A stretch of 64,000 bases of DNA from an uncultured Poribacteria bacterium (GCA_958296135.2 CATQHZ020000001.1:864001-928000), one strand, 5' to 3'. Positions 1-64,000 are shown, counted from the stretch's first letter. Notes: a model not told the origin generated them from the sequence alone. Made by a program: numbers and translations.

Positions 1-235
1 AGTGTGCCTCGAGGTCATCGAGAGAGAGGCTGAGTCCTGCCTTGGTGGCGTTAATCTGCGGTTCAACGAGGGCTTTCGGCGGAACGCGCCGCAAGCGCAT
101 CGCGACCAGGTCAAAAATGCCCACTTTCACGCCCGCGGCGATGGCAGTAATCCACAGGCCGACGGGGACGAACCACGTAAGGATAACTAGAAATAGGATT
201 AATCCTACGGCGATTATTGCAACAATTGGTTCCAT
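1..235 (-). CDS. floA: Flotillin-like protein FloA paralog (5' part only, runs off window)
   Basis: Not in the ORF track. Manual translation from ATG at 235 gives [36 protein letters not shown]...MRLRRVPP...KAGL...LEAH, collinear with the neighbouring FloA. AAGGAG RBS at 243-248. Confidence 0.85.
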
Positions 236-247
236 GTTCGTACTCCT

Positions 248-1138
248 TTATTCAGTGTTCAAATTCCCTTCGCGGAATGCTCCGGCGAGTGCGCGCGGGA
301 CGCGTGCCTCTGCTTCGACGACTTTGGCACGCATTTCCTGCACACTGGCAGTCATCTCCTGCTTGCGTGCGACGGCCATTGCGCGGCGTTCCTCTGCTTT
401 CGCTTGCGCGACAACCAGGTCTGCCTCGGCCTGCTCGGCTTGCAATTCGGCACCGATGTTCTTTCCAACGTTGACATCGGCGATATCAATGGATAGGATT
501 TCAAAAGCGGTGCCTGCATCGAGTCCGCGGTCTAACACGGTTTTAGAAATGATGTCAGGGTTTTCCAGTACATCTTCGTAGGTTTCGGATGCCCCGATGG
601 CACTGATAATGCCCTCACCGACGCGGGCGATAATCGTCTCTTCGCCTGCGCCGCCGACGAGGCGGTTGATATTCGTGCGCACCGTAATTCTGACGGTGGT
701 GATGAGCTCTACGCCGTCTAATGCGAGTGCGCTGATACGCGGCGTGGTAATGACGCGCGGGTTGACGCTCACCTGCACTGCCTCAAAGACATCTCTTCCC
801 GCCAGATCGATGGCGGAGGAACGTTGGAATGTGAGTTCAATTCGGGCTTTATCGGCGGCGATGAGCGCGCTGACGACGTTCAGCACGTTCCCCCCGGCGA
901 GGTAATGTGCTTCCAATTCGGCGGTTGTTATTTTCAAACCGGCTTTATGGGCACTGACGAGTCCTTTGACGATGATGTTCGGATCGACGCGGCGGAGTCG
1001 CATGCCAACCAGGTCAAAAATGCGGAGCGGCACGCCTGCCGCAATCGCCGCGATCCACAATCCGACTGGGACGAACCAAAAGAACGCGATAACAACAATT
1101 AAGATAACGAGGGCAACTATCCCCGTAAATGCATCCAT
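248..1138 (-). CDS. floA: Flotillin-like protein FloA (YqfA family)
   Basis: Motifs [55 protein letters not shown] and [12 protein letters not shown]. Confidence 0.95.
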
Positions 1139-1328
1139 AATGTGTTTCTCCTTTAGGCCTTACGCAATTTCTTAGCAAATTCCACGTAGGCGCGCTTTGA
1201 TGAAGAGTGATGAAGATTAAGGAAATCCCCGGTCATTTTTTATCGATGGAGACAGGCGGATGTGAACGACATCCGCTCTTACAGTCGCCATCGGGCGTGT
1301 GTGCTTTCCGAACCTTGTCCGATGCCAT

Positions 1329-1808
1329 TTACAAACTTCGGACAACGACCCGATTTCCTTCAACCAGAATCACTTCAATTTCTGTTTCTTTGTCGACAAA
1401 TTCGCCGCGTGTGACGATGTCCACGCGATGTCCATCAATTAGGGCGATGCCTGCTGGGCGCAGCGGCGTGATGGTTTTTCCGGATTTGCCTATCAACGTT
1501 GTTAATTCCTGTGGCATCGCCTGAAACCCATCGTTGCTATTTTGCGAGGTTTTCAGGATGAAGACGTTCCCTATCGGCGTTTCGCGAATCAGCGATAGGC
1601 TGATGATAGCTATTGGGATGGCGAAAACCAGTGCGATGCTGCCGTAGATGAGTGCGGAGTAGAGCCCGACATTCCACCAGATAATGCCGAGTCCGCTGCC
1701 GACAAGCACAACCCCCGGCACCCCTGCTGCGCCGAACCCCGGCAGGATGAGGAGCTCAATAAAAATGAGCAGGAAGCCTAACGCGATGAGCAGTGTTGGA
1801 AACCACAT
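1329..1808 (-). CDS. NfeD family membrane protein (short, OB-fold C-terminus)
   Basis: Hydrophobic N-terminus with ELLILPGFG; C-terminal G..TPLRPAG...IDG...VEGNRVVV. Confidence 0.9.
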   Translation of the reverse strand: MWFPTLLIALGFLLIFIELLILPGFGAAGVPGVVLVGSGLGIIWWNVGLYSALIYGSIALVFAIPIAIISLSLIRETPIGNVFILKTSQNSNDGFQAMPQELTTLIGKSGKTITPLRPAGIALIDGHRVDIVTRGEFVDKETEIEVILVEGNRVVVRSL

Positions 1809-1810
1809 AA

Positions 1811-3334
1811 TTATTCCTCAAGTGCTTCAACAAAAACCTTAGCTCCCTCGACTTCGAGTACTTTGACGGTGGTGTTTCGTGCGATGAAATCGCCTTCCGT
1901 GATGACATCCACCCGCTTGTTGTTAATCCGCGCACTCCCCGCGGGCCGCAACGGTGTCAACGCGATTCCTGTCTGCCCAAGGTAGCTCTGGAAATCTTCG
2001 GAGCCTGCTGAATGGTATCCGCTATCCGCTGTCATGACTGTCGGTAGCGCGAACTGCCGGAAGGCTTGTGTCTTGGGGAGTCGCCATGCTGCCAGGATTG
2101 CCATCGTGCATGTCAGAATCACGGAGAGGGAGAGCCACTGAATCGCTGTGCCGAGTTCGTAAGCGTTTTTAAAGACAAAAAAGACGCTGCCTAACATCAG
2201 CGTAATGCCGATGATTCCGGCGACACCGAACCCCGGGATGACGAATACCTCGAGCACGATTAAAGCGATGCCGATGACGAAAGCGAGAGCCGCCCATTCG
2301 GCCTCGATCTGGTTGAGCATGTGTCCACCGAAGAAAAGCCCGAGGCACAGCAGTCCAAGGAAACCGGGGATGCCGAAGCCGGGCGTGCGAATCTCGATAA
2401 AGATGCCCAACATCCCTAGCGAAAGTAGGACAGAGCTGATGAGCGGGCTTGTGAGGAAAAAGACGATGCTATCTGCCAGCGTTACTGCGTAGCGTTGGAC
2501 TTGCGCGTCCTCCAACGGTTTCACGCGCGTCACTTGTCCTACGCCGAGTTCTTCTTGTTTCCGCGTGACATCTTCCGTATGCAGTGCCATTTTGACACCG
2601 TCAATCTCAACGATTTCGTATTGTGCGAGCAATGTTGACAGATTTTCCGCTTGCGCGTCGGCGAATTCGTATTCGAGTGCTTCCAGGGTTGTCATGGTGA
2701 GCAGTTTTCCCTGCGCGCAGAGAATTTCCATTTGCTGTCCGGTTTCTGCTTCTTCGAGATATTCTTCTGGGAGCAGTTTCACGATATGTCCATCGGGTAG
2801 TCTGACGAGGACGATTTCCTTATCCACCATTGCTTCGGCGATATCTGGGTTTCGGTTTTGCCGTTCGGCAGTGGCGCGTATAGTTCCTCTGATGTAGGAG
2901 ATGGCTTTTTCGCCGGCTTCTTCACCTTGAATGTTCACGGGTGCGGAGTCGCCGATGGTGCCGCCGGATGCCATCACAATCTGTGAGCAGGCGGCTGATA
3001 TCATTGCGCCTGCGGAGATGGCTTGCCTGTTGACAAAGGCGATAGTCGGGAGTTGCGTCGCCTGAATGGCACGGATAATATCGACGGCGGCATCGACGCG
3101 GCCGCCGGGTGTATCCACATCAAAAACGATGGCATCTGCCTCCGCCTCCTCGGCGAGGCGAATGCCTTGGCTGATGTAGGAGCTCACGCCGCTGCCGATT
3201 TCGTTGCGAATGTCAATGACATAGACGAGTGCCTCATCCGCCGCCATCGCACCGTGGTTGATGAAAAGGCAACCGATGGTTAAGATGAGGAGGTGATAGG
3301 GCACCCCGTTTTTTAGTTTTCGTGCGCGTTTCAT
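1811..3334 (-). CDS. NfeD/YqeZ family protein (ClpP-like domain, TM helices, OB fold)
   Basis: Motifs DTPGGRVDAA, AISAGAMIS, EIRTPGFG and TPLRPAG; typical nfeD-floA operon context. Confidence 0.92.
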   Translation of the reverse strand: MKRARKLKNGVPYHLLILTIGCLFINHGAMAADEALVYVIDIRNEIGSGVSSYISQGIRLAEEAEADAIVFDVDTPGGRVDAAVDIIRAIQATQLPTIAFVNRQAISAGAMISAACSQIVMASGGTIGDSAPVNIQGEEAGEKAISYIRGTIRATAERQNRNPDIAEAMVDKEIVLVRLPDGHIVKLLPEEYLEEAETGQQMEILCAQGKLLTMTTLEALEYEFADAQAENLSTLLAQYEIVEIDGVKMALHTEDVTRKQEELGVGQVTRVKPLEDAQVQRYAVTLADSIVFFLTSPLISSVLLSLGMLGIFIEIRTPGFGIPGFLGLLCLGLFFGGHMLNQIEAEWAALAFVIGIALIVLEVFVIPGFGVAGIIGITLMLGSVFFVFKNAYELGTAIQWLSLSVILTCTMAILAAWRLPKTQAFRQFALPTVMTADSGYHSAGSEDFQSYLGQTGIALTPLRPAGSARINNKRVDVITEGDFIARNTTVKVLEVEGAKVFVEALEE

Positions 3335-3373
3335 GATAATGACTCCTTTTTGGAACTATAGCGTTTTCAATAT

Positions 3374-3403
3374 AGTATACATTATCCGTGCGTCGCATGT
3401 CAA
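3374..3403 (-). promoter_or_regulatory. sigma70-type promoter of the nfeD-floA operon
   Basis: Minus strand TTGACA-N18-TATACT. Confidence 0.6.
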
Positions 3404-3437
3404 GGGAATTTTCAAGTTCGCCAGATGCTGTTGATTG

Positions 3438-4043
3438 TTACGCCTTCTGCGCCGCCATGTTTGCAAGGATGCCCAGAATCTTGTCACATCGTTCAATCGT
3501 GTAAACCGCCATATCCATCTGGAGTTTGTCGCCTTCCAACTTCAGAAAGAGCCAATCGATGCCCGATGTGATGGCTCCATAGATGCAGGGGATATCATTC
3601 CCTCGTTGGGCATTAAAGCGTTGGGCGGCCACCATCTCCGCCGCGCACTGTCCGAGCCCCAGTTTCACGTCGGCGTTTTTTGCCTCGACGAGGATGATGA
3701 CAGGTGCCTCCAGAACGAATTGCGCCGGCGACAGGCTGAGCACGAAATCGCAAGTGCCGGTTAATTCGGCCTGAGCATCGACATTGAAGTCAATCCCTGA
3801 AAAGAGACTGATGCGGTAGTCCATGTGGATGCAGAGTTCGATGAGGATGTCAGCGATAATCATTTCGGAGCGCGCCTTCTCGGTGCCGATGGCGTAGGCG
3901 AACGGCACATTTCGTTCCAACGTTGCTTTGAGATGCGGGCTCGGCTCCACTGGTTCAATCCCCGCGAAGATGCCGGGCGCGTTCACCTGTTCTAGGTGAA
4001 ACGTTTCCTGCACTGACTCTAGCGTAAAATGGCTATAGGCCAT
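3438..4043 (-). CDS. Hypothetical PD-(D/E)XK-fold protein (HsdR N-terminal-like family)
   Basis: Motifs TEKARSE, G.CDF, VEAK, GLGQC.AEM.AAQ.FN and IYG.IT.G..W.F; paralog at 35334-35954. Confidence 0.7.
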   Translation of the reverse strand: MAYSHFTLESVQETFHLEQVNAPGIFAGIEPVEPSPHLKATLERNVPFAYAIGTEKARSEMIIADILIELCIHMDYRISLFSGIDFNVDAQAELTGTCDFVLSLSPAQFVLEAPVIILVEAKNADVKLGLGQCAAEMVAAQRFNAQRGNDIPCIYGAITSGIDWLFLKLEGDKLQMDMAVYTIERCDKILGILANMAAQKA

Positions 4044-4161
4044 GCGAGCGCACCTCCTGCCTCTTGTCGGGTTGTAGGGCTGTCACTCGGGTCTCGGGCT
4101 GTTATGTTCATTTGCCTCTTTTCCATTCGGTAGGAATTGTAGCACAAATGGGCGGCGCGCG

Positions 4162-5817
4162 TCAAGAGAAAATGAGCCGCAATCCCTCAAGTTCTGCAAG
4201 TTTTTGCAGGGCCCATCCTACTAACTCGCTGTTGCCCTCCGCCTCAGCGAGTTCCAATGCCTTTTGCCAATCCTGCTTTGCACCTGCATAGTCCTCAAGC
4301 TGCGCTTTTGCTGTGGCACGTCCATGGTAGGTGATGGCATGGTTGGGGGTGTATCGGAGAACCTTCGTGTAGTCAGAAATAGCTCCCGCGTAGTCCTCAA
4401 GTTGAACTTTTGACACTGCCCGCAAACCGTATGCCCGAGCATCCTCTGGGTTTCGGCGGAGTGCCTCGTCACAGTCGGCAAGAGCCGCTGCGGGGTCCCC
4501 AAGTGCCCCTTTTGCCAAAGCACGCCAAGAATAAGCGGAGGCATCATCTGGGTTTCGGCGGAGGGTTTCATTGCAGTCTGCGATAACTCCTGCGTAGTCG
4601 TTAAGGGTCGCTTTCACCTTTGCACGCCAACGGTATGCTTCAATATCATCGGGTGTGCGGCGAAGGTATTCGTCAAAGTCGGCGAGAGCCCCCGCATGGT
4701 CCCCAATCAGTCCCTTCGCGTCGGCACGCTGGCGATAAGCAGAAACGTGCTCTGGATCTCGGCGGAGCGCGTTATCAAAGTCAATACGGGCCCCGACATA
4801 GTCATGAATCTGGATTTTTGCCCGTGCCCTGCAACAGTATGCAGTGACATTGTCGGGGTTTAGGCGGAGAGATTCGTCAAAATCAAGGATGCCTCCCTCA
4901 AAGTCACGAAGTTGGACCTTCGCATCGCCGCGCCCGAGGTACGCCTTGGCATCGTTGGGCGCACGGCAGATGAACTCCGTGTAATCAATGATGGCCCCCG
5001 CGTAGTCACCTAGCAGTGCTTTCGCGCCCGCCCGCCAGCGATAAGCATGGCCCGCGCCCAGGTTTAGGCGGAGTGTCTCATCATAGTCTGGGATGGCACC
5101 TGCATAGTCCTCAAGTTCAAATTTCATATTCCCGCGACAGTAGTAAGCCGTGGCATTGGCAGGGTTTCGGCGGATAACCTCTGTATAGTCCTCAAGCGCA
5201 CCTGCGTGGTCTTGACTTATCGCCTTTTCTTGAGCACGACGCATATAGTTTGCCTCGTCAAAGGCGAATTCCTCAGTAATCCACGCGTGCAAAACATGGT
5301 TCAAGACCAGGTGTACATCCTCAACCGGTCCATACCGGTCGCTGTCGACGACGACGCTGATGTCACAGAGTGCTGCCAAGTCGCCGCCGCCGAAGCCGCA
5401 CCACGCCACCGTTTTGCATCCGATATCCGCTGCGTACTGCATCGCGCGGAGGACGTTCTCCGAATTGCCGCTCGCACTGATGCCGATAACCAAGTCCCCG
5501 GGATTCACGAGGTTCTTGAGTTGCTCCACGAAGACATCTTCATAAGCAACATCGTTGGCCCACGCTGTCATCGTGGCGACGTTGTCGGTGAGGCTGATGA
5601 CGCGGAAGCGCGGTTTCCCTTCGATGCTCGTACCTTTGCCTAAATCGCAAGCGAGGTGCGATGCGGTGGACGCGCTCCCGCCGTTGCCGATGACAAAGAT
5701 TTGTTTATCGGCGTGATAGGCCTCCATAACTGCGTCTATGGATTTTTGCACGTCTGCTAAGTTTAATCGTGCCAGAACCCCTTGCAAATGTGAAATGTAG
5801 TTCTGAATTCTTTCCAT
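4162..5817 (-). CDS. SIS-domain sugar-phosphate isomerase (GmhA-like) fused to a C-terminal TPR array
   Basis: N-terminal GNGGSA..ASH, GISASGNS.NV and VEDVH; after about aa 190, roughly ten 34-aa repeats (AY..RA.AK..L.DYAGAI.D..E.LR..P). Confidence 0.88.
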   Translation of the reverse strand: MERIQNYISHLQGVLARLNLADVQKSIDAVMEAYHADKQIFVIGNGGSASTASHLACDLGKGTSIEGKPRFRVISLTDNVATMTAWANDVAYEDVFVEQLKNLVNPGDLVIGISASGNSENVLRAMQYAADIGCKTVAWCGFGGGDLAALCDISVVVDSDRYGPVEDVHLVLNHVLHAWITEEFAFDEANYMRRAQEKAISQDHAGALEDYTEVIRRNPANATAYYCRGNMKFELEDYAGAIPDYDETLRLNLGAGHAYRWRAGAKALLGDYAGAIIDYTEFICRAPNDAKAYLGRGDAKVQLRDFEGGILDFDESLRLNPDNVTAYCCRARAKIQIHDYVGARIDFDNALRRDPEHVSAYRQRADAKGLIGDHAGALADFDEYLRRTPDDIEAYRWRAKVKATLNDYAGVIADCNETLRRNPDDASAYSWRALAKGALGDPAAALADCDEALRRNPEDARAYGLRAVSKVQLEDYAGAISDYTKVLRYTPNHAITYHGRATAKAQLEDYAGAKQDWQKALELAEAEGNSELVGWALQKLAELEGLRLIFS

Positions 5818-5895
5818 GAAGTTCTTCGCTCCTGTCCTCTATCCCGTGGTACGAGGGAATTTTCCTTCGTTTTTTGGCCCTCGCCATGTCAGGGG

Positions 5896-6062
5896 TTCGC
5901 GGGGGACAGGCCCCCGCGCTACGGTATTGAGGGTTTGTTGCATAACCATGTAAATGAGCAGTTCGCGGGGGACAGTGGACATCTCTGCAGCGAGGCGGCA
6001 GAGATGACAAAGTTACACGCACGTTTTCTGTAGGCGTGACCGTGACGGCCCCCGCGCTACGG
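5896..6062. repeat. GTAG-REP family A copies, one with a nested loop insert
   Basis: CGCGGGGGACAGGCCCCCGCGCTACGG at 5898-5924; the second copy is split by a GTGGACATCTCTGC...GCAGAGATGACAAAGTT insert. Confidence 0.85.
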
Positions 6063-6082
6063 GCTAGGGAGGTGCCGGCCGG

Positions 6083-7036
6083 TTATACTACCAACGCGAG
6101 TGCGGCCATATCCCCCAGATTCTCCCCGAGTTGCGCGGGCATGATTTGCGCTGCGTCAACCGGGCGCGCCATTGCCATTTTCGCCACCGTTTCCCGAATC
6201 GGCTGCAGCAATAAGTCACCGGCAGCCATCGCGATTGTCCCAATTAAGACGATGTCCGGGTTCAAAATGTTGAGCAGGTTTGCAATTCCCCATCCCATGT
6301 AATAGGCGGTTTCTTCTATTAGTTGCAGTGCCAATGCGTCTCCATCACGCGCCGCTGCAAGCACGTGTTCCGATTTGATGGCCCGTGCATCGCCATCGGT
6401 TAATTTCAGTAGTGCGGTTTTGGGTGATTTCTGAACAGCTTCTTGCGCGCGGCGCGCGATAGCGGGACCGGCGCATAACGCCTCCAAGCACCCACGCTTG
6501 CCGCATCCACACCGCGGTCCATCCGGTAAAAGGATTTGATGGCCGACTTCCCCTGCGCTGTCGTTGGCCCCGTGATAAATTTGCCCGTTGACGACGAGTC
6601 CGCCGCCGATGCCGGTGCTCATCGTCATATAGAGGACAATATCGTAGCCGCGTCCGCCGCCGAACCGCCATTCGGCGAGCGCGCTGGCGTTCGCGTCATT
6701 TTCGATTGTCGTCGGGATCTGGAATTCGGCTTCAAGGCGCGCCTTGAGCGGTAGCGCGTCCCACCCCGGCAAATTCGGGGGCGAGTAGACAACCCCGGTC
6801 TTCGTGTCCAGAGGGCCGCCGCAACTTACGCCTATCGCCGAGATTGCTTCCTGTTTCAAACCCGCAGCGGCGACGGTTTCGTCAACCATATCAAAAAGGA
6901 GTTGGATGGCGTAATCCGGTCCCTTTTCTGCGAGCGTCGGTTTGCGCGTTTTATAGAGGATGTTGGCGTTTTCATCGGCGACGACGGTTGCGAGTTTCGT
7001 TCCGCCGATGTCGATGCCTACGATGTGTTTTTTCAT
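6083..7036 (-). CDS. ROK family sugar kinase (glucokinase-like)
   Basis: Motifs GIDIGGT, ENDANA.ALAE, STGIGGG, GEVGH and CGCGKRGCLE. Confidence 0.93.
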   Translation of the reverse strand: MKKHIVGIDIGGTKLATVVADENANILYKTRKPTLAEKGPDYAIQLLFDMVDETVAAAGLKQEAISAIGVSCGGPLDTKTGVVYSPPNLPGWDALPLKARLEAEFQIPTTIENDANASALAEWRFGGGRGYDIVLYMTMSTGIGGGLVVNGQIYHGANDSAGEVGHQILLPDGPRCGCGKRGCLEALCAGPAIARRAQEAVQKSPKTALLKLTDGDARAIKSEHVLAAARDGDALALQLIEETAYYMGWGIANLLNILNPDIVLIGTIAMAAGDLLLQPIRETVAKMAMARPVDAAQIMPAQLGENLGDMAALALVV

Positions 7037-8541
7037 GAGAATTGATGATTCAATGGACGCAGTGCCTGATAAATCTGCGCGTATGCCGCCAATTTCTCAT
7101 CGTAATGCGCGGCGACATTTTCACGCGGATAATAGACTTCACGCGGCGTGACGAGCTGCGCAACCGCTGCTTCAACGGACTCATATTTGCCGATGGCGGT
7201 GCCGGCTAAAATTGCTGTGCCGAGGCAGACACCTTCGGAGATGTCTAGTGCTACCACCTTTTTGCCGAACATGTCGGCCTTGAGTTGGAGCCATTTTTCG
7301 GATTTCGCGCCGCCGCCGATGGCGCGCACCTCGTTAATTATAACGCCGGCCTCTTGTAGCATGGCGAGATTCTGCTTTATCTCATAACTGATGCCTTCCA
7401 GGATGGCCTTGACGAGTTCGCCTCTTGTCGTGGAGAGCGTCAATCCGACAATCGCGCCTTTTGACTCCAAATCTAAATAAGGTGTCCCGGAGCCAGTAAA
7501 GTGCGGTAGCAACATCGCCGTGGCAGGTTCATCCGGCATTTCGGCGAGGAGCATGTCGTAGATGTCGCGGCTTTCTGCTGCTGCTTGCGCGACTTCTGCC
7601 TGCGCGAAGGTATCGCGATACCAGCGGAGGACAACGCCGCCGCTGGAGACAAATCCAAGCGTGACGTAAAGCCCATCGACGACGTGTGGGTAGCACGCGA
7701 AATTTCCGTCTATCATAGATTGATTGATGACAGGTTCGGTGAACGCGGGTGCGATGCACTCCACGGTGCCGGTTGCATCCATCACTTCGCCGCTGCGGAT
7801 GATGCCAGCACCCAGTGCGCCGCAGGGCTGGTCATGCCCTCCTGTGACTCCCACGACACCTCTCGGCAGGCCAAGTTCATCGGCGATTTTTGGGCTTACC
7901 TCCCCGATGATAGTGCCGGAGGGTGCGGTATTCGGCAAGAGGTTTGCATCCACATCCCCCAAACCGAGCATTTCGTCCGACCAGGTTTTGTTGATAATAT
8001 CGAAAGCCATCGTGCGCGCGGCGAGCGAATAATCCACCACGGGCGGAATGCCGAGTTGGAAATAGACGAAATCTTCAAAGCCAAGGAACTTCCACACTTG
8101 CCGGTAAATATCGGGTTGATTTCGTTGCATCCAGATAAGTTTTGGCAGCGTGTGAATGTCGCTCGGCGGCATCCCAGTGATGCGCATGACTTCCAGCGGA
8201 CTTAGCTGTCCCTTGAGTTCGTTGCAGATACCGGCGGTTCTATCATCGAACGTCGTGATGGCGTTCGCCAAGATAGCGCCGTTCGCCGAGATGGGTGTGA
8301 CTGCTTCGCCTTGCGATGCGACGCTGATAGCCTCAATCGGTTCGGCGTGTGTTTGCGCTGCAACCTGCTGAATACAGGCGGCGATGTTCTCCCAGACGAC
8401 ATGCGCATCTAATTCCGACCGGCCGGGTTGGGGATGGACGAGGGGGTACTCGCCGTATGCTTGCGCGAGAATTTCGCCATCTTCACGAAACGCGATGACT
8501 TTGCATCCAGTTGTGCCGACATCAATACCCAAAAGACTCAT
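7033..8541 (-). CDS. FGGY-family carbohydrate kinase (xylulokinase-like)
   Basis: Motifs LGIDVGTTG.K, GGHDQ, TGT and GGGAKS..WLQ.KAD. Confidence 0.92.
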   Translation of the reverse strand: MSLLGIDVGTTGCKVIAFREDGEILAQAYGEYPLVHPQPGRSELDAHVVWENIAACIQQVAAQTHAEPIEAISVASQGEAVTPISANGAILANAITTFDDRTAGICNELKGQLSPLEVMRITGMPPSDIHTLPKLIWMQRNQPDIYRQVWKFLGFEDFVYFQLGIPPVVDYSLAARTMAFDIINKTWSDEMLGLGDVDANLLPNTAPSGTIIGEVSPKIADELGLPRGVVGVTGGHDQPCGALGAGIIRSGEVMDATGTVECIAPAFTEPVINQSMIDGNFACYPHVVDGLYVTLGFVSSGGVVLRWYRDTFAQAEVAQAAAESRDIYDMLLAEMPDEPATAMLLPHFTGSGTPYLDLESKGAIVGLTLSTTRGELVKAILEGISYEIKQNLAMLQEAGVIINEVRAIGGGAKSEKWLQLKADMFGKKVVALDISEGVCLGTAILAGTAIGKYESVEAAVAQLVTPREVYYPRENVAAHYDEKLAAYAQIYQALRPLNHQFS

Positions 8542-8572
8542 TGACTTCTTCTCCTTGATACGGGATAAAAGT

Positions 8573-8643
8573 ATGATATGATAAATGACGTTTTAATGCA
8601 AGGTTTTTTTTGGGTTGCAAAGTGTCGTTTTTTGTGGTATCCT
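8573..8643. promoter_or_regulatory. Back-to-back promoters
   Basis: Minus strand TTGCAT-N17-TATCAT (8601-8573); plus strand TTGCAA-N17-TATCCT with extended TG (8615-8643). Confidence 0.55.
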
Positions 8644-8659
8644 ATTCTGATGCGATGAA

Positions 8660-9025
8660 GTTAAAAGGGGCCCTTAGTCCGTAGGGCGGGGTGCTGTGCT
8701 GCGCCGTGCCTAGGTCTGTAGAGCAGATGTCCCGAACATCGAGACGCGGGAGGTCTCTCCTACCGGGGGACAGGTTGTCCCTCGCGCTGCGGTTAAAAGG
8801 GGTCTTTTTTCGCGATCTGGGCATCGCGAGGCACAAGACCTCGCGCTACGGTTGAAGGGGCCTTCGCGCTACGGTGAAAAGGGGCCGCTTTCGCGCGATG
8901 GTTGAAGGGGTCCTTAGTCCGTAGGGCGCGGTCCTGTGCTGCGCCATGCATCGATCTATCAAGAGGAATCGCGAGGGACAGGTTTTCCCTCGCGCTACGG
9001 TGAAAAGGGGCCTTTCGTGCTACGA
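8660..9025. repeat. Mosaic REP cluster (families A, B, C)
   Basis: CCCTTAGTCCGTAGGGCG.GG...TGTGCTGCGCC x2, TCGAGACGCGGGAGGTCTCTCCTAC, and several CCTCGCGCTACGGT(G/T)AAAAGGGG. Confidence 0.88.
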
Positions 9026-9041
9026 AGGAGAAATACAATAG

Positions 9042-9551
9042 ATGGAACCTAAAATCCTTGTTGAAAGCAAAGGCAAACCCGTAAGAGACGTGGATTTGCT
9101 GGTGTTGTTTCCAAATACAACATGGAAACAAGTTTTCAGTGACGAAACGGGACAAGCTTGTCCCAAGCTTTATACGAACAAGTTACCGATGACTGTCTTC
9201 GCCGCATGTCCCGGCTTCAAGGCGTATGTGGAAAAAGACTGGGTGCCGGCGGAGAGAGTGCTGACAATTGAGCTGCAAGAATTACCCGATGGCGGTTCAC
9301 GTATCTTTCCACTATGCACCGGCTGCCTGCCACAATTTGAGGGGCGGTTAAACCCTATTCTTGATAGCGGAAAACGGACGTATCTCTACGCCGACAACAT
9401 TGCTATCAATGATGCCGACACACAGCCTGTCTCTTTCAAGTTCGGCGAGGATTTGCACCTCGTCGATTCAAACGGCAAGGCGTTGATGGTGCGAATCGTG
9501 GACATGATTAACAGAGCAGCGTTGTTGCAATTCCGTAAGTCGACACCCTAA
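9042..9551 (+). CDS. Hypothetical protein (169 aa)
   Basis: AAGGAG RBS and globular composition; no confident family assignment. Confidence 0.7.
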   Translation: MEPKILVESKGKPVRDVDLLVLFPNTTWKQVFSDETGQACPKLYTNKLPMTVFAACPGFKAYVEKDWVPAERVLTIELQELPDGGSRIFPLCTGCLPQFEGRLNPILDSGKRTYLYADNIAINDADTQPVSFKFGEDLHLVDSNGKALMVRIVDMINRAALLQFRKSTP

Positions 9552-9632
9552 GCGGAGACACGGCGGTTATGGCAGACTGGATGCGTCCTCAACGGACCGA
9601 CCCGCAGCTAGATAAACAACAGCGAGAGATAT

Positions 9633-12398
9633 ATGTCCTCATACCGAAAGAAATTAATTGAAGTCAGCCTGCCATTGGAGGCCATCAATCGCGAATCCGC
9701 AAAGGATGCATCGCTGACGCATGGGCATCCGTCAACACTGCACAGATACTGGGCGCGCCGCCCGCTCGCAACCTGTCGGGCTATCATTTTTGCCAGTCTG
9801 GTGGATGACCCGGGCTCTTGCGAGGATGAATTTCCTACCGAGAGCGACCAGGGCGCAGAACGCAACCGACTCCACGGCCTCCTCCGGCAGCTCGTTGTCT
9901 GGAAAAATAGCAACGATGAGAATATCTTGGCGGCGGCGCGATATGAAATTGCCCGTTCCATTGCACGTCACCGCGGCGAGACTGCCCCCGCGACATCCGA
10001 TGCGGTGTTGCGATACCTCAGTGAGCACTGCCCCGCGGTTTACGATCCGTTTTGTGGTGGTGGCTCCATTCCGCTAGAGGCGCAGCGGCTCGGACTTCGC
10101 GCGCGAGGCTCTGATTTGAACCCGCTGCCGGTGCTGATCACAAAGGCTATGGTTGAACTCCCGCATCCCTTCCGCGACCTTCCTCCCGTGAACCTCAACG
10201 TTCAGCCGTCAAGCAGGATTGTGAAAGAGGGCAGGTGGCGCGGCACGGCGGGTTTGGCGAACGATGTCCGCTACTATGGTGCGTGGGTGCGCGAGGAGGC
10301 ACACAAGCGTATCGGCCACCTTTACCCGGACGTGCAACTGCGCGATGGGAAAAAGGCGACTGTCGCAGCATGGTTATGGGCGCGCACTGTGCCGTGTATT
10401 AATCCGGCGTGCGGGCTCCAGATGCCGCTGCTGAAAACTTTTCAACTTTGCAGAAAAAAGGGGAATGAGCATTGGGTGAAGCCGGTTGTGGATCGGGAAT
10501 CAAATCAAATCTCATGGCAGGTGCAGCGTCATACCGAGGGAGTGCCGAAGCGCGGCACTGTCAACCGCACTGGTGCGCACTGTGTTGCTTGCGGAAGTGC
10601 TGTCAAATTAGATTATGTCCGCGAGCAGGCAAGCGCGGGCAAAATGGGAGAAACGTTGACAGCGGTAGTCGCCGAGGGAAAAACGAAGTTGTTTATCTCT
10701 CCTACCGATTCGGACATTCAAGCTGCTTTCAAAGCCACGGCAAGTTGGAGACCGAGGGGAAAACTGCCACATCATGCAGCGAATTTAAGGGTGCAGGGTT
10801 ATGGTATAACCGATTGGCATCAACTTTTCACTGAGCGGCAGCTTACCGCGCTTACCACTTTTAGCAATTTACTGTCAGAGGCTCGCAACCGTGTGATACA
10901 AGATGGTGCAGGAACCGACTATGCAGACGCTCTTTGCACCTATCTTGCTTTAGCTGTTGGAAGGGCTGCAGACGGCCACTCTAGTTTCACGTTCTGGTAT
11001 AACACCAATGAACGTGTTGTTGGGGTTTTCGCGAGCCAATTCATTCCAATGCGGTGGAATTTTCCTGAGGCAAATCCTTTCTCCGATGCCAGACAAAATT
11101 GGATGTCTCAGGTTAAGTTAGTAGCTAAGGCAGTTGAGAATTTGCCTGCTTTAGCGAACATCAGCGAGGCCTATCAAGCAGATGCAACTACTACGAGGCA
11201 TGCTGATGATGGGCCTGTTATTGTCACCGATCCGCCGTACTACGATAACATCGGATACGCCGATTTGTCTGACTTCTTTTATGTCTGGCTGAGACCGGTG
11301 CTCCGTGACACCTATCCGGCACTGTTTAGCGGCATAGTAACGCCGAAAGATGAAGAAATGATTGTGAACAAAAATCGGTTTGAAGATTCCCATACACGTT
11401 TTGAGGCATTAATGGCAAAGGCACTGCTGCGGATACGCCGGAACTGCACCGACGAGTTTCCGTCCTCCATTTTCTATGCCTACAAACAGCAGGAGGAGGC
11501 ACGCGATGGCAAAACCTCCACCGGGTGGGAAACGATGCTGACAGCTGTTGTTGAGGCAGGCTTTCAAATCGTCGGTACATGGCCCATGCGCACCGAACAA
11601 CTAAAGGCACTCAAGTCACGGAAAAACGCCCTCGCTTCATCCATCGTGCTCGTTTGCAGGCCGCGGCCCGAAGATGCGCCGTTCATCACCCTTCGGAACT
11701 TTCAGGCGGAACTCAAAAAGGCGATGCCGCCCGCACTCCGAAGACTCACCCGCACCGCAAAGATAAGTCCCGTAGATCTGGCGCAAGCCGCCATCGGCCC
11801 CGGTATGGAGGTGTATTCTCGCTACAGCAAAGTGATGCGCATCAGCGGCGAGATTGTCCCGATTCGCGAGGCACTGAAATATATCAACGACGAAATCACC
11901 GCTTACCATGAAGAAGAGAGCGGCACATTGGACAAGACGACGCAATTCTGTTTGACATGGTTCAAGCAGCACGGGTATCAGGAGGGCGATTTCGGCACGG
12001 CGCAGCTGCTCGCTACCGCGACGGGTGTTGATGTCGCCAGTCTGCATGGAAAAGTGCTGACGGCGGAACGGGGACGGGTGAAACTTTTCCGTCGCGAGGA
12101 TTACTATGAGCGTGAATTGAGCGATGAGGTGTCGGCGTGGGAGGGATGCCAGCAGATGGCGTTCCATCTGTCGGATGTTGCGGTAGGCGGTGGTATCCAA
12201 GCGTGTGCGGCGGTGTTGCGCGCGATGGGGGCTCAGGAGGATTCGGCGGAGCGTCTGGCGCGCGTGTTGTATAGTTATTATGAGGCATTGGACGATTCGG
12301 CGAGTGCGTTAGTCTATAACAATTTGGTTCAGCAGTGGCCCGTGATTTGGGATGCGAGTCGTTCGCCGCGGCAACAGTCGGTCTTCAAGGCTGTCTGA
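9633..12398 (+). CDS. DUF1156 domain-containing adenine-specific DNA methyltransferase
   Basis: KKLIEV.LPL..IN and TLHRYWARRPL.TCRA; motif I DPFCGGGSIPLEA; zinc ribbon C..PAC/C..CG; motif IV TDPPYYDN; GWET.L. Confidence 0.92.
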   Translation: MSSYRKKLIEVSLPLEAINRESAKDASLTHGHPSTLHRYWARRPLATCRAIIFASLVDDPGSCEDEFPTESDQGAERNRLHGLLRQLVVWKNSNDENILAAARYEIARSIARHRGETAPATSDAVLRYLSEHCPAVYDPFCGGGSIPLEAQRLGLRARGSDLNPLPVLITKAMVELPHPFRDLPPVNLNVQPSSRIVKEGRWRGTAGLANDVRYYGAWVREEAHKRIGHLYPDVQLRDGKKATVAAWLWARTVPCINPACGLQMPLLKTFQLCRKKGNEHWVKPVVDRESNQISWQVQRHTEGVPKRGTVNRTGAHCVACGSAVKLDYVREQASAGKMGETLTAVVAEGKTKLFISPTDSDIQAAFKATASWRPRGKLPHHAANLRVQGYGITDWHQLFTERQLTALTTFSNLLSEARNRVIQDGAGTDYADALCTYLALAVGRAADGHSSFTFWYNTNERVVGVFASQFIPMRWNFPEANPFSDARQNWMSQVKLVAKAVENLPALANISEAYQADATTTRHADDGPVIVTDPPYYDNIGYADLSDFFYVWLRPVLRDTYPALFSGIVTPKDEEMIVNKNRFEDSHTRFEALMAKALLRIRRNCTDEFPSSIFYAYKQQEEARDGKTSTGWETMLTAVVEAGFQIVGTWPMRTEQLKALKSRKNALASSIVLVCRPRPEDAPFITLRNFQAELKKAMPPALRRLTRTAKISPVDLAQAAIGPGMEVYSRYSKVMRISGEIVPIREALKYINDEITAYHEEESGTLDKTTQFCLTWFKQHGYQEGDFGTAQLLATATGVDVASLHGKVLTAERGRVKLFRREDYYERELSDEVSAWEGCQQMAFHLSDVAVGGGIQACAAVLRAMGAQEDSAERLARVLYSYYEALDDSASALVYNNLVQQWPVIWDASRSPRQQSVFKAV

Positions 12399-12432
12399 AT
12401 CGCGGATCCTGGGGATCCTTAAAGATGTTTTC

Positions 12433-12461
12433 TTGCAAAGTGTTGTTTTTTGTGGTATGCT
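12433..12461 (+). promoter_or_regulatory. Promoter, near-duplicate of the 8615-8643 promoter
   Basis: TTGCAA-N17-TATGCT; the block 12433-12479 closely matches 8615-8662. Confidence 0.6.
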
Positions 12462-12524
12462 ATCTGATGCGGTGAAGTTTTCGTATTGAATTGAGAGGTA
12501 GTCCTCAAAAGCGAGGTAACCGTT

Positions 12525-12818
12525 ATGAAAACAAAACCCGAAGTTGAGGTGCGATTCACGCTCCCAATTTCCGAGGGCTGCCTGTGCCACAAAGGTGCCG
12601 CGGAGCAGAAAGCAAAGACCGCGTACGTGTTGGGGTTGCTCCGACACGGTGACATTAGCGCGGGCCGCGCCGCGAAGCTTCTGAACGTTTCGCGATGGGA
12701 GCTCTCCGAACTGATGTATGAGGCGGGCATCTCCCCTTTTGACGACAGTCTCACTGCGGAAACGCTTGCGGCGGAAGTGGAGACGGCTCTGAAGGTTTTG
12801 ACTGGCCGGACACGATGA
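12525..12818 (+). CDS. UPF0175 family putative antitoxin
   Basis: Motif G.ISAGRAAKLL.VSRWE..ELM...GI; GAGG RBS; ATGA overlap with a PIN toxin start. Confidence 0.85.
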   Translation: MKTKPEVEVRFTLPISEGCLCHKGAAEQKAKTAYVLGLLRHGDISAGRAAKLLNVSRWELSELMYEAGISPFDDSLTAETLAAEVETALKVLTGRTR

Positions 12819-12991
12819 TTGTTTCAAATAGCACGCCGTTGATTGAGCTCTCGAAAATTCGGCGATTGGAGTTGCTTCGGGAGGTGTACGGACAGGGCTT
12901 CGTGCGACGGGCTCCAGGGGCTACGGGGCTTCGCGAGGGACAGTGGACATCTCTGCAGCGAGGCTGCAGAGATGACAAAGTTTCGGCGTAA
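12815..12991 (+). pseudogene. Truncated DUF3368-like PIN toxin
   Basis: MIVSNSTPLIELSKIRRLELLREVYG matches a DUF3368-type N-terminus. The frame then runs into REP sequence and stops at TAA 12989-12991. Confidence 0.75.
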
Positions 12992-13280
12992 CGGCCCTCG
13001 CGCTACGGTTAAAAGGGCCTTGCGAGGGGAGCCCTCGGCGATTCGCGCTCGCCGGGTTTTCCCTCGCGCTACGGTTGAAGGGCCTTTCGTGCTACGGTTA
13101 AAAGGGGCCTTTCGCGAGGGACGGGCCCTCGTGCTACGGCAACATTGAGACCGGGGGTTTCTCCTACAACATTGAGACGCGGGAGGTTTCTCCTACAACA
13201 TCGAGACCGGGGGTTTCTCCTACAACATCGAGACCGGGGGTTTCTCCTACAACATCGAGACCGGGAGGTCTCTCCTACAA
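12920..13280. repeat. REP mosaic plus five tandem 27-28-bp family B units
   Basis: Family A copies with loop inserts, then (AACAT(T/C)GAGACCGGG(G/A)GT(T/C)TCTCCTAC) x5 at 13141-13278. Confidence 0.9.
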
Positions 13281-13292
13281 GGGGACAGCATT

Positions 13293-14066
13293 ATGCGTTT
13301 TGAAAATAAGGTGGCGTTTGTAACGGGGGGCGGCGGACCGCTCGGTATTGGGAGGGCAGCATGCCTCGCATTTGCGCGTGAAGGCGCAGCAGTGGTTGTC
13401 GCCGGGGGACGAAGCGCAGATGCTGTTGCGGCTGAGGTGAACGCAAATGGCGGTAAAGCGATTGCGGTGCCGTTGGATGTTACCGTGCCGGAACAGGTTC
13501 AAGCGGCCGTTGATACGACATTAAATCGTTTTAATCGGGTGGACATTCTGTTCAATAATGCGGGTATTCTCGGCCGCCAGCCGTTGCTTGAGCTCACGCC
13601 GGTGCAGTTTGATAAGGTGATGGCGGTGAACGTCAAAGGGTTTCTGCTGTGCGCGCAGGCGGTGGCGAAGGTGATGATAGCCCAAGGCATCCGTGGGCGA
13701 ATCATTAACAATTCCTCTATCTTCGCGGAGGAATCACACGTTGGCGTGCTCAGTTATTGCGTGAGCAAAGCCGCCGTGAATCGGCTAACTCGCAGCCTCG
13801 CGCTGGAGCTTCGTCCGTATGGCATTACTGTCAATGCGGTGGCCCCGGGCGGCGGCGCGCCGACTGGTATGAACGCGGCGCAAAATCTTCCTGACGATGA
13901 TGCTTTGCCTGCCTTGCCGTCGGCTTCGCCGGATGCCGCACCGCTTGAACGCGGCGCGACGGTTTGGGACTACATCGGCGCGGTGTTGTTCCTTGCTTCC
14001 GATGAGGCGGCTTATATCAGTGGGGATATTATGACGATTGATGGCGGCGCGGTGGCGCGGCGATAA
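13293..14066 (+). CDS. SDR family oxidoreductase
   Basis: Motifs TGG...GIG, NNAG, YCVSK, VNAVAPG and DGG. Confidence 0.93.
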   Translation: MRFENKVAFVTGGGGPLGIGRAACLAFAREGAAVVVAGGRSADAVAAEVNANGGKAIAVPLDVTVPEQVQAAVDTTLNRFNRVDILFNNAGILGRQPLLELTPVQFDKVMAVNVKGFLLCAQAVAKVMIAQGIRGRIINNSSIFAEESHVGVLSYCVSKAAVNRLTRSLALELRPYGITVNAVAPGGGAPTGMNAAQNLPDDDALPALPSASPDAAPLERGATVWDYIGAVLFLASDEAAYISGDIMTIDGGAVARR

Positions 14067-14078
14067 GGAGAAAATCGA

Positions 14079-14564
14079 TTGGCGTTCATTGAGGGATTAA
14101 AAAATTACGGCACGCTCTCCTGGGAGTGGCTCAGCGCGCAAAGCGAGCCCCTCTTTGTGTTTTTAAAGGCGCATTGGCTCATCGTCAGCATCCTTTCCGC
14201 TATCAGTTTGGTGGGGAGCCTCGTTGGCTGCGCTGTTGTCATCGTTTACCTGCCGTGTGACTATTTCGCTGCCACAAAACGGGTGAGCCGCATTAAGTCT
14301 CCCGTTTTGCGCTTCGGGCTGTCTCTTCTGAAAAATGTGTTTGCGGTATTGCTGATTGTGGTAGGGATTGCGCAGTTGGTGCTGCCGGGACAAGGCGTTT
14401 TGACGATACTTATGGGGCTCGTCATCAGCGATATCCCCGGCAAGCGGCGGCTGGAGCGTCGCCTGATTCGTTTGCCGGCGATACTTGCGTCTGCGAATGC
14501 TATCCGTGCGCGGTTTAAACGGCAACCGCTGGTGTTAGATGGAAAAGGTGGCGATACGCAGTGA
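14079..14564 (+). CDS. PGPGW-domain-like membrane protein
   Basis: TM helices and LVLPGQGVLTILMGL...D.PGK; AGGAG RBS with TTG start. Confidence 0.75.
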   Translation: MAFIEGLKNYGTLSWEWLSAQSEPLFVFLKAHWLIVSILSAISLVGSLVGCAVVIVYLPCDYFAATKRVSRIKSPVLRFGLSLLKNVFAVLLIVVGIAQLVLPGQGVLTILMGLVISDIPGKRRLERRLIRLPAILASANAIRARFKRQPLVLDGKGGDTQ

Positions 14565-14588
14565 CGCGGCGTTGGATCGGCATACTGG

Positions 14589-15887
14589 TTAGTCCTCTTC
14601 AAACCGAATTTTCATCGCGGCGGCGTGTCCCTCCAATCCCTCTATCTCGGCGAGTTTCACTACATCCGGCGTGACCTTCGCTAAAGCGGGCTTGGTGTAG
14701 GAGATGAGGCTTGTCTTCTTAAGGAAATCGTCAACGCTTAGCGGCGAGGCATAGCGCGCTGCGGTGCCTGTCGGCAGGACATGATTCGGGCCGGCAATGT
14801 AATCTCCAACTGCTTCTGGCGAGTACGGCCCGAGGAGAATTGCCCCTGCGTTCCGAATCTTACTGAACCAGTCAAGGAGGTTCTCCACGTGCAATTCGAC
14901 GTGTTCTGGTGCGATGGCGTTTGCGAATTCAACGGCTTCCGTTAAGTTTTCAACGATAAAGGCTGCGCCGTAGTTTTCCAAGGCGCGCACAATTTCTTGT
15001 TGGCGCGGCAGCGTTTGCGCTTGGATATCGATGGCGGCTTTCACTTGCTCCGCGAATCCGAGTGATGGGGTTACAAGGAGCGCCGAGCAGTCCGCGTGGT
15101 GTTCTGCCTGCGAGATCAGGTCGGCGGCGACATAATCCGGGTCTGCCGTGCTGTCGGCGATGACGAGGATTTCGCTGGGTCCGGCGAGTTTATCTATATC
15201 GACGTGTCCGTAGACCTCTTTTTTGGCGAGTTGGACGTAAAGATTGCCGGGTCCGACGATTTTGTCAACGGGCTTCACAGTCTCGGTGCCGTATGCCATT
15301 GCGGCGACGGCCTGCGCGCCGCCGCATTTGTAAACTTCGCGAATGCCACATTCTGCTGCTGTCACGAGCATGTACGGGTTAAGTTTGCGGTTTCGTTGCG
15401 GCCCCATGCAGAGTGCGATTTCTTCGACACCGGCGACGGTGGCTGGCACCACGCACATCAGCAACGAAGAGACCAGGAGTTGGCTCACCGATGGGACACA
15501 GACTCCCACCCGTTTTAAGGGCCGGATGAGGTGTCCCAGTAGCACGCCATCGGCTTCAGTGGACATCCATGAGGTGCGGAGTTGCTTTTGGTGAAACTTC
15601 TCAATGTTCGTGCGTGCGTGCGTGATAGCGTCAATAAAGTCAGAGGTAACCTCTAAATACGCTTGTCCGAATTCTTCACGCGAGACAGGGAGTTCCTTCG
15701 CGGCGAAGCGCGGCGCATCGAGTTTACGGGTGTACCGGACGACAGCTTTATCGCCTTCGCTTTGCACGTCGCTCAGCGTGCGTCGGACTGTCTTTAAGAT
15801 ACCTTCGTCTGTTAATTTGCCCCGCGCGTTCAGTTTTGCGAGGAAAGCGTCTGCTTCTGGGGTTTGCGTGTCAAGAATTCGCAACAT
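14589..15887 (-). CDS. hisD: Histidinol dehydrogenase
   Basis: Motifs GGAQAVAAMAYG, KIVGPGN, AGPSE, DLISQAEH, APEH and GDYIAGPNHVLPT; start placed at ATG 15887. Confidence 0.97.
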   Translation of the reverse strand: MLRILDTQTPEADAFLAKLNARGKLTDEGILKTVRRTLSDVQSEGDKAVVRYTRKLDAPRFAAKELPVSREEFGQAYLEVTSDFIDAITHARTNIEKFHQKQLRTSWMSTEADGVLLGHLIRPLKRVGVCVPSVSQLLVSSLLMCVVPATVAGVEEIALCMGPQRNRKLNPYMLVTAAECGIREVYKCGGAQAVAAMAYGTETVKPVDKIVGPGNLYVQLAKKEVYGHVDIDKLAGPSEILVIADSTADPDYVAADLISQAEHHADCSALLVTPSLGFAEQVKAAIDIQAQTLPRQQEIVRALENYGAAFIVENLTEAVEFANAIAPEHVELHVENLLDWFSKIRNAGAILLGPYSPEAVGDYIAGPNHVLPTGTAARYASPLSVDDFLKKTSLISYTKPALAKVTPDVVKLAEIEGLEGHAAAMKIRFEED

Positions 15888-15919
15888 TGCTGAGTTATTT
15901 CTCCTTGTAACGTGCCGGG

Positions 15920-16213
15920 TCCTCGTGCTGCGGTGCATTGCGAGGGGAACTCTCCTATCGGAAATCGAGACCGGGAGGTCTCTCCTACCTCGTGCTGCGG
16001 TGCGTTGCGAGGGGAACCCTCGGCGATTCGCGATCGCCGGGCCCTCGCGCTACGATAGAAGGGGCGCGGTACGGTGCGCGGTGCATCGCGAGGCACAGGA
16101 CCTCGCGCTACGATAGAAGGGGCGCGGTACGGTGCGCGGTGCATCGCGAGGCACAGGACCTCGCGCTACGATAGAAGGGGCGCGGTACGGTGCGCGATAC
16201 GGTGCGCGATACG
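15920..16213. repeat. REP mosaic with 58-bp tandem units between murA and hisD
   Basis: GCATCGCGAGGCACAGGACCTCGCGCTACGATAGAAGGGGCGCGGTACGGTGCGCG at 16083 and 16141, a partial earlier copy, and family B at about 15965. Confidence 0.88.
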
Positions 16214-16214
16214 G

Positions 16215-17495
16215 TTACATTTCTCCCCAAGAGTCGTCAACTCTAAGGATATTTGCGCCGATGCGGTTCAACTTTTTCTCGATTGATTCGTATCCCCGGT
16301 CGATGTGATAGACGCGCGATACGACGGTTTCGCCGACTGCTGCCATGCCTGCTGCGACTAGTACTGCGCCGGCTCGCAAATCGGAGGCCATCACAGGTGC
16401 GCCGCTGAGGTGCTTCACGCCGTTAATGATAGCCCGGCGGCCATCCAGCATGATGTCTGCGCCCATTCGGTTGAGTTCGGCGGCGTGTATAAACCGGTCG
16501 GTGTGTACCTTTTCGGTGATAACGCTGGTGCCTGATGCGATGCAGAGGAGTCCCATTATCTGCGCCTGCATATCTGTTGGGAATTCTGGGAACGGGCTTG
16601 TCGTTACGTCGATGCCGCTGATTTGCCGGGGTGTTGTGACGCGCACGCCGCCTTCGTCCCAATCCAATTCCACGCCTGCTTCGACGAGTTTATCCGAGAC
16701 AGCGGGGAGTTGCGCGTACGTAATGCCTTTGACATAGACATCGCCTTTTGTGATGGCGGCGGCTGCCATGAAGGTGCCTGCCTCAATATCGTCGGTGATA
16801 ACGGTGTGTTCGGTGCCGTGTAGATGTTTGACACCGTGGATTGTCAGCACGGATGTGCCGATGCCCTCGATGTTCGCGCCCATTGCATTGAGGAACTGGG
16901 CCAGATCGCTGATGTGCGGTTCGCGGGCGGCGCCCCGGATGACGGTTGTCCCTTCTGCCAACGTGGCGGCCATCATGACGTTTGCGGTTGCGCCGACGCT
17001 TGGGCCGTATTGCCCGGTTAGGTACATTTCTGTTCCGATTAGACGTGGTGCCTGCGCGTAAATGTAACCTTTCTGCACTTGCACCTGTGCGCCGAGGTGT
17101 TCTAACCCGCGGATGTGCAAATCGATCGGCCGCGGCCCGATGGCACATCCGCCTGGGAACGAGACTTTGGCGCGTCCGAGTTTGGCGAGAAGGGGCCCGA
17201 GGACATAGATGGATGCGCGCATTTTCCGCACGAGTTCGTAAGGTGCCTCATACTCCAGATGGTTCACCGGCTGGATGTAGAGCGTGGCATCTTTCAGTTT
17301 AGTTGAGGCACCGAGGCCCTCTAACACGGCGCGTAGTGTTGCGACGTCTGTCAAATTTGGCACATTGTGGAGCACGCTGACACCGTCGCCGAGGATCGCC
17401 GCGGCGACTGCGATGGGGAGCACGGCGTTTTTGCACCCACTGACTGGGATAGTTCCTTCGAGTCGAGTGGCCCCGTTGACAATCAATTTTTCCAT
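16215..17495 (-). CDS. murA: UDP-N-acetylglucosamine 1-carboxyvinyltransferase
   Basis: Motifs SGCKNAVLP, MRAS, PGGCAIG.RPIDLH, SVGAT.N, FPTDMQ, SDLRAGA and HIDRGY. Confidence 0.98.
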   Translation of the reverse strand: MEKLIVNGATRLEGTIPVSGCKNAVLPIAVAAAILGDGVSVLHNVPNLTDVATLRAVLEGLGASTKLKDATLYIQPVNHLEYEAPYELVRKMRASIYVLGPLLAKLGRAKVSFPGGCAIGPRPIDLHIRGLEHLGAQVQVQKGYIYAQAPRLIGTEMYLTGQYGPSVGATANVMMAATLAEGTTVIRGAAREPHISDLAQFLNAMGANIEGIGTSVLTIHGVKHLHGTEHTVITDDIEAGTFMAAAAITKGDVYVKGITYAQLPAVSDKLVEAGVELDWDEGGVRVTTPRQISGIDVTTSPFPEFPTDMQAQIMGLLCIASGTSVITEKVHTDRFIHAAELNRMGADIMLDGRRAIINGVKHLSGAPVMASDLRAGAVLVAAGMAAVGETVVSRVYHIDRGYESIEKKLNRIGANILRVDDSWGEM

Positions 17496-17792
17496 TTTCA
17501 ATCTCCTCACGTGCTTTTCAAAGTGGCACGCTTAAGGGAAATCCGTTTTTAAATTTCGCGAGTGTGTCTATCTTTACTTCCCTTTACTGCATAAACGATG
17601 CCAACTCCGTTTTTGTTACAAATATAGCAAGACAAGGGGTTTCTGCGTTTGGGTGGATGTGTCAAAAAAGACACATGTTATTTTTTGGGGTGTGTAGTAT
17701 TGTTCTGGGTTTCGCGGAATGTGCTTGCATAAAAGGGCGATTTTTGCTAGCATCTGGATTGTTACGGGCCTGAACTTATTTTTTTTGACGAG

Positions 17793-18851
17793 GTGAACCA
17801 GATGGCAGACAAAATATATCGTATCGGGATTATTGGCTGCGGTGGCATGGGCCGTTCGCATGCCCGGAATTGGGCAAGCACTGGACGCGCCGAGGTTGTC
17901 ACTGCATCGGACATCAGTGCTGCATCCGCTGCAAAGTTTGCTGAGGAATTCTCACTGCCGACGCACTACGCGGATTTCGGAGAGATGTGCGATAAGGAAG
18001 AGTTGGACATTGTGAGCATCACGACGTGGCAGAGCGTTCGTGCCGAGCCGACTATCGCTGCTGCGGCAAGCGGCGTGCTAGGGGTTATCACCGAGAAGCC
18101 GATGGCTGCTTCTGTTGGCGATGCGCAAGACATGATGGACGTTTGTGAGAAACACGGCGTGAAGCTTGTTGTCGGGCACCAACGGCGGTTTAGCCCGCAA
18201 AACTGCGAGGCGCGGCGGCTTATCCAAGAGGGCGCGATCGGCGAGCCACAGGCGATGCTTCGCCGCGATGGGCACGGCTTACTGAATCGTGGCACACACG
18301 AGCTTGATGAGATGCGCTATATCCTCGGTGACCCGGAACCGCTGTGGCTTATCGGGCAAGTGGCCCGGCGCACCGACCGGTGGGAACGCCGAGTCCGATG
18401 CGAAGACCTTTGCATGGCGGAAATCTGCTTTGAAGGTGGCATCCGCGGCGTTTACGAGAGCGATTTGCCGGAACCTGCACTCCGAGGCGATGTCGTCTAC
18501 GGAGACGATGGCCAGCTCCGCCGCGGGGAAAACGGAACGATTGAGCTGCTCAATAGCAAAGCCGCGGGCTGGCAGGTGATTGCGCCGCGCCAGAGTGAAC
18601 CGAATCAGTTTGACGAGATGTTGGCTTGGATCGAAGGCGATATTGACGAGCATCGCAACGCCGGCAAGCATGGGCTCTGCACGATAGAGATGCTGATGGC
18701 GATTTATGAATCGTTGCGGATTAAGAACGTCGTGACGTTCCCGCTGACGACGCGCCCGAATCCGTTGGATTTGCTGGTGGAGGGTGGCGCATTGCCGGTG
18801 TTCGTTGAGGGCCGGTATGACATCCGTGCGCCGTTCCCGGAACAGCAGTAG
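17793..18851 (+). CDS. Gfo/Idh/MocA family oxidoreductase
   Basis: Motifs GIIGCGGMG..H, EKPMA, GHQRRF and GTH..D. Confidence 0.9.
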   Translation: MNQMADKIYRIGIIGCGGMGRSHARNWASTGRAEVVTASDISAASAAKFAEEFSLPTHYADFGEMCDKEELDIVSITTWQSVRAEPTIAAAASGVLGVITEKPMAASVGDAQDMMDVCEKHGVKLVVGHQRRFSPQNCEARRLIQEGAIGEPQAMLRRDGHGLLNRGTHELDEMRYILGDPEPLWLIGQVARRTDRWERRVRCEDLCMAEICFEGGIRGVYESDLPEPALRGDVVYGDDGQLRRGENGTIELLNSKAAGWQVIAPRQSEPNQFDEMLAWIEGDIDEHRNAGKHGLCTIEMLMAIYESLRIKNVVTFPLTTRPNPLDLLVEGGALPVFVEGRYDIRAPFPEQQ

Positions 18852-18854
18852 GAG

Positions 18855-19597
18855 AGCCCTCCTGGGGGACAGGTTTTCCGTCGCGCGACGGTGAAAGGGG
18901 CCTCTTTCGCGCGAGGGTGAAAATGCGTCTTAGTCCGTAGGGCGCGGTCCTGTGCTGCGCCATGCGTCGATCAATCGAGGTGAATGGCGAGGAGCAGGTC
19001 TTCGCGCGAGGGTGAAAAGGGCCCCTTAGTCCGTAGGGCGCGGTCCTGTGCCGCGCCATGCTGCGGTCTGCGGAGGAAATGCGGTAGTCCGTGGGGTTTT
19101 GGCGGTTTTTGTGTGGGTCGAGAGATCGCGAGGGACAGTGGACATCTCTGCAGCGAGGCGGCAGAGATGACAAAGTTTCGGCGTAACGGCCCTCGCGCTA
19201 CGGTAGAAGGAGCGGTTTTGGGGGTCGGTGAAAAGGGCCCCTTAGCCCGTAGGGCGCGGTCCTGTGCCGCGCCGTGCGTCGATCTGCAGAGAAGAGTAGC
19301 GCAGTCCTGGGGCTTCTGTCGTTTTTTGTGTGGTTCGAGGGATCGCGAGGGACAGGCCCTCGCGCTACGGTACTAAGGGGCCGTTTTGTGTGGATCGAGA
19401 GATCGCGAGGGACAGGCCCTCGCGCTACGGTGAAAAGGGGCCGATGGTGGAAGGGGCTGTTTTGAGGGATCAGGGGATCGCGAGGGGAACCCTCGGCGAT
19501 TCGTGATCGCCGGGCCCTCGCGCTACGGAAGAAGGGATGCTACGGTGAAAAGGGGCCGGTGTATCGAACATCGAGACCAGGAGGTCTCTCCTACCGG
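18855..19597. repeat. Large REP mosaic (families A, B, C with loop inserts)
   Basis: Three family C copies, several family A copies (plain and with either insert type), and one family B copy at about 19571. Confidence 0.9.
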
Positions 19598-19632
19598 AAA
19601 ATGGGAGAATTAAGAAGATTGCAATTTTAATG

Positions 19633-19661
19633 TTGACAATTGCACAAAAATGTGGTATACT
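19633..19661 (+). promoter_or_regulatory. Consensus-like promoter for the leader and surface protein gene
   Basis: TTGACA-N17-TATACT with extended -10 TG. Confidence 0.75.
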
Positions 19662-19726
19662 ATGCTATGCTGTAACTGATTTGGGCGAGATGTGAAATGT
19701 CGCCCCTTACGTCTAGGAGAACGAAC

Positions 19727-19897
19727 GTGAAAACTCAACAGGCTTTCATTACGATGGATAACCCTATCCGTCCGAATAGCACCGGTGCATTGACGCTGCA
19801 GCTGCCGTGGCTGCGCGCGGTGTTCACGTTCGCGCGCGGTGTTGTGACACTGCGTTCTCCTGAAACACTCGTACCCCCCCCCCTTTACATATATTAA
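19727..19897 (+). CDS. Putative leader ORF (56 aa) containing a C10 tract
   Basis: AGGAGA RBS (19715-19720) 6 nt before GTG; the ORF ends ...LVPPPLYIY* just after the poly-C tract. Confidence 0.5.
   Translation: MKTQQAFITMDNPIRPNSTGALTLQLPWLRAVFTFARGVVTLRSPETLVPPPLYIY
19874..19883 (+). repeat. Poly-C homopolymer (C10), candidate slipped-strand phase-variation tract
   Basis: gtaCCCCCCCCCCtttac; the longest G/C homopolymer I noticed in the window. Confidence 0.8.
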
Positions 19898-19976
19898 CCA
19901 TTGCGAGCTCGGTAGGAAGGCGATCCGGGGGACACCCCTGCCCACTTCCGCTGCAGAATTCCCTTTTAGAGCCCAG

Positions 19977-20000
19977 GCGCGCTTTCCAAGCGCGCTTTTC
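19977..20000 (+). terminator. Hairpin followed by a short U-run inside the leader (possible attenuator)
   Basis: GCGCGCTT-TCC-AAGCGCGC-TTTTC. Confidence 0.45.
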
Positions 20001-20148
20001 GTGTTGTTGCGTAGGTACTTCTTGCGCTCGGGGAAGGCATCGGGACGAGGGGATTTCTCTCAGGTGGGCAGGCATCGCAATCGGCTAGCACGCACGGCAC
20101 TGCCGCAACCGGTGCGGTGCCGCGCCATAAATTGAATGAGGAATTTAA

Positions 20149-23100
20149 ATGATGATGAAAACTTTTTTGAACGCTTACGTTTTTCTGTTCCTTGTTGGGG
20201 TCGTCTTCATGGCTGCCCCGATAGCCGCGCAAGCGCAAGAAGATACCACGCCTCCGAGACCAATCACTTATGTTCCGGGTGAACAATATCCGCTCTCGTT
20301 CGTGAATGCAGCCGGTGCGACGTTGCCCTATGCACCGCATACCGGGCGTTCTCGCACTGCACGTGTGGTCAGAGACTGCAATGGGTATCCGTTTGATACG
20401 ACGTTCGGAGCTGCTTTCGCTGTGTTGTGTGATGCAGTGGATACGGAAACGTTCTACTCCACTCCTGAGCCGTGGGGGGTTGCCTATTACGGTGTCGGCG
20501 ATACCATCTATCTTCGTTGGGAATTTGACGAAAATGTGACGGTGACCGGCACGCCGAAATTGGAATTCTGGTTTAAGTCACATTCTCTCGCCGTCGGCGG
20601 TGACGGCCACCCGGGCTCGCGCTGCGCAACTCTCAAAGCCGGTGAGGGAAATGGCTCGAGCAACACACTTACCTTTGAATACACGGTGGAGCCGGGTGAC
20701 TATAACCCGGGTCTCACAATTGTGTCAGCGTTTTGTAGGCCCCATGACTTCAGCATAACAAATAATCATGACTTCAGCATAACAGATAATGTTGGCAACG
20801 AATTTGATCCAATCTCTCTAGGGGATTTTGGGTGGTTTGTAGCAAAACCGACGGCTAGAAGAGTTGATGGGATAAGCCCGTCGGTGAGAATCACCGGCGT
20901 GATATCGGCAGACTCTGAGACGCACGATGGGGATTACTTGAAACAGGAAGTCTTTGTTGAGACGCTTGAGCATAGTGTGTTACAGGCGGCCTCTCCCGTG
21001 CGCGTTTCTGGCGTGAAGACAGGCCCCTTTACGGTGGAAATCAGATTTTACGAAAACTTGGAAATACTCCCTTATCCAACACATGTTCTTGAGAGGACTG
21101 ATGTCGCAGAGGAGCCCGTGGGCTTTGAGGGAGATGACATCCAGGTGACTGATGCGAGTGGCAACGTGTTGGCTTGGCATGTCTCACCACCGACGTTTAT
21201 CGGGCTGGACCATCGTGCTACATTGCGCGGGGCCCATGGTCACGAGGGCCGTGCTGGGAATAAGGCCTATGTGGGCGAAGCAATCTGGAAGCCCTCGTTC
21301 GCGGTTTACAAAGTTACCATTACACCGACTGATTTTGATGGCGGTGAGGTGAGCATCCAAGTGCCTGCAGGTGCCACGCAGGACATCGCCGGTAACCCCA
21401 ATCACGTATCCAATACGTTAACCGTGTCTGTAGGGGACTTGAGCCCCCCGGTCGTGCAAAGCCTCCGGTTCGTTGAAACCGCAAGCGAGATATACACTGT
21501 CGGCGATGAGATTGCGGTTGAGGTGACGTTCGACGAAGACGGTGTCCGTCACGATGGCGGTGCGGCCAATCCGCCGTATCTGACGCTCTATTTAGGGGAG
21601 AGGACGCTGGCGAATGAACGGCATGCGACGTGGCAGCCGAACTCGGAACGCACGGGTTCAACGGTAGTGACGTTCGTGTATCCTATCCAATTCGGAGATG
21701 CGGCTGAGTCGGTGAGTGTGAAAGCGACGGGGATTTCGGTTCCTGTGGGGGTGACGGTGAGCGATGCGGATGGGAACCAGATTGTTGGGGCATCGTCTCG
21801 GGCTGAGCCGCCTGGGACTGCGCCGGATGAGGAGACACCTGCGTCGGATATGCAGTTGCGCTTTGAGGATGCCACCTTGCGTGAGATTCGTGAAACGGAA
21901 GAGAAAAAACCTGTCCACACCATTTTCCCGGTGCTAGAGACGGCGGATCCGAAGTCTCCCGCCTCCGATGTGCCGCGCAGCCCGTTGGTGTTCAACGAGT
22001 TGGGCAATGGCAGTGGTGCTGCAAATGACTGGCTGGAATTGCGGAATGTCACGGGTTCGGCTGTCTCCTTGAAAGACTGGGAGCTCAGCGTCGTGCAAGA
22101 TGACAAAAAGGAAGATACGTCGCTCATTGTGTTTCCGGATGCCAGCGTGCCGGCGAACGGCCTGCTGTTGGTAACAAACAGCGCGCCAGAGAAAACGCCG
22201 CTGGCGGGTGGTGAGAAGAGAGGGTTGTCGCATGCGTTTTTGGTGGATGCGGGGCTCTCGCTGCCGGATGATGGGAAGTTCCTGTTGATTCTCCGTAATG
22301 CGAAGGATAAGCTTGGCATGAACGCGGCGTTCGTGGATGTCGCCGGTGGCGGTGGCAGTGACACGGATGCGTTCGTCCGCGAGCAGACAGGCGACTACGA
22401 TACGCACGTCTGGCCGTTGCAAGTGCTACAAGCTCCCGGTGGTGACACCGAAGACGCGCTAAGTTCGGGCAAAGTGTGGCAGCGCGCGAAAGCGGATATC
22501 ATTGGGTATCATAAAGATGCCTGGGCGGAAGCCGCCTTCACCGGTATCGGCTATGATAGGAATGTTTCCAAGTCGGCGGCGACAGCAGGCACGCCGGGGT
22601 ATCCGAATGGTGCCGTGAAAACGGCAGCAGCTACGCCGAAGGGTGCTATCACTATCAGCGAAGTCATGTTTGATTCGGGTGGTGGCACGCTGCCGCAGTG
22701 GATAGAACTCTATAATGCGTCCAAAACGGAGGCCCTGAATCTGAATCGGTGGCAGCTGGAGTTCCAGAACGTCGATTCGGAAGACTTGGTAGGGCGGCCG
22801 ATTGTGGCGTTAACGTTGCAGGAGAAGGTGATTCAGCCGAATCAGACGCTGCTGCTCGTCGCGGGTGCTGCGCGTGCCTCGTCGGCGGATGTTTTCCCGG
22901 CCGATAGGGTTTACAATCTGTTGGCTTTGCATCAGCGGAACCTGCGCATCAAGACTGCGCGGGATACGTTCCTGAGTGCCGAGGGCTTCTATCTGAAGTT
23001 GACAGACGGCAATGGTAACCTCGTAGACGAGGTTGGCAACACCGATGGCAATCGTCGGACGAAGGATGCGCCGGCGTGGGCGTTACCGGTGAGTGGCGAG

Positions 23101-23637
23101 GCAGGCGTTCGGAGCTCGCTGATTCGGCGTTACAAGGATAACGTGGCGCGAGATGGGAAGGAGAAGGCCAGCTGGGTCTTGTCTGCGAACATCCGGCAGG
23201 TTGCCACGGGCGAACTCCATTATGGGCATGCGGAGGACATCGGCACGCCGGGGTATCGGAAAGGCGGTGCGTTGCCGGTGGAATTGTCAAGTTTCACCGT
23301 GGCGCGCACGGAGGCCGGTGCGGTTGTCGTGACCTGGACGACTGAGTCTGAGGTGGATAACGCCGGGTTTAACCTGCGTCGGAGTGAGCGGCGCGATAGT
23401 GGGTTCACGCTTTTGAATGCTGCGTTGATTGCGGGTGCTGGCACGACGGGTGAGCGTCAGACGTATACGTATATGGATACGTCCGCGAAGCCGGGTGTTG
23501 CGTATTACTATCAGATTGAGGAGGTCGCGTTTGATGGCCGGCCGGCGACGTTAGTGACGCGTCGGTTGCGGGGCCCTGTTTCACCTGCGCATCGGCAGTT
23601 GACGATGTTTGGTGCTGTGAAGCAGCAGGCGAAATAA
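20149..23637 (+). CDS. Large secreted or surface protein with Ig-like and two lamin-tail domains
   Basis: Signal peptide (..AAQAQ); VFNEL...DWLELRN and ISEVM...QWIELYN lamin-tail motifs; GTPG motifs; LPVELSSF..W.TESE.DNAGFN C-terminal domain. Confidence 0.85.
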   Translation: MMMKTFLNAYVFLFLVGVVFMAAPIAAQAQEDTTPPRPITYVPGEQYPLSFVNAAGATLPYAPHTGRSRTARVVRDCNGYPFDTTFGAAFAVLCDAVDTETFYSTPEPWGVAYYGVGDTIYLRWEFDENVTVTGTPKLEFWFKSHSLAVGGDGHPGSRCATLKAGEGNGSSNTLTFEYTVEPGDYNPGLTIVSAFCRPHDFSITNNHDFSITDNVGNEFDPISLGDFGWFVAKPTARRVDGISPSVRITGVISADSETHDGDYLKQEVFVETLEHSVLQAASPVRVSGVKTGPFTVEIRFYENLEILPYPTHVLERTDVAEEPVGFEGDDIQVTDASGNVLAWHVSPPTFIGLDHRATLRGAHGHEGRAGNKAYVGEAIWKPSFAVYKVTITPTDFDGGEVSIQVPAGATQDIAGNPNHVSNTLTVSVGDLSPPVVQSLRFVETASEIYTVGDEIAVEVTFDEDGVRHDGGAANPPYLTLYLGERTLANERHATWQPNSERTGSTVVTFVYPIQFGDAAESVSVKATGISVPVGVTVSDADGNQIVGASSRAEPPGTAPDEETPASDMQLRFEDATLREIRETEEKKPVHTIFPVLETADPKSPASDVPRSPLVFNELGNGSGAANDWLELRNVTGSAVSLKDWELSVVQDDKKEDTSLIVFPDASVPANGLLLVTNSAPEKTPLAGGEKRGLSHAFLVDAGLSLPDDGKFLLILRNAKDKLGMNAAFVDVAGGGGSDTDAFVREQTGDYDTHVWPLQVLQAPGGDTEDALSSGKVWQRAKADIIGYHKDAWAEAAFTGIGYDRNVSKSAATAGTPGYPNGAVKTAAATPKGAITISEVMFDSGGGTLPQWIELYNASKTEALNLNRWQLEFQNVDSEDLVGRPIVALTLQEKVIQPNQTLLLVAGAARASSADVFPADRVYNLLALHQRNLRIKTARDTFLSAEGFYLKLTDGNGNLVDEVGNTDGNRRTKDAPAWALPVSGEAGVRSSLIRRYKDNVARDGKEKASWVLSANIRQVATGELHYGHAEDIGTPGYRKGGALPVELSSFTVARTEAGAVVVTWTTESEVDNAGFNLRRSERRDSGFTLLNAALIAGAGTTGERQTYTYMDTSAKPGVAYYYQIEEVAFDGRPATLVTRRLRGPVSPAHRQLTMFGAVKQQAK

Positions 23638-23639
23638 AA

Positions 23640-24395
23640 GTAGGACGGGGGCTGTCCCTCGCGATGCAGAGAAAACGGCCGTGGCTCTTCGGGGTTGCGG
23701 CTGTTTTCGTTTGGGTTGGGCGATGGCGAGGGGCCCCTTCTACCGTAGGGCGCGGTCCTGTGCCGCGCCATGCATTGGTCTATCAAGGGGGCTTTCTTGT
23801 TGCGTGAACGATCGCGAGGGACAGTGGACATCTCTGCAGCGAGGCGGCAGAGATGACAAAGTTTCGGCGTGACGGCCCTCGCGCTACGGTTAAAAGGGCC
23901 CGTCGGTGAAAAGGGCCCCTTAGTCCGTAGGGCGCGGTCCTGTGCTGCGCCATGCCTCGGTCAATCAAGGGGCTTCGCGAGGGACAGGTTTTTGCGCGAT
24001 GGTGAAAAGGGGCCTTTCTTGTCGGTCGAGGGATCGCGAGGGACAGGCCCTCGCGCTACGGTTAAAAGGGCCCGTCAGTTAAAATGCGCCTTAGTCCGTA
24101 GGGCGCGGTGCTGTGCCGCGCCATGCATTGGTCTATCAAGAGGAATCGCGAGGGACAGGTTTTCCTTCGCGCGACGGTGAAAGGGGCCTTTCTTGTCGCG
24201 TGGACGATCGCGAGGGACAGGCCCTCGCGCTACGGTAGAAGGAGCGGTTTTGAGGGTCGGTGAAAAGGGGCCCTTAGTCCGTAGGGCGCGGTCCTGTGCT
24301 GCGCCGTGCATCGGTCTGTAGACGAACATCGAGACGCGGGAGGTCTCTCCTACCGGGGGATGAGTTTTCTGTCGCGCGAGAGTGAAAAGGGGCCG
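23640..24395. repeat. Large REP mosaic (families A, B, C)
   Basis: Four family C copies (about 23743, 23917, 24089, 24271), each followed by an inverted family A or B copy. Confidence 0.9.
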
Positions 24396-24496
24396 TTAAG
24401 ATTATTTGCAATAAACGTTGCTTTTATGGTAAACTATCTCCAGAATGTTAACGAATTTTCTTTTTATCCATTTTATCCATTTTCAGAGGAGAAACT

Positions 24497-25462
24497 ATGG
24501 AAACAGTCAAACTCGGTTTTATCGGTACGGGGGGCATGGCTGGTGCCCACATGCGCAATCTCAAGGACAATTTTGCGGATGTTGAATTCACGGCGATGTG
24601 CGATGTCTCGGAAGACCGCGCCAAACAGCGCGCCCAAGAATTCGGCGGTAATGCTTACACCGACTTCCGGGTCATGTATGACAAGGAAGAGTTGGATGCG
24701 GTTTATATCTGCACGCCGCCGTTTGCACACGGTGAACAAGAACGCATCGCTTGTGAACGCGGCATCGCCATGTTCATCGAGAAACCCATCCACTCGGAAC
24801 TGGAACCGGCCGTGATTATCAACGATTACATTGAGCAGACCGGCGTGATTACGAGTGTCGGCTACCATTGGCGTTACGGTGGCAATGCGCAAAACGCAAA
24901 GGCGCTGCTGGATGCAGAGCCCCAAGTCCTCGGTGCACTCGGTTATTGGGTGGGCGGGTTGCCCGGTACCCCGTGGTGGCGCGTCCGCGCGCAATCCGGC
25001 GGCCAACACGTTGAACAGACGACGCACATTTTCGACCTGGCCCGGTTCCTCATCGGGAGCGATGGGAAGACTGTGCACGGTGTCGCCGCCAGCGGCAGCA
25101 TGACGGATATCCCGAATTATGATGTGGACGACATCAGCATGGTGAACATTGAGTTCCAAAACGGCACCGTCGCGAACATTGTCTCCTCTTGTGCGATGGA
25201 AGGCTACGGCCGCGTGCAGCTGGAAGTGTTCTGCCGGGGCCTCGTTGTCACCGTCGGCGGCCCGAACAACTTCAACCGCAAAGGTGAGACGGAACCGCTG
25301 GGCGGCGAAGGTGGTGCAGACCGGGATAGGGTGTTCATTGACGCGGTGAAGAGCGGCGACGGTTCACAAATCTTGTCGTCCTATAGCGATGCGTTGCAGA
25401 CGCTCCGCATTATGCTCGCGGCAAGCACCTCTTTCCGCACGGGCAAAGCTGTTGATCTTTAG
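24497..25462 (+). CDS. Gfo/Idh/MocA family oxidoreductase
   Basis: Motifs GFIGTGGMA..H, ICTPP..H, EKP and SGG..VEQ.TH.FD. Confidence 0.92.
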   Translation: METVKLGFIGTGGMAGAHMRNLKDNFADVEFTAMCDVSEDRAKQRAQEFGGNAYTDFRVMYDKEELDAVYICTPPFAHGEQERIACERGIAMFIEKPIHSELEPAVIINDYIEQTGVITSVGYHWRYGGNAQNAKALLDAEPQVLGALGYWVGGLPGTPWWRVRAQSGGQHVEQTTHIFDLARFLIGSDGKTVHGVAASGSMTDIPNYDVDDISMVNIEFQNGTVANIVSSCAMEGYGRVQLEVFCRGLVVTVGGPNNFNRKGETEPLGGEGGADRDRVFIDAVKSGDGSQILSSYSDALQTLRIMLAASTSFRTGKAVDL

Positions 25463-25540
25463 GTTGAACGATTTTGTTTATTGGGCGGGTAGAGATGTCC
25501 GCCCTTATGGTATCCGGATTGCAGGGATGTTGAGAGTATT

Positions 25541-25707
25541 GCATCGAGACGCGGGAGGTCTCTCCGACGGTATTGCATCGAGACGCGGGAGGTCTCTCCT
25601 ACCGGGGGGATGTTGAGACGCGGGAGGTCTCTCCGACGGTATTGCATCGAGACGCGGGAGGTCTCTCCGACGGGAGGGGAGTCAAGACGCGGGAGGTCTC
25701 TCCTACT
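25541..25707. repeat. Five tandem family B REP copies
   Basis: GAGACGCGGGAGGTCTCTCC(T/G)AC x5. Confidence 0.9.
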
Positions 25708-25755
25708 GAAGAGTGTTGTCCGGGTACGCGAAAAGAAGAAAGAAAAGGAGAACTC

Positions 25756-26514
25756 ATGGCAATTAACCAATCAATCTGTTTTGGCGGTTTCAGCCGCGGT
25801 GCGGAAGATCCGAAAGATGTCATCCGTAAGGCTGCTGAGATTGGCTATAAATCCGTTGAAATGCTCCCCACGGAGCTCTGGCCGGTCGTGCGGGACTGCG
25901 GTATGCGTGTTGCGATTATCGTCGGACATGCCTCGCTTCCCGATGGCTTAAACAAGCGCGAGAACCATGATAGGATCGAGGACGAGATTCTTAAGAATAT
26001 TGACATCGCTGCGGCGAACGATATCCCCGGTCTGATTTGCTTCTCTGGCAATCGTGAAGGGAAATCGGAGGCGGAGGGACGCGATAACACGATAGAAGGG
26101 TTGTCGCGCGTTACCAAAGCGGCGGAGGAGAAAGGGATCAACCTCTGCATCGAACTGCTCAACAGCAAAGTCAACCATCCGGATTACCAGTGTGATAAGA
26201 CGGAGTGGGGTGTTGAGGTGTGTAAGGGTGTCGGTTCGCCGCGTGCGCTGTTGCTGTACGACATCTACCACATGCAGATTATGGAGGGCGATCTCATCCG
26301 CAATATCACCGATTATAGTGACTATATCGGGCATTACCACACGGCGGGGAACCCCGGTCGCCGCGATCTGGATGACGAGCAGGAGATTTACTATCCTGCC
26401 GTGATGCGCGCTATCGCGAAGACTGGGTATGACCTCTACGTGGGGCATGAATTCGGCCCTAAAGGGGATGCGATTGCCGCGATGCAGGCGGCGTTTGATG
26501 TGTGTAACGTCTAA
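25756..26514 (+). CDS. Hydroxypyruvate isomerase family TIM-barrel protein
   Basis: Motifs ICFSGNR, ELLNSKVNH.DYQCD, LLYDIYHMQIMEGD and HYHTAGNPGR; AAGGAG RBS before ATG 25756. Confidence 0.9.
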   Translation: MAINQSICFGGFSRGAEDPKDVIRKAAEIGYKSVEMLPTELWPVVRDCGMRVAIIVGHASLPDGLNKRENHDRIEDEILKNIDIAAANDIPGLICFSGNREGKSEAEGRDNTIEGLSRVTKAAEEKGINLCIELLNSKVNHPDYQCDKTEWGVEVCKGVGSPRALLLYDIYHMQIMEGDLIRNITDYSDYIGHYHTAGNPGRRDLDDEQEIYYPAVMRAIAKTGYDLYVGHEFGPKGDAIAAMQAAFDVCNV

Positions 26515-26537
26515 TCTGCATCTTGAGCGGTGCTCTG

Positions 26538-26970
26538 GTAGGCGCGGTTTTTAACCGCGCCTATTGATGATGCGGGGTTTCGCGAGGGGCACCCTCGGCG
26601 ATTCGCGCTCGCCGGGTTTTCCCTCGCGCTACGGTGGAAGGGGCCTCTCTCGCGGGTCGAACGCTCGCGAGGGGAACCCTCGGCGATTCGTGCTCGCCGG
26701 GCCCTCGAGCTACGGTACTAAGGGGCTTCTTTCGCGCGAGGGTAGAAGGGCCCTTAGTCCGTAGGGCGCGGTGCTGTGCTGCGCCATGCCTCGGTCTATC
26801 AAGGGGTTTCGCGAGGGTTCCCCTCGGCGATTCGTGCTCGCCGGGTTTTCCCTCGCGCTACGGTGGAAGGGGCCTCTCTCGCGGGTCGAACGCTCGCGAG
26901 GGACAGGCCCTCGCGCTACGGTACTAAGGGGCCTTGCGAGGGACAGGCCCTCGCGCTACGGTGGAAGGGG
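26538..26970. repeat. Family E hairpin followed by a REP mosaic
   Basis: GTAGGCGCGGTTTTTAACCGCGCCTA at 26538-26563, then family A copies with CGGCGATTCG(C/T)GCTCGCCG loop inserts and one family C copy. Confidence 0.88.
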
Positions 26971-27094
26971 TGGGTTTGCAACGATGAGCGGGCAAGTGTT
27001 CTGTTGGAACAGAGCCGTGCGGAAAATTTGTCTTGCATTTGATGCGAATTGATGTTACAATTGTGACATTGATATCAGGAGGCCTCTGAAACTT

Positions 27095-27484
27095 ATGGCA
27101 TTACCCTTTGAAGACTCTCCGTTTGACGATGTCTCGCTGCGGGGAGAGGCGCGGCAAAAGCTTGCAGACCTGCGCGAAACAGCGAAAGAGAATAAGGATG
27201 GGAAACCTGTCGCGGAGGCGGCGTATGAAGAGGCACTTTCCGTGCTGGGGCGGCTTTCTCGGCATCTTCCGTTTCCGGAACTGGAAGTGTTGGACGATGG
27301 CGCGATTTGCATGGAATGGTTTCCGAGGAAAGGGATGGTTACCATCAACGTCTATGGGGATGCGTACGTCTTTTTCGGTGCGACGTGGGGCAAGCCGAGC
27401 AAAATTACGGGGGTTTGCGAGCTCTCCGACCCGCTGATTTTGCCCACTTTCCTGAAAATGTTAAATGATTCATTTCGGAGGTAG
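27095..27484 (+). CDS. Hypothetical protein, paralog of 30270-30797
   Basis: Shares E.AY.EA...L..L....P.P....L.DG.I..EW...G...I..YGD..V..G with 30270-30797; own promoter TTGCAT-N17-TACAAT at about 27034-27062. Confidence 0.75.
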   Translation: MALPFEDSPFDDVSLRGEARQKLADLRETAKENKDGKPVAEAAYEEALSVLGRLSRHLPFPELEVLDDGAICMEWFPRKGMVTINVYGDAYVFFGATWGKPSKITGVCELSDPLILPTFLKMLNDSFRR

Positions 27485-27663
27485 CGTTGTAGCCGTAGCC
27501 GCTCTCTGCTACGTCAATTTTCCATTCGTAAACAAATGGCAGAACATAAAAATACAAGGCTTACGCAAGATTCATAATTCTTGTCCGGTAGGTTCGGTTT
27601 GTCTGCGCGCTTTGGCGGCGCGCCTACGGGGCTCTGCTGCGTAATGCCTAAGGAGATTCTAAC

Positions 27664-29241
27664 ATGACGAAGTTCGCGTTTTTATGGTGCGTTATCGTGA
27701 TGGCTGTGGGGTTTTCCTCCTGCGATAGAATCCAGCAGGTGATGGCTCCGGATGCACCTCCGATGATGGAGGATACCGGTGAGCCAATTCGCATTGGGTT
27801 GGCTGTGCCTCTGACAGGTGCGTTTGAGTCAACCCTCGGTCTGGTGCTGAAAAGGGGGGCTGAGTTGGCGCTTGAGGAGCTTAACGCTCTCCATGGGGGA
27901 GTCGCGACATTCACCTTTGTGATTGAGGACAACCAAAGCACGCCGATGGGTGGCGTTGCGGCTTACACGAGACTGATTGAAGAGTACGGCGTGACAGCCA
28001 TCCTCGGTCCGACGACTTCCACCGTGGTTAGCGCGGTGTTTCCGGTTGCGCAAGAGAATGGTGTCGTGGCCTTAAGTCCGACTTCCGCTGCGCGTGGTCT
28101 GAGCGCGCTAGGCGAGTTCCTCTTCCGCAACAGCCTTACCGTGGACAGACTTATCCCCGGTGGCGTTGCCGAAACGCGGGAGAAATTGGGTTATCAGCGC
28201 GTGGTGACTGTCTATGATAGTGCCGATGTTTTCTCGCGGAGTAGCGATGAAGTGTTGCAAGAGACACTGCAGGAGAACGGCGTTGAGATTCTCGCCACGG
28301 AAACCTTTGAACTTGGGGATAGGGATTTTTCGGCGCAGTTGGCGCGGATAAAAGCTCTTAATCCTGATGCGATTTTTATTTCTGCGCAAACGACGGAGGC
28401 GACAGATGTGATTATCCAAGCGCGCCAGATGGGGATTTCGGTTGAAGTGCCGTTTATTTCCACTCTCACGGTGACTATCAGTGAGATAGAACGCGCTGCT
28501 GGTGCTGCTGAGGGGACAATCGCGTTCACGAGTTGGAGTAGCACAGCGGATACGCCCGGCAATCAGGAATTCGTTGCGAGTTATCGCGCGAAATACGGTG
28601 ACGAACCGAACGTCTTCGCGGCGCAGTCGTATGCTGCAGTCTACATTTTAGCAAAAGCGATTGCCGATGCAGGTTCGGCAGATGCTGCTGCCATCCAACA
28701 GGCGATGGCGAACATCAAAGATTTTGACACGGTGTTGGGCAAGTTCTCCTTTGACGAGAACGGGGATGGGGTTTACATGCCGGTCACGCTGATTGTGAAA
28801 GATGGCAAGTTGGAGGCTTTCAGCGAGGTGGAGGTGGCCGCAGCCGAGCAGGGAGAAGAACCCCGAGATCATCTCTGGGTAGTCAACCAGGACGGTGTTG
28901 AGGTGGCGGTGCCGGGCACGTGGGAGCTCATCTCGACGACGCATCCGAATTCCGTCTTTACCGTTGGGGACACCTTCACTTTGCCGCCGGCGTTGCCGCA
29001 CAAGGTGATGCAAACGGATGGTGTCTATACAGATAGTGAGGGGCGGCTTTGGACGATGGGGCATGTCATGCTTGCGGATGATTCGCGGTTCAAGTTCCTG
29101 GAGTGGGTGGACATGAGTGTCTCTCCGATGCAGCTGCATATCATTTTCAGAACCGATGCCGAGGGTGTGCCGTTGCTAGAGTATGGGACAGAGCCGTTTG
29201 ATGCGCCGGGACACGACGTGCAGGTTTGGGAGAGGCAGTAG
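27664..29241 (+). CDS. Branched-chain amino acid-type ABC substrate-binding lipoprotein with an extra C-terminal domain
   Basis: Lipobox-like FSSC; IRIG...PLTG, ED.QS.P, D.DFSAQL..IK...PDAIF and G.FSFDENGD; about 135 additional C-terminal residues. Confidence 0.85.
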   Translation: MTKFAFLWCVIVMAVGFSSCDRIQQVMAPDAPPMMEDTGEPIRIGLAVPLTGAFESTLGLVLKRGAELALEELNALHGGVATFTFVIEDNQSTPMGGVAAYTRLIEEYGVTAILGPTTSTVVSAVFPVAQENGVVALSPTSAARGLSALGEFLFRNSLTVDRLIPGGVAETREKLGYQRVVTVYDSADVFSRSSDEVLQETLQENGVEILATETFELGDRDFSAQLARIKALNPDAIFISAQTTEATDVIIQARQMGISVEVPFISTLTVTISEIERAAGAAEGTIAFTSWSSTADTPGNQEFVASYRAKYGDEPNVFAAQSYAAVYILAKAIADAGSADAAAIQQAMANIKDFDTVLGKFSFDENGDGVYMPVTLIVKDGKLEAFSEVEVAAAEQGEEPRDHLWVVNQDGVEVAVPGTWELISTTHPNSVFTVGDTFTLPPALPHKVMQTDGVYTDSEGRLWTMGHVMLADDSRFKFLEWVDMSVSPMQLHIIFRTDAEGVPLLEYGTEPFDAPGHDVQVWERQ

Positions 29242-29283
29242 ACTTGTCTGGCGCAGGAGACCGAACCCGAAGTTCTATCGTTA

Positions 29284-29445
29284 CCGTAGGGCGAGGGTCT
29301 GTCCCTTACCCTGCTTCGGTAAGAAAAATCATTTTGCATTTTATGCAAATTTGTGATAAAATTGAAGTCGAGACGCGGGAGATTTCTCCTACATCGTGAT
29401 AAAATTGAAGTAGACTATTGAGACACGGGAGGTTTCTCCTACATC
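29284..29445. repeat. GTAG hairpin, promoter, and duplicated -10 plus family B unit
   Basis: CCGTAGGGCGAGGGTCTGTCCCTTACCCT; GTGATAAAATTGAAGT...GAGAC(G/A)CGGGAG(A/G)TTTCTCCTACATC occurs twice. Confidence 0.75.
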
Positions 29446-29469
29446 TTGATTAAGGATAGGTGAGAGTTA

Positions 29470-30273
29470 ATGGCTACTCTGCAAAAGAGACTTGATTTCG
29501 CGAGGCCGCCTGTAGAGGAGGTGGTGCTGAGTGTGCTTTTCAATCCACTTGATAGACTGCTGGCACCGCACCTCGGTGAAATCTGGCAGGAATTTAAGAG
29601 GGACGGCTTTGTGCACATCGTAGAGCAGCCGCCGGTTGCTCCCGCGGTGGAAATCTTTCCGATTCCGGGGCAAGAGGCGCAGTTTCGTATAGGCAACGTC
29701 CCGGACCTCGCGCGGATTTTGTTTATACATAAAACCGACACCGAAATTATTCAGGTGCAGCGTGACCGGTTTACGTTCAACTGGCGTAAAGCAAGTCTGG
29801 ATCCAGTATATCCTGGGTTCTCGGCCATTTACGAGAAATTTGAAGGGGTTTATACCCGCTTTACCCAAACTGTCAAAAACATGCAAATCGGCGAAGTCAC
29901 TCCGTCGCAATATGAGTTAACCTACATCGATCAGCTCAGGCACGGGGAAGGGTGGGATACACTCGCTGACCTGGGGAAAATTTACAACATGTTTGTTGAT
30001 GCCCCTTGGGTTGGGGCAGAATCTGTCGATTTTCATGCTTCATTTCCTGTTGCGGATTTGCACGGCCGGTTACACGTTTCCATGGGTAATCGGATAAAGA
30101 TGCCCGAACAGACTCAGACATTACAAACCGATTTCACGGTGCGTGGTTTTCCAGAGGGTACGGAAGATGCTGTGATTGCGTGGTTTAAGTCAGCACGGGA
30201 CCAGATTCGCGAAAAATTCGCCAGTATGTTCTCTGACGACATCCAAACACGAATATGGGGGCGAAAAGAATGA
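29470..30273 (+). CDS. TIGR04255 family protein
   Basis: Motifs F.RPPV.EVVLSV.F, IQVQ.DRF.FNWR, YPGF, ELTYI and WF..AR..I...F; 267 aa. Confidence 0.8.
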   Translation: MATLQKRLDFARPPVEEVVLSVLFNPLDRLLAPHLGEIWQEFKRDGFVHIVEQPPVAPAVEIFPIPGQEAQFRIGNVPDLARILFIHKTDTEIIQVQRDRFTFNWRKASLDPVYPGFSAIYEKFEGVYTRFTQTVKNMQIGEVTPSQYELTYIDQLRHGEGWDTLADLGKIYNMFVDAPWVGAESVDFHASFPVADLHGRLHVSMGNRIKMPEQTQTLQTDFTVRGFPEGTEDAVIAWFKSARDQIREKFASMFSDDIQTRIWGRKE

Positions 30274-30797
30274 GTCAATCACAAGAGGAGATAAAATCGG
30301 AATTCATGGGAAGTCCTACTCGTCCTACGGTAACATCTTATTATCATAGGCTTCAAGTTCACGAGAACGTTCCTCAAATCGTTGGTAGCAAGTCGAAACG
30401 TGATGAGTCCTCCGCGGCCAGACTCAGTTTCACATGGTTGGGTGATGCCGCGCAACAACTGCAGGAAATCCGCTTGGAAGTTGAGGAAGCCTGCGAGTTG
30501 GATAGCGAAACCGAAGTCGTCCCAGAGTCGGCCTACGACGAAGCATATTTTCTGCTCAATGTGCTTCATCCTGTCATCCCGATGCCCGACATCATGTGGT
30601 TGGAAGATGGCGGCATCGGGTTTGAGTGGATAGCTCAGCGTGGGAAGGGCATTGGAACGATCAGTCTGTATGGTGACAATCGGGTCATCTATGGTATCTC
30701 TTTAGGAAACAGGCCTCGAGTCAAAGGGACCCGCGCCTTATCAGACCTTGCCGCTTTGGGTGACTGCTTTGCAGCGTTATTCTGTCTCTGTTCCTAG
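30270..30797 (+). CDS. Hypothetical protein, translationally coupled to TIGR04255
   Basis: ATGA overlap at 30270-30273; DGGI.FEW motif; paralog at 27095. Confidence 0.75.
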   Translation: MSQSQEEIKSEFMGSPTRPTVTSYYHRLQVHENVPQIVGSKSKRDESSAARLSFTWLGDAAQQLQEIRLEVEEACELDSETEVVPESAYDEAYFLLNVLHPVIPMPDIMWLEDGGIGFEWIAQRGKGIGTISLYGDNRVIYGISLGNRPRVKGTRALSDLAALGDCFAALFCLCS

Positions 30798-30930
30798 ACA
30801 TCACTGCTGCGTTCCCGATAACGGTAGCGCGGGACGAAATGCAACCGCTCTTCGACAGCGTCAATCTCGCAGCGTTATTGTGGATGCCTACACCCTTTTG
30901 ACACTTCACCGAAATCTAAGAGGACTTGAT

Positions 30931-31323
30931 ATGAACGTTTCACGGAATGAGAGACTCACACATTTTATCTTTTCTAAAAGTAATTTTTCTGTTGTGAACC
31001 AGAGAGTCAAGTATGGGGCTTTTATTCCGCAGAAAAGCAGTCCAGAAGAAATTTCTGTCTATTGCACCTCGTCACTTACTGAAATTCAAGTGTGGGCAAT
31101 CGGGGAGAAGTATGTCAGACGCGGCGACAGAACCATAAAAGCGCGAGCAGATCTTTCGGCAGGCGACGTTTATGAGATAGGACTTGAAGTCGTTCCAGTC
31201 CCACAACCTCATGAGTTACATGCCAACATCATCCCGATTCCTGTTGAAAAGGAAGACCGCAATGAAATATTAGAGAAACTTGCTGGTATCAGCAAATTGG
31301 TACTTGTCCCACCAGAAGTGTAG
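30931..31323 (+). CDS. Hypothetical protein, possible ART/RES-like fold toxin
   Basis: AGAGGA RBS before ATG 30931; pattern E.L..F...AF.P...ISV...ARADL...V...GL.V.P...HANI. The CDS is likely real; the fold is inferred. Confidence 0.6.
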   Translation: MNVSRNERLTHFIFSKSNFSVVNQRVKYGAFIPQKSSPEEISVYCTSSLTEIQVWAIGEKYVRRGDRTIKARADLSAGDVYEIGLEVVPVPQPHELHANIIPIPVEKEDRNEILEKLAGISKLVLVPPEV

Positions 31324-31337
31324 GAGGAAATAACCGT

Positions 31338-33881
31338 ATGAATCATCGGGCTCACCTATCCAAAACGGAACACCACGAAACCGCAACGCGTCTCCTTGAA
31401 ACCCTTATCGGTGGCAAACTAGAAGATACCGTTGAAGATGCATCCACCCTTGAGACGTTCCTCAAGACGCTTCCCGCTGATTCGCTTGAACGTTACCTCA
31501 TCCCGCAGTGGGTAGTTCTCGCCGCGGGGAGAGGTACACGCATCGACCCGAGCGGGCGGTTAAGCAAGACATTAGACATTATGTTCGGCGCGCAGAATAC
31601 GCTCCAACTCTCTCGCCGCTATCTCCCCGGCAATCGGCCCCACATCGTCGTCATTAACCCACAGATGTCAGAACGCGAGGATACGCATCTGTTTGAGCCT
31701 GATGCAATTTTATGCGTTCAATCCGAAATGAACGGCACCGGGGGCGCGTTGCAAGCCGCTCTCCCCGAGATTCAGAAATCCGATGCAGCCTGCATAGGCG
31801 TTTCCTTCGGTGATGAACCTTTTTTAGAGAGAGCGATTTTCGTTCAAACTTTGCTCTCCCACTTTTTGTCTGGCGCGGATGTCACACTTTGCGGCAAGGT
31901 GCCAGAGACGGTTGTGGATAAAGGCGGGCTCTTTTTTGATACCGATGGCAGGCTCGTCTGCACTAAAGAGTGGTATGATATGACGGCGGCTGAGCAGGCA
32001 GAGATGTGGCACCGTTGGGAGCGCGGCGAGGCGTATACGAACACAGGCATCACGCTTATTCGGAAATCGGCGTTGTTGGAACGCATCCATCGGTTGCAAC
32101 CCCACAGAAACCGGCGGGATGAACTGCACCACGTAGATGTGGTGCGGCTCTGTTATGAAGATGGGCTCAAAACGAACGCCTTTATCTATCGCGGCGCGGT
32201 ATTGTCGGGTATCAACCGTTGGACAAACGTGTTAACGGGTGAAGCGACATTGTTTGAGCAGCACCGGGAGATGCTGGCACAGAGAGGTGTCCGCGTTGAC
32301 CCGGGCGCGCGGATTACGTTGGAGAGCGAAGACGTTAACATCGGCGCGGGGTGTTATCTGCTCGGCAGGATTCATATCGGTAAAAACGTTCGGATTGGCA
32401 GTTACTGTCGGCTTGAGAACGTCACACTCCTCGGCGCGACGAGTGTCGGCGATGCGGTGGGGTTAGAAGATGTCTTCGCGCAGGAGACGACATTTGCGGG
32501 GAATCCCTTACCTGAGCCGTTAAACGACAACTTTGTAGCGCGCCGTTTGCGAGTGCATCGTGCGAACCCCCATGTGACGCTATCGGCACCTCTTCGTGGG
32601 CTCGCCACGCAGAGCACCATTAAACATTGCACGTTCGATGCGGTAACGGTGGGGAGCGGCGTGAACCTATCTGCAATTCAAGCGTATGCAACGGTGATTC
32701 CGTCCGACATCAATTTGGCAGCTCGGACGTTAGGTGTTCCGCTTCGGCAATCGCCATCGGGTGTACCGGGGGCGGTTTTCAAGCGAATTATTCCATTGGA
32801 TTACCGCCCCGGTGTCTTCACTTTGGGCGAGAAGCGACATCTACCGGATTGGGAAGCCCTGCGGCAGCACGTTCAATCACACTGCGATGCGGAACTCATT
32901 CCGCGCGCGACGCGCAATCAGCAGCTGCAGGCGGTAAGCAGTGAAGCTGTGAGAACCCTGCTGGAGATGCAACGAACCGATGGCAGTTATCTGATTGACG
33001 AGCTGACACCCGAAGAGTTGTGGGGCAGCATCTTTGAGATGGTGACGCTCCACACCGGCAATCCGAATCCGTATCATGCCGATAAACTGAAGGCGCGACA
33101 GACTGCGATAGCGTTGCTCAACGAAACGCCTCGGACGTACTACGGCATTTGGCCGCACGATTGGTTAGCGCGATTAAAATTAGTCGTCGCCGGAAATATC
33201 ATTGATTACAGCAGCGCGCGGGTTGTTGCCAAGTTGAAAGAGAATAGCAACTACTTCTCCGAGGCACTACAGGCGGCGGTTGAAACGCCCTTTGCGATTG
33301 ATTGCTTCGCGCAATTCAACGAGAAGGTTATTGAAGGCGAACCGATGCAAATCCTCTGGCTCGCGGATAACGATGGCGAGGCTGTCTTTGATATCGCCTT
33401 CATTCAGGACTTGGTGGAGCTGGGGCATCGTGTCTGTGTTGTCGGCAAGGCGGATAACGCTAGCAATGATGCGACGGTGGATGATTTGCGCGAGATAGTT
33501 AATTATACACAGTGGCGGGACCCCCGTGGGGAAGATAGTTATCCACAGTTCCGCAATCTTCAGTTGGCAATCAGAGATGGGGTTGTCACCTTCATCTCTT
33601 CCGGTTCCATAACTATCGGCACGAACCTTTACCAGGCCACGCCGACGTTTGCCAACGCTGTCCTGGCGGCAGACTTGGTTATTTCAAAGGGACAAGGCAA
33701 TTTCTTTACGACTTTCGGCTGGGCGCAGGATACCTTTTACCTCTTGTTGTCCAAAGGCGTGACTGCCGAGCAAAGCACCGGCGTTGTCGCGGATAAAACG
33801 CTGCCGGTTGATGGGCTCATTTTGGCGTATGTGCCGGGTGGCACAAAATCGGACGCAACGCTACGTGACATCTGTGGATAG
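31338..33881 (+). CDS. GlmU-like nucleotidyltransferase, hexapeptide repeat and DUF89/ARMT1-like phosphatase fusion
   Basis: LAAGRGTR, GTGGAL and GDEP; I/VG..C hexapeptides; C-terminal AGN.IDY, DNDGE..FD, NDAT and KGQGNF. Confidence 0.8.
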   Translation: MNHRAHLSKTEHHETATRLLETLIGGKLEDTVEDASTLETFLKTLPADSLERYLIPQWVVLAAGRGTRIDPSGRLSKTLDIMFGAQNTLQLSRRYLPGNRPHIVVINPQMSEREDTHLFEPDAILCVQSEMNGTGGALQAALPEIQKSDAACIGVSFGDEPFLERAIFVQTLLSHFLSGADVTLCGKVPETVVDKGGLFFDTDGRLVCTKEWYDMTAAEQAEMWHRWERGEAYTNTGITLIRKSALLERIHRLQPHRNRRDELHHVDVVRLCYEDGLKTNAFIYRGAVLSGINRWTNVLTGEATLFEQHREMLAQRGVRVDPGARITLESEDVNIGAGCYLLGRIHIGKNVRIGSYCRLENVTLLGATSVGDAVGLEDVFAQETTFAGNPLPEPLNDNFVARRLRVHRANPHVTLSAPLRGLATQSTIKHCTFDAVTVGSGVNLSAIQAYATVIPSDINLAARTLGVPLRQSPSGVPGAVFKRIIPLDYRPGVFTLGEKRHLPDWEALRQHVQSHCDAELIPRATRNQQLQAVSSEAVRTLLEMQRTDGSYLIDELTPEELWGSIFEMVTLHTGNPNPYHADKLKARQTAIALLNETPRTYYGIWPHDWLARLKLVVAGNIIDYSSARVVAKLKENSNYFSEALQAAVETPFAIDCFAQFNEKVIEGEPMQILWLADNDGEAVFDIAFIQDLVELGHRVCVVGKADNASNDATVDDLREIVNYTQWRDPRGEDSYPQFRNLQLAIRDGVVTFISSGSITIGTNLYQATPTFANAVLAADLVISKGQGNFFTTFGWAQDTFYLLLSKGVTAEQSTGVVADKTLPVDGLILAYVPGGTKSDATLRDICG

Positions 33882-35213
33882 GCGCGAAATCGTAAATTCG
33901 CGTTTGCCGGAGGCGGGGAGGGGGATGTCCGCCACAAATTCGACGTTCACGGTAACTTCTGTCCCGAGTGCCTCCCGAATTCTCTGGACGATGTGCTGGC
34001 GCGTCGCCTCTTGCCACTGCGCGTTAATTACCAATTTCAGGGTGCATCTCTCCAACGTCTCCTGAATCAGTTGGAATTGACTCACGCCCGTGAGGTGGTA
34101 GAATTGCTGTGTGAAGTAGCCGCCGTGTATTAACGCGCCGCTTTTCGTGCGGAAGGTGGCGGTGCTGCGGCCGAGCAGTTCCGCCAAAATCGGCAGTTGA
34201 TTGCCGCATGGACAGACTTCATCGGATAGGCGGCCGATATCGCCGATGCGATAACGGATAAACGGCATCGCGTAGTTGTTCAGTTGCGTAATCAGTATCT
34301 CTCCCGGTTCTGTCCACGGGTTGGGACTATCCACCTCAACGCAGAGCTCTCGGCAGTTGAGGTGCATCTGTCCTTCGGCGCATTCCATTGCGATTAGGCC
34401 GACTTCTCTGCTGCCATATCGGTTGTAAACTTTCGTGTGGAAGAGCGATTCGGCGAGGGCGCGGTAATGCGGATGCAGCATCTCCGCCGAGGCAATGATA
34501 CCCTTTAACCTTGTAGGCGATTCCTGCCGGGCTTGATACTGTTCTGACTCTTCATGCGAGCGCGCTAGAACCTTGGCAAACTGATAAAGCGCCGAGGGAT
34601 AGGCGAGAATCGTGTGTGGTTGCCACCGGTGCATTTTCTCATAAGTTTCGCGCATCGCCGATTCGGTGAGATGGAAGCCGTTGAGCCACTGCTGATTCCG
34701 CCAAAAGGCGTTTAAGCGGTGTTTCCAATTTGAATTTTCAAGGGTGCCCCAAAGAATCAATTGCGGTTCGCCGAAGTCCCAACCTGCCCACCGGTCGAAG
34801 TAGTAGACGCTGAGGTTTCGCTGATTCCAATAGTCTCTATCCTGATAGAACGTCAGCGGCGTTCCGGTTGAGCCGCCGGTGGCATTTTTGATGCGCTCGT
34901 TTGGAGAAAATGCCTCGGAACAGAGGCGTTCGCGCTGCTCTCGAATAGTCTTTTTTTCGAGCGGCGGGATATCGGCCAACGCGCCAGATGCTGCCTTGAG
35001 CAGTTCGCGATAGAACGGCGTTGTTTCGCGTGCGTGCCGAAGCAGTTTTGCCAAACGTTCCGCCTGATAAGCGAGAATGGTTTCGCGCGGCGCGTCCAGC
35101 AGTGCAGTCGTCTGCCGCAGCTGCTGTCGGAAATGAACCCCTTTTCGGTAGGTGTTGTAGGCGCGCCATGCGGCTTTTGAGAATAACGTTTTGGCGGAAC
35201 GGCGAATTGGCAT
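33861..35213 (-). CDS. Phenylacetate-CoA ligase / CapK family protein
   Basis: Motifs TGGSTGTPL, YPS, YGSREVG.IA.EC and AMPFIRY.IGD; start placed at ATG 35213. Confidence 0.88.
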   Translation of the reverse strand: MPIRRSAKTLFSKAAWRAYNTYRKGVHFRQQLRQTTALLDAPRETILAYQAERLAKLLRHARETTPFYRELLKAASGALADIPPLEKKTIREQRERLCSEAFSPNERIKNATGGSTGTPLTFYQDRDYWNQRNLSVYYFDRWAGWDFGEPQLILWGTLENSNWKHRLNAFWRNQQWLNGFHLTESAMRETYEKMHRWQPHTILAYPSALYQFAKVLARSHEESEQYQARQESPTRLKGIIASAEMLHPHYRALAESLFHTKVYNRYGSREVGLIAMECAEGQMHLNCRELCVEVDSPNPWTEPGEILITQLNNYAMPFIRYRIGDIGRLSDEVCPCGNQLPILAELLGRSTATFRTKSGALIHGGYFTQQFYHLTGVSQFQLIQETLERCTLKLVINAQWQEATRQHIVQRIREALGTEVTVNVEFVADIPLPASGKREFTISRLSTDVT

Positions 35214-35333
35214 GATTCTGTGAGCACCTCGGCACTGCGTTTCGGATGACAAAGATTCGGGTTGACATGCAATTGCGGATATGTTATCATTTTTATTGTT
35301 GCATAGCAAATTCGCATGATGGAGGAGACTCAA

Positions 35334-35954
35334 ATGGCGTTTACAGATTTCAAATCGATTGCGCAAGTGCAGGAGCCCTTCAACATTACATACGTCGAAG
35401 CGGACTACATTCAATACGACGACATTGAACCCTCCTCGGCGTTTTTGGAGGAGTTTGCGTTTAGTCGACGACATATTGACGTGTTTGCATCAGAAGAGGC
35501 GCGGTGTGAAAATCTTATCTATCCTATTCTCCGAGATGTCTACAAAAATTACGTTGAACATCTCTCGCTCTGGAGCCATCGGGCCATCTCTTGCGATTCG
35601 CTCCTGACTGGCACGCCTGACTACATCGTCTCAACGAAATCGCCGTTGGGAAAGACAGTGTTTGGCACCCCCATTATCATCGTCGTTGAAGCGAAACGGA
35701 ACGACTTCATCGAAGGATGGGGGCAGTGCTTAGTGGAACTCATCGCCGTTCAGAAAATCAACGGAGACGGTGTTCAACCCGTTTATGGGATTGTCACTGA
35801 TGGCGAGTTTTGGCAATTCGGGAAGTTAACGGGAGAGCTGTTTACGCGGAACGAGACAGTGCTCGCGATAAGCGAACTGAACCGCGTTTTCGGCGCGATT
35901 GGATACTTAATGCGGGCTAATGGGGCCCCTGCAAAACATGCAAAAATGGTATGA
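35334..35954 (+). CDS. Hypothetical PD-(D/E)XK-fold protein, paralog of 3438-4043
   Basis: Motifs SE.AR.E.LI.PIL, G.PDY, VEAK, GWGQC and VYG.VTDG..WQF; GGAGG RBS. Confidence 0.72.
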   Translation: MAFTDFKSIAQVQEPFNITYVEADYIQYDDIEPSSAFLEEFAFSRRHIDVFASEEARCENLIYPILRDVYKNYVEHLSLWSHRAISCDSLLTGTPDYIVSTKSPLGKTVFGTPIIIVVEAKRNDFIEGWGQCLVELIAVQKINGDGVQPVYGIVTDGEFWQFGKLTGELFTRNETVLAISELNRVFGAIGYLMRANGAPAKHAKMV

Positions 35955-36153
35955 GAACCGAATCTTTCTAAATACCGCCATCGTCTTGATGGCTGCCGGG
36001 TTTATCGCCTATTTCTTCCTGCGGTGGCCCTGGGGATTGCCGCTCTTTTTGGCACTTGGCACAGCGATTATGATACGCGGCATCGTCAGAATTACGACGC
36101 GGATGCGCGCCAAGAGAGGGCGGCGAGATTCACCAAACAAGGACGAGTCATGA
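35920..36153 (+). CDS. Small membrane protein with two TM helices (alternative start 35938)
   Basis: Two hydrophobic segments and a basic tail; stop overlaps the next ATG (ATGA). Confidence 0.6.
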   Translation: MGPLQNMQKWYENRIFLNTAIVLMAAGFIAYFFLRWPWGLPLFLALGTAIMIRGIVRITTRMRAKRGRRDSPNKDES

Positions 36154-37142
36154 AACGAAGAACGTTTATCAAACTCAGCGCGATTGGCGCAGCGGGCATG
36201 GTGCTACCGCTGCAGTTGGAGGCACAAGCCGCGGAAACGTCGCTCCTCCGGCCCAGCACGCTGATAACGCCTAATGCCGATTTCTATATTCTCCAAATTG
36301 GGGAACCTGTCGAGATGCGCGCGGCGCACTGGCGGTTAGCCGTCACCGGGCTGGTGGACAGACCTGGGATGCCCTTGCGGCTTGAGGAAATCACGGCGAT
36401 GGATGCCGTCACGACGATGCGAACGCTGAAGTGCATCGGCGACCCGATTGGCACGGAGCAGATGAGCAACGCGACGTGGAGAGGTGTCCGCTTGCGCGAT
36501 GTCCTTCAGAAATTTGGCGTGACATCCGAGGCGAAGGTGGTTGTCTTCCGATGTGCCGATGGGTATCACACCGCTATTCCTCTTGCTGATGCAATGCGTG
36601 AGGAGACGCTCCTCGCCTATCAAATGAACGGCGAGCCGCTGCCTACAGCGCACGGTTTCCCGATTCGGTTGCTCAACCCCGGTCACTACGGCACGAAAAA
36701 CCCGAAATGGATAGTCAATATCCAGTTGGCGGCGCACCATGAGAGTTATTGGGAGAAACGAGGGTGGGACCCGATTGCTTCTGTCACGTTGGCGACTGCC
36801 ATCGGCACGCCGAGCGAGGGCGCGAAGATTAAAGCGGGAGCTCCGTATACGGTAAGCGGCGCGGCGTTTGATGCCGGCAACCACGGCGGTATCAAATCGG
36901 TAGAAGTCAGCGTGGATTATGGGCAAACGTGGCAAGAAGCCGAGATTTGGGCGAAAGATACGCCCCTTGCCTGGGTGCTCTGGAAATGGGACTGGCAGGT
37001 GCCGGAGAAAGCGGAGCCTGTCGAAATCTATGCGAGAGCCACCGCCAATAACGGCCTGACGCAAGACGAAATCGGGATTGAAGCGGAGCCGGTGGGCGCG
37101 ACAGGTTATCATACGGTTGACGCAGAGATTGTCGCCTCATAA
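36150..37142 (+). CDS. Tat-exported molybdopterin-dependent oxidoreductase (sulfite oxidase family)
   Basis: MKRRTFIKL Tat signal; TL.CI, SNA.W.GV.L, HGFP.RLL.PG.YG.K.PKW and VEVS.D.G.TW. Confidence 0.9.
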   Translation: MKRRTFIKLSAIGAAGMVLPLQLEAQAAETSLLRPSTLITPNADFYILQIGEPVEMRAAHWRLAVTGLVDRPGMPLRLEEITAMDAVTTMRTLKCIGDPIGTEQMSNATWRGVRLRDVLQKFGVTSEAKVVVFRCADGYHTAIPLADAMREETLLAYQMNGEPLPTAHGFPIRLLNPGHYGTKNPKWIVNIQLAAHHESYWEKRGWDPIASVTLATAIGTPSEGAKIKAGAPYTVSGAAFDAGNHGGIKSVEVSVDYGQTWQEAEIWAKDTPLAWVLWKWDWQVPEKAEPVEIYARATANNGLTQDEIGIEAEPVGATGYHTVDAEIVAS

Positions 37143-37190
37143 GCGTTTCTAACGGACAAAACGTCTCCGACGAGACTGACAGAAGAAAGA

Positions 37191-38363
37191 ATGCGCCTAA
37201 AACCGAGCCAGCTGCTCACCGCCTATCTACCAGCCTTACTGATGGATTTTGCGCTTAGCAGCCTCCTGACAAACACCTCCTTTTACACCAGTTATCTGCG
37301 CCTCTCAAACGTATTCCTCGGTGGGCTGATGACGGTAACCACCGCTTTCTTTGCGACACTCGCCATCCCGTTTGGCAGACTCTCCGACCGGGGGGAGCGA
37401 CGCTGGGTGCTTTACGCCGCGTGCCTCCTCATCGGTGCTGTCAGCATCGGGCTACCGTTTTGCCGTAACCGTCTGCATCTCCTGCTCATCTTTCCGGGTG
37501 TCGGGGTAGGGATGGCACTCTTTTGGCCGGCTTATGAAGCTTGGCTCGCTGAGCGGGAAGGCGAAGGCGAACTGATTCACCGGGTGATGCTTTTCAATCT
37601 CTTTTGGAGTATCGGGATAACCCTCGGCCCGGCAGCCGCCGGCTACCTCTATCGTGATGCGAACCCGTTTACGCCGTTTTATCTTGCCGGTATCTTCAGT
37701 GTGCTGACGTTCTGGACAATCTTTTCAAATAAACCCAATCCGGCGCGCCGCGCGGTTGAATCTGAGGCGGAGATGGCAGAGCCAGTATTTCCGCCACCCG
37801 CAGTGCGGACTACCTATCTCTACATTGCGCGGTGTGCGAATTTCGCGTCGTGGTTCGCGCTGGGAGTCCTGCGTCGGATTGCACCGAAACTTATCTTGGA
37901 GATGGGCATCGCCGCCACAGTTTTCGGCAATTTAATGCTCATCCTTGGCGGCGTGCAAACCTTAACATTCCTCGGGCTCGGGGGCGGGTATTCAACCCGG
38001 TGGCACTATCGGTTGGCACCGCTCCTCATTGTCCAAGCGTTGGCGATTATCAGTTTCATCGGAATCTGGCAGGTTCAGCATGCAACTTTATGGGCGTTTG
38101 CCTTTGCGATTATCGGCGTGTCTGTCGCCTTCACCTATTTCAGTAGCCTCTACTACGGGTTGGACCGGCAGGCGGACAAGGGCAACAAGAGCGGCTGGCA
38201 CGAGGCGATTTTAGGCGGTGGCATTCTCCTCGGTCCTTTTTTAGGCGGCATCGCCGCTGATTCGCAATTTGGCGTTCAAAGTCCTTATCTGCTTTGCGCC
38301 ATTGCAATTGCAATCGCTAGTGTCATAGAAATTTTCATTTACAGAAGATGCTCCCGGATGTAA
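37191..38363 (+). CDS. MFS transporter
   Basis: About 12 hydrophobic segments; GRLSDR motif A. Confidence 0.88.
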   Translation: MRLKPSQLLTAYLPALLMDFALSSLLTNTSFYTSYLRLSNVFLGGLMTVTTAFFATLAIPFGRLSDRGERRWVLYAACLLIGAVSIGLPFCRNRLHLLLIFPGVGVGMALFWPAYEAWLAEREGEGELIHRVMLFNLFWSIGITLGPAAAGYLYRDANPFTPFYLAGIFSVLTFWTIFSNKPNPARRAVESEAEMAEPVFPPPAVRTTYLYIARCANFASWFALGVLRRIAPKLILEMGIAATVFGNLMLILGGVQTLTFLGLGGGYSTRWHYRLAPLLIVQALAIISFIGIWQVQHATLWAFAFAIIGVSVAFTYFSSLYYGLDRQADKGNKSGWHEAILGGGILLGPFLGGIAADSQFGVQSPYLLCAIAIAIASVIEIFIYRRCSRM

Positions 38364-39454
38364 GCCTCATCGGGCGTAACGCCGAGGCCCGGGCCATCCG
38401 GCACTGTCACGACATTGTCCCGAATGTCTACGCCGCTGACTGCCAGTGTGTCTAAAAACGCGGGCGCGTTCAACTCCGCGGGCAAAGCCAGATTCAAGGT
38501 AGCGAACAGATGCACAGACGCGATGAAGCCTACCCCGGCTTCTGTCAACCCACTGCCGAGTATCTCGAGCGCATTCGCCTCGGCGACAGGGACGCTTTTC
38601 AGACATTCGGCCAAACCTCCGGATTTACACACCTTCAAAACAACGGCATCGGCGCATTCAAGTTGCGCAATCTTTGCCAAATCGAACGAGGTAAAACAGC
38701 CTTCGTCAATTGCGATGGGAATGGCGGCGTTATCCCGCACGCGCTTCATGCCGAACCAGTCTTGACTTGCCACCGGTTGCTCCATGCAGTAGATTTCACG
38801 AAGACCGGCGACTCGCTTGAGGAGTTCAATAGCTCTGGAGGGGGCATACGACTGATTCGCGTCAATCCAGAGCGTTGCATTCGGCATTGCCTCGTGCACG
38901 GCGCGCAACCGTTCTTCATCCGCGCCCGGTTCTCCCGCGACTTTCACTTTGAAGCAGCTGCAGGGAGATAACGCTTTCGCCTTCGCTCCCATTATTTCCG
39001 GCGTGTCAATGCTCAGTGCATAAGAGAGCGGCAGCGTATCGTGGCGTTTCCCGCCGAAAAGGGTGTGCAGCGGCACGCCTAGGATGCGTGCACCCAGGTC
39101 ATGCAATGCGATGTCAACGGCGGCTTTGGCGAACGGGTGTCCGTTGCTCACCGCCGGTTTCAATGCGTGATACATCGCATCGTGGATTTTGTTGAGGTGC
39201 AAGGGATTTTGTCCGAGGAGAAGCGGTGCGATGTGGAACTGAATCGTTGAGGTAATTGATTCCACCGTTTCATAGCTCCACGAGGGGAGCGCGCGCTGTT
39301 CACCCCAGCCGATGTAACCGTCGTCTGTCGTCAGTTTGACGAAGATATGGTGCCCTGCAGATGCCGCGTCCCCGACAAAGCCGGTGCCGATGGTGAAAAC
39401 ATCTCTCATGCCGATGGCGGTAGGAAAAACGTCTACGTGTGCGATTTTGCTCAT
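38339..39454 (-). CDS. Mandelate racemase / muconate lactonizing enzyme family protein
   Basis: Motifs G.GE, AVDIALHDL, FKVK, DANQ, EQP, DE, K..K.GG and P.GPGLG. Confidence 0.9.
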   Translation of the reverse strand: MSKIAHVDVFPTAIGMRDVFTIGTGFVGDAASAGHHIFVKLTTDDGYIGWGEQRALPSWSYETVESITSTIQFHIAPLLLGQNPLHLNKIHDAMYHALKPAVSNGHPFAKAAVDIALHDLGARILGVPLHTLFGGKRHDTLPLSYALSIDTPEIMGAKAKALSPCSCFKVKVAGEPGADEERLRAVHEAMPNATLWIDANQSYAPSRAIELLKRVAGLREIYCMEQPVASQDWFGMKRVRDNAAIPIAIDEGCFTSFDLAKIAQLECADAVVLKVCKSGGLAECLKSVPVAEANALEILGSGLTEAGVGFIASVHLFATLNLALPAELNAPAFLDTLAVSGVDIRDNVVTVPDGPGLGVTPDEAYIREHLL

Positions 39455-39586
39455 AATGCTATTCCTGAGAAATTGTGAATCTGTGAGAAAGCATACTACA
39501 ACTCACGGAAATGATCAAACGATTTTTACCCTATCCTTTCGCGCTTGTGCTATAATGCAACAAATCACTCTTCACGGAGGCACCTC

Positions 39587-40768
39587 ATGCTGACTATCAA
39601 ACACCTTGAAGCCATCTCATTGAATGTGCCGTTCTATTGCGAGCGCGTCAGTCGGCACATGCACCGCGCGTTGACGCACGGCGAGCGCGTCTACGTCTAT
39701 CGCGTTGAATTCAGCAACGGCATCGTCGGGTATGGCGAAAACTTAGCGGATGAATCGGATAACATTGAACGCCTCATCGGGCAGAACCCGTTTGCCGTTA
39801 TGAACGACGATAGCATCGGGTTCGGCATTCAGATGTCGCTTTTTGACGCAATCGGGAAAACGGTGGACGTGCCGGTATATCAACTCGTCGGGACGAAGGT
39901 TCGCGAGCAATGCCCCATCTCGTGGTGGGATATCGACATGCCGCCCGAAGATTGGGTAGCGGAGGTAGAAGAATCGGTGAGACGCGGTTACACGTCCGCG
40001 AAACTTAAAGCGCGCCCGTGGCGCGACATCTTCGCGCAGGTAGCGGCAGTCGGCGACGCTGTGCCGGCGGACTATCGGTTAGACATCGATTTTAACGGCT
40101 TCCTCCGCACGGCGGATAACGCCGTCCCCGTTTTACAGCGGCTTGATGAACACCCGAACGTCGCCATTTACGAGAGTCCGTTCTACCTCGGTACGGATGT
40201 CGCTGGTGCGGGGAGGTTACAGGAGAGCATCCAAAAACGGATCGTTGAGCATTTTAACGAAGCCTGCTTGCATGCGCGCTGTTGCGGCGGGTTTGTTGTC
40301 GGCGGCGGTGTCGCTGCGCTGCGCCGGACTAACGCGCTCTGTGCTTCGTTTGAGCAACCGTTCTGGCTTCAGATGGTAGGCACCGGCATTACGACAGCGT
40401 ATGCGGTGCATCTCGGAGCTGTGTTATCGCAAGCAGAATTACCGGCGATTACCTGCCACGAGTTGTGGGAGTCCGATCTTCTCAAAACACGCCTCGCCGT
40501 AGTTGACGGAACAATTCAGGTTTCGGAAGCACCGGGGCTCGGCATTGAGGTAGATGAGGCGGCCTTGGCCGCATATCGCGTAGAGAAAACCGAACCTACC
40601 GCGCAACAGCTCTTCCGCGAAAGCGAGTCTACGTGCAGGGTGCATATCCCGAATGCCGATGGCGGCGAAACGGTTCACGATTTTACAAGCGAGGCTGTCT
40701 ATTATCCGGCGTTTAGTGAGGGTGAGTATCCGGGGTTCGTGCCGGGTGTGTGGATGGAAGTGGTTTGA
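39587..40768 (+). CDS. Enolase-superfamily (MR/MLE) protein
   Basis: Motifs GYGE, K.K, D.N, ESP and PGLGIEVDE; GGAGG RBS. Confidence 0.85.
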   Translation: MLTIKHLEAISLNVPFYCERVSRHMHRALTHGERVYVYRVEFSNGIVGYGENLADESDNIERLIGQNPFAVMNDDSIGFGIQMSLFDAIGKTVDVPVYQLVGTKVREQCPISWWDIDMPPEDWVAEVEESVRRGYTSAKLKARPWRDIFAQVAAVGDAVPADYRLDIDFNGFLRTADNAVPVLQRLDEHPNVAIYESPFYLGTDVAGAGRLQESIQKRIVEHFNEACLHARCCGGFVVGGGVAALRRTNALCASFEQPFWLQMVGTGITTAYAVHLGAVLSQAELPAITCHELWESDLLKTRLAVVDGTIQVSEAPGLGIEVDEAALAAYRVEKTEPTAQQLFRESESTCRVHIPNADGGETVHDFTSEAVYYPAFSEGEYPGFVPGVWMEVV

Positions 40769-41352
40769 ATATCTTTTGCGACAACCGCGCTTGCATACGC
40801 GAGGCAGGCGCGGATGTCCTCAGGCACCAGACTCGGATAATTCTCAAGGAGCTCTGCCTCACTCCAACCGTGCGCCAGCAAGTCGATGATGAATTCAACG
40901 CCTAACCGCGTGCCTCTGATAGAAGGTTTCCCCATCAGGATATTCGGATCGATAACGATTCTTTTTGACAATCGACGTGGGGTTTTCGCGATGTTTTCTG
41001 CCTTTGGTGCGGCAGGTTCATCTCGCACCCGTTGGTGTTCTTCACGAGTTAGTTCTCGGCTTGAACGACATTCGTGTAACTCTTGAAGGCCACGTTCTGT
41101 TATCCGCAAATATCCCCGTTTTGGAAACTCTACAAGCCCTGCCGCTTTCAAATCCAGTCTTGCCCAATTGCAGCGATGATAAAAACGCGACTGTCCACTG
41201 GGCAATCTTTCCGCTAAGTCCACCTCAGTCAGCGAATACTGAGCGGCGAGCGCATCAACTATATCAACAATTCCCCATGCTCTCTTATCGGCGAGAAGTT
41301 GAAGTAAAGGGAATTCCAGGTTTTTGCTTGTCGGCAATGAACTCACAGCCAT
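40702..41352 (-). CDS. Mrr N-terminal winged helix fused to a DUF433 antitoxin domain
   Basis: LPSGQSRFYHRCNWA..DLK.AGLVE.PKRG..RIT.RG, then IVIDP.IL.GKP.IRGTR..V..I..LLA.G.SE.E.L..YP.L..EDIRACL.YA. Confidence 0.8.
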   Translation of the reverse strand: MAVSSLPTSKNLEFPLLQLLADKRAWGIVDIVDALAAQYSLTEVDLAERLPSGQSRFYHRCNWARLDLKAAGLVEFPKRGYLRITERGLQELHECRSSRELTREEHQRVRDEPAAPKAENIAKTPRRLSKRIVIDPNILMGKPSIRGTRLGVEFIIDLLAHGWSEAELLENYPSLVPEDIRACLAYASAVVAKDIQTTSIHTPGTNPGYSPSLNAG

Positions 41353-41359
41353 TTTCAAG

Positions 41360-41657
41360 TTCTCCTATATTCCGCCGCTGCTTTTCGGTACAGCGACTGT
41401 TTCCAAAGTATGCCCTATATGATACCACACGATTCCGTTTTCGCTGGTAGGAGAGACCTCCTGGTCTCGATACCCCCTGAGCCGTCGAGACGCGGGAAGT
41501 CTCTCCTCCTGGGAAACACCCATCGAGACCGGGCGGTCTCTCCTCCTGACATCGCGCGATATGATGCGGGAATCAGGATTCCCGCACCACACCGGAATTC
41601 GGCGGGCGCGTAACGTCGCGCTGCCCGCATTTCTCGGTTTTGATGTCAAACCGAATT
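41360..41657. repeat. Direct repeat copy 1 (promoter, REP-B cluster, hairpins); copy 2 at 42876-43271
   Basis: Shared blocks TTCTCCTATATTCCGCCGCTGCTTTTCGG.. and GATATGATGCGGGAATCAGGATTCCCGCACC..GGTTTTGATGT. Confidence 0.9.
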
Positions 41658-42741
41658 ATCCGTGGAAAACGTTGTACTCAAGCAGAAGCCGGGCGAGTTC
41701 TTTGCCATCAACGAGGACGATTCTAGGGGAATCCTCCCTTTCCCCATACTTTATCGCGGGGCTCGTGAAAACGGAGGTTGTGACAAAAATGCCCATTGTT
41801 GCATCTTGCTCAAGCAAGGCACCTGCAAACTGATGAATGGCAGGCTTCCCAACCTTATTTTTCCACCGTTTGGCTTGAACATAAATTCGGTAAAGTTCAA
41901 GCCTATCATCATCGGTAATGATACCATCAATACCGTCGTCGCGACTGCCGCCTAGGACTTCTCCCGCTCCGTATCCCATTTTTTCGAGGAGGTTGATAAC
42001 GAGGTTCTCAAAAAAAGTAGGGTGGATGCCTTTAACCTTCCGGAGCAAGCTTGCTTCCAATTCCTCTTGGATTCCCAGGGTTGTTTCTTCAAAGGAAACA
42101 GGAGGATCAGGCTCGGGAATTGGCGAATCCGGATCGGGAATTAGTAATCTGGAATTAGGGGCAGGCACGTACGGTTTTCTTGGCCCTCCTGGTTGCTTCA
42201 ACTTCCCCTTTTCTAAAAGATACCGGAAGGCAGGCGCGACTATAGCATAGCGAAAAACGTTGAGGCCGTGCCTATCTTCCGCATTTCGCTGATCGTTTGA
42301 CAGTTGGAACTTATCTGCCAATATAACGACTGCATCCTTAACTCTAATTCCTTCGGGTGGAAATTCAAGTTCAAGAATGGCGTTTCTGACTTCATCAGGC
42401 GGAGGAAAAACAAGGTTTGTTGGGGTTAGTGGAATCTCAAACCCACTCCTTGTTATTCTCCAATATCCCGCCTTCGTTGATTCTACTAAACCCTTCTTCT
42501 TCAAATGAGATAGGGCAGTACCGCTACGGTTCTTAAACTTATGCAGGCCACTTGGTAATCTTTCTGCTAATTTATCAGCAGTAAGATTAAGGGACCTAGA
42601 ACCTGCAATCGCATTGAAGATATCCTGCCGGTGATGCTCTGGCATATGCGCATCGAAGATATCCTGCTGGTCAGGCACTCGCCCCTCAGCTAGAAATCGA
42701 AGAATCGCATCTTCGATTTCTCGAATTGTGGGCATAGACAT
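41656..42741 (-). CDS. mrr: Mrr family (type IV) restriction endonuclease with two N-terminal helical modules
   Basis: Motifs FE.LV..LL.KMGYG, D.GIDG, YVQAKRW, F.GAL, GIFVTTS.FT and LVDG.EL..L. Confidence 0.88.
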   Translation of the reverse strand: MSMPTIREIEDAILRFLAEGRVPDQQDIFDAHMPEHHRQDIFNAIAGSRSLNLTADKLAERLPSGLHKFKNRSGTALSHLKKKGLVESTKAGYWRITRSGFEIPLTPTNLVFPPPDEVRNAILELEFPPEGIRVKDAVVILADKFQLSNDQRNAEDRHGLNVFRYAIVAPAFRYLLEKGKLKQPGGPRKPYVPAPNSRLLIPDPDSPIPEPDPPVSFEETTLGIQEELEASLLRKVKGIHPTFFENLVINLLEKMGYGAGEVLGGSRDDGIDGIITDDDRLELYRIYVQAKRWKNKVGKPAIHQFAGALLEQDATMGIFVTTSVFTSPAIKYGEREDSPRIVLVDGKELARLLLEYNVFHG

Positions 42742-42829
42742 TAACTGAGATCCTCCAAATTAGTTCAGAATATGATAATAGTATACCATGTTTCCGATTT
42801 TTTGTCAAGTGAAAACAAAGACTTGCTAT

Positions 42830-42873
42830 CCTCACTCCAACCGTGCGCCAGCAAGTCGATGATGAATTCAACG
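42830..42873 (-). pseudogene. 44-bp remnant of the DUF433 gene
   Basis: Identical to 40857-40900 and located directly behind the duplicated promoter and RBS. Confidence 0.8.
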
Positions 42874-42875
42874 GC

Positions 42876-43271
42876 TTCTCCTATATTCCGCCGCTGCTTT
42901 TCGGCGCAGCGACTGTTTCCAAAGTATGTCCTATATGATACCACATTTTGACGCGTTTGTCAAATGCATCCGGACGATTCCGTTTTCGCTGGTAGGAGAG
43001 ACCTCCTGGTCTCGATACCCCCCTGAACCGTCGAGGCGCGGGATGTCTCTCCTACCGGGAAACACCCATCGAAACGCGGGAGGGCTCTCTTCTCTGAACC
43101 GTCGAGACGCGGGATGTCTCTCCTACTGAGGGATGTCGAGACGCGGGATGTCTCTCCTACTGAAGTCACGCGATATGATGCGGGAATCAGGATTCCCGCA
43201 CCATACCGGAATTCGGCGGGCGTGTAACGTCGCGCTGCCCGCATTTCTTGGTTTTGATGTTAAACCGGATT
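42876..43271. repeat. Direct repeat copy 2, with an intact minus-strand promoter
   Basis: Matches 41360-41657; retains TTGACA-N17-TATCAT and extra REP-B copies. Confidence 0.9.
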
Positions 43272-43605
43272 AGCCGCGCTTAGGCGGTTTCCAATTGTGC
43301 CAATAGGGGGGCGGCGGCACAATGCCCGCCAATATGTCAAGTCCCCGCTTCGTTATTCTCCAATATCCGCGTTTTGGAGACTCTACAAGCCCTGCCTCTT
43401 TCATGTCTTGTTTTGCCCAATTACAGCGATGATAAAACCGCGGCTGTCCGCTGGGCAATTTTTCTTGTAATTGCTGATGTGTCAGTGAGTAACGATCGGC
43501 GAGCTCGTCCACAAAGTCCTTAGTCCGCCATTCTTTCTGCTTACCGAACAATCCAAGAAGATCGGGCTCAATTTCTTTACTCGTAGGTAATGAACTCACA
43601 GGCAT
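43270..43605 (-). CDS. Stand-alone Mrr N-terminal winged-helix protein
   Basis: LPSGQPRFYHRCNWA..DMK.AGLVESPKRG.WRIT.RG; GGAGG RBS; promoter TTGACA-N18-TATACT at 43672-43643. Confidence 0.82.
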   Translation of the reverse strand: MPVSSLPTSKEIEPDLLGLFGKQKEWRTKDFVDELADRYSLTHQQLQEKLPSGQPRFYHRCNWAKQDMKEAGLVESPKRGYWRITKRGLDILAGIVPPPPYWHNWKPPKRG

Positions 43606-43727
43606 TTTCTCAGTCCTCCAAATCAATTCAAATTATATTCATAGTATACCATGTTTCCGCTTTTTTTGTCAAGTGAAAACAAAAGACTTGATTTCCTCAA
43701 GACCTTATGGTATCCTTAAAAACGATG

Positions 43728-43825
43728 TCGAGACGCGGGAGATCTCTCCTACTAGGGGATGTCGAGACGCGGGAGATCTCTCCTACTGGGAAACACCCAT
43801 CGAGACGCGGGAGGTCTCTCCTACT
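43728..43825. repeat. Three family B REP copies
   Basis: TCGAGACGCGGGAG(A/G)TCTCTCCTACT x3. Confidence 0.88.
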
Positions 43826-43875
43826 GAAGTTGTGATAACCCTTTCACGAAATTTTTGCACAGGAGGACATCTCGC

Positions 43876-44127
43876 ATGAGATACGATGAACGGGTAGGCA
43901 GTCTCATCACCTGCGATGCGGAGATTATGAGCGGTACACCGGTGTTCAAGAATACGCGTGTCCCAATAAAAAACCTGATCGATTATTTAGAGGCAGGGGA
44001 TAACCTTGACGAATTTTTGGAGGATTTTCCTGCTGTCACTCGCGAACAAGCGGTCCAAGCACTTGAACTTGCGAGGGACGCGCTGTTAACACACGCCTAT
44101 GCGCATGCTCTAGGAGGTGCAAATTAC
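43876..44127 (+). CDS. DUF433 antitoxin domain, with no stop codon (reads in frame into the next gene)
   Basis: I.CD.EIMSGTPVF..TRVPI..L.DYLE.G..LDEFL.DFP.V.REQA; AGGAGG RBS. Confidence 0.8.
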
Positions 44128-44964
44128 ATGAACGAAGAACTTTTTGTGAGCCAAGAATGGACACTTGCCAACGGATGGACATCCGGTATTGAAGGACCGG
44201 CGTGCGATGCAGAAGGGAATCTATACGCCGTGAATTACGCTCGACAACACACCATCGGCAAGGTGACACCGCAAGGCGTGGAGAGCGTTTTTATTGAACT
44301 GCCCAACGGGAGCATCGGCAACGGCATCCGCTTTAATAGCGAAGGCTTCATGTTCATCGCTGACTATACTAACCATAACGTGCTGAAGGTGGACATGCAG
44401 ACGCGCGAAATTACTGTCCACGCGCACGAACCGAAGATGAATCAGCCGAATGACCTGGGCATCGGCGCGAACGACCTTCTCTACGCCAGCGATCCGAATT
44501 GGAGCGAGTCCACCGGACAACTCTGGCGCGTGGATACAGATGGCAGCGTGACATTGCTTGAAGCGGACATGGGCACGACAAACGGCATTGAAGTCAGCCC
44601 GGACGAACGGACGCTCTACGTCAACGAATCGGTGCAGCGCAATGTCTGGGCGTATGATTTGTCTGCGAACGGGGAGCTCAGCAATAAGCGGTTGCTTATC
44701 CGGTTCCCGGATTTCAACATGGATGGAATGCGGTGCGACATCGCGGGCAATCTCTACATTACGCGACACGGGAAAGGCACGGTGGCCAAACTCTCGCCTG
44801 ATGGAGAAGTGCTGTTGGAAGTGGCGTTGACAGGCAAGCTCTGCTCGAATATCGCCTTCGGCGGCCCTGATGGATGCACGTGCTACGTCACGATGGCAGA
44901 CCGGGGGAATATCGAGTCCTTCCGCGCCGATTTGCCGGGCAGAAGTTGGCAGTTGTTCCAATAA
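44128..44964 (+). CDS. SMP-30/gluconolactonase/LRE family protein
   Basis: Motifs IEGP, PND, TNGI..SPD..TLYV, DGM..D..GNLY and SN.AFGG.D; own AGGAGG RBS at 44112-44117. Confidence 0.9.
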   Translation: MNEELFVSQEWTLANGWTSGIEGPACDAEGNLYAVNYARQHTIGKVTPQGVESVFIELPNGSIGNGIRFNSEGFMFIADYTNHNVLKVDMQTREITVHAHEPKMNQPNDLGIGANDLLYASDPNWSESTGQLWRVDTDGSVTLLEADMGTTNGIEVSPDERTLYVNESVQRNVWAYDLSANGELSNKRLLIRFPDFNMDGMRCDIAGNLYITRHGKGTVAKLSPDGEVLLEVALTGKLCSNIAFGGPDGCTCYVTMADRGNIESFRADLPGRSWQLFQ

Positions 44965-44973
44965 TGCTGTAAG

Positions 44974-45046
44974 TTCGCGGGGGACAACTGACCTACCGTA
45001 AACACGTTTTCTGTAGACGTGACCGTGGCGGCCCCCGCGCTACGGT
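44974..45046. repeat. Family A REP with a different loop insert
   Basis: CGCGGGGGACA-[..CACGTTTTCTGTAG(A/G)CGTGACCGTG..]-GGCCCCCGCGCTACGG; part of the insert is shared with the copy at about 6020-6045. Confidence 0.8.
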
Positions 45047-45149
45047 AAAAAGGGAGGACATCGCCATACCTCCGCGCTATAAAAATGACTTGACAAATGC
45101 ACGCGATTTCTGCTATTATATTCCCATACAATTCTAATGGAGGAAAAAC

Positions 45150-45932
45150 ATGAAACATTTATCTCTGATTTTAATTCTCGCCGTGGCCTGCTGCACTTAC
45201 GCGTCCGCAGATTTATTGGAAGGCCTCGTGCTTTACATGCCGCTTGACGAAGGCAACGGCAAGAGCACCGAAGACTTCTCAGAAAACGGGTTTACCGGCG
45301 AACTCAACGGCGGCGCGAAATGGGTAGACGGCAAATTCGGGAAGGCCCTTGAATTCAGCGCGTCTACCGATTTCGTCGCGGTTGAAGATGACGGGGCGTT
45401 TCACATTGAAGATGAAATCACGCAAGCCGCTTGGATTAACCTCGACCGGCTGCCGAGCGCGCACGCCATTGTCTTCGGCACCCGCATGGGTGGCGGCGGC
45501 AGACACATCGGCTTCGGCTACGGCATGAACCCCGCAAACGGGATTAAGGTCTGGACGAACGGTGCCGGTGGCGGGTTCTTGGACATCAACGATAACAAAA
45601 CCGCGCTGGATACCGGCAAGTGGTATTATCTCGCCTATACGCACACCTCGGATAACAAGGGGTTAGTGGAGATTTACGTTGATGGCGAAGTGACGCACTC
45701 GCAGGATTCCAACAATCCGGTCGCGCCCGCGGGGGCGACGAGCCAAATCCAGATCGGCACCTGGTCTGGCGAAGCGTGGCCGGGTATCGTCGATGAAGTT
45801 CGGCTCTGGAACCGTGCGCTCTCCGCTGATGAAGTGAAAGAGAGCATGGAGTTGGGAATGGCAGAGTTCTTGGCGGTGGATCCGAAGGATAAGCTTGCCA
45901 CTTCGTGGGGCAAAATTAAGCGGTTGCGTTAA
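45150..45932 (+). CDS. Secreted LamG / concanavalin-like domain protein
   Basis: Signal peptide; LV.Y..LDEG.G, W.DGKFGKAL.F, G.VDEV.LWNRALS; ends AVDPKDKLATSWGKIK; promoter TTGACA at 45090. Confidence 0.9.
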   Translation: MKHLSLILILAVACCTYASADLLEGLVLYMPLDEGNGKSTEDFSENGFTGELNGGAKWVDGKFGKALEFSASTDFVAVEDDGAFHIEDEITQAAWINLDRLPSAHAIVFGTRMGGGGRHIGFGYGMNPANGIKVWTNGAGGGFLDINDNKTALDTGKWYYLAYTHTSDNKGLVEIYVDGEVTHSQDSNNPVAPAGATSQIQIGTWSGEAWPGIVDEVRLWNRALSADEVKESMELGMAEFLAVDPKDKLATSWGKIKRLR

Positions 45933-45945
45933 GTCGATTTCCGCA

Positions 45946-46361
45946 GTAGGAGAGCCCTCCTTGTCTCGATGGGTGTTGCCCGGTAGGAGAGCCCTCCTTG
46001 TCTCGATGGGTGTCATGTCGGGACAGGGATGTCCCTCCTACGGGGAAAGTCGGGCCAGGGATGTCCCTCCTACCGGGGAAAATATCGGGCCAGGGATGTC
46101 CCTCCTACCGGGGAAAATATCGGGCCAAGGATGTCCCGCCTACCGGGGAAAGTCGGGCCAGGGATGTCCCTCCTACCGGGGAAAGTCGGGCCAAGGATGT
46201 CCCGCCTACCGGGGAAAATATCGAGACCAGGAGGTCTCTCCTACCGGAAGAGAAGAGTTATATCGGGACAGGGATGGCCCTCCTACCGGAAGAGAAGAGT
46301 CATATCGGGACAGGGATGGCCCTCTTCGGGACAGGGATGGCCCGCCTACCGGAAGAGAAGA
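45946..46361. repeat. REP array: two forward B-like copies, then about ten inverted family D copies
   Basis: GTAGGAGAGCCCTCCTTGTCTCGA x2; TCGGG(C/A)CA(G/A)GGATG(T/G)CCC(T/G)CCTAC repeated. Confidence 0.9.
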
Positions 46362-46366
46362 AATGA

Positions 46367-46912
46367 ATGAAACGCTATGAATCTGTCTTAAAACGGCTGG
46401 AAAAAACGGCAAAACAGTATACCAACATCGCACCGGAGAACGGGCAGTTTCTTGCCATTCTCCTCCGCACAATTCAGGCGCAGCGTGTGCTGGAAGTCGG
46501 GACGAGCAACGGCTATTCCACGATGTGGCTCGCCGCCGCGTTGAAAGAAATGGGCGGCACATTGGTGACGCTGGAGTTTGACCCGGGCCGCGCGGCGATG
46601 GCACGCGCACACCTCACTGAAACGGGACTTGACGATGTTGTGGAGGTTCGCGTCGGCAACGCGCTGGACGAAATCCCGAAATGCGCGGGGCCCTTCGACC
46701 TGGTGTTCCTCGATGCCGAGAAAGGTGAGTATCGGCAGTATCTGGAGTTGGCACTGCCGAACATTCGTCCCGGCGGCCTCATCGTCGCTGATGATACCGT
46801 CACGATGCGCGCCGAAATGCCGGATTACGTGGATTTCGTTTTCAATACGCCGCTGCTGCATTCCGTTGATATTCCCTTGGACGATGGTGTAATTCTAAGC
46901 TATAAAGTGTAA
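46367..46912 (+). CDS. O-methyltransferase (class I SAM-dependent)
   Basis: Motifs VLEVGTSNGYST.WL, FDLVFLDAEK..Y and PGGL.VAD. Confidence 0.92.
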   Translation: MKRYESVLKRLEKTAKQYTNIAPENGQFLAILLRTIQAQRVLEVGTSNGYSTMWLAAALKEMGGTLVTLEFDPGRAAMARAHLTETGLDDVVEVRVGNALDEIPKCAGPFDLVFLDAEKGEYRQYLELALPNIRPGGLIVADDTVTMRAEMPDYVDFVFNTPLLHSVDIPLDDGVILSYKV

Positions 46913-46974
46913 GCGCGGCTTTTTATGTCCGTCCTTCGCGCGCTTGGAAAGCGCGTCTACCGGAACAAATTCTC

Positions 46975-48162
46975 ATGAGCTCCAAAATTTCAGACAAATC
47001 TGCCCGCTTTACAGAATCCGTTATCCGCGAGATGACGCGGCTCTGCCTGCAACACGACGCGATTAACCTGTCGCAAGGCACCCCGGTGTATCAACCACCG
47101 GACGCGGTGAAAGCGGCGGCGGTCGCGGCGATTTATGAAGGGTATAACCAGTATAGTATCACGTGGGGCGAACCTGAGTTTCGTGAGGCAATCGCTCGCA
47201 AAATGACGACGTTCAACCGTATCCCCACCGATGCCGCCGCCAATGTCACGGTCACGTGTGGTTCAACCGAGGGGATGCTCTCCGCGCTCCTCGCGATTAT
47301 CAACCCCGGCGACGAAGTTATCATCTTTGAACCGTTTTATGAGAATTACGGGCCCGATACCATCATCTCTGGCGCGGCACCTGTCTATGTGCCGTTGCGC
47401 GAGACGCGCGCTTCCGACGGAAGTTACGATTTCACTTACGATGCTGCTGAACTCCGGGATGCCTTCTCTGCCAACACGAAGGCGATTATCCTGAACACGC
47501 CGCACAATCCCTTCGGCAAGGTGTTTACGCTGGACGAACTGCAACAGATTGCAGATTTGTGTTGTGAATACGATTGCCTCGCCATCACCGATGAAATTTA
47601 CGAGCAGATGATTTACGATGGCAAATCGCACATCAGCATCGGTTCTTTGCCGATGATGCAGGAGCGCACGATTACCGTCTCCGGATTAAGCAAGATCTAC
47701 TCGATGACAGGTTGGCGATTAGGCTACGTCATCGCGTCTGAACCGCTGTCAGCCGCCATCCGGAAGATGCACGATTTTTTGACAGTCGGCGCGCCGCATC
47801 CGCTGCAGCGTGCCGGCATCGCCGCTCTCAATTTGCCACAGAGCTATTATGAAGAGCTCGTCGCAAAGTATGATAAAAACCGTCGGCAATTGGCGAGTGT
47901 CCTGATAGAGGCGGGGTTTCGTTGTCAGCCGCCGTCGGGTGCGTATTACATCATGACAGACATCGCCGATTTCGGGTTCCCTGATGACACGGCGTTTGCA
48001 CACTGGCTGGTGGAGGAGATAGGCGTAGGCGGCGTGCCGGGCTCGAGTTTCTATAGCCGCCCGGAACTCGGCAGGACGAAACTGCGTTTTATGTTCAGCA
48101 TGGCGGAAGAACGGCTGGCCGAAGCCGGCGAGCGGCTGATACAGGTTAAGGCGAGGATTTAA
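46975..48162 (+). CDS. Class I/II PLP-dependent aminotransferase
   Basis: Motifs INLSQG, NTPHNP.GK, DEIY and SKIYSMTGWRLG. Confidence 0.93.
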   Translation: MSSKISDKSARFTESVIREMTRLCLQHDAINLSQGTPVYQPPDAVKAAAVAAIYEGYNQYSITWGEPEFREAIARKMTTFNRIPTDAAANVTVTCGSTEGMLSALLAIINPGDEVIIFEPFYENYGPDTIISGAAPVYVPLRETRASDGSYDFTYDAAELRDAFSANTKAIILNTPHNPFGKVFTLDELQQIADLCCEYDCLAITDEIYEQMIYDGKSHISIGSLPMMQERTITVSGLSKIYSMTGWRLGYVIASEPLSAAIRKMHDFLTVGAPHPLQRAGIAALNLPQSYYEELVAKYDKNRRQLASVLIEAGFRCQPPSGAYYIMTDIADFGFPDDTAFAHWLVEEIGVGGVPGSSFYSRPELGRTKLRFMFSMAEERLAEAGERLIQVKARI

Positions 48163-48207
48163 CGATGACACTTTTGTCAGGGCGGATAAACCGATAGAGA
48201 ACCGATT

Positions 48208-49719
48208 ATGATAACTATTCCTGAATTCAACAGCCTCCACTACGGCGATAACCTTCACATTATGCGCCAGTGGCCGGACAATCTCGTGGACATTGTCTAC
48301 GCCGATCCGCCATTTAATTCCAAGCAGAAATATCATCAGCTTTACCGGTTGGATGAGGATAACAAAGGCACGCGGTCCGCATCCCTCAAAGCGTTTGATG
48401 ATTCGTGGTTTTGGACACCCGCCGCCCACCAACGCGTTGAGGAGCTCATCTCTATGTCCGCGCTCCCTATCCATAAAACGATTGAGGGGCTCTATACGAT
48501 GCTCGGCGATTGCGGACAGATGGCATACCTGAGTTACATGGCTCTCCGCATCCTTGAGATGCATCGGCTTCTCAAGGACACCGGCAGTCTCTATCTCCAC
48601 TGCGATATAACGACGAGCCACTACATCAAACCCGTTTTGGACAGCATCTTCGGGCCAAAGATGTTTCGGAACGAGATTATCTGGAACTACCATCGGTTTT
48701 CGCGAAACTCCAGTAAGCAGTTTGCGCGGATGAACGACACCATCTTCTTCTATTCAAAATCGGAAGATGGGAACACCTTTAATTTTCAGTATGCCGAACC
48801 TCGTGATGCTACCCGGTATCAGAAAGGATATACTACCGTGGTAGACAAAGGGGTAAAAAAGTTGTTGGTGTATGACATGGAGAAGGTGAAGCGGGCACGC
48901 ATTAATCTTGCGAAATACGATAAGGTTGTGCCGACGCAGGCGCAACGCCCGCTGATGGGGCAAGTCTGGAGTGATATTCCGATTCTGAATTCGCAATCGA
49001 AAGAGCGGCTCGGTTATGATACACAGAAGCCGCTCGCCTTGCTGGAGCGGATTATTCGTGCCTCCAGCAACGAAGGGGACATCGTGTTGGATCCGTTTTG
49101 TGGTTGCGGTACCACAATTGAGGCTGCGCGCAATCTCGGGCGGCAGTGGCTCGGCATCGATCTGAATCCGAGTGTGCTTGATGTCATCGTGAGTCAACGC
49201 CTCAAGGGGCATGAGGTGCCGATTATAGGTATCCCTGCGGATTTCGCTAGTGCGAGCCGCCTTGCAACCGATAACCGTCGCCATTTTGAGATATGGGCCC
49301 TCAATCTGATAGAAGGGCTCGCGCCGAATGAGACAGGGGGCGCAGATGGCGGTATTGATGGCAAGGGCAACCCGGTTGAAAGCCCGGGGGGTGATTACAA
49401 AAAACTCATCCTTGGGCAAGTGAAAAGCGGGAAGTATTCGCTGAGTCAGTTACGTGATTTCCTTGGCGTTGTGCAAAGTGAAACGGCGGTGATGGGCATC
49501 TATATCACGTTGGAGGCATTGACGCCGGTTGCGAAAAGAAACGCGGAGACGCTGCTGAGCAAGTTCGGCGAAGTCCAGATAGGCACGGATGTTTTTCCGC
49601 GCATCCAACTCTTTTCCGTAGAGGCGTATTTTCGGGAGGGGAAGCTTCCCCGGATGCCGCACATGAAGAATCCTTATACGGGGAGGCCTTATGAGCGAGT
49701 GCTTCCGTTGCTACTGTAA
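48208..49719 (+). CDS. Beta-class DNA methyltransferase fused to a C-terminal Mrr-like PD-(D/E)XK domain
   Basis: Motifs DPPFN, TQKP..LLERII and DPFCGCGTT, then DGGIDG...QVK.G. Confidence 0.88.
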   Translation: MITIPEFNSLHYGDNLHIMRQWPDNLVDIVYADPPFNSKQKYHQLYRLDEDNKGTRSASLKAFDDSWFWTPAAHQRVEELISMSALPIHKTIEGLYTMLGDCGQMAYLSYMALRILEMHRLLKDTGSLYLHCDITTSHYIKPVLDSIFGPKMFRNEIIWNYHRFSRNSSKQFARMNDTIFFYSKSEDGNTFNFQYAEPRDATRYQKGYTTVVDKGVKKLLVYDMEKVKRARINLAKYDKVVPTQAQRPLMGQVWSDIPILNSQSKERLGYDTQKPLALLERIIRASSNEGDIVLDPFCGCGTTIEAARNLGRQWLGIDLNPSVLDVIVSQRLKGHEVPIIGIPADFASASRLATDNRRHFEIWALNLIEGLAPNETGGADGGIDGKGNPVESPGGDYKKLILGQVKSGKYSLSQLRDFLGVVQSETAVMGIYITLEALTPVAKRNAETLLSKFGEVQIGTDVFPRIQLFSVEAYFREGKLPRMPHMKNPYTGRPYERVLPLLL

Positions 49720-49869
49720 GGGCGGGGATGTCTCTATCCGCCTTTATGCAAAAAAATACCCGTTTGTTTCCTATTAACTTTTTAACCTTGTCCATCTTGA
49801 TTCGGGCAGTTAGGGGCTTGACAAACGCGCGGGTAAATGTTATTTTAACAAAAAACGAGGGATAACGAC

Positions 49870-50457
49870 ATGGAAGAAATGGGACGCAATTCGCCGGCAC
49901 CCATCTTGCCATCATCACTGCCAACGCTGCTGACAGCGGAGGCTTTGTGGAAGCAGCCGGATGATGGGTATCGGTATGAACTCGTGAAAGGGGTCCTACG
50001 GAAAATGCCACCTGCAGGTTTTGAGCACGGTATCCGCGCCGCGGAAATTGGCGGCTTACTTCACGCGCACGTTAAAAAACATCAACTCGGCTATGTGTGT
50101 GGTGCCGAGACAGGTTTTAGGATTGCCCGGCATCCGGATACAGTGCGTGCTCCCGATGCCGCTTTCGTGCGTCGGGAATCAATTGCGCGGCAAGGAGTCG
50201 TCAAAGGCTATTGGGAGGGCGCACCAGCTCTCGCCGTAGAAGTCATTTCCCCTGGCGATACGTATGCCGAAGTTGCTGATAAGGTAGAAGAGTGGCTCGC
50301 CGGTTGCGCCATGGTGTGGATTATCAATCCACGCCGTGAGACAGTCGAGGTTTATCGCGCCGATGCGGCGTTCACCCTTTTGCGTGAGGCTGACATCCTT
50401 GAAGGTGGCGATGTTGTTGAGGGGTTTCGGTGTAGCGTCGGCGAGTTGTTTGCATGA
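49870..50457 (+). CDS. Uma2 family endonuclease
   Basis: Motifs YELV.G, R.PD.AF, P.LAVEV.SP.D and K..E.L.....VW.I.P. Confidence 0.9.
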   Translation: MEEMGRNSPAPILPSSLPTLLTAEALWKQPDDGYRYELVKGVLRKMPPAGFEHGIRAAEIGGLLHAHVKKHQLGYVCGAETGFRIARHPDTVRAPDAAFVRRESIARQGVVKGYWEGAPALAVEVISPGDTYAEVADKVEEWLAGCAMVWIINPRRETVEVYRADAAFTLLREADILEGGDVVEGFRCSVGELFA

Positions 50458-50559
50458 ATATCGTTCGGGCTCAGATGAAGAGTGAGAATTTAATCGTGTT
50501 ATTTCCGGCTCGGACAATCCCAAACGGCAGCGGGAACAATCCAAATATCAAAGGATACC

Positions 50560-50766
50560 ATGGACACACCTCTTGAAAACGAAACGTTGCGTATCTACAA
50601 AACCGAAGTTGCGGCGTTGCTTCAGCAAAACGAGAGATATCAGACGCTGGGTTCTGCGGAGTTTGATGCCGTAGTCCGCGCGTTTGAATTGACATTGACG
50701 AACGGCCGCGAGAAGGTGCGGGCGCAAATGCTTTACGACATGCTCCACGAACATCGGGATAACTAA
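50560..50766 (+). CDS. Small hypothetical protein (68 aa)
   Basis: AAGGA RBS; stop lies 1 nt before the SMC-like gene. Confidence 0.65.
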   Translation: MDTPLENETLRIYKTEVAALLQQNERYQTLGSAEFDAVVRAFELTLTNGREKVRAQMLYDMLHEHRDN

Positions 50767-50767
50767 C

Positions 50768-52624
50768 ATGCAGCTAGAGAAAATCATCCTCCGCGACTTC
50801 GGATGTTTTCAGGGCAACCGTGATTTTGAACTCACCGAGGGCATTAATCTCATTTTCGGGCCCAACTTTAGCGGGAAAAGCACGCTTGTCAATACCATCT
50901 TTTTTACGCTGACCGGCAGGCCGATTGTCCCGCGCGTGGAGACATCGGCGATTAGCCATCCGAATGCGCGAACTGGCACCGGCACCGCCGGGTTGCAATT
51001 CTCGGAGCACGGGAGTCAGTATCAACTTTTCCGCGGAACAGGAAAACGCATTCTGCTCCGCTCTCCGAGCGATGGCGGTTGGCAGATTCACTTTGACGAC
51101 AGCCGCGCCAGATTCGCCGCGTCCCAGTTGCAAGAACGGTTCGGCTTGTCACCTGAGCATCTCGCGCTCACGGCGTTTCTGCGCGAAGGCGAGATTTTTG
51201 AGTTCCTCGCGCGCCAGCCGGCAACCCGCCGCGATATTCTCTACGCGCTCCTCGGTATTGATAGGCTGATAGAGGTGCGCGAAAGGTTCATCGACGCGCG
51301 TCGCCTCGCTAAGCGGGAAGGGAACCGCATCCGTGGCCATCAAAATAGCCTCCGGCTCAAGGCGCAGAACCGCAACGAATCCGAAATCCAGAGGATTGAG
51401 GCGAAATTGAAGGAATGGGAGGCGGCATACGGCGCGGAGACAGGCAATGCGGAGTTAATCGCCGAGTGGATCCAGCACCGCGACCGGTTGCAAGCGCAAT
51501 TGGAGGAACTCACGCGCGAACAGGCGGAGATGCTGAGCGGTTTTGATGACATTAAGCAGATGCGCGAGATGAGCGCAAAGATCGAGACGGCCATTGCGGA
51601 ATCAACTGGGATAGAGGAAACGCGCGAAACTCTTATCCAGCAAATCGGCAGTCTGGAATCTCATATTGCGACGTTGACGACTGTCTGCAACACTCTCTGC
51701 GTACTCATTGACAGTGACGAAGGGCACTGCCCCACCTGTTATCAGAAGGTGGAGGCGGTAGTGGTGCAGCGCATCATTGCCGAGAAGGAGGCTGAAAAAT
51801 CGGAGTTGGGTGCCGAGTTGGCGGCGCAACAACAGCAGTTGGCAAAACAGACGGCTGAGCTGAAGAGCCGCCAGGCGTTGGAGCAGCGGCTCCAAACGAT
51901 GCAGGCGCGCGCGAATCGGTTTGAACAACTCGCGCGGGCACTCAGCGAAACGCAGGCGGAAATAGGCACACTGGCGGCTCGGTTAAAGGCGAGAGGTGTG
52001 GAGAATCGCGTGCAGGAGGACGCGCCTACCCGGCGGATAGATAAACGTCAATTGAAGACGCAAATTGACAACGAACGGCGGCGGCTTGACAGACTCAAGC
52101 AGGAAGAGGCGGTGCGCGTGGATAGGATGAACGAACTCCAGCGCGTCAACCGACAAGCCGACAACGCGGCACAGACGGTGCTCAGTCTCGAACTGGCTTG
52201 CGAGGGGATTGAGAAAACGATTGCAACCCTTCAGCGTCAAATTCTTCAGCCGGTTGAGGCAGAGCTGCAGGCGTGGCTGGAGCAGATGCAGCTGTTCGGC
52301 CGCACGCGTATTGACTTACAGAAACAACACCTGCTTCCCTCCCTCACGATAGACGGCGTGGATAGGAGTCTCATGTTGCTCAGCGGTAGCGAGAAGATGT
52401 TCCTCTATCTCTGCTTCAAGGTTGCGCTTTCCAAGGTGTTGGGCAACCCTGGATTCTTTGTGTTCGATGATCCGACGCTCCATTTAGACGGTGAGCGGAA
52501 GGCGTTGATGGTAGATTTCGTTCGGCAGCTTGCCGAAGAGCATCAGGTTATCGTGACGAGTTATGACGAAGCGGTGCGCGCCGGTTTGGAGGGCGCGAAC
52601 CTCATTGAAATGCACGCTTTGTAG
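50768..52624 (+). CDS. SbcC/Rad50-like SMC ATPase
   Basis: Walker A GPNFSGKST, coiled coils, CPTC hook, LSGSE signature, FDDPT..LD. Confidence 0.85.
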   Translation: MQLEKIILRDFGCFQGNRDFELTEGINLIFGPNFSGKSTLVNTIFFTLTGRPIVPRVETSAISHPNARTGTGTAGLQFSEHGSQYQLFRGTGKRILLRSPSDGGWQIHFDDSRARFAASQLQERFGLSPEHLALTAFLREGEIFEFLARQPATRRDILYALLGIDRLIEVRERFIDARRLAKREGNRIRGHQNSLRLKAQNRNESEIQRIEAKLKEWEAAYGAETGNAELIAEWIQHRDRLQAQLEELTREQAEMLSGFDDIKQMREMSAKIETAIAESTGIEETRETLIQQIGSLESHIATLTTVCNTLCVLIDSDEGHCPTCYQKVEAVVVQRIIAEKEAEKSELGAELAAQQQQLAKQTAELKSRQALEQRLQTMQARANRFEQLARALSETQAEIGTLAARLKARGVENRVQEDAPTRRIDKRQLKTQIDNERRRLDRLKQEEAVRVDRMNELQRVNRQADNAAQTVLSLELACEGIEKTIATLQRQILQPVEAELQAWLEQMQLFGRTRIDLQKQHLLPSLTIDGVDRSLMLLSGSEKMFLYLCFKVALSKVLGNPGFFVFDDPTLHLDGERKALMVDFVRQLAEEHQVIVTSYDEAVRAGLEGANLIEMHAL

Positions 52625-52646
52625 CACACAGGTGTAAGGGCGGGCC

Positions 52647-52674
52647 GGTAGGCGCGGTTTCAAACCGCGCCTAC
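52647..52674. terminator. Family E perfect palindrome between convergent genes
   Basis: GGTAGGCGCGGTTTCAAACCGCGCCTACC. Confidence 0.65.
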
Positions 52675-52709
52675 CGAGGAAGGCACCGAGCCTCCAATAC
52701 GCCGCTTCT

Positions 52710-53645
52710 CTAATCACCGTGGAAGATGGAGAGCAGCATCCGTTCGACATGCCTTGGGAAGGACGTGTCATAATTTTGCCAGCTCGCGTACTGATCCAGT
52801 TTCAGCGTGTCTGGCAGTGTATCCACCAACCCGAATACCGCGAAGAAACCCTGCTGTGCTATTGCCTCGTTCATGGCGGCAAACGTCGCGTCATACAAAT
52901 CGTTGTAATACTGCGCGTTGTCGTAAAGCACCTGCGGGTCTGTTGAGACAGAGTGCGCGTTCACGGCATGCACCAGATCCCACTCGCTGATAGTGTTCAG
53001 AATATAGCGAACGCCGGTGAAATTCTTATCGTCAACCCAATTCTCGTGCGTCAGTTGCTTATCCTCGTACATATCGGCAGTTACCGCGATTTTTTCGTTG
53101 GGTAGATAGATAATGGTAGTCGCTTCGCCGTCACCGGGGCCTAAGTGGTGCAGTTCCACGGTTTTATCGCCGACAGGAATGCTCATGAGGTCGGTGAAGG
53201 TTTCGTCCAGTTCCGGCACATCGATCAAATCCGACAGCGCGAAAATAGGCAGGCAGTTGACATGTCCGTAGACTGTCGCTTCTGGGAATATGCCTGTGCC
53301 GCCGACGTGGTCATAGTGCTCATGCGTCAGCACAATGTCGGTAACCGGATTCTCGGTGAGCGTTGCGATATAGGCGGCTAGTTTTTGCGCCCGGCCGTCA
53401 TTTTGCGGATCGGTGATGAGCACATCCTGGCCGGAAATCACCACCAAGCTGCTGCCAAAATCACCGAACCACTGATACACACCGTCGGCGAGTTCTTTGG
53501 TAATTGCGTCAGAGCCTGCCGGTGCCTCTTCCGCGGTAGCCTGCGCCATCATTGTTTCCGGGGCCCGACTGCAACCGCTGAAAGCGATAACAGTTAGCAG
53601 GATACTAAAAAGGGCTAAACTCAGCCCTACGTTAAACTTTTTCAT
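52710..53645 (-). CDS. MBL-fold metallo-hydrolase lipoprotein
   Basis: Lipobox FSGC; THEHYDHVGG. Confidence 0.85.
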   Translation of the reverse strand: MKKFNVGLSLALFSILLTVIAFSGCSRAPETMMAQATAEEAPAGSDAITKELADGVYQWFGDFGSSLVVISGQDVLITDPQNDGRAQKLAAYIATLTENPVTDIVLTHEHYDHVGGTGIFPEATVYGHVNCLPIFALSDLIDVPELDETFTDLMSIPVGDKTVELHHLGPGDGEATTIIYLPNEKIAVTADMYEDKQLTHENWVDDKNFTGVRYILNTISEWDLVHAVNAHSVSTDPQVLYDNAQYYNDLYDATFAAMNEAIAQQGFFAVFGLVDTLPDTLKLDQYASWQNYDTSFPRHVERMLLSIFHGD

Positions 53646-53652
53646 TTGTCAA

Positions 53653-53856
53653 TTTCCTTTCTTTAGACAGTGGAGGGACGCAGCACGTTTGGCGTTTGCG
53701 TCCGTCCTAGACATATAGATAGGGCTCCAACCCTGAAGAGATTGCGAGGAGAAGCCGGGATAACCTATGAACGGCTAGTCTCGCCTCTTCTGGAATTTCA
53801 AGCCCTGTTTGTTACTCCATCTTATTATTATACACAAAATGTGAATTTAATGTCAA
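53653..53856 (-). promoter_or_regulatory. Promoter plus structured 5' leader of about 175 nt
   Basis: TTGACA-N18-TATAAT (53856-53827); nested stems at 53721-53806 and a hairpin at 53676-53703. Confidence 0.6.
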
Positions 53857-53916
53857 GTTTTTTAAATTGTGAAATTGATTTGGTTAGTTCAGCCCGCTGT
53901 TTCTTACGGTGCCATG

Positions 53917-53995
53917 TTCGCGGGGGACGGTAGACATCTCTGCAGCGAGGCGGCAGAGATGACAAAGTTTCGGCGTAACGGCCCCCGCGCTACGG
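53917..53995. repeat. Family A REP with the CATCTCTGC loop insert
   Basis: Same insert as the copies at 5975, 12943, 19138 and 23824. Confidence 0.88.
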
Positions 53996-54039
53996 TGATA
54001 AGCGAGTTCTTGAAATTTTAGATGAGGATTAGAAATTTG

Positions 54040-55629
54040 ATGAACGTTACGCCGCAAGTCAACACCTTCTACTACGGCGACTGCTTGGAAGTCATGCGTG
54101 GCTGGGGTGACAGTGGGGTAGACGTGGTCTGTCTGGATCCGCCGTTTAACTCCAACGCTGACTATAACATCATCTACGGCACGCACGGCGCGGGCACTCG
54201 CACGGCGCAGGTGCAGGCGTTTACGGATACGTGGGCATGGGATGAAGCCGCCATCTCGCGTGTGAACGACATTGAACTTGATGTGGCCCATCCGGCGCAC
54301 AGGGCCGTTATGGTTTTAAAAGCGGCACTGGGCGAATCGGGGATGCTCGCCTATACTAGTTATATGGCGGAACGCCTCGCCGAGATGCACCGGCTCCTGA
54401 AACCGACGGGTACTCTCTGGTTACACTGCGATGCGACAGCGAGCCACTATCTGAAAATCGCGCTCGATCTCCTGTTTGGCGCGCAGAATTTCTGCAACGA
54501 GATTATGTGGCAGAAGACGAACTCGCCGAAACCGCAGGCATCTGTCTTCGGCGTGCAAAAGGATACGATTTTTCTTTATGCCAAAGATGCGGCGCAGATG
54601 AAGTTTAACAACGTCTATCGCGCGCACGATGAGAAAGCGTTGAAATCCTATCGTTACGATGATAATGATGGCAGGGGACTTTACTGCACGGTTTCGATTG
54701 AGGCGTATGGCCTGCAAAGGGCTGCCGGGCGGAATCAGTTTGAGTTTAAGGGGCGCGTCGCGCCTTATCTCTACAGTCTGGAACGCTTGCAAGCATGGGA
54801 TGCAGATGGGCGCATCCACACCTCGCGGAATGGGTTGCATCGTAGGAAGCAATACTTAAGTGAAAGTCCGGGCATCGTCGTGTCCGATATTTGGACTGAC
54901 AGCGATGTCAACCCTATTCAGGGGAAAGAGAGGTTGTATCCGACGCAGAAACCGTTAGCGTTACTGGAGCGCATCATTAGGGCATCGACGGATGAGGGAG
55001 ATATTGTGCTGGATCCGTTTTGTGGTTGCGGCACGACAATCGTCGCCGCGCACAAACTTAACCGGAAGTGGCTCGGGATAGATATTTCGCCGTTTGTGGT
55101 TGACATTATTGAGACGCATCGGTTCGGCGGCATGAAGTTGAACACCGCTGGCCTTCCTACTGACATGGAGAGCGCGAAGAAGTTCGCGCGCGAGCAACCG
55201 TTCCATTTTGAGGCATGGGCAGTGACACGCGTGCCGGGGCTCGCCGCCAACCAAACCCGGGGCGGCGACGGCGGCATTGATGGGCGTGGGATGCTTGTCA
55301 CGAAACCGGACGGTGCTGCGTCCGATGTTGTCTTGGCTCAGGTGAAAGGGGGCCGATTCCACTTGAGTCATCTTCGAGAATTCTTGTGGTTGATGGAACG
55401 CGAGCAGGCCCTCCTCGGCGTTTTTATCACGTTAGAGCCGGTCACGTCATCTCAAGCGAAATCGGAGGTAGCGCGGCTTGGGGAGTTAACTATTGACGCG
55501 TCGGTGTATCCGCGCGTGCAATCCTGGTCTGTCTGCGATTATTTTGATGGCCGTTTCCCGCGGCTGCCGCCGATGAACGATGCGTATACGGGTAAGCCGC
55601 TGCAGACAGTGCTGCCGCTGGGGTTGTAA
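54040..55629 (+). CDS. Beta-class DNA methyltransferase with Mrr-like domain, paralog of 48208-49719
   Basis: Motifs DPPFN, YPTQKP, DPFCGCGTT and DGGIDG...AQVKGG. Confidence 0.88.
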   Translation: MNVTPQVNTFYYGDCLEVMRGWGDSGVDVVCLDPPFNSNADYNIIYGTHGAGTRTAQVQAFTDTWAWDEAAISRVNDIELDVAHPAHRAVMVLKAALGESGMLAYTSYMAERLAEMHRLLKPTGTLWLHCDATASHYLKIALDLLFGAQNFCNEIMWQKTNSPKPQASVFGVQKDTIFLYAKDAAQMKFNNVYRAHDEKALKSYRYDDNDGRGLYCTVSIEAYGLQRAAGRNQFEFKGRVAPYLYSLERLQAWDADGRIHTSRNGLHRRKQYLSESPGIVVSDIWTDSDVNPIQGKERLYPTQKPLALLERIIRASTDEGDIVLDPFCGCGTTIVAAHKLNRKWLGIDISPFVVDIIETHRFGGMKLNTAGLPTDMESAKKFAREQPFHFEAWAVTRVPGLAANQTRGGDGGIDGRGMLVTKPDGAASDVVLAQVKGGRFHLSHLREFLWLMEREQALLGVFITLEPVTSSQAKSEVARLGELTIDASVYPRVQSWSVCDYFDGRFPRLPPMNDAYTGKPLQTVLPLGL

Positions 55630-55657
55630 AGACTCTATTGGAAAGGAAGTGATTCGT

Positions 55658-55828
55658 ATGAGTAAGAATGACATAAGTCGGGACAAGCAGAGCAAATCAA
55701 GTGCCGAGAAACGGGCGGCTTACTATCGCCGGCGCGAGGCCGAAGCCAAGGCAAATGAAGAGAAAATCGCTCGGATAATTGCTGAAATAGAAGCCCGCAG
55801 ACGCGCATTGAAGGCTCAGCAAGAATAA
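55658..55828 (+). CDS. Small charged helical protein (56 aa)
   Basis: AAGGAAG RBS before ATG 55658. Confidence 0.5.
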   Translation: MSKNDISRDKQSKSSAEKRAAYYRRREAEAKANEEKIARIIAEIEARRRALKAQQE

Positions 55829-55836
55829 ACCGCCCG

Positions 55837-57255
55837 CTAAAACCGTTTCAGGTAAATATCCCCATTATCCCGCTGGGTGTTACTCCAGACGACAGCCCAA
55901 TGGCTGTCCCCGACGGAGACGACAAACGGCGGGTAATGCTTGCCCTCGCGGGTGGAGATAGGCTGCCCGTTCTCTTCCCACAGCGTGTTGCCATCTATGT
56001 CGATTTGCTGTCCGTAGATGGCATCGCTGCTCTCTTCGCCGAAGTCCTCGCGGTAATCGAGCCACGCGATGAAGAACCGATTCTCTGCCGTGCGCACGAT
56101 GAACGGCTTGTCCTGATGCCCACCGGCGGTGCAGAGAGGCGTGCCATTTTTCTCCCAAACAGCTGTTCCATCTGCACGGATGCGCTGCATATAAAGGTCT
56201 GCATAGACATCGCGTTCGTCGCGCCAAACGGCGAGGAAGCCGCCACTTCCATCACTGACGACAGAGGCATGCTTCTGAATTCCCGGTGCGGTGCATAAAG
56301 CGATGCCGTTTTCGCCCCATAACTTGCTACCGTCGGGTGCAATGCGCTGCGCGTAGAGTTCGTCGTTAATGAAATTTTCATACACTTGCCAGAGGACGAT
56401 AATCCCGCCGTCGCCATCGGTAATCACGCGCGGTTCACCTTGTATCCCTTCTTGTGGAGAGACAAGGTGCGGTGTATCCCACAGCGGTTTTCCGTCAAAA
56501 CTGAGTCGATACGCCATGATGTGCCAGGCATCGTATCCGATAACGTCCCACCACACGACATAAAAGCCGTCCATCCCATCAGCGATGAGAATCGGATCGC
56601 TTTGAAGTGATTCTGAGGGAAAGACAGGGATACCGTCAGTCTCCCACATCGGTTGCCCTGTTGGGCTAATCCGTTGAATGTAGAGCTCTTGGAATTCGGA
56701 GCTCTGTCGTTCATCTTCCCAAACGCAGATTGCTCCGCCTTGTCCATCGCTCAGTATTGCCTGCGTGGACTGGTCTGCAGCGTTCGTGCAGACAGGGATG
56801 CCATCGGTTTGCCACAGTCTTTCTCCTGCGAGGTTGACTGCTTGCGCGTAGATGTCCCAGCTCGTCCGGTTGCGTCTGTCATTCCAGACGACAATTGCGT
56901 GTGTGTCATGCCGAATGGTTCGCAAGCGTCGTTGGTTTCTATCTGCGCGACAGAGGGGTGTGCCATCGGCTTTCCAGATTGCGGTGCCGGTGTTATCGAT
57001 GCGCTGTGCGTAAACGTCCCAGTCCTTGCCGGTGCGGTAGTCTTCCCATATCACGATAACGCCGCCGTCGCCATCGTCGACTACCCACGGCAAGAACTGC
57101 CCATCCACCGCGGTTGAAACGGCGATGTTGGCATCCTCGGCTGGTGCAGAAATGCATAGGCAAAGCATGGCTATGGATAAAATGGGCGCGGCGCGGCGCA
57201 GCCAGGGCCGCCAGGGCCGCCAGGGCCGCCAGAGGTGCGCGAGTTTTCCACTCAT
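55837..57255 (-). CDS. Secreted repeat protein (about 55-aa DG.GG..V.W.D.R...DIYAQR...G...W units), probable beta-propeller
   Basis: Seven to eight repeats visible; signal peptide; ATG 57255 overlaps the sixA stop codon. Confidence 0.8.
   Translation of the reverse strand: MSGKLAHLWRPWRPWRPWLRRAAPILSIAMLCLCISAPAEDANIAVSTAVDGQFLPWVVDDGDGGVIVIWEDYRTGKDWDVYAQRIDNTGTAIWKADGTPLCRADRNQRRLRTIRHDTHAIVVWNDRRNRTSWDIYAQAVNLAGERLWQTDGIPVCTNAADQSTQAILSDGQGGAICVWEDERQSSEFQELYIQRISPTGQPMWETDGIPVFPSESLQSDPILIADGMDGFYVVWWDVIGYDAWHIMAYRLSFDGKPLWDTPHLVSPQEGIQGEPRVITDGDGGIIVLWQVYENFINDELYAQRIAPDGSKLWGENGIALCTAPGIQKHASVVSDGSGGFLAVWRDERDVYADLYMQRIRADGTAVWEKNGTPLCTAGGHQDKPFIVRTAENRFFIAWLDYREDFGEESSDAIYGQQIDIDGNTLWEENGQPISTREGKHYPPFVVSVGDSHWAVVWSNTQRDNGDIYLKRF
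57201..57233. repeat. 9-bp tandem repeat (GCCAGGGCC x3 plus a partial copy)
   Basis: Encodes WRPWRPWRPW in the N-region of the signal peptide. Confidence 0.85.
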
Positions 57256-57749
57256 TCGGGGAACAGCGTTTTGGGTGTCCATAAGTTTACCAATGTTCCC
57301 ACCCTATCGTGGAGTTGTTCCCACTTTTCGATAGGGAACTCAAGGTGGGCGATTGCCGCGGTAGACAGTTTTCTATATTTCTCTACCGCTAACAGCAGGA
57401 ACACTTCCAGGTGCGGGGCATGCCCGATGACAAGGACGCGTTGATACTTGTTCGGCAGTGCCTCCAAGATTTTATCGTAAACCCTTGGATGTTCGTCATA
57501 AAACATATACACCAGTTCGGGTTCTCCGTCATAGTGACATGCTTTCGCGACTTCATAGGCGGTGTCTCTGGCGCGCTTCGCCGATGAACTGAGGATGAGA
57601 TCGGGCGTTAACCCTTGTTGGTGCAGGTGTTCGCCCATCCGCGGCGCATCACGCCACCCACGTTTGTTGAGCGGCCGCTCATAGTCTGAAAGTTCTGGAT
57701 TATCCCAGCTGGACTTAGCGTGCCGCATTATCAGAAGCGTTTTCATCAT
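57252..57749 (-). CDS. sixA: SixA-like phosphohistidine phosphatase
   Basis: Motifs MRHAKSSW, D.ERPL..RG, SS.A.RA..T and GH.P. Confidence 0.85.
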   Translation of the reverse strand: MMKTLLIMRHAKSSWDNPELSDYERPLNKRGWRDAPRMGEHLHQQGLTPDLILSSSAKRARDTAYEVAKACHYDGEPELVYMFYDEHPRVYDKILEALPNKYQRVLVIGHAPHLEVFLLLAVEKYRKLSTAAIAHLEFPIEKWEQLHDRVGTLVNLWTPKTLFPE

Positions 57750-58008
57750 GCATTCCTTTCTAAATTTGTTAGGCCTGACGCAGAAACGGGCCCCGTCGGC
57801 GCGCTGTGATAGCGCGCGGGTACAAATCGCTACGTAAGTCCTACTGACTGTATGTCACAAATTATAGCAGAATTCGGCGTGGAAGTCAACTTAAAAATTT
57901 TCTTGCATTCCGCGCGTTTTTGTGGTATTATTTTAATGTGAAGGCTTGTCAACGTTTTCAGCGGCAGATTCGTTAACGCGTTCGTAAATACACTTCAGAG
58001 GAGATAAA

Positions 58009-58821
58009 ATGATGTTTGCCAAAATCAACGAATTCATGAGAATCTTGAGAGCGGCGTGCTACCTGCTGCCAGCGATGCTCATCCTCGGGCTTTACGGGTG
58101 TTACATCGATGCCAACGACACGAACGATGACGAACCGCCCGCTGTGCCGCGCGGCGTTTTCACCACGACAGGCGACGAACAGGTCAGCGTGGAGTGGTAT
58201 CCGAACAACGAAGCTGACCTGGTGGGTTACCGGGTCTGGCGCGGAAACGATGGCACGAATTTTGACAATTTGTTAGCAGAAACGGCCGTGGCCCGCTACA
58301 TTGATACCGACGTGCGCAACGGCGAAACCTATTTCTACGCCGTTTCCGCCTATGATATTGATGGCAATGAGAGTGGGCTCAGCCCTGAAGACGCGCGGGA
58401 TACGCCGCGGCCCGAGGGACGCAACATCGTCCTTAACGACTACCAGGTCTTTCCCGGCCGAAGCGGCTTTGATTTCTCGCGGCCCGACAAAGGGAGCATC
58501 CCGTGGGATACGTCCCAAACCGATTTCTACTTCGGCTTGGAGCCCGAAGTCAACGTCACGTATTTCTATTCCGATAACGAGACGCTGATGCAAGACCTGG
58601 GTTATCACGAGAGTTTTGACGATGTCGATGTCGTCCCCGAAGTTGGGTATACGACGTTATTCGTTGAGGCGATTGAAGGACATATCTACGCGCTTTACAC
58701 CCCCGATGGGAACTTCGCGAAGATCCGAGTTCGCGAAATGTCGGGCGACGAAGTCGTTTTTGACTGGGCATACCAGCCAGATCTGGATAATGTGCAACTT
58801 GCGCCGCCTTTGAACCGATGA
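58009..58821 (+). CDS. Lipoprotein with a fibronectin type III domain
   Basis: LYGC lipobox; PP..P.G, W..N.E.DL.GY.V.R and Y.Y.VSAYD..GNES..S. Confidence 0.8.
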   Translation: MMFAKINEFMRILRAACYLLPAMLILGLYGCYIDANDTNDDEPPAVPRGVFTTTGDEQVSVEWYPNNEADLVGYRVWRGNDGTNFDNLLAETAVARYIDTDVRNGETYFYAVSAYDIDGNESGLSPEDARDTPRPEGRNIVLNDYQVFPGRSGFDFSRPDKGSIPWDTSQTDFYFGLEPEVNVTYFYSDNETLMQDLGYHESFDDVDVVPEVGYTTLFVEAIEGHIYALYTPDGNFAKIRVREMSGDEVVFDWAYQPDLDNVQLAPPLNR

Positions 58822-58929
58822 CTGTCGTGCGAGGGCGAGTTGTCCTTCGCGAATCCGCTGTGGGCCCTTCACCGTAGCGCGATGGAAAACCTGTCCCTCG
58901 CAAGGCTGTCCTTATAAAAGGAATTTCAG

Positions 58930-59586
58930 ATGAAAGCAAAACTAGTGCAATCTTTACCATTATGTTTCATACTCATTCTCATCGCGGTGATGACGCAAGG
59001 GGTGACACTCGCTGAGCCTACCGAAACCGCTATCGGCGACGAGGTTCTCCCCGGTGAGAAAGTTAAAACGCAACGTCAGAATTATCAGTTGTTCGCCTCA
59101 AGGCTGCCGGACGCGCCGCGGGCAGAACGCGTTTATCCGCTTTTCCGGGCGCACGCGCATCGGTATTACCCTGAACGCGATGCGCAAAAAGCGACTCGGT
59201 TATCGATGCTGATGCCCGGACTCGGCCAAGCTTACGCGGGGAATTACGGCAAAGCGAGTTTCTTCCTCGTTGCAGAGCTGGGGACATTCGCGCTTGCTGG
59301 CTATAACCTTGCGCGCGCCCTACACTACAACGACAGTGGCGGTTTTGAGACCGGATTCCACGACCCGAGGCTTGGCGAATTCTTAACCGCCGATCAGGCA
59401 CGTGTCCGCATGCGCAACCATACCGTCTTCAGCGGGCTGTTTCTCGTTACCGGCATCGGCTTGCATCTCTGGAACGTCTTTGATGCCGCGAAAACAACCG
59501 AGGCGTATAATAATCGAAGATTTTCCGTGCAAATGCAACAAAGAGATAGTGGGATGCATTCCGTTGTTTTCACGCATCAATTTTAA
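58930..59586 (+). CDS. Secreted or membrane protein (PGLGQ.Y motif, DUF5683/TM2-like)
   Basis: A..LS.LMPGLGQAY.G.Y.K and W NV.DA; terminal Phe. Confidence 0.7.
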   Translation: MKAKLVQSLPLCFILILIAVMTQGVTLAEPTETAIGDEVLPGEKVKTQRQNYQLFASRLPDAPRAERVYPLFRAHAHRYYPERDAQKATRLSMLMPGLGQAYAGNYGKASFFLVAELGTFALAGYNLARALHYNDSGGFETGFHDPRLGEFLTADQARVRMRNHTVFSGLFLVTGIGLHLWNVFDAAKTTEAYNNRRFSVQMQQRDSGMHSVVFTHQF

Positions 59587-59611
59587 AGGATGGGTTCCGG
59601 AGGTTACAAAT

Positions 59612-60604
59612 ATGCCTCATGCAACATTGGGTAGGCGCGATGTAGCGCGCTGCTTGCGAGCGCGTCGTACAACGCCAATAGCGAAGCGTTTACTGATTTT
59701 TCTCGTAGTCGTTGGCATCTTTGCGGTATCGCTAGGTGCAGTGGCACGTCGCGGACAAATCGTCTCTCCGTCGTCCTCGCGAGCATCGGAAGCCGTTCCT
59801 CTTCGTGAAAGTGTTGCGGAGAGTCTGGTTGCGGTTGAGAACACAGATTCATCCCCTTTTCAGGTGGGTGAGAAGTTAACTTATAAAGTCAAGTTGCGCA
59901 GGTTACCCGCTGGTAAGCGGGTAGATAACGTCGTCCAAAAGACGACGGTGAACGGGCAGCGTGTCTATCATATCCGCTCCGAGGCGCGAACGAAATCTAT
60001 TTTTCGGCTCTATCACTTCCGGAACGAGCAAGAAACGTATATTTTGCGGCGTGGGCAAGTCTCCGAATCGTTATTGCGAGTTGGGGCATCAGACGTGGGT
60101 TTTTCGCCTGTGCGTTTTCGGAATCAGTTGGAGGATAGGAAGTACCGCGCCACCGTTATCGCGAATTTCCTTCAAACGCCGGGTGCGCAGCTGTCTGGCC
60201 CTGCGGGCGAGATAGCGTACGAGAAGATTTCTCGCAAGGACCCGGAATCGCCGCAGCGGCGCGAGAAAAAAACTTTAGCGATGCCCACCGGTACGCAGGA
60301 CGAGTTATCGATGCTCTATTTCCTGCGCGGTAAATGCCTCACGCTTGGAAAAACCTATTTTTTTCCGCTGCTGGCCAAAGGGAAAGTGCAGAAGGTGACG
60401 CTCACTGTTGAACGCCGGGACATCGTGAAGAATAAGGCGTTAGGCCCGGTGAGAACCCTCGTGTTGCGTACTTCAAACGGTTCGCGGCTGTGGTTGACTG
60501 ACGATTCGCGCCGTATCCCCGTCCAAATTGAGGCAACCAGCAAAATCGGCACAATGAAAGCCACCTTAGAGAAGGTAGAATTTTCCGTATCAAGACAGGA
60601 TTGA
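59612..60604 (+). CDS. DUF3108 domain-containing protein
   Basis: Motifs PF.VGEKLTY, QD.LS.LY.LR and LWLTDD.RRIPV; GGAGG RBS before ATG 59612. Confidence 0.82.
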   Translation: MPHATLGRRDVARCLRARRTTPIAKRLLIFLVVVGIFAVSLGAVARRGQIVSPSSSRASEAVPLRESVAESLVAVENTDSSPFQVGEKLTYKVKLRRLPAGKRVDNVVQKTTVNGQRVYHIRSEARTKSIFRLYHFRNEQETYILRRGQVSESLLRVGASDVGFSPVRFRNQLEDRKYRATVIANFLQTPGAQLSGPAGEIAYEKISRKDPESPQRREKKTLAMPTGTQDELSMLYFLRGKCLTLGKTYFFPLLAKGKVQKVTLTVERRDIVKNKALGPVRTLVLRTSNGSRLWLTDDSRRIPVQIEATSKIGTMKATLEKVEFSVSRQD

Positions 60605-60605
60605 C

Positions 60606-63600
60606 GTGATAGCACATTTACGCGAAACCCAAAATTATCAAAAGCTGATTGCCGCCCTTGAGAACGGTGGGCTTAAAAATGATGGCCCTAAAAACAGTGG
60701 ACGACTGCCGTGGCTGCGCGGGGTGCCGAATGCTGCCACCGCGTACCTCTTGGCGATGCTCATTAACGAATTGCCGGAAAAATCGTTCCTCATTGTGCTT
60801 CCCTCGCAAAAAGAAGCAGAATTGATGAGAGAGGATATCCGTGCCTTCCTTGCACATAGCGATAACGGCTCGGGCTGCCGAACGCGAGCGGTTGCTGAAG
60901 AAGGGCTGTCCTTGTTTCCGGCGTGGACATCCACGCTTTTGCGTGGCATCACTCCCTCTAAAAACACGATAGCGGCGCGGATGCAGTGTTTCCATCGTCT
61001 GCTACAGGTGCCGGAACGTAGCATCGTTATCACGACGAGCAGTGCGCTGCAGGACAGACTGCCACGGTGCGCCGATTTTGCTATGGCGTTTCGTGTCCTG
61101 CAGACGGGCGATGAAGTCGAGCCAGACGATGTGGAGGCCCTGCTACTCCGCGGCGGTTACCAGCGCGTTGCGCTCGTTGAAGTGAAGGGGGAATTCGCGC
61201 GCCGTGGCGACATTCTCGATGTCTATCCACTCACCGCCGATACACCTATGCGTCTGGAGTTTTTCGGCGACGAACTGGACTCTATCCGCGCGTTTGATGC
61301 TACGTCGCAACGTTCAACGGAACCGCTGGATTCCGTCGCGCTCTCACCGATGCAAGAGCTTCTCACAGACGACTGGGCGGCACAGACATCACATCTCATT
61401 GATTACCTCCGCGAGGAGACGTGTGTTGTCCGCATAGAGCCGCAGTGGCAGAAACGCGATGCGGCGCAGCTATTTGAAGAGATGCAGGAGTTGTCCAAAC
61501 AGGAGTTAGAGTCTTCACAACTCATGCTGCCGCCGGATAAGGCGTTCGTGCCGTTTGAGGAGGTGGAGGCGCGGTTAGCGGCGTATCCGGTTATCTGTGC
61601 GTCGTTAGCATCGCCGCGCGGTATCGTGCCTGAGCCCGATTTTCTCCGGTTTGATATGAAACCGCTGGTGCTCCCGCGCGGCAACTATCAGACGGTGTTC
61701 AACCACATTCAAACGTGGATAAGGCAAGGGGTTCAGGTTCATGTTTTCTGTGAGAGTCCGCAGCAGGCGAAGCGCGTCTCTGAGATTTTGGCGGAACGCG
61801 CGCTCATTCCGAGGCGTATCAACGTCGGCGCAATCAGCGGCGGTTTTCTTGATGAGTCGCTGAACCTCGCTGTCATCTCCGAGCATGAACTTTTTGGGAA
61901 CCGCTACCACCGTCCGCACCGCCCGAGGCCCTCTCAGGATGGAACCCCGATTCTCAGCCTGATGGACTTGAAGGTGGGGGACTATGTGGTGCATGTCTCG
62001 CACGGCATTGCCATTTATGATGGCATTCGCCGATTGACGCTTGACAGCGGTTCGCAAGAAGGCCCTGAAAGCCGCCCGCTGCAGCAAGACTTTCTTGTCC
62101 TTAAGTACAGTTCGGACGATATCCTCTATGTGCCGACAGACCAGGTAGCTCTGGTTCAGAAGTATATCGGCAGTCAAGAGGAATCCCACAAGCCGCGCGT
62201 GGATAAGCTCGGGGGCACTGCATGGCATCGGCGAAAAGCGCGCGCCCAAGCCGCCATTGAACAGATGGCGGATGAGCTCCTCAAGTTATACGCCGTTCGG
62301 CAGGCACGCAAGGGATTTAATTTTCCTGCTGAGGTGCCGTGGCAGGCGGAATTTGAGGCACTCTTTCCTTACCAAGAAACAGCAGACCAGGTTCGTGCCA
62401 TTGAGGACGTGGAGGCTGACATGGAAGCGGGACGCCCCATGGATAGGCTTGTGTGTGGCGATGTCGGTTATGGGAAAACGGAAGTAGCTTTGCGCGCCGC
62501 CTTCAAAGCGGTGATGGCTGAGAAACAGGTGGCCGTGCTTGTGCCGACGACGATTCTCGCGCTTCAGCACTACGACACTTTTGAAAAACGCTTCAGCCCT
62601 TTTCCGGTTCAAGTTGAGATTTTAAGCCGTTTTCGGACGCGGGACGAAATAAAAAAGGTGAAGGCGGGGCTTGCCGATGGCACGGTTGATATTGTCATCG
62701 GGACGCACAGTCTTCTCGCCCAGAGCGTTGAATTTGGCAATCTTGGGCTTCTCATTGTTGACGAGGAGCACCGCTTCGGCGTGAGGCACAAGGAGAAAAT
62801 CAAGCAGTTTAAGGATACGGTTGACGTTCTCACATTGACGGCTACCCCGATTCCGCGCACGCTGCACATGTCGCTTATGGGCATCCGCGATTTCAGCGTT
62901 ATCAACACACCGCCTGCGAATCGGCTGCCCATCCAGACGTATGTCATGCCGTTCAACCCGGATGTTATCCGCGAGGCAGTTAACGCGGAGTTGGAGCGCG
63001 GCGGGCAGGTGTTTTTTGTTCACAACCGTGTCCAGAGTATCCAGACTGTGGCGGAGACGCTTCGGGGGCTGGTACCGGAAGCGCGGATTGCTGTCGCGCA
63101 TGGGCAAATGCCGGAGCGCGAATTGGAGAACGTCATGCTGGAATTTGTCCGCCATAAGCACGATGTCCTGGTCTGCACGATGATTATTGAATCGGGGCTG
63201 GATATCCCGAACGTTAACACTATCCTGATTGATAGGGCTGATGCGCTCGGTTTGGCGCAGCTTTATCAGTTGCGGGGGCGAGTCGGGCGCGCCGATGCGC
63301 AGGCGTACGGTTACTTGTTCTATCCACAAACCCAGGTTATCACCGAGGGCGCGCAGAAAAGACTCCGCGTGATTGAGGAATTTACAGACCTCGGTTCCGG
63401 ATTCAAAATCGCGCTTCGGGATTTAGAAATCCGCGGCACCGGCAATATTCTCGGTGCTGAACAGCACGGGCACATCGTCACTATCGGCTATGAACTTTAC
63501 TGCAAAATGCTGGAAGAGGCGGTGCTGGCGTTGCAAGGGGAAGCGGTTGAAGAACACGTTGAGACGCGTATCAGCCTGCCGATTGAGGCATATTTGCCCG

Positions 63601-64000
63601 ATGACTACGTGCCGGATAGCCGCCAGAAGGTGTCTATCTACAAGAAAATCGCCGCTGTTCAAAGCGACGGGGCCCTCAAGGAACTGCGCGAAGAATTGAA
63701 CGATAGATACGGCGCGGTGCCGAAACCGGCTGAGATGCTGCTTGCCATTGCAAGCCTGAAGCGGCTCTGTCAACGGCTCAGCATCACCGCGATTGTCGGC
63801 GGCAACTCACGGGTGAAAGTCACCTTTGACGAACGAAATCCGAAAATCAATGTCCAACGGCTGATGGAGGTAGTCCAGGGGGATGCGAACCTCCGGTTAA
63901 TTCCGCCATCACAATTAGCTATTCGCATTCGGGGAGTCGGGGGCGGTTCGCACGCCGGTCCCAAAACCCGCGGCGAGAAGATACTGAGTGTTTTGGCACA
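60606..64000 (+). CDS. mfd: Transcription-repair coupling factor (3' end outside window)
   Basis: Not in the ORF track because there is no stop in the window. From GTG 60606: GEFARRGDILDVY, GDYVVHVSHGI, MDRLVCGDVGYGKTEVALRAAF, DEEHRFGV, TATPIPRTL and QLYQLRGRVGR. Confidence 0.97.
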   Translation, partial: MIAHLRETQNYQKLIAALENGGLKNDGPKNSGRLPWLRGVPNAATAYLLAMLINELPEKSFLIVLPSQKEAELMREDIRAFLAHSDNGSGCRTRAVAEEGLSLFPAWTSTLLRGITPSKNTIAARMQCFHRLLQVPERSIVITTSSALQDRLPRCADFAMAFRVLQTGDEVEPDDVEALLLRGGYQRVALVEVKGEFARRGDILDVYPLTADTPMRLEFFGDELDSIRAFDATSQRSTEPLDSVALSPMQELLTDDWAAQTSHLIDYLREETCVVRIEPQWQKRDAAQLFEEMQELSKQELESSQLMLPPDKAFVPFEEVEARLAAYPVICASLASPRGIVPEPDFLRFDMKPLVLPRGNYQTVFNHIQTWIRQGVQVHVFCESPQQAKRVSEILAERALIPRRINVGAISGGFLDESLNLAVISEHELFGNRYHRPHRPRPSQDGTPILSLMDLKVGDYVVHVSHGIAIYDGIRRLTLDSGSQEGPESRPLQQDFLVLKYSSDDILYVPTDQVALVQKYIGSQEESHKPRVDKLGGTAWHRRKARAQAAIEQMADELLKLYAVRQARKGFNFPAEVPWQAEFEALFPYQETADQVRAIEDVEADMEAGRPMDRLVCGDVGYGKTEVALRAAFKAVMAEKQVAVLVPTTILALQHYDTFEKRFSPFPVQVEILSRFRTRDEIKKVKAGLADGTVDIVIGTHSLLAQSVEFGNLGLLIVDEEHRFGVRHKEKIKQFKDTVDVLTLTATPIPRTLHMSLMGIRDFSVINTPPANRLPIQTYVMPFNPDVIREAVNAELERGGQVFFVHNRVQSIQTVAETLRGLVPEARIAVAHGQMPERELENVMLEFVRHKHDVLVCTMIIESGLDIPNVNTILIDRADALGLAQLYQLRGRVGRADAQAYGYLFYPQTQVITEGAQKRLRVIEEFTDLGSGFKIALRDLEIRGTGNILGAEQHGHIVTIGYELYCKMLEEAVLALQGEAVEEHVETRISLPIEAYLPDDYVPDSRQKVSIYKKIAAVQSDGALKELREELNDRYGAVPKPAEMLLAIASLKRLCQRLSITAIVGGNSRVKVTFDERNPKINVQRLMEVVQGDANLRLIPPSQLAIRIRGVGGGSHAGPKTRGEKILSVLA

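Follow-up and report, generated by a model that had tools for sequence, protein, structure and literature searches.

A poly-C tract in a recurrent upstream ORF as a candidate phase-variation switch for large secreted-protein genes of Poribacteria

The gene for a 1162-aa protein of an uncultured Poribacteria bacterium lies behind a leader whose small open reading frame (ORF) runs across a poly-C tract, and the same leader recurs ahead of the paralogs of this gene and in two congeners. Taken together, the recurrence, the reading frames, the stop positions and a hairpin make it probable that the leader supports phase variation by strand slippage, exerted through the upstream ORF via anti-termination, translational coupling or both, which is the interpretation that an initial annotation of this DNA had proposed. 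The window is the whole stretch of 64,000 nucleotides that was analyzed, and positions are counted from its first letter. The features of the leader and its gene are as follows.

19633..19661, + strand: sigma-70-type promoter TTGACA-N17-(TG)TATACT, 11/12 positions matching
19715..19720, + strand: RBS AGGAGA of the upstream ORF, by sequence reading
19727..19897, + strand: upstream ORF with a GTG start at 19727, 56 aa in the assembled C10 state
19874..19883, + strand: poly-C tract (C10) inside the upstream ORF, proposed slippage site
19895..19897, + strand: TAA in TTAAC, stop of the short (predicted OFF) frame f0
19937..20072, + strand: long-range pairing of 19937-47 with 20062-72, enclosing the inner hairpins, in the minimum-free-energy fold
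19975..20010, + strand: predicted intrinsic-terminator-like hairpin AGGCGCGCTT/AAGCGCGCTT (19975-19997) with a T-rich tail, by pattern scan
20086..20088, + strand: TAG, stop of frame f2 (C11 or C8)
20096..20121, + strand: hairpin GGCAC (20096-20100) / GTGCC (20117-20121) just 5′ of the main RBS, from sequence and fold
20133..20135, + strand: TGA, stop of the long frame f1 (C9 or C12)
20138..20142, + strand: RBS GAGGA of the main gene
20149..23637, + strand: main gene, ATG at 20149, 1162 aa, with a signal-peptide-like N-terminus and lamin-tail domains

All of the sequence features that the initial annotation had listed are present where it had placed them. The near-consensus promoter ahead of the ~480-nt leader is the single promoter-like site in a scan of 18800-20400, and the AGGAGA RBS, the GTG ORF, its passage across C10 and its stop at 19897 are read directly in the sequence. 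Frame arithmetic is in agreement with the earlier assignment as well: C10 leads to the TAA at 19895, C11 to the TAG at 20086-20088 and C9 or C12 to the TGA at 20133-20135, which is 2 nt 5′ of the main RBS and 13 nt 5′ of the main ATG, and no frame joins the upstream ORF to the main ORF. At C10 the tract exceeds the length of about 7-8 at which homopolymeric G/C tracts of SSR contingency loci can slip, and it lies in a translated-looking ORF whose predicted stops differ by tract length. In this copy by itself, the long open frame does not reach significance against dinucleotide shuffles (p = 0.19-0.20). A reverse-strand promoter whose spacer would contain the tract was considered and rejected for this leader family, given the spacing of 19-21 nt and the clear + strand order of promoter, ORF and gene.

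The weight of the evidence lies in recurrence among paralogs and relatives and not in this one copy. An nhmmer search of the genome returned 12 full and at least 2 diverged copies of the leader (14 counted), and two congeners hold 12 more, at least 11 in G002 and one in G001, which together make up the 26-copy set used below; leader identity between the three species is 66-74%. Every one of the 26 copies keeps a GTG or ATG start for the small ORF, an A-C7..C10 tract and, after the tract, a TAA in (G)TTAA(C/T). The RBS ahead of the small ORF is kept in nearly all of them, with 2-3 G002 copies lacking a clear one. A strong promoter is present in all 26, and that of the present copy recurs in 12 paralog leaders and in the leaders of the congeners. 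The frame of the upstream ORF and its core motif (...LRAV..FAR.V..) are preserved across copies, indels are mostly multiples of 3, and a 66-nt leader repeat, whose length is itself a multiple of 3, is present in 1, 2 or 3 copies. The peptide is weakly constrained (pN/pS 0.82 vs 1.05 and 1.00 in the shifted frames) and has no match in Pfam; NCBIfam holds no family for it, for the main protein or for the protein of d2, a paralog described below.

The initial annotation had proposed a search for the leader ahead of other surface genes, and the leader, with its small ORF, poly-C and TAA, does recur before other large secreted-protein genes, in 14 copies here and 12 in the congeners; every proposed computational check that was run spoke in favor of the proposal. 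Each genomic copy precedes the gene for a lamin-tail-domain protein of 1160-1450 aa whose N-terminus resembles a signal peptide, and the paralog family of the main protein has at least 14 members in the genome, in which the C-terminal ~560 aa are nearly invariant and the N-terminal half is variable. In 12 of the 14 genomic copies the ORF that contains the tract is distinct from the gene and precedes it by 250-600 nt. Among the two diverged copies, d1 and d2, the small ORF with C9 is fused through the tract to the protein, C8 leads to a stop at the TAA, and there is no other start codon ahead of the hydrophobic signal segment. Since the d1/d2 fusion is in the same frame, we take that frame to be the ON frame.

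An invariant tract length had been named as an observation that would speak against switching; among the 26 copies the tract ranges from C7 to C10 and puts the ORF in f0, f1 and f2 in 11, 8 and 7 copies, respectively, where the lengths are a metagenome-assembled consensus and may be off by one. As assembled, 15/26 stop at most ~45 nt past the tract, 7 are in the longest frame and 4 are intermediate, so that the tract lengths give a mixed picture of predicted ON and OFF states. Between the tract and the main ATG, the 24 unfused copies hold 88 stop triplets in f0 (the defining TAAs excluded), 97 in f1 and 35 in f2, and a chi-square on these counts is overstated because they come from related copies. 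The open-frame signal of single leaders is weak (p 0.01-0.40) because leaders hold few stop triplets in any frame.

In about half of the 24 unfused copies, the long frame ends at or within ~60 nt of the main start: its stop overlaps the main ATG (as ATGA) in p8, L037 and L038, abuts the ATG in L034 and lies 13-61 nt upstream of it in the present copy, p2, p3, p5, p10, p11 and L039. The nearest frame end of p4, p6 and p7 is still 160-215 nt from the ATG, and in 5 copies the long frame enters the main gene for ~100 nt out of frame, which could be a hindrance rather than a help to initiation. A stop beside the main start, expected earlier of homologous leaders, recurs in 4/5 independent leader types and is not universal among copies. 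We set aside the ATGA overlap as a standalone signal: the arrival phases look random (4 in +1, 5 in +2, 1 in phase 0), and the overlaps are not significant alone because all main genes begin ATGA and any +1 arrival stops there.

The pairing and hairpin claims of the initial annotation hold as sequence. The segments CCTGCCCACTT (19937-19947) and AGGTGGGCAGG (20062-20072) are complementary at 10/11 positions and are paired in the minimum-free-energy fold, and the hairpin AGGCGCGCTT/AAGCGCGCTT, with a 10-bp stem and TTCGTGTTGT directly 3′ of it, is scored as terminator-like by the pattern scan. The whole leader folds moderately better than its shuffles (z = -2.33, 1/100 shuffles equally stable). 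The 19937/20062 and GGCAC/GTGCC stems are common only to this copy and one 93%-identical paralog, and the 23-nt hairpin sequence of this copy is found at ~15 further sites in the genome. A common hairpin and T-run is present in 22 other leaders, with an 18-bp stem, 23 predicted pairs and -37.5 kcal/mol, and in L019 it is also scored as terminator-like by the pattern scan. Of the stem covariation that had been anticipated, the hairpin of these 22 leaders provides support, with compensatory changes at 5 pairs; the hairpin of the present copy is a different sequence. By these predictions, a putative intrinsic terminator separates the small ORF from the gene.

An Rfam scan of 19000-20600 gave best E-values of 1.3-4.2, all far below the gathering score. 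Pairing of the C tract with a conserved downstream G4-G6 run was rejected when RNAalifold on 24 copies gave no such helix, just 4 weak pairs elsewhere than the C tract (-0.8 kcal/mol); no stimulatory or alternative helix near the tract is conserved in that alignment, and the consensus fold of the leader 3′ block holds no alternative antiterminator helix. Because no mutually exclusive antiterminator/terminator pairing was found, we do not file the leader as a classical attenuator; it may act like one, via translation across the hairpin.

From the anatomy, recurrence and frame logic of the leader we infer slippage, termination and coupling in the following form. The leader would be one copy of a switch that this Candidatus Poribacteria lineage uses in portable form. 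A strong, probably constitutive promoter would produce the ~480-nt leader RNA, on which the small ORF, with its good RBS, would be translated across the poly-C. Slipped-strand mispairing at DNA replication would change the tract by ±1 C and so set the exit frame of the ribosomes. In the short frame they would stop at the TAA 12-20 nt past the tract (here, with C10, at 19895-19897, predicted OFF), whereupon the remaining leader would stay untranslated and fold, the hairpin and T-run at 19975-20010, possibly with Rho, would end most transcripts, and the main RBS would be poorly served. With C9 or C12, ribosomes would cross the whole leader to the TGA at 20133-20135, both blocking terminator formation and being delivered to the main start (predicted ON). 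C11 would perhaps give an intermediate state, its stop at 20086-20088 being past the hairpin but still 60 nt away from the ATG.

Analogous leaders, unrelated in sequence and alike in layout, are present in other poribacterial genera. One frame ends 19 nt before the ATG in the G004 leader, an ATGA overlap precedes a restriction enzyme (Mrr_cat_2 + ResIII) in G009, and the G058 leaders have a gap of ~180 nt between frame end and ATG; tracts in G058 reach C12-C17. Shuffle tests over the five leader types combine to a Fisher p of 0.005 when each family is represented by its stronger leader and of 0.044 when it is represented by the weaker, and the sense strand carries C rather than G in all five uORF-type leader families. 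It is conceivable, at a little under even chances in our estimate, that Poribacteria possess an old, portable frame-switch leader that can be placed before any gene to give heritable stochastic control with the coding sequence untouched. At the same tentative level, the module would comprise a constitutive promoter, a throw-away ORF of ~50 codons, poly-C, a TAA directly after it in one frame, a long frame for read-through and a terminator. Its three tract phases may then correspond to three levels of output: termination, anti-termination by itself, and anti-termination together with translational coupling.

Genome-wide, G/C runs of lengths 6/7/8/9/10 number 558/58/28/43/10 vs a Markov expectation of 1231/294/70/17/4; runs of 9-10 are in excess and those of 6-8 are depleted, and A/T runs fall smoothly. 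Tracts lie before or inside genes for LTD or Ig-like secreted proteins, N6_N4_Mtase and Mrr/ResIII, and the long-tract excess is tied to surface and restriction-modification genes, as in contingency loci. Relatives have in-frame tracts inside DNA methylase genes, and tracts inside coding regions elsewhere lie in either orientation, also as poly-G on the sense strand. In a six-paralog family the G10 copy is open, and 4/5 G9 copies would need one more base to reach the open frame. As assembled, most genes with a tract are out of frame, genes split at tracts require +1 in 5 cases and -1 in 4, and many tracts have flanking stops within 0-16 nt, with overlapping frames that meet only at the tract.

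Proline-codon leader ORFs have a precedent in mgtL/mgtP, and in every copy the tract is read as 2-3 Pro codons. A physiological attenuator, in which these codons (PP/PPP) would stall the ribosome and set the terminator while tract-length differences would be incidental, also fits the classic layout of a small ORF followed by a terminator-like hairpin and the presence of sense-strand C in 5/5 uORF-type leader families; mgtCBR is listed among uORF cases in a review of Rho (PMC12360218). Yet mixed CCN would encode proline just as well, and a pure C run is present in every copy. Depending on the copy, the first C of the tract falls on any of the three codon positions of the ORF, and the number of Pro codons is therefore not constant, while a sensor would not tolerate an exit frame that differs among copies (11/8/7). 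Tracts as long as the C12-C17 of G058 and tracts in methylase and other ORFs, sense-strand poly-G included, likewise argue against it. We judge an attenuator unlikely, and no less so in the version in which pausing would report EF-P activity, prolyl-tRNA supply or tRNA-Pro modification. Recoding at the RNA level, by RNA polymerase slippage or a +1/-1 shift of tRNA-Pro, would give fixed frame fractions from any tract length. The data call for no constant shift: split genes need +1 in 5 and -1 in 4, and leader copies are in three frames. The region around the tract shows no conserved stimulatory helix. Certain paralogs, namely d2 and the G10 member of the six-paralog family, are in frame, which is what DNA-level switching predicts, and transcriptional slippage of a productive kind is documented mainly for A/T runs. 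The sequence CCC-C is prone to shifts of tRNA-Pro, the stops within 0-16 nt of many tracts resemble those at programmed shift sites, and recoding would be compatible with the out-of-frame state of most tract genes; nonetheless we think it improbable, including the version with a low constitutive level and no heritable ON/OFF state.

The small ORF and tract could also be an evolutionary relic, the remains of an ancestral N-terminal extension, with the main genes using their own RBS and being expressed whatever the leader frame. The in-gene arrangement of d1/d2, the nonsignificant open frames of single leaders, the weakly constrained peptide and the loss of the long frame in p4, p6 and p7 point that way. 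Both parts of this explanation seem to us quite improbable in view of the 26 copies from three species that share the start codon, tract and TAA (and, in nearly all, the RBS) despite a leader identity of just 66-74% between species, the repetition of the layout by unrelated leaders of other genera, one of them before a restriction enzyme, the depletion of stops in one frame, and the conservation of the hairpin and T-run with compensatory changes. Very improbable, finally, is a poly-C that serves as an RNA element, for Rho loading or a poly(C)-binding protein, where a minimum length would matter and the frame would be irrelevant: the tract is inside a putative translated ORF with a conserved stop right after it, and tracts of the same kind are present in coding regions in either orientation. 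The C-over-G excess past the tract is mild, and a strong rut-like C excess was rejected (C/G just 0.9-1.3). In its favor, poly(C) is the best Rho substrate, Rho is encoded in the genome, and sense-strand C is shared by all uORF-type leaders. We note that an RNA element could coexist with a frame switch rather than replace it.

Repeat-tract phase variation acts in promoters, inside genes and, more rarely, via 5′-UTR structure. Homopolymeric G/C tracts that phase-vary surface-protein and restriction-modification genes are described in PMC5084427, PMC8355987 and PMC5320596. As in the contingency loci of Neisseria, Campylobacter, Haemophilus and Helicobacter, the reading frame would be set by a G/C run of 8-10, the targets are secreted or surface multigene families and DNA methylases, paralogs are found in a mix of predicted ON and OFF frames, and long runs are in excess. 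Unlike those loci, 12/14 copies here have the tract outside the regulated gene and promoter, whereas d1/d2 are the classical in-gene form. The order of promoter, small ORF, terminator-like hairpin or untranslated stretch, and gene is that of trp, tnaC and mgtL/mgtP, as treated in the Rho review (PMC12360218). As in leader-peptide attenuation or uORF-dependent Rho termination, the position of the ribosome on the leader would decide read-through. The proposed input differs from that of trp, tnaC and mgtL in being a heritable, stochastic change of DNA length, not a metabolite or charged tRNA, and in contrast to trp-type attenuators no alternative antiterminator pairing was found in the leader, so that read-through would come from translation across the hairpin.

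The C. difficile cwpV leader is a termination phase switch that operates by inversion. For E. coli fim and C. difficile flgB, PMC12360218 describes upstream invertible elements that involve Rho-dependent termination. In common with fim, flgB and cwpV, a stochastic DNA change in the leader would decide termination before the gene; those systems use site-specific inversion by a recombinase, whereas here replication slippage would be read by the translation frame. The 5′-UTR repeat tract of H. influenzae hmw acts post-transcriptionally with RNase III, and H. pylori G-repeats are targeted by an sRNA, as given and cited, respectively, in PMC12721329. Like that of hmw, the present repeat is in a long structured leader, in neither the promoter nor the gene. 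The hmw and H. pylori cases involve RNA structure, processing or sRNA pairing, whereas our tract is in a putative translated ORF with frame-specific stops and takes part in no conserved helix. The poly-C frameshift of N. meningitidis siaD leads to a premature translation stop and to Rho-dependent intracistronic termination. A frame change at poly-C would similarly uncouple translation from transcription here and lower the downstream mRNA, but in siaD the tract is in the regulated gene, and here it is in a dedicated upstream ORF before an intact gene.

If this reading is correct, a tract in a dedicated uORF would be a fourth route of phase variation besides the promoter, in-gene and 5′-UTR routes. 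It would link contingency loci with leader-peptide attenuation, and long genes would be switched without ever making a truncated protein. A search of open-access papers and bioRxiv turned up neither a paper on poribacterial phase variation nor a case of a bacterial uORF that contains a repeat tract. As symbionts of sponges, Poribacteria are dominant and uncultivated, and for them host recognition, avoidance of phagocytosis and phage pressure are relevant questions. Our results point to a large variable surface repertoire and variable restriction-modification in this group and, if the proposal holds, would be the first evidence of uncultivated sponge symbionts varying their surface and restriction repertoire in this way.

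Four sequencing runs, all from one sample of one study and none of them RNA, were listed as containing the sequence, and their contigs were compared with the tract region. One 481-nt contig (X1) covers 19570-20050 and is identical, with C10; at 97% likeness the contigs of runs X2-X4 leave 19656-19940 uncovered, and the comparison lists no indels. The metagenome contigs returned 0 matches to a degenerate pattern of the main leader type and 0 to the conserved 3′-block motif. The genome has an intact MutS and an intact MutL, so that loss of mismatch repair was rejected as a source of instability and slippage is not boosted in that way. Between p6 and p7, which are near-identical paralogs, there are 26 substitutions and 3 internal indels over 2.3 kb, and 3/3 of these indels are at homopolymer runs, among them the C tract and a G run within the CDS.

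The initial annotation proposed that poly-C slippage in an upstream ORF toggles attenuation or translational coupling of the 1162-aa gene, and every element that it named is found in the window sequence, all on the + strand:

19633-19661 (+): TTGACA-N17-TATACT, a near-consensus promoter with TG extending the -10 (sequence and promoter scan)
19715-19720 (+): AGGAGA, RBS of the small ORF (sequence)
19727 (+): GTG, start of the small ORF (sequence)
19874-19883 (+): C10 tract (sequence)
19895-19897 (+): TAA after the tract (sequence)
19937-19947 and 20062-20072 (+): CCTGCCCACTT opposite AGGTGGGCAGG, paired in the minimum-free-energy fold
19975-19997 (+): terminator-like hairpin AGGCGCGCTT/AAGCGCGCTT with a T-rich tail (pattern scan)
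20096-20100 and 20117-20121 (+): GGCAC opposite GTGCC (sequence)
20138-20142 (+): GAGGA (sequence)
20149-23637 (+): main gene, a 1162-aa ORF from ATG (ORF call)

The promoter scan returned no other promoter-like site in 18800-20400, and an Rfam scan gave no family match to the leader. Frame arithmetic agrees with the behavior claimed for the tract: C10 stops at 19895, C11 stops at TAG 20086-20088, a C9 or C12 tract keeps the frame open as far as TGA 20133-20135, and no tract length joins the small ORF to the main gene. The observation is thus confirmed. By itself, the window copy is statistically unremarkable; its fold has a z-score of -2.33, and its stop-free frame (249 of 268 nt) is equalled in about 19-20% of dinucleotide shuffles. 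The stretch just 5′ of the promoter (19300-19560) contains a GC-rich palindromic unit of ∼30 nt, GATCGCGAGGGACAGGCCCTCGCGCTACGG, in several copies, and the unit is also inserted within the leader of one fetched sequence (L045). It is highly repeated, as the summed contig depth at 19300-19560 is 10-200x that of the unique flank.

The initial annotation proposed a search for the leader upstream of other surface genes, and we found 14 copies in the genome holding the window (G000) and 12 in its congeners. Across all 4 contigs of the genome (5.19 Mb), a sequence search returned one twin at 93% identity and a group of copies at ∼67%. A profile search gave 12 full-length copies, 2 diverged copies (d1 and d2), and some partial matches. 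All 12 full copies have the same promoter, an RBS and GTG small ORF with the consensus VNTxFRADxPIRLQxSVKATxxPPxLRAVSxFAFAxPVDDALDRITPP, and a C8-C10 run at the matching place followed by (G)TTAAC. Downstream of each G000 copy is an ORF of 1160-1450 aa that begins with a signal-peptide-like segment and carries lamin-tail domains (PF00932), with Big_12 in some. The C-terminal ∼560 aa, made up of two lamin-tail domains and a tail, are nearly invariant in seven aligned paralogs (window 20149-23637 and L009-L021), and the N-terminal ∼600 aa differ. This suggests gene conversion or cassette-like exchange and would be typical of variable surface families in which gene conversion keeps the members similar. 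Of the 41 genomes of the order, only the two congeners have the leader as DNA; the other genomes match the promoter alone. The congener copies examined came from G002 (11) and G001 (one), and G002 has a twelfth copy. All those fetched contain the small-ORF start, the core peptide motif (QPPRLRAVSPFARPVDD), TTTA-C7 to C10, and GTTAAC, with a clear RBS in most.

Across these copies, the small ORF retains its start and frame, and its indels are mostly multiples of three. Its pN/pS is 0.82 vs 1.05 and 1.00 in the two shifted frames (22 of 26 sequences, excluding d1, d2, L039, and L045 for poor alignment), and its third codon positions are slightly more variable. The amino-acid constraint is weak, a pattern that fits a small ORF that must be translated and whose product would be of little consequence. 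Conservation is higher than that of the peptide in a 94-nt block common to 22 leaders, whose consensus fold (-37.5 kcal/mol) is a 5-bp hairpin and then an 18-bp hairpin with a T-run after it; 5 of its 23 pairs show compensatory changes. The pattern scan reported this hairpin in L019 as well, and in the window copy and its twin its place is taken by another hairpin with a T-run. No conserved helix is predicted around the tract. A further element, CTCGG(C/T)AGGAAGG, is strongly conserved in 24 leader copies 25-30 nt past the TAA (window about 19908-19920), with a G4-G6 run behind it. It resembles a Shine-Dalgarno sequence or a GGA protein-binding motif, and in these 24 copies no start codon follows it.

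We numbered the frames leaving the tract from that of the TAA in (G)TTAAC (f0). The assembled tract lengths, being taken from consensus sequences, could be wrong by one; they place the small ORF in f0, f1, and f2 in 11, 8, and 7 of the 26 copies. In this state, 15 copies stop within about 45 nt of the tract, 7 are in their longest frame, and 4 are intermediate. The long frame is f2 in most copies and f1 in the window copy and the paralogs p3 and p5, and it stays open over 230-600 nt. Its stop lies as follows (p, G000 paralogs; L, other fetched sequences):

p8, L037, L038: overlapping the main ATG (ATGA)
L034: abutting the ATG
window copy, p2, p3, p5, p10, p11, L039: 13-61 nt upstream of the ATG
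p4, p6, p7, L040, L041, L043, L044, L045: 87-324 nt upstream of the ATG
p9, p12, L035, L036, L042: about 100 nt within the main gene, out of frame

Summed from tract to ATG over the 24 unfused copies, stop triplets number 88 in f0 (defining TAAs left out), 97 in f1, and 35 in f2, counts on which a nominal chi-square is too favorable because the copies are related. The diverged copies point to the same frame. With C9, the small-ORF homolog of d2 (MKYLSTLTLAAPIGRL...) passes the tract in f2 directly into a signal segment and a 1281-aa protein, and with C8, that of d1 ends at the TAA of GTTAAC; a search of both for another start codon ahead of the hydrophobic segment found none. This pair would be ordinary in-gene phase variation, and since d2 is fused through the tract in f2 and d1 stops, f2 is probably the productive frame of the family. 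Among the contigs of the four sequencing runs in which the stretch was found, all from one sample and none of RNA, the single contig spanning the window tract has C10, with the other three runs having no cover there; two leader pattern scans of metagenome contigs gave no match.

The arrangement recurs outside the genus. Of the family's 61 genomes (G000-G076), 26 contain the pattern TTAC7+ N8-24 GTTAA, with all six genera represented, and its reversed control matches in none of the 61. Tracts are as long as C12-C17 in G058, and G076 has 23 matches. At unrelated loci, the TTA before and GTTAA after a tract possibly provide a TAA stop past the tract on either strand. The 20 such sites fetched from five other genomes include separate leader families in each of G004, G009, and G058. 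These have a like layout, namely, a promoter, an ORF of ∼45-55 codons through C8-C15, a TAA directly after it, and alternative frames that are long. One leader frame terminates 19 nt before the ATG in G004, one forms an ATGA overlap and another ends 2 nt before the ATG in G009, and those of G058 end ∼180 nt short. The genes behind these leaders encode Ig-like-domain proteins with signal peptides; one G009 leader precedes an Mrr_cat_2 + ResIII restriction enzyme, and its long frame ends in an ATGA overlap. Further tracts lie within N6_N4_Mtase DNA methylase genes (restriction-enzyme leader and methylase tracts: L067, L068, L069, and L070 in G009; L062 in G004), so sponge symbionts may have phase-variable restriction-modification. 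When shuffle tests are combined over five leader types, each represented by one leader, p is 0.005; if the weaker representative is chosen for every family, it is 0.044.

The comparative evidence supports the interpretation in the initial annotation. The most economical reading, for which we infer slippage, termination, and coupling alike, is DNA-level slipped-strand phase variation read out via the upstream ORF. A short frame would leave the long structured leader untranslated, so that the terminator, perhaps also Rho (which the genome encodes), would act and the gene would be OFF; in the long frame, ribosomes would traverse the hairpin and reach the main start, so that anti-termination and coupling would turn the gene ON. 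By this logic, the assembled C10 at the window locus would be OFF, C9 or C12 ON, and C11 possibly an intermediate state. MutS and MutL are intact. Systems for comparison are siaD polarity, cwpV, and mgtL/mgtP. In open-access papers and bioRxiv, we found no description of a repeat tract inside a bacterial uORF and no report of phase variation in Poribacteria. A Rho review (PMC12360218) lists uORF-dependent Rho termination and DNA-inversion phase switches working through Rho, and PMC12721329 describes a repeat-dependent switch via a 5′-UTR hairpin and RNase III and cites G-repeats targeted by an sRNA. The tracts described in the consulted passages of a Campylobacter translatome preprint are in-gene only, and a term search of a gonococcal repeat survey returned no mention of leaders or upstream ORFs.

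On the main contig (C1), G/C runs of lengths 6-12 number 558, 58, 28, 43, 10, 1, and 1 vs a first-order expectation of 1231, 294, 70, 17, 4, and 1 for lengths 6-11, so that lengths 6-8 are avoided and 9-10 are in excess (43 and 10 vs 17 and 4); A/T runs decay smoothly with length. There are 83 G/C runs of at least 8, about 17 of them at leaders of lamin-tail-domain proteins, which hints at many phase-variable loci in Poribacteria. Elsewhere in G000, about nine long genes are divided at a tract (e.g., C1 39277, 171076, 246436, 1313638, 1327189, 2642094, 2770827, 2822657, and 4205321), with joining needing +1 in 5 and -1 in 4; the upstream parts span 1-3.5 kb and the downstream parts 0.7-2.5 kb, with stops within 0-16 nt either side of the tract. 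In a six-paralog family (C1:195552, 601424, 670244, 1453394, 2953827, and 4145681), a sense-strand poly-G lies ∼17 codons past the start of the ORF (MDNLSACLSGFNYWLRRGGG...), with TAA immediately after; the G10 copy is in frame and open, and four of five G9 copies are one base short of the open frame.

Several minor observations concern these and other loci. Paralogs p6 (L013, C1:268329) and p7 (L014, C1:4477656) have a second homopolymer, a poly-G within the coding region ∼200 nt past the start, which is G8 and open in p6 and G9 and frameshifted in p7; over 2.3 kb, 26 substitutions and 3 internal indels separate the two, and each of the indels is at a homopolymer run. A 66-nt unit (CATGTTTCCGCCGCAATCGG...), its length divisible by three, occurs once in the leaders of p6 and p12 and as a tandem repeat of two in p9 (L016, 647-778, oriented leader coordinates) and of three in p10 (L017, 643-840). 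More tracts with leader-like flanks (TTACTATACGGCTGTTAACC) lie at C1:2331378 and C1:3733660/3733822, where very long open frames (over 6 kb and ∼5.8 kb) begin, apparently in frame with them. C1:3588040-3588125 is a low-complexity array of C runs (C8, C8, C12, C11...) parted by A on one strand; the other tracts are isolated. A matching strong promoter, TTGACA-N17-TGGTATACT, stands at C1:4000893 (- strand) ahead of what looks from its sequence like a tRNA gene cluster, which suggests that this is a general strong promoter of the organism. Contig C2 (143,886 bp) has a G+C content of 36.8% vs 54.4% in the main contig; it may represent a foreign element, an extrachromosomal one, or contamination introduced by binning.
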